Translations under genes and position numbers: made by a program | Part shown: positions 1 to 13,793 of the stretch, piece by piece | Layout: every line of letters begins with the position of its first letter | How positions within the stretch are numbered: position 1 is the first letter of the stretch | The notes under the pieces: generated by a model | What the model was told of the DNA's origin: nothing | Database searches by the model: none | What the model saw: the letters and a program-made list of their open reading frames with translations, nothing else | Origin: Pedosphaera sp. | GTDB lineage: Bacteria > Verrucomicrobiota > Verrucomicrobiia > Limisphaerales > SIBH01 | Length of the DNA stretch: 13,793 nucleotides | NCBI GenBank assembly: GCA_031414955.1 | Contig: JANOQV010000090.1 | Location: forward strand, 1-13,793 | Reading direction: 5' to 3'

Positions 1-819
1 TCCAGCGCCGCGACGAGGCGGCCCACGACTTCATCGAGCGTCTCGACCATGCCGGCATAGACCGGATTGCGCTGGAGCGAATCAGGCTTCGCCTTCCCGC
101 GATACTTGTCGATCTGCGACTCCTTTGCCTGCCACGGCGAATGCACCTCGAACGCCCAGTAGTTCAGAAAGAACGGCTGATCCTTGTGCTGCTCGATGAA
201 CTTCACCGCCTCGTCGCACACGAGGTCCTCAAGATTGTCGCCGGGCTTTCCATGATTCTTCCAAACGGGGAACGGGTAGAAGAACCCTTTGCCCAACGGA
301 CTCGGCGCCGACGTGTGCGGAATGTCCACATCGAAGCCGTGCTCCAGCGGACTGTATGGTTCCGACCCGAGGTGCCACTTGCCGAAATGCGCCGTGGCAT
401 AACCCTCCGCCTTGAATGCCTTCGCCAGCGTGTAGTGATTCGTGGCGAAGCGCGTCACGCTCTCCGCCGTGCGCGCTTTCTGCGTCGGCGGCGCGGTGGC
501 GTTCAGCTTCTTTTCCAGCACGACTTTCGGCCGATGACAGTCCGGGGCCGTGATGCCGAGCCGGGCTGGATACAGTCCACTAAGAATGCTCGACCGCGTG
601 GGCGAGCACAGCGGGCTGGCGCGAATACGCGCGCGTAAATTTCATCCCGCGCCGCGCCAGTGCATCGAGGTGCGGCGTCTCGAAAAACTTGCTGCCGTAG
701 AGCGACAGGTCGTTCACGCCCAAGTCATCTGCGAGGATGAAGACGACGTTCATTTTGGGTTCTGCCGCGGCCACTTCGAGGCAACAGACCGTGAGAAGAA
801 TCGCGAGAATGGTTTTCAT
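1..819 (-). pseudogene. Formylglycine-dependent (Cys-type) sulfatase, with one frameshift at ~621; 3' end runs off the window
   Basis: ATG at 819 gives a signal peptide (MKTILAILLTVCCLEVAAA) then NVVFILADDLG...TPHLDALARRGMKFTRAYS. Removing one base at ~621 continues ASPLCSPTRSSILSG (CxPxR motif), GYATAHFGKWHLG and PFFLNYWAFEVHSP, with no stop to position 1. Could be an intact gene with a sequencing error. Confidence 0.88.
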
Positions 820-853
820 GGATTGGCTCGGGCGAGAGTGAGAATTCGATTCA

Positions 854-913
854 TCCCGAAATCCGAAGTTCGAAATCCGAGATGCGAAAGAAATCCGAAA
901 CCCGAAGGCCGAA
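854..913. repeat. Degenerate 7-nt tandem repeat (consensus ATCCGAA), 8 units
   Basis: tcccgaa atccgaa gttcgaa atccgag atgcgaa [agaa] atccgaa acccgaa ggccgaa, read directly from the sequence. Confidence 0.85.
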
Positions 914-973
914 AGGCCGCGTTCCAGAAGATGGGGCGTGCGATTAAAAGTGGTGGGCAGACCAGGAGGTGGA

Positions 974-994
974 ACTGCTCGCGCTGTGAGCAGT
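974..994. repeat. Short palindrome/hairpin
   Basis: actgctcgc-gct-gtgagcagt: 9-bp stem including one G.T pair. Confidence 0.5.
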
Positions 995-1058
995 CGCGGC
1001 GCGCTGCGCGGGCTAGCCTGCAAATCTCATAACCCAGAAGTAGAACTCGACCGGGTGC

Positions 1059-1127
1059 TTCCCACAGATTCAGGACAACCACAGATTTTTCGGAGCGGAA
1101 TCTGCGGGCGTCCCGAATCTGCGGGAA
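1059..1127. repeat. Inverted repeat built from CCRCAGATT units (family 2, copy 1)
   Basis: 29-nt arms at 1059-1087 and 1099-1127 (24/29 complementary) with an 11-nt loop; similar element at 10640-10715. Confidence 0.85.
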
Positions 1128-1129
1128 AA

Positions 1130-1305
1130 TAGGCTGAACAATGCGGGCTGGTTTTGTCACCGCGCGACAAAATCCACCACCTGATGCCCGCCACTTCCAA
1201 TCGCGCCCGGTCCTGGTGTCGGCCTCGGCTTCCGGCGTTTCGGCACAGAGCGCTGCCACTGGAGTCAGCGCCCAGGTCGGCAAGGAGTGTGAGCAGGTGT
1301 TTCAT
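1130..1305 (-). pseudogene. Remnant of the 5' end of a secreted-protein gene
   Basis: ATG at 1305, 29 nt after the DUF4832 stop: MKHLLTLLA(D)L, then after a frameshift ALTPVAALCAETP, a typical signal peptide. No recognisable mature domain before the palindrome at 1127. Confidence 0.45.
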
Positions 1306-1334
1306 GGTTTTGTTTGGCAGAGTCTCGGTGAACG

Positions 1335-3392
1335 TCATTCTGCCCTTTTGAGTCGTGTGTCGGTTAGGTCGAACTCCCCTTTGACATCACGCGGCATGGC
1401 GAAGCGCAGGGTGGTTTCGTCTTTGAACGCGGTTTTGATCTCGAACTCGACGATGTGCTCCTGCCACTGCCCAGTCAGTGGAATCTGGGCTTCCTTGGAA
1501 ACACGACGCCAGCCGTCGGCCAGCTCAAACTCGACGGACTGGCCAGACGTGCCACGCACGCGAAAGGCGAAGCGGTAGCGGCCGCGGTCGAGCTTGGTGG
1601 CATTGCCGAGGGTGTAGTTGAGGCTTGAGCCTTTGCCGAAGTCACCGGTGACTCGAATGACCCGGCCGCCAGCGGGGCCATCCGTGCGATTCTCTTTTGC
1701 CAGGCCATTGCCGTCTGCCTGGAGAGTCCAGTAGCGCCATGGGTTGATGAGTTCTTTTTTGGGATCGGCACTCCACGGCGCGACGACTTTCACTGGCGGC
1801 AGGGGTGGCATGCGGACGGCTAGAAATTTTTCAGGCACCTTGTAATGAAGGCTGTCGTCGAAGGCCGGGCTGTCGAATGAGATGTTCTTCAACGCAGCTT
1901 CCACGGGTGCCTCGCCGACGCCGATGAAGCCCAGCGGATGCCAGCCGCCACGGAAGTAATTCTCCATCGCAAAACGGGCGCTCGGCATCATGCCGCCCTG
2001 ACGGTCGAGGATGGCGAGGGCGAGGAGGTATTGGCCCGGCTTGATGTCCTGCGGCAGCGTGGCGTGGCCTTCATCGTGATGCGGCACGGCGGGGCGACGG
2101 TAAGCGAAAGTGCCGCTATCCCAATCCTCGCCGGGCAGCCATTTCCGAATGTCCACGCCGCTGATCGGAGCCGACCACACGGGCTTTTTCGTCACGGGAT
2201 CGAGCAGTGCCACGGCCACGGGCCAGTCGAGGTAGAAAGGGGCGCTGCCGGTGTTTCGCACGGTCAGTTTCACCGCCAGCTTTCCCCCCGGCTGCACGGC
2301 GAGCGGATAGCTTGCGGAATCGAGCACGAAGCGATAGCCGAAAGCTTTTTGAAGCTCTGCCGCGCCCGCCAGCACCTCGCGATTCGAGGCGTCGTAGTTG
2401 TCAATCCAGCCGAGGTAGCTCGCGTGGTAGCGCCGGATTTTGTCCACCATGTAGCGGCGGTAGGCCGGCACTTTCATCGTCTCATCGGGCGTGAGGCCAA
2501 AGGTCTCCTTGGGCTTCGCGCTCTCTTTCCTCTGCTGCCAGTTGTATTCCACCTCGCCTTCGATGGGCGCACGTTTCCAGATCTCGGGATACACATGCGT
2601 GGCCTGCCAGGGGAATTGCTCCTTGGGTCCATCGGGTGTCTCGCGGTCGAGATTGGCAAAGGTGTCGTAGTAAATGCCGAAGCCCGCCTGCATGAACTCC
2701 GCGTCATTGTGCCTGACCAGCACAGGCTTGTTCTTAAACGCCTTCTGAAAAGCCTCTGCAAGCAGTTGGCGTTGCTCTTTCGTCGGCGCAGGATTGTGAT
2801 GCTCGCCAAAGCGTCCGATGAGTCCCATCTGCACGGCGAAGATGCGCGGGTCTTCGTCCCAAGCTTGGCCCAGCTTCGCCACCAACCGCCGCAACCGGTC
2901 CTGAAAAGCGGGGCTGTCGTAATCGAAGGTGTGCAAATCAGCGGGCCAATGTTGCTTGGGATGTTTCTCTGTCCCGGGTTCACCATTCCAGTCGAGATAC
3001 ACGCGCGGCACGAGTTTGATATTCAGATCCTCAAAGCGCTTCCCCCTCGTGCTAGTGATCTTGGTCGTGTGGGCGATGACGCGCTCCACGCCGTCGTCCG
3101 CGCTGACCTCGATCTCGTTCCACTTGATGTAAGTGCGCTCCAAAAGCCCGTAGCCATCCTTCTTGTAATCGCGGAAACCTTTGAGCGGATTGTTGATCGC
3201 GCCTTGGAACTCGGGCGGCGCGACCGTAACCCAGCCGTCATTAACCGATGTTCCGATGGATCTCGAATCAGGTTTGTCATCAGCCAGACCGCGCTCAACT
3301 GGAGAAAGCGCCCACAATAAGAGAGCGAGAACCGAGACGGTTCGCCAAGCGGATCGCGTTTGGATGCGGGCGTCGGTGAGAGTGGGTTTCAT
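1335..3392 (-). CDS. Secreted DUF4832-domain protein (putative glycoside hydrolase-like) with C-terminal carbohydrate-binding-like domain
   Basis: 685-aa ORF with N-terminal hydrophobic segment and NNPLKGF motif. FGYRFVL...VRNTGSAPFYLDWPV...WLPG resembles DUF4832. The C-terminal beta-rich region (GRYRFAFRVRG...LTGQWQEHIVEF) resembles a CBM. Confidence 0.8.
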   Translation of the reverse strand: MKPTLTDARIQTRSAWRTVSVLALLLWALSPVERGLADDKPDSRSIGTSVNDGWVTVAPPEFQGAINNPLKGFRDYKKDGYGLLERTYIKWNEIEVSADDGVERVIAHTTKITSTRGKRFEDLNIKLVPRVYLDWNGEPGTEKHPKQHWPADLHTFDYDSPAFQDRLRRLVAKLGQAWDEDPRIFAVQMGLIGRFGEHHNPAPTKEQRQLLAEAFQKAFKNKPVLVRHNDAEFMQAGFGIYYDTFANLDRETPDGPKEQFPWQATHVYPEIWKRAPIEGEVEYNWQQRKESAKPKETFGLTPDETMKVPAYRRYMVDKIRRYHASYLGWIDNYDASNREVLAGAAELQKAFGYRFVLDSASYPLAVQPGGKLAVKLTVRNTGSAPFYLDWPVAVALLDPVTKKPVWSAPISGVDIRKWLPGEDWDSGTFAYRRPAVPHHDEGHATLPQDIKPGQYLLALAILDRQGGMMPSARFAMENYFRGGWHPLGFIGVGEAPVEAALKNISFDSPAFDDSLHYKVPEKFLAVRMPPLPPVKVVAPWSADPKKELINPWRYWTLQADGNGLAKENRTDGPAGGRVIRVTGDFGKGSSLNYTLGNATKLDRGRYRFAFRVRGTSGQSVEFELADGWRRVSKEAQIPLTGQWQEHIVEFEIKTAFKDETTLRFAMPRDVKGEFDLTDTRLKRAE

Positions 3393-3430
3393 GTCGTCTG
3401 TTGCAATTGAGGCGTGTGGTCGGAGTGCTT

Positions 3431-5986
3431 CTACGAATCGAGCGCGCCCGTGCGAATCGCCACCACGGTATCGTAAAGTCCGTAGTGCGTCAGCCCCTCA
3501 TGGCTCTCGATCCCGGTGTAGCGCAGCGAGGCGTCCTCGTAACGGCGGAAGGCGAAGACGGCTTGGTTCATGTGCTCGGTGTTGAATACCCTGAGCCCGA
3601 CGAGCAGGTGGAAATCCTTTACCGTCAGGCCGGTCACGATCAGAAACAAGTCGGGTTCAATCTTGGTGATGACTTGCTGTAGCGTGTTCTCTCGGAAGTC
3701 GGTCAGATACATGAACGCCGGGATGCGCGTGGCGAACTTGATGAGCTTCTCCTGCACCAGCTTCCGCTTGGACTTGTATTCCTTCTCCTCCTCGGTGAGC
3801 TGCTTTTTCTCTTTCGCCGACAAATCCTTTTCCTTCGCTTTGTTCTTGAGCGCCTTCACTTTCTCGCTCTTGTTGATGATGGTTTCGATGACGTTGTCGC
3901 CGAGCGCGCGCCAGCCTTCGATGCGCTCCACGGCGGCCATCGCCTCGGGGTTGTCGAGGATGCGGCGCAGCGTGTCGTTATCCACGTTCACCAGCATGGC
4001 CGATTCCCACTTGCGCGCGAGCAGCGTGGCCGAGGTTCCGGCCATCGCGATGTCGAGGATGCCGCCCGCATCAATCTGCGTCATGTTCGCGCCGTCGTAG
4101 GCCAGCACGGGCAGGAACGACACGAGGTCTCTCACGGCGTTCTCCGGGTTCGGCTCGCCGGGCGAAAGCCCGATCCCGTATTCAGAGAGCTGCCGCAGCG
4201 CGCGCGTCGGCGCAAAGTCGAACACGAAACAGATCGGCTTGAGAATTTCCTCCTCGTTCGGGTCGTCGCCGTTGGGGTTCTTGATGGACCACGGCGACTG
4301 CACGCGAAACGCCGCTTGGAAGTAGGTCTCCGGCGACTTGAGGTTGCGCAGCATCAGGATGGACGACCACTGCGGCACGGTGATGCCGGTGGTGAGCTTG
4401 CCGCAGGAGAGCGTGATGGTCTTGGTGTCGAAGCCGCTGCCGATGGCCTGGCGCACGGGCGGCAATGCTTCCAATCCGATGCCCGCCGCCGAGCCAGCGG
4501 CGACGAGTGCATCGTAGTCATGCCAGAAGACGTTGTGCTTCTCGGCCAGCAGGTTCGCCATCGCGTGACAGGCCGCGACGTTGGGCAGGAACCAGAACGA
4601 GTGCTGGAGATACGGCAGCAGGCGCACGTCCGAATACGGAAAGGGCGGGCGCGTGCCGGTCTTGAGCTGCTCCACCGCCTTGGCCGCATAGCCGCCGCGG
4701 ATGATGTCCAGCCACTTCTGCACGTCGCTCTTGTGTTTGAACTGCGCCTTTTTCCCGTCGCCCGACGCCTCAAAGAAAGTGTTCAGGTCGAACTCATCAA
4801 ACTCCCCGGCGCTGGCGATGGCCACCAGTTCGTCTGGCATTTGGTAGGTGAGGAGCCGCATTTGCGGCAATGCGCCGTAGGGATTCCACTGGCCAGGCTT
4901 CTTCGTCGCGAACTCCTCCTTCGCGCGCTGCTCGTCGGTGTAGGTCCAGTTGAAAATCTGCTCCTCGATGAACTCACCCGTGGCCAGCGCCTTGAACGGC
5001 GTGCCGGAGAGGTAGAGGTAAGCCTTGGTGGTGATGGGCAGGAACTCGGTCTCGCTTTCCGAGAGTTCGCTCAGGTCCACATTCACGCTTTCCAATCCGG
5101 CGGCGTATTCCAGCTTCGCCTCCTTCTTCGCGACCGCCTCTTCCTCACCCTCGAACAGTTCCTTCGCCGTCTCGCGCCAGGCACCGAAGTGGTATTCGTC
5201 AAAGACGACCAGGTCCCACTTCACTTTGTGGAGCCATTCGTTCTTGGCCTTGATGTTCCCCACATCGTCGCGGCCCAGCAGGTCTTGGAAGGAGCCGAAA
5301 TAGACGAGCGGCTTCTTGGCGGAGATGCGGGTCGGGTCGCTGTCGGAATTGCGGGAGAGGTATTGCCAGCCGTCAAAGTCCTTGTGCGATTCGAGGTCCG
5401 TCTGCCACGCATCCTCCACGGCCGGTTTGAAAGTGACCACCAGCACCCGCTTCGCCCCGAGTTTCCGGGCGAGCTGATAGGCGGTGAAGGTCTTGCCGAA
5501 ACGCATCTTCGCGTTCCAGAGGAAGCGCGGGACGGCGTGCATGTCCTCCTTCCAGATGGAGTGGAAATAATCGTGCGTCTTGTCCACGGCGGCGCGCTGC
5601 TCGGCGCGCATGGCAAAGGTCTCGGAGTGCGTGCCGGTGAACCGCTGCCCGGTGCGCAGTTCGGTGAGGACGGTCTTCACGTCCTTGAGCGTGCAGCGCA
5701 TCCATTCCAATTCCGTATTCGCGCAACCCCTCCGGGCGAGGGCGGCGCGCACGGCGTGGTCGGTGAAAATCGTGCCGTCATCGCGCTCGGCGGACTCGTC
5801 CAGCTCGATGGTGTAGTTCTTGATGTTGGCGGTCTTGAGCTGTTCGGCGACGCGCTGCTTCACGTCGCGCGTGGTCTGCCCGACCTTGAGCTGACCCGCG
5901 TGCGCCTTGTCCGCGATGGCGTAGGCGTAAATGCGCGGCCGGGCCTCCGGCTTGGGCGCAAGGATTTCTTCGATGGTCTTACTCAT
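3431..5986 (-). CDS. Restriction-type nuclease-helicase: N-terminal GIY-YIG-like (T5orf172-type) domain plus SF2 DExH helicase
   Basis: 851 aa from MSKTIEE. IYAY...LKVGQTTR nuclease-like N-terminus; Walker A-like NAKMRFGKT; DEYH; LSGTP; KLTTGITVP; QAAFRVQSP. The ATG at 5986 is supported by the two duplicated gene starts, which begin at the same ATG. Confidence 0.9.
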   Translation of the reverse strand: MSKTIEEILAPKPEARPRIYAYAIADKAHAGQLKVGQTTRDVKQRVAEQLKTANIKNYTIELDESAERDDGTIFTDHAVRAALARRGCANTELEWMRCTLKDVKTVLTELRTGQRFTGTHSETFAMRAEQRAAVDKTHDYFHSIWKEDMHAVPRFLWNAKMRFGKTFTAYQLARKLGAKRVLVVTFKPAVEDAWQTDLESHKDFDGWQYLSRNSDSDPTRISAKKPLVYFGSFQDLLGRDDVGNIKAKNEWLHKVKWDLVVFDEYHFGAWRETAKELFEGEEEAVAKKEAKLEYAAGLESVNVDLSELSESETEFLPITTKAYLYLSGTPFKALATGEFIEEQIFNWTYTDEQRAKEEFATKKPGQWNPYGALPQMRLLTYQMPDELVAIASAGEFDEFDLNTFFEASGDGKKAQFKHKSDVQKWLDIIRGGYAAKAVEQLKTGTRPPFPYSDVRLLPYLQHSFWFLPNVAACHAMANLLAEKHNVFWHDYDALVAAGSAAGIGLEALPPVRQAIGSGFDTKTITLSCGKLTTGITVPQWSSILMLRNLKSPETYFQAAFRVQSPWSIKNPNGDDPNEEEILKPICFVFDFAPTRALRQLSEYGIGLSPGEPNPENAVRDLVSFLPVLAYDGANMTQIDAGGILDIAMAGTSATLLARKWESAMLVNVDNDTLRRILDNPEAMAAVERIEGWRALGDNVIETIINKSEKVKALKNKAKEKDLSAKEKKQLTEEEKEYKSKRKLVQEKLIKFATRIPAFMYLTDFRENTLQQVITKIEPDLFLIVTGLTVKDFHLLVGLRVFNTEHMNQAVFAFRRYEDASLRYTGIESHEGLTHYGLYDTVVAIRTGALDS

Positions 5987-5988
5987 CG
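5898..5988. repeat. Helicase 5'-end direct repeat, copy C (functional gene start)
   Basis: 85/91 identical to 7317-7407; 5949-5986 is identical to 7040-7077. Confidence 0.95.
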
Positions 5989-7022
5989 CCTTTGTCCTCG
6001 TCACGTTTCTCCAGCGCCGCGAACGTATCGAAATCGCTTTGAAAGAGCTTGTCCTGAATCACGCGGTATTTCTCGAACTCGCCCTCGGCGTGCTCACGGG
6101 CGATTTCGGCGCTGATGCGCCCGGCGTCTTGCAGCACTTTCCGCTCATCCGCCGCGAGGAAGATGTCGAGCCGCGCCGCCCAAGCCTCCATCGTCATGGG
6201 CACGCGGCGTTTGGCGCGGCTTTCCGCCAGGTCGAGGTAGGCGTTCACGATGCGCCCCAAGTCTTCGAGTTCCGCCTCTGTCAGGTAGTTCTTTGCCACT
6301 CCGACGTCGCTTTTGAGAATTTTGCCGCCGGGGGCTTTGGCCCAAGTCGTCAACCCCATGCGTTCTTTCGTGTGATTCGCGCGCTGGACGATCAGCTCGG
6401 CAGCGGTGTTCCCGTGGACGGCGTAGTGCATCTTGTTCTGCACTTTGGCGAAGAACGCCTGCGTGATCGGCGCGTCCCGGTCGTAATCCATCGCCGTGGA
6501 ATAGAGGTCGGCGATCTTTTGATAAAAGCGCCGCTCGGACAGGCGGATTTCCCGTATCTCCTCCAGCAGGCGCTCGAAGTAATCCTCGTCGAGGAACGCG
6601 CCGTTCTCCATGCGCTTCCGGTCCATCACATAGCCCCGCAGCGTGTAATCCCGCAGGACTCCCGTGGCCCATTGCCGGAAGGCCGTGGCGCGCTTGGAGT
6701 TCACGCGGTAGCCGACGGCGATAATGGCATCAAGGTGGTAGTGCTTGATCCGGTAGTTTTTGCCGTCGGCGGCAGTTGCTAAGAAAACCTTAGCAACTGA
6801 ATCTTCCGCCAATTCCTTCCCGGCGAAGATGTTCTTGAGGTGCATCAGCACGTTTTCCGGTGTCGTCGCAAACAGAAGCCCGATGTTTTTTTGCGACAGC
6901 CAGATCGTGCCGTCCTGCACCCGCACTTCCACGCCGTCGCCGCCGGTCTGGTAGGCGAAGGTTAGAAATTCCGCCGTGCTGTTGCGGATGCGCACACTGT
7001 TCGGTGATTTCTTTTTAGGCAT
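5979..7022 (-). CDS. rhuM: Virulence RhuM-family protein
   Basis: 347 aa. TIWLSQKNIGLLF, HYHLDAIIAVGYRVNSKRATAFRQWAT, LLEEIREIRLSERRFYQKI and FFAKVQNKMHYAVHGNTAAELI are typical RhuM motifs. AGGAG RBS at 7033-7029, 6 nt before the ATG. Confidence 0.93.
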   Translation of the reverse strand: MPKKKSPNSVRIRNSTAEFLTFAYQTGGDGVEVRVQDGTIWLSQKNIGLLFATTPENVLMHLKNIFAGKELAEDSVAKVFLATAADGKNYRIKHYHLDAIIAVGYRVNSKRATAFRQWATGVLRDYTLRGYVMDRKRMENGAFLDEDYFERLLEEIREIRLSERRFYQKIADLYSTAMDYDRDAPITQAFFAKVQNKMHYAVHGNTAAELIVQRANHTKERMGLTTWAKAPGGKILKSDVGVAKNYLTEAELEDLGRIVNAYLDLAESRAKRRVPMTMEAWAARLDIFLAADERKVLQDAGRISAEIAREHAEGEFEKYRVIQDKLFQSDFDTFAALEKRDEDKGDE

Positions 7023-7035
7023 GGGCGTCTCCTGT

Positions 7036-7077
7036 CTATGGCTTGGGCGCAAGGATTTCTTCGATGGTCTTACTCAT
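7036..7077 (-). repeat. Helicase 5'-end direct repeat, copy B; 13-codon mini-ORF MSKTIEEILAPKP*
   Basis: 7040-7077 is a perfect 38-bp copy of 5949-5986; TAG stop at 7038-7036. Confidence 0.93.
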
Positions 7078-7087
7078 GGGCGCGCTT

Positions 7088-7405
7088 TCAGGGGGTGGTT
7101 TCAGCGCCAACGGCGCGGCCTAGGCCAGCCCAGGGCAACGCCCTGGGAACAATGCCCCCCAATATTTCAAGCCCTGAAAGGGCGGACCCATGCGGGGCCG
7201 CGTGGACCATTGCGTTCGCCGTTTTGGGCCGCCCTTTCAGGGCTTGGGATTTTATGGGGGACGCATACCCAGGGCGTTGCCCTGGGCTGGTGTTGGGCCG
7301 CGCCGTTGGCGCTGGGGCGTGCGCCTGGTCCGCGATGGCGTAGGCGTAGATGCGCGGACGCGCCTCCGGCTTCGGCGCAAGGATTTCTTCGATGGTCTTA
7401 TTCAT
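7088..7405 (-). pseudogene. Truncated helicase start (copy A, 7317-7407) fused in frame to the REP doublet (105-codon ORF)
   Basis: MNKTIEEILAPKPEARPRIYAYAIADQAHA matches helicase residues 1-30 at 28/30, then switches to REP-derived sequence. Confidence 0.85.
7102..7314. mobile_element. Inverted doublet of three-hairpin REP modules (REPIN/MITE-like, non-autonomous)
   Basis: Arms at 7102-7190 and 7225-7314 are inverted, with a 34-nt spacer. Each carries GCGCC-AAC-GGCGC, CCCAGGGC-AAC-GCCCTGGG and GCCCT-GAA-AGGGC, the same modules that flank the RAYT gene. Confidence 0.85.
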
Positions 7406-8981
7406 CGTCGGCGTCTTCGAGGTTCATCGCCCTGACCTGAGACTCGATGTAGGCCTGTTCCTTCTTCGTGATGCCGTATTTCGCGTAAAGGTCTTCGTCC
7501 GTCCAAGTGCGGTCCCATGTCTGCATCGGCACCCAAACGTAAGTGGAGTGCGTCGCGTCTTGGGTAATCTTTCGCACCGAGACGAGGAATCGGAAAAATC
7601 GCGTCGTGTAATACGACTGGAGACTCTTGGCCGCCTTGAGTGAACCAACGTGAAAGAATAGGAACGACTGGGTGCAGACTGACGGCGATGGAGCAATTAA
7701 CGGCTTGCCCAAGATCTGATGAGGCACCGCATCTCCGCCATTGAACGCCTTCGGGACAAGAAGCTTCCAAGTGTCGATTAGGTGAGCACTCTTGGTTACT
7801 ACCTTTCTCTCGATGTAGCCCACGTCCCGCTTCATCGTGCGGATATAGTTAATCGGGACATCGCCTGAACGCTCCTTTTCGTGGAATCCGTCGAAGTTCG
7901 ATGTCCAGCCGAACTCCTTGTCGCGGGCGAGGATCGTGTTGATGGACGGTTCGCGATGAGCCAACACCTTGTGCAGAATCGTCACGGCACGCGCATCGCG
8001 GACGAAAACATCGTATTCGCCCAAGTTGCGTTTCACTGGGCCAACGATTTCACCTCCGCGAATTGTTGTCACATTGCAGTCGCCGTTATGGGAGGAGTCG
8101 CGAAGGAAATAGCAAACACCGGCTTTGACCTCAACGCCGGGAAACACGTCCGCAGCCGCCGGATAGTCCACCAGTTCACGCATCTTCCGGTCACCCAACA
8201 TCGTCTGGCGAAACTCACTGAGCCCGAGGCCGGAAGCCATCCAACGAGAGGGAATGACCATCGCGAGGTATCGCGGCTCAAGTGCTTTCGCCTGCTCGAC
8301 GAAGTTCTGATAAATCGGCACGTCGCGAGTGCCGCCGTCACTCGCCAATTGATACGGCGGATTTCCAATGATGACGTCGAATTGCATGTTGCCTCCAAAA
8401 ATCTCGGCGAGCCGAGTCTTGATGTTGTCGGTGTGAATGAACGCGTAGGCGTGGGTTTCCAGTCCCGCCGCCCGGTCGAAAACGGATTTGCCCGCGCCGC
8501 AATACTTGCACTTGTCGCCCTCCCAAGTGTGCTTGAGGCGCTGGAACCAGATGTTGCCATCGTCGCTGGCGAAGCCTTTGGCAATCGAGTGTTCGCCTTG
8601 GGCGTGCTTGGAGCAATACACGCTGCGCCGCGCGAGGAGGCTGGTGATTTGCGTGATGCCGATGCCAAACACCTGCTGGGTGAGGATGTGGTTCACGCGC
8701 TTTTTCAGGTTCGGAATCTCCTTTTCCAGTCCCTGCGTGAGTCGGCTGGTGATTTCGCGCAGGAACACGCCGGATTTCGTGCAGGGGTCGAGGAACTTCA
8801 CCGTCTTGTCGGTCCAGAGGTTTGCGCCTTTGTTGTTCGCCGCCCACGCCTCGGCCAGCGTGTCGAGCATCCGGTTGGCAAACTCCGGCGGCGTGAACAC
8901 CTCGTCGTTGGAGAGATTCGCGATGCACGTCAGCACGTCCGGGTTGCGCCCGCGCAGGGAGAATGGGACTTGGGCGGTCAT
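7398..8981 (-). CDS. N6-adenine DNA methyltransferase (gamma-type motif order, Eco57I-methylase-like) with C-terminal putative target-recognition region
   Basis: 527 aa. NDEVFTP (motif X), FLDPCTKSGVF (variant motif I), FDVIIGNPPY (motif IV), IYQNFV, MVIPSRW, VFPGVEV. Confidence 0.92.
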   Translation of the reverse strand: MTAQVPFSLRGRNPDVLTCIANLSNDEVFTPPEFANRMLDTLAEAWAANNKGANLWTDKTVKFLDPCTKSGVFLREITSRLTQGLEKEIPNLKKRVNHILTQQVFGIGITQITSLLARRSVYCSKHAQGEHSIAKGFASDDGNIWFQRLKHTWEGDKCKYCGAGKSVFDRAAGLETHAYAFIHTDNIKTRLAEIFGGNMQFDVIIGNPPYQLASDGGTRDVPIYQNFVEQAKALEPRYLAMVIPSRWMASGLGLSEFRQTMLGDRKMRELVDYPAAADVFPGVEVKAGVCYFLRDSSHNGDCNVTTIRGGEIVGPVKRNLGEYDVFVRDARAVTILHKVLAHREPSINTILARDKEFGWTSNFDGFHEKERSGDVPINYIRTMKRDVGYIERKVVTKSAHLIDTWKLLVPKAFNGGDAVPHQILGKPLIAPSPSVCTQSFLFFHVGSLKAAKSLQSYYTTRFFRFLVSVRKITQDATHSTYVWVPMQTWDRTWTDEDLYAKYGITKKEQAYIESQVRAMNLEDADDE

Positions 8982-9094
8982 GGCTTGGGCCGCCCTTTCA
9001 GGGCTGGGTGGTTGTCAAACGTCCGGTTCCCAGGGCGTTGCCCCTGGCTGGAGTTGAAGCGCGCCGTTGGCGCTGTGACGGAATCACTCATCGT
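8979..9094. repeat. REP module / 116-bp direct repeat, copy 1; encodes a 37-aa ORF at 9091-8978
   Basis: About 104/116 identical to 9657-9772 by manual alignment; contains the three hairpins. Confidence 0.92.
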
Positions 9095-9123
9095 CGCGAA
9101 TCCACCCCGATAAAAATCAGTTG

Positions 9124-9206
9124 CAGGCCAACGGCCTGACCCATGCCAGCCCAGGGCAACGCCCTGGGACAACGGGTTGGAAGGCCGCAAGCCCTGAAGG
9201 GGCGGC
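9124..9206. repeat. REP module in inverted orientation, abutting the RAYT stop codon
   Basis: CAGGCC-AAC-GGCCTG, CCCAGGGC-AAC-GCCCTGGG and GCCCT-GAA-GGGGC. Confidence 0.9.
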
Positions 9207-9659
9207 CTAGTCCCACACATACCGTTCATCAAACGCGACGCGATGGCGTTCCAAAAACGCCCGGTATTCCTCCTGAAACGATTTGACCCGATGATGCTCG
9301 CGTTGTCCGGCGATGTAATCGCGGACGGCTGGCACGTTGGATTCGCTGACGGCGAACGCCCCGTAACCCGCCTGCCACGCGAACCCAGCAAACTCTGCGC
9401 CTTGGGTTTTGATCCATTTGGACGAGGATTTTTTGACATCCTCCACCGCCTCGCTGACCGAAACGGTGCGGGCCAGTTCAAAAAGGATGTGAACGTGGTC
9501 TTCGACGGAGTTGATGAGCACGGGAGCGCAGCCAAGGTTTTGGAGCACGGTGGCCATGTAGGCGTGCAGGGAATCACGCACGGCGTCGGTGATGAGGCGT
9601 TCGCGATGTTTGGTGCTGAAGATGAGATGGACATGGAGACGCGCGAGAGATTGAGACAT
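9207..9659 (-). CDS. tnpA: IS200/IS605-superfamily Y1 HUH transposase, REP-associated tyrosine transposase (RAYT)-like
   Basis: 150 aa. HLIFSTKHR, EDHVH (HUH), KKSSSKW, FAWQAGYGAFAVS and DYIAGQ (catalytic Tyr). Flanked by inverted REP modules; no tnpB. Confidence 0.95.
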   Translation of the reverse strand: MSQSLARLHVHLIFSTKHRERLITDAVRDSLHAYMATVLQNLGCAPVLINSVEDHVHILFELARTVSVSEAVEDVKKSSSKWIKTQGAEFAGFAWQAGYGAFAVSESNVPAVRDYIAGQREHHRVKSFQEEYRAFLERHRVAFDERYVWD

Positions 9660-9772
9660 GGCGTGGGTCGCCCTTTCAGGGCTGGGTTGGTTTCAAACGT
9701 CCGGTTCCCAGGGCGTTGCCCTGGGCTGGTATTGAAGCGCGCCGTTGGCGCTGTGACGGGTCCACTCATCGT
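9657..9772. repeat. REP module / 116-bp direct repeat, copy 2
   Basis: Three hairpins; spans from the small MTase-like gene's stop to the RAYT start codon. Confidence 0.92.
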
Positions 9773-10434
9773 GGCAAAGGTTCATCGCTCATCGCGTTGG
9801 CTCCGGCGACAACGGCGGCCAGTTCACCCACGGTCATCGGCGGGTAGGTCTTAGCCGGTGTGAAAATCTCGTGCTTGCCGAGTTGCGCAAAGAGCGAGTC
9901 TTCGGCGCTGAAAGAGGAAGAAAGCGTCAGGGTGTCGAGCCGGAAGTCACGCCGCTGGAACTTGCCTTTGCCGAGGTAGCCCCACTCTGCAAAGAGAATG
10001 GCTGAGCCATCGGCACGACACATCTTCATGGCATCGCCGTGGATGAGATTTTGCGACAGCACGAAGAACGCGGCGCGATACAGGTCGTCCGACGGGGCGA
10101 GGTTCAGATACTCGGCGAAGATCGCCAACAGGTTCGCGCGGCACTCCGCAATATTGTCCGGCAGCAGCTCAATCCCATAGATGGACATGACCGCGAGCAG
10201 CGCGTAATGCCGCCGCTCGAAATCAGACTTGCCGTATTTGAGTTCCACGGCGGCGAGCTTGCGCCGCAAAACCGGCACGAGGAAATTGCCGTCCCCGCAC
10301 GCCGGCTCCAGAAAGCGCGAGTCAATGCGCTCGGTCTCGCCCTTCACGAGGTCGAGCATGGCCTCCACCATCCACGCGGGGGTGAAGACCTCCCCGTGAT
10401 CGGCGACTCGTTGTTTGGATTTTACCAAGCTCAT
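9766..10434 (-). CDS. Short SAM-binding DNA methyltransferase-like protein lacking catalytic motif IV
   Basis: 222 aa from MSLVKSKQRVADHGEVFTP. LEPACGDGNFL (motif I), IYGIEL and NLIHGDA are present; no (N/D)PP(Y/F). Alternative start at 10452. Confidence 0.88.
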   Translation of the reverse strand: MSLVKSKQRVADHGEVFTPAWMVEAMLDLVKGETERIDSRFLEPACGDGNFLVPVLRRKLAAVELKYGKSDFERRHYALLAVMSIYGIELLPDNIAECRANLLAIFAEYLNLAPSDDLYRAAFFVLSQNLIHGDAMKMCRADGSAILFAEWGYLGKGKFQRRDFRLDTLTLSSSFSAEDSLFAQLGKHEIFTPAKTYPPMTVGELAAVVAGANAMSDEPLPR

Positions 10435-10450
10435 GGGCAAATGCGGACGC

Positions 10451-10482
10451 ATCCTAGCGAATGGCTACGCGCGCGACAGCAA
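10451..10482 (-). promoter_or_regulatory. Possible sigma70-like promoter of the RM-like operon
   Basis: TAGGAT (-10-like) at 10456-10451 just upstream of the ATG at 10434; only weak -35 candidates. Confidence 0.2.
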
Positions 10483-10639
10483 AGAACGCGCTGGGTCGCG
10501 AGATTGCTTCCTGATGGTTCTATCCGCAGCATGAGACGAGGCGGGGATGCCAAGGAGTTTGGCGGTCACCAAGCGCGGCTTCCGGTGCGCGTGCGGACGT
10601 TTGTTGCCTCGTTCAAGGGGGCGCTCCCGAAAACTCGGG

Positions 10640-10715
10640 TTTCCCGCAGATTCGGGATTCCACAGATTATGACTCTCCTTCTGAACCATCTGCGGAGACC
10701 CGAATCTGTGGAAAA
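10640..10715. repeat. Inverted repeat built from CCRCAGAT units (family 2, copy 2); possible terminator-like hairpin
   Basis: 28-nt arms at 10640-10667 and 10688-10715 (23/28 complementary), about 60 nt downstream of the heme-protein stop. Confidence 0.82.
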
Positions 10716-10776
10716 TCATTTCGGGTTTCCGGGTGTCCTCATGTGTTTATCCAACCGAGGAATGTGAGGCTTTTGA

Positions 10777-13362
10777 TCATTCTTTTTCGAACGCCTTGTG
10801 CTGCGAGTTTCCGCCGGAGAGCAGATACGCCATCAGGTCCATCAACTCGTCGCGGTTCAGGCCCGAGATCATTTCCGAAGGCATGATGGATACTTGCGAG
10901 AACTCGATGGCTTCCACCTGATCCGCCGGAGCTTTGGTGATTTGGTTCAAATCAAATGGGTTCGAGGCCACGCCGACTTCCTGGTCATTCCGGAAAATGA
11001 GACGGCCATAGAGCGGGTCGCCGTCTTTGAGTTTTACGATGCTGGCCATGTATTGTTCGGAAATGGACGCGCTGGGTTCGCAGATGGCCACGAGAATGTC
11101 GCGGATGGAGTAGCGGCTGGCCAAGGAGCCGAGGTCGGGGCCGGAATGTCCGCCTTCGCCGCCGACGCGATGACAGGCGATGCACAGTCCGGCGGAAAAC
11201 ATCTTTTTGCCGTTCTCGAAATCCCTGCCGCGAAGGTCTGCTTCAAACAGCTTCATCGCGGTCTCGACCGTCCACGCTCCAGCCGGGCCCTTGGGCTTCG
11301 GCAGTTTGGAAAGATCGAAAGCGGGGAAATCACCCAGCAGCCCAACCATCAGCTCGACATCCTTCGTCTCAAGCTGGCCGATGGCATCCTTGCGAATCGC
11401 CCGAATGTAACCAGCGAAACTTTTGCCGCCGTCTTTTGCCAGGGCCTCGTTCAGCCAGCCAAAGAAGTATTTCCGGTCCTCAATCGTCCAGCCATTGCGC
11501 ACGCGCCGCAGGCAATACGCGTAGTGGATATTCCGCGTGTTCGGCGTGTTGGCCATCATCTTCAAAATGGCCCCGCCATACTCGTGACGCCCGAGCATTG
11601 CCTTGTCGTAGTCCACCGTCTCGGCGCGGGTGGCCTTCATCAGCCCGATGGTTTTTCGCACGACCGTGGGAGCGTCGAGCGAGGCGAGCACCCGGCACAG
11701 TTCGGCGTTCACGGTGTCGTCTTTCGCTGGAAAATGCGGATCGAGTTTCGCGATGACGGCCGCCGCCTTCTCCGCAGTGGGCTGACCCATCCGCATGAAA
11801 CAAAGCGCGTAGGCGCGGAGCAGCGCGAGCTGGTCTTCCTTCTCCAGTGAGCCAAAGGGAACTTCGCCGAGTTTGTCGAGCAGCCGCCCGGAGAGGGACT
11901 TGTCGCCGTGTCGGGCGAGCGCGATGGCGGCGTAAATCGTGCCTCGTGAATTTTTCTCCGCGAAGACCCTCCCGCGCCAGAGCGCTACGTCTTGGTTCTC
12001 GACGGCGATGCGCGCTGCGTAGCGGATGTGGCGGTCGGGGTGCGCGAGCTGCGGCCATGCTTTTTCCACTGCTTCCGCGCTTTCGCCGCGGACGTGGAAC
12101 TTCTCCAGCGAGTGGCGCAAAGCTCGGAGTTCGCTATTTGCCAGCAGCGCTCTCGGAGTCCCCGTTGTTGGGGCGCCGGTGTGGCGGATGCGATAAAGCC
12201 GCGACGCCGTCGTCCGTCCGCCGGTGACGAAATACATCGCGCCGTCGGGACCGAAGCGCATGGCCGCGATGTTCAGCGGGCTGCCGTGCAGAAACTCCGT
12301 CTTGGTGCCGGTGTAGCTGGAACCGCTCTCCTGCATCTCCACGGTGAAGATCGTGCCGAAGGTCCAATCGCAAACGAACAGCTTGTCTTGAAACTCCGTC
12401 GGGAACTTTGAGTGATGCCCGAAGCTGATGCCCGTTGGCGAACCCGGTCCCATATTGAGCACCGAGCCGAGGCTGTCGGCGAAATAGTCGCGCCACACGC
12501 CCGTGTTCGCGCGCCAGCCGAACTCCGCGCCGCTCGTGACGTGATTGATGCGCGTGGGCCGATACCACGGCGAGCCGACATCGAACTCCATGTCGGAATC
12601 ATAAGTGAAAAGCTCGCCCTCGCGATTCAGCGCGATGTCCACGGAGTTGCGGAAACCGGAGGCGATCATTTTCCAGTCCTGGCCATCAGGCGAAATCCGG
12701 CAAATCCAACCGCCCGGAGCCTTCAGCCCCACCGCGTGCCCCATCGGGTCGGGAATGACCGGGTGGAGCGTGTCCTCCTGCCACACCGGCGGCTGCGCGG
12801 AAGTCGCCCCCTTCGGCACGCGGGTGAAATTTCCGCTCACCAAATACAGCCCCTTGCCATCGGCAGTCGGAATGATGGAGTGCGCGGAGTGCTCGTAGCC
12901 CATGTCCAATTTTTGCAGCAGCGTGAATTCATCAAACTGGTCGTCCCCATCCGTGTCCCTGATGCGATAAAACCCGCGCATGTTCGCCATATAGAGACTG
13001 TCGAATGCGTAGAGAAAACCATACGCCCCGCCGACTTTGCGTTTCCCCCAATCCACCGGCTCATAAGGAAATCCCGGCAGGCTCTCAACCTTGATGGCCG
13101 CACCCTCGGCAGGCAGCGTCACGCGGAACGCCCCCTGGTCATCCTGATCGGAAACGATGAGGCGGCCCTTCGGGTCAAATGCCATCGCCACCCACGAGCC
13201 CTGAGATTTCGGCACCTCGTAAAGCAACTCAGCGTCGAATCCTTCCCGGAGCGAGATGCCCGTGTCCGCATCCAGAAGCAGCCGGGCGGAAGCGGGTGCG
13301 CCGCTCACGTTCAGCAGGACCGATGCGAGGCAGCAGAAAACAAGGGCGAGGGTATGCTTCAT
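10777..13362 (-). CDS. PVC-type putative membrane-bound dehydrogenase / heme-c-binding protein (beta-propeller, helical repeats, cytochrome c)
   Basis: Signal peptide MKHTLALVFCC...; GFRNSVDIALNREGELFTYDSDMEFD, FVCDWTFG and MRFGPDGAMYF propeller motifs; C-terminal CIACH heme motif followed by GPDL and ICEPSASISEQY. Alternative start at 13395. Confidence 0.88.
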   Translation of the reverse strand: MKHTLALVFCCLASVLLNVSGAPASARLLLDADTGISLREGFDAELLYEVPKSQGSWVAMAFDPKGRLIVSDQDDQGAFRVTLPAEGAAIKVESLPGFPYEPVDWGKRKVGGAYGFLYAFDSLYMANMRGFYRIRDTDGDDQFDEFTLLQKLDMGYEHSAHSIIPTADGKGLYLVSGNFTRVPKGATSAQPPVWQEDTLHPVIPDPMGHAVGLKAPGGWICRISPDGQDWKMIASGFRNSVDIALNREGELFTYDSDMEFDVGSPWYRPTRINHVTSGAEFGWRANTGVWRDYFADSLGSVLNMGPGSPTGISFGHHSKFPTEFQDKLFVCDWTFGTIFTVEMQESGSSYTGTKTEFLHGSPLNIAAMRFGPDGAMYFVTGGRTTASRLYRIRHTGAPTTGTPRALLANSELRALRHSLEKFHVRGESAEAVEKAWPQLAHPDRHIRYAARIAVENQDVALWRGRVFAEKNSRGTIYAAIALARHGDKSLSGRLLDKLGEVPFGSLEKEDQLALLRAYALCFMRMGQPTAEKAAAVIAKLDPHFPAKDDTVNAELCRVLASLDAPTVVRKTIGLMKATRAETVDYDKAMLGRHEYGGAILKMMANTPNTRNIHYAYCLRRVRNGWTIEDRKYFFGWLNEALAKDGGKSFAGYIRAIRKDAIGQLETKDVELMVGLLGDFPAFDLSKLPKPKGPAGAWTVETAMKLFEADLRGRDFENGKKMFSAGLCIACHRVGGEGGHSGPDLGSLASRYSIRDILVAICEPSASISEQYMASIVKLKDGDPLYGRLIFRNDQEVGVASNPFDLNQITKAPADQVEAIEFSQVSIMPSEMISGLNRDELMDLMAYLLSGGNSQHKAFEKE

Positions 13363-13445
13363 GGACTGCGTGTTACGACGTGTTGCTGCATTCATGGCTT
13401 GGAAACGGCGTTGGGCGAAAAGTTTAGCCCGTCAACGAACTCATT

Positions 13446-13793
13446 TCACCGTTCCTCAACCTTGATGTTGTTGGCCTTGAGCAGCGCCTTTGCATCTTCG
13501 ATGCGCCGTTTGCGATCCTCGGTTTGCAAGGCACGGATAAGCTCCCGGTTCTCCACGGCATCGAGGACATTGGGTGTCTTGGTTTTCTTGCCGGTGTAAA
13601 TCTCATACATGTCGGCGAGCGACCAAGTGTCGTTGCGCTGCGTGTCAAAGGGCAGCCCCGTGTTGTCGGTGGACTTGAGGTTCTCCAAGGGGTTCCGGGC
13701 CCAGGCATACCGGAAGTAGAGCGGCTCCGGAACCCATGGGCTGGTGAGCACAACCGCGCTGCGTTCCCAATTCGGGCTGCCTTTGCCGGCATT
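13446..13793 (-). CDS. C-terminal part of a sialate O-acetylesterase-like protein (5' end outside the window)
   Basis: VVLTSPWVPEPLYFRYAWARNPLENL...GLPFDTQRND resembles the RYAWxxNP..NL...GLP..FRTD tail of this family. Confidence 0.65.
   Translation of the reverse strand, partial: NAGKGSPNWERSAVVLTSPWVPEPLYFRYAWARNPLENLKSTDNTGLPFDTQRNDTWSLADMYEIYTGKKTKTPNVLDAVENRELIRALQTEDRKRRIEDAKALLKANNIKVEER

What the first reader, a model, noticed from the sequence alone, without database searches (positions are those of the whole stretch)
5898..9772. Candidate RAYT/REP-linked gene-cassette system that loads cargo into the gene junctions of a restriction-modification operon
Seen: both junctions of the three-gene RM-like operon carry inserts bounded by direct repeats that include start/stop codons. 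These are the RAYT unit (116-bp repeats), a REP doublet (between helicase-start copies A and B) and rhuM (38-bp perfect repeats). The core genes remain intact. Five complete copies and one remnant of a single three-hairpin REP module lie only at these two junctions. Known: RAYTs are HUH nucleases that cleave ssDNA at REP hairpins, their cellular role is unresolved, and RM operons often carry accessory genes such as rhuM. Inference: this may be an integron-like but integrase-free array in which RAYT/REP-promoted recombination adds and removes cassettes without breaking the operon.
Basis: partly seen in the sequence, partly recalled or inferred. Interest (0 to 1): 0.85.

Follow-up and report, generated by a model that had tools for sequence, protein, structure and literature searches.

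The report
Ribosome-relay cassette arrays in restriction operons
A DNA-defence operon carries extra genes and hairpin elements stacked between repeated copies of a gene's start, likely shuffled by ordinary recombination rather than by the neighbouring nuclease, and the nuclease gene keeps a second, stop-free reading frame that likely hands ribosomes on to the next gene.

Summary
The repeats are real; the proposed engine is not supported. In 80 homologous operons, 19 of 78 first and 13 of 75 second junctions carry inserts. Eleven of those 13 keep a copy of the helicase start, with up to four copies in one locus, and single-cassette and stacked alleles are both seen. Only 3 of the 11 carry this REP family there, and 6 lie in genomes without its core hairpin. 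The modules also occur on 17 other contigs of this genome. The nuclease has the motif of TnpA_Y1 subclass 1.2, not of a classical RAYT.

The new result is that 30 of 32 inserts preserve stop-to-start coupling. Across the nuclease gene a +1 frame is stop-free in 14 of 14 copies in restriction operons, against 5 of 18 elsewhere, despite heavy synonymous divergence. A Type I hsdM-hsdS junction shows the same layout.

Best reading: a recombination-built, selection-filtered cassette hotspot in which the REP-nuclease unit is a passenger adapted to relay ribosomes. The scan's earlier notes describe this operon and short bridge ORFs on other DNA. New variant of a known kind.

The parts
9766..10452 (-). 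M1: small methyltransferase-like gene (222-228 aa) with a SAM-binding motif I and no NPPY/F motif
9656..9771 (.). 116-bp direct repeat, upstream copy: ATGA overlap with the M1 stop, REP module, Y1 start codon
9661..9758 (-). Three-hairpin REP module 1
9207..9659 (-).
8978..9769 (-). Bridge ORF 1, 263 codons: starts in ATGA at the M1 stop, runs through REP, the +1 frame of Y1 and two more REPs, ends in ATGA at the M2 start
9119..9212 (+). REP module 2 (inverted, after Y1)
8978..9093 (.). 116-bp direct repeat, downstream copy, holding REP module 3 (8982-9080) and the M2 start codon
7398..8981 (-). M2: Eco57I-type adenine methyltransferase, 527 aa, NPPY; variable C-terminal half; its stop codon lies inside the helicase start (ATGAATAA)
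7317..7405 (-). Helicase-start copy B (29 codons)
7088..7405 (-). Bridge ORF 2, 105 codons: copy B read on through the REP doublet, stopping 10 nt before the next start
7098..7317 (.). Inverted REP doublet (modules 7221-7317 and 7098-7193)
7036..7077 (-). Middle helicase-start copy (38 bp, 7040-7077, identical to the real start), read as a 13-codon ORF stopping 13 nt before rhuM
5979..7022 (-). rhuM cargo gene, 347 aa (PF13310; PADLOC PDC-S05); its stop overlaps the real helicase start
3431..5986 (-). T5orf172 (GIY-YIG-type) nuclease plus ResIII helicase, 851 aa; its first 89 nt (5898-5986) are start copy A

Best explanation
The two junctions are cassette hotspots in which cargo sits between repeated gene starts, likely built and reshuffled by homology-anchored recombination between operon alleles, and the surviving inserts keep an unbroken stop-to-start chain that likely relays ribosomes from one core gene to the next. 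Shown: variable cargo, repeated helicase starts, single and stacked alleles of the same cassettes, the coupling chain, and avoidance of +1 stop codons in the Y1 gene. Inferred, step 1: a new cassette arises when incoming DNA is anchored by homology on one side and joined illegitimately on the other, or when a hairpin element inserts into helicase codons 25-39 and a donor then restores a full start behind it. The old start stays because it holds the M2 stop codon and a coupled ATG. Inferred, step 2: the start copies then serve as crossover sites that stack or drop cassettes as alleles move between hosts. Inferred, step 3: selection for coupled expression of M1, M2 and the helicase removes polar inserts. 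The REP-Y1-REP unit is a mobile passenger. One clade of it has adapted to these junctions by keeping its +1 frame open, so that it would be crossed by ribosomes without being translated in its own frame.
For: Junction variability: 19 of 78 and 13 of 75 (two junctions corrected by hand). Start copies in 11 of 13 second-junction inserts, at many different lengths from 27 to 153 nt, behind RhuM, Fic, YhcG, Bro-N, DUF559 and Y1. Component and product alleles: RhuM cassette alone (L047), Y1 unit alone (L086), both stacked (L034), and the window, which matches L034's second junction with the Y1 segment missing between directly repeated modules. Several remnants match another locus's start better than their own (L058 3 vs 9 mismatches, L083 10 vs 17, L086 5 vs 12), and 65 of 127 codon differences are synonymous. 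M2 N-half is 80% and C-half 53% identical, medians, so allele swapping is common here. Coupling: largest untranslated gap of 24 nt or less in 30 of 32 inserts, against 7 of 32 when inserts are reverse-complemented; median shuffled gap 61 nt. +1 frame open in 19 of 32 genes of one clade and 1 of 79 others; 14 of 14 in restriction operons against 5 of 18 elsewhere; 0 of 60 at-risk Leu/Val sites make a stop against 36 of 101, with control NTG use of 38% and 37%; fourfold-site distance 0.53. A distant Y1 (L056) is bridged in its +2 frame. The same layout, with three hsdS-start copies, occurs in a Type I system (L218). The operon is patchy among relatives, 3 of 60.
Against: No recombination event, circle or ribosome movement was observed. 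About half of the start copies are followed by hairpin elements of several families, and their breakpoints cluster at 76-116 nt, which an HUH nuclease could cause. Many remnants match their own locus best, which fits local duplication or later homogenisation. Arrays with three or more starts (L031, L034, L054, L056, window) occur only in genomes that carry this REP family. REP clusters are enriched near methyltransferase or hsdS hits in this genome, 5 of 18 against 2.1% background, and in G406, 2 of 3. Five Y1 copies outside restriction operons are also open, and restriction-embedded Y1 genes outside the clade (L155, L175, L219, C172, L028) have +1 stops. The Y1 genes are related, so the Fisher values overstate; the tree was the quick one. 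Three of the 14 context calls (L113, L117, L125) rest on a KilA-N neighbour or an hsdS-like start read by eye. Two inserts (L051, L066) break the chain.
Confidence: 0.65

Rival explanations
1. The Y1 nuclease is the engine. It nicks single-stranded DNA at REP hairpins and releases circles holding cargo plus part of the next gene's start; these reintegrate at the start of another allele and duplicate it, as proposed for ISCR1 and the duplicated 3' conserved segment of complex class 1 integrons.
For: Y1 is under purifying selection (82% amino-acid identity at fourfold distance 0.53) and sits at different junctions of different systems. Cargo genes are cut at REP ends (YhcG in L109/L111, KilA-N in L113/L117, RhuM fragment in L108). 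Multi-start arrays occur only in REP-positive genomes. One X1 contig joins 7405 back to 7092. Mechanistic precedent: PMC7707992, passages.
Against: 6 of 11 start-duplicated loci are in genomes without the REP core. RhuM, Fic, Bro-N and YhcG (L051) cassettes show no module of this family at their borders. No fixed breakpoint or target duplication was evident by eye at module ends. The X1 loop carries changes absent from the window's copies, so it is a further copy rather than a clean excision product.
Confidence: 0.2
2. Mere scars. Defence loci tolerate insertions, the repeats are dead leftovers that are not reused, and the open frames come from high GC content and common descent.
For: Embedding of extra genes in restriction systems is common, and a 'genomic sink' explanation is in print (10.1101/2024.01.29.577857, passages). 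For short doublets the chance of an open frame is 9-41%. Redrawing codons from the clade's own usage leaves 17% of genes open.
Against: For Y1-bearing units the shuffled chance of an open bridge is 0-2% each. 22 of 24 control Leu/Val columns contain NTG and 0 of 6 at-risk columns do. The same cassettes recur in different stacks and beside different M2 alleles.
Confidence: 0.1
3. The +1 frame encodes a functional protein, or its role is to silence the nuclease by running ribosomes over the Y1 start rather than to feed the next gene.
For: The +1 product is 52% identical among copies against 40% in a codon-redraw null. The Y1 start lies just after a hairpin inside the bridge ORF.
Against: Its ends differ at every locus and often come from a neighbour's start. 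No Pfam match for the bridge ORFs tested from L034, L054, L056 and L086. It ends at the next gene's ATG with a -4 overlap in the window, L054 (twice), L086, L108, L109, L113 and L125. Shared ancestry explains identity above the null. Silencing and relay are not exclusive.
Confidence: 0.05

Closest known systems
Mycobacterial interspersed repetitive units (MIRUs), as summarised in PMC12548453 (passages; the original paper was not read)
   Same: Repeats at start codons whose ORF couples to the downstream gene at -4 spacing, limiting polarity.
   Different: MIRUs are short repeats with their own ORF. Here the bridge borrows a duplicated host gene start, spans 0.3-1.1 kb and runs in the +1 frame of a conserved nuclease gene.
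T6SS immunity and Rhs orphan arrays attributed to homology-facilitated illegitimate recombination (PMC5361080, passages)
   Same: Integrase-free arrays built by one-sided anchoring and spread by ordinary recombination; intermediates seen in other strains.
   Different: There an effector's 3' part is displaced and orphan genes trail behind. Here the 5' start of the downstream gene is repeated, core genes stay intact, and coupling is kept.
ISCR1 complex class 1 integrons (PMC7707992, passages)
   Same: A mobile nuclease gene beside cargo bounded by a duplicated piece of the conserved segment; multicopy units.
   Different: ISCR is an IS91-like rolling-circle element with oriIS and terIS. This is a 150-aa Y1 enzyme with inverted hairpin modules, and most cassettes lack it.
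TnpA_Y1 subclass 1.2 and REP/RAYT systems (PMC6006769, passages and section 18; PMC5581495, passages)
   Same: Y---Q--HH signature, short core, few copies per genome, dispersed inverted hairpin doublets.
   Different: Subclass 1.2 was described as generally without typical IS200 end structures and mostly in Cyanobacteria and Bacteroidetes. Here it is bracketed by three-hairpin modules and moves between restriction operons. Class 2 RAYTs have Y---NP, which is absent.
Genes embedded in Type I RM, BREX, DISARM and Hma (10.1101/2024.01.29.577857, passages)
   Same: Co-oriented cargo inside defence operons; RhuM, YhcG and KilA-N cargo match PDC-S05, PDC-S02 and PDC-S22.
   Different: The word 'recombination' does not occur in that main text; the passages seen give no insertion mechanism, start duplication or bridge frame.

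Membership tests
RAYT / TnpA_REP (class 2) | Y---NP catalytic motif | tested here: not met
   Protein reads YIAGQREHH; class 2 signature
RAYT / TnpA_REP (class 2) | Scores over the REP_Tyr_transpos cut-off | tested here: not met
   25 bits against 80
RAYT / TnpA_REP (class 2) | Flanked by inverted hairpin repeats that also occur genome-wide | tested here: met
RAYT / TnpA_REP (class 2) | Cleaves single-stranded REP DNA | not testable with these tools
   needs a biochemical assay
TnpA_Y1 subclass 1.2 | Y---Q--HH signature, HuH, about 150 aa | tested here: met
TnpA_Y1 subclass 1.2 | Subclass-specific C-terminal domain; placement among the paper's reference sequences | not tested
   the paper's supplementary profiles were not read
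Integron | Tyrosine integrase IntI beside the array | tested here: not met
   no integrase among the eight main window proteins scanned or among 55 junction ORFs
Integron | attC-type site ending each cassette | tested here: inconclusive
   cassettes are bounded by gene-start copies; no attC model was run
ISCR element | IS91-like rolling-circle transposase with oriIS and terIS | tested here: not met
   150-aa Y1_Tnp with inverted symmetric ends
MIRU-like coupling insert | ORF from the upstream stop to a -4 overlap with the downstream start | tested here: met
   works like a MIRU; no sequence relationship was tested
HFIR-built array | One homologous anchor, variable illegitimate joint, two-allele origin | tested here: inconclusive
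   variable joints and some two-allele remnants, but many remnants match their own locus best

The most novel reading that the evidence does not exclude
A clade of HUH nuclease elements has specialised on restriction-modification junctions. It hides its own gene under a selected stop-free frame so that it is translationally invisible, and its nicking at hairpins seeds the duplicated gene starts that make these junctions integrase-free loading docks for defence genes. That would give a concrete role to an orphan Y1 class.
Probability: 0.2. Interest if true: 0.85.

Novelty: new variant of a known kind. Interest (0 to 1): 0.62.

Why it matters
It offers a sequence-level account of how accessory genes become embedded in defence operons without breaking them: repeated gene starts act as crossover sites and translational coupling acts as the filter. 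The dual-frame nuclease gene is a clean case of synonymous sites constrained by a frame that seems to encode nothing useful, and a single Y1-synonymous base change tests it. It also shows one way in which REP-associated HUH elements persist, and gives defined substrates for asking whether a subclass 1.2 enzyme moves DNA. No description of this combination turned up in ten library searches; the library omits most subscription journals.

Tried and rejected
REP modules confined to the operon: rejected. General targeting of restriction loci by this REP family: holds in G000 (5 of 18) and G406 (2 of 3) but not in G448 (0 of 13), G454 (0 of 8) or G416 (1 of 6, the query operon's cluster left out). 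The four other genomes were scored by hand from a strict pattern and G000 from a profile, so sensitivities differ. Start duplications around other REP clusters of this genome: none seen within 400 bp, except a repeated hsdS 3' end at C172. Excised alleles or circles: no joint skipping rhuM among all four joints at 96% likeness, and none matching either clean excision among the 15 joints shown at 85%, with 62 not shown. Only contigs were available, which drop rare forms. The 8963-9813 skip in X3/X4 has 37 foreign letters and is probably another organism's empty allele. A fixed cleavage motif or target duplication at module ends: only a loose AG before the first hairpin, judged by eye. The careful tree did not finish; the quick tree was used only to delimit the clade. 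A genome-wide search of the 80 host genomes for the Y1 protein was not completed, so the genome-level test rests on the hairpin pattern alone. Neighbours of the 75 distant Y1 genes were listed but checked only against ten restriction-related proteins, plus a few. No structure prediction or complex folding was run, as no claim depends on it.
Full report
ANATOMY. All genes read on the minus strand: a small methyltransferase-like gene M1 (10452-9766), a 150-aa Y1_Tnp gene (9659-9207), an Eco57I-type methyltransferase M2 (8981-7398), rhuM (7022-5979) and a T5orf172-ResIII nuclease-helicase (5986-3431). M1 has motif I but no NPPY; M2 has NPPY and a variant motif I. This fits a two-part methyltransferase, a reading taken from an earlier scan note and checked here only by motif. 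The window is a whole contig of a 6.5-Mb draft genome.

OBSERVATION. The repeats are as described, with corrections. The 116-bp pair is 89% identical, the 38-bp pair is perfect, and there are three helicase starts (7405, 7077, 5986). Five modules are confirmed and the remnant is not. The module family has 33 further hits on 17 other contigs, many as inverted doublets, with none on the reversed genome. The nuclease carries Y---Q--HH, the signature of TnpA_Y1 subclass 1.2, and lacks the Y---NP of class 2 RAYTs (PMC6006769, passages and section 18). Contigs of run X2 tile the second junction, so a misassembly is unlikely, though X2 may be the source sample.

HOMOLOGOUS OPERONS. The best 80 of 217 loci encoding an M2 relative were kept. 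Inserts over 100 bp occur at 19 of 78 first junctions and 12 of 74 second junctions. I corrected L016's boundary by hand and added L086, whose helicase is cut by the contig end, giving 13 of 75. L078 and L079 end inside rhuM and were left out of the count. Empty junctions mostly overlap by 4 nt (first) or 8 nt (second), and the M2 stop lies inside the helicase start. Cargo includes RhuM, YhcG/DUF1016, Fic-HTH, KilA-N, Bro-N, IrrE-like plus DUF4411, AlbA, DUF5131, DUF559, PDDEXK_3 and Y1 (55 of the 92 listed ORFs or near variants were scanned). Eleven of 13 second-junction inserts keep a helicase-start copy of 27-153 nt; L056 and L054 each have four copies before the real start. At the first junction only L062 repeats the M2 start. 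Component and stacked alleles coexist: RhuM alone (L047), the Y1 unit alone (L086) and both (L034). The window aligns to L034 on both sides of a missing Y1 segment that lies between directly repeated modules. Remnants differ from their own real start at 65 synonymous and 62 non-synonymous codons, against 69% synonymous between functional starts. Some match other loci better and many match their own best, so their origins are mixed.

IS Y1/REP THE ENGINE? Only L034, L054 and L086 of the 11 carry this REP family at the junction. The core hairpin was found in 11 of the 78 host genomes searched; six start-duplicated loci (L016, L024, L047, L051, L058, L083) lie in genomes without it. Draft genomes lose repeats and operons move between hosts, so this weakens the engine idea without excluding it. 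Other hairpin families follow start copies in L031, L056 and L058, and arrays of three or more starts occur only in REP-positive genomes; both points favour some role for hairpin elements. Enrichment near methyltransferase or hsdS hits is strong in this genome (5 of 18 clusters, 2.1% background) but absent in G448 and G454. No clean excision joint was seen. One X1 contig joins 7405 back to 7092 with five base changes and two extra bases, best read as a further copy of the start-plus-doublet unit.

THE BRIDGE. In the window one ORF starts in the ATGA at the M1 stop, crosses a module, the whole Y1 gene in its +1 frame and two more modules, and ends in the ATGA at the M2 start (263 codons). Modelled loss of the 678-bp unit leaves a 37-codon ORF that is still coupled at both ends. 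Across 32 scorable inserts (31 loci-junctions less two with no clear start, plus the corrected one and the window's two), the largest untranslated gap is 24 nt or less in 30 and zero in 19. Reverse-complemented inserts give 7 and 3. Among 111 Y1 genes from the junctions, a metagenome scan and 401 genomes (duplicates and short or broken rows dropped), the +1 frame is stop-free in 19 of 32 members of the window's clade and 1 of 79 others; genome codon-pair usage predicts 0.2-7% per open gene. Split by context rather than by frame, it is open in 14 of 14 genes in restriction operons and 5 of 18 elsewhere, and in 9 of 9 when only loci found by the Y1 query are used. None of 60 Leu/Val-before-A sites makes a stop, against 36 of 101, while control sites use NTG at 38% and 37%. 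Fourfold sites differ at 53%, so the copies are not near-identical, but they are related and the P values overstate. Three contexts are soft, and contexts were assigned after the frames had been seen. L056's distant Y1 is bridged in +2, a frame open in only 3 of 111 genes. Other embedded Y1 genes have stops in both frames; L028 and L219 appear to be translated in series with gaps of 9-15 nt. In a Type I system (L218), hsdM is followed by a bridged Y1 unit and three copies of the hsdS start, two of them cut by REP doublets, so the layout is not peculiar to this operon.

MECHANISM. The most likely account (0.65) is homology-anchored recombination plus selection for coupling. Any insert at the second junction must keep the M2 stop and supply a new helicase start. 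One-sided recombination, or hairpin insertion into the first 25-39 codons followed by rescue from a donor allele, leaves a start copy whose length records the joint. The copies then allow stacking and loss. The variable M2 C-half (53% against 80%) and patchy presence among relatives (3 of 60) show that alleles are exchanged. None of these steps was observed directly. An active role for Y1 in making circles (0.2) remains open.

COMPARISON AND NOVELTY. It works like MIRUs in coupling (PMC12548453, passages), like T6SS and Rhs arrays in assembly (PMC5361080, passages) and, if Y1 is active, like ISCR1 (PMC7707992, passages). Embedding of genes in restriction systems is known (10.1101/2024.01.29.577857, passages). 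A RAYT-diversification proposal for lanthipeptides was later qualified by its authors (10.1101/2020.03.09.984088, first part of two read). It is not an integron, an ISCR or a class 2 RAYT by the tests above. Ten searches found no account of gene-start-bounded arrays in restriction operons or of a nuclease gene with a selected relay frame. Supplements were not read, and those of PMC6006769 bear on the subclass call. Earlier scan notes describe this operon and short bridge ORFs in other genomes; they are unchecked and are not counted as support.

VERDICT. Observation partly confirmed, interpretation partly supported, new variant of a known kind, interest 0.62.

Noticed in passing
G000:C92:25054-25236 (L094): A REP doublet of this family lies in frame inside a 1754-aa Type ISP restriction-modification gene, adding about 60 codons.
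   Followed up: partly
G000:C172:3881-7223 (L093): Fused HsdM-HsdS gene with an in-frame REP doublet, followed by a Y1 gene and a second copy of an hsdS 3' end.
   Followed up: partly
G000:C105:76754 and 79217 (L097): Single modules flank an NgoMIV-type endonuclease and C5 methyltransferase pair on both sides.
   Followed up: no
L139: A Y1 relative lies between brxC and pglX of a BREX system.
   Followed up: no
L054, L056, L087 first junction; L031, L056, L083: PDDEXK_3 and DUF559 genes come with their own repeat or hairpin families at these junctions and are coupled by ATGA overlaps.
   Followed up: partly
window 1098-1126 and 10625-10715: A second, unrelated repeat family forms inverted arms on either side of the wider region (I8 and I10).
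   Followed up: no
window 856-917: Short imperfect tandem repeats upstream of the sulfatase gene (D8 and D10).
   Followed up: no
window 521-820: The sulfatase-like gene at the contig end appears frameshifted near 620-640: its N-terminus and the Pfam-matching part are in different frames.
   Followed up: no
window 7245: Contigs of both X1 and X2 read G where the window has T, inside a REP module.
   Followed up: no
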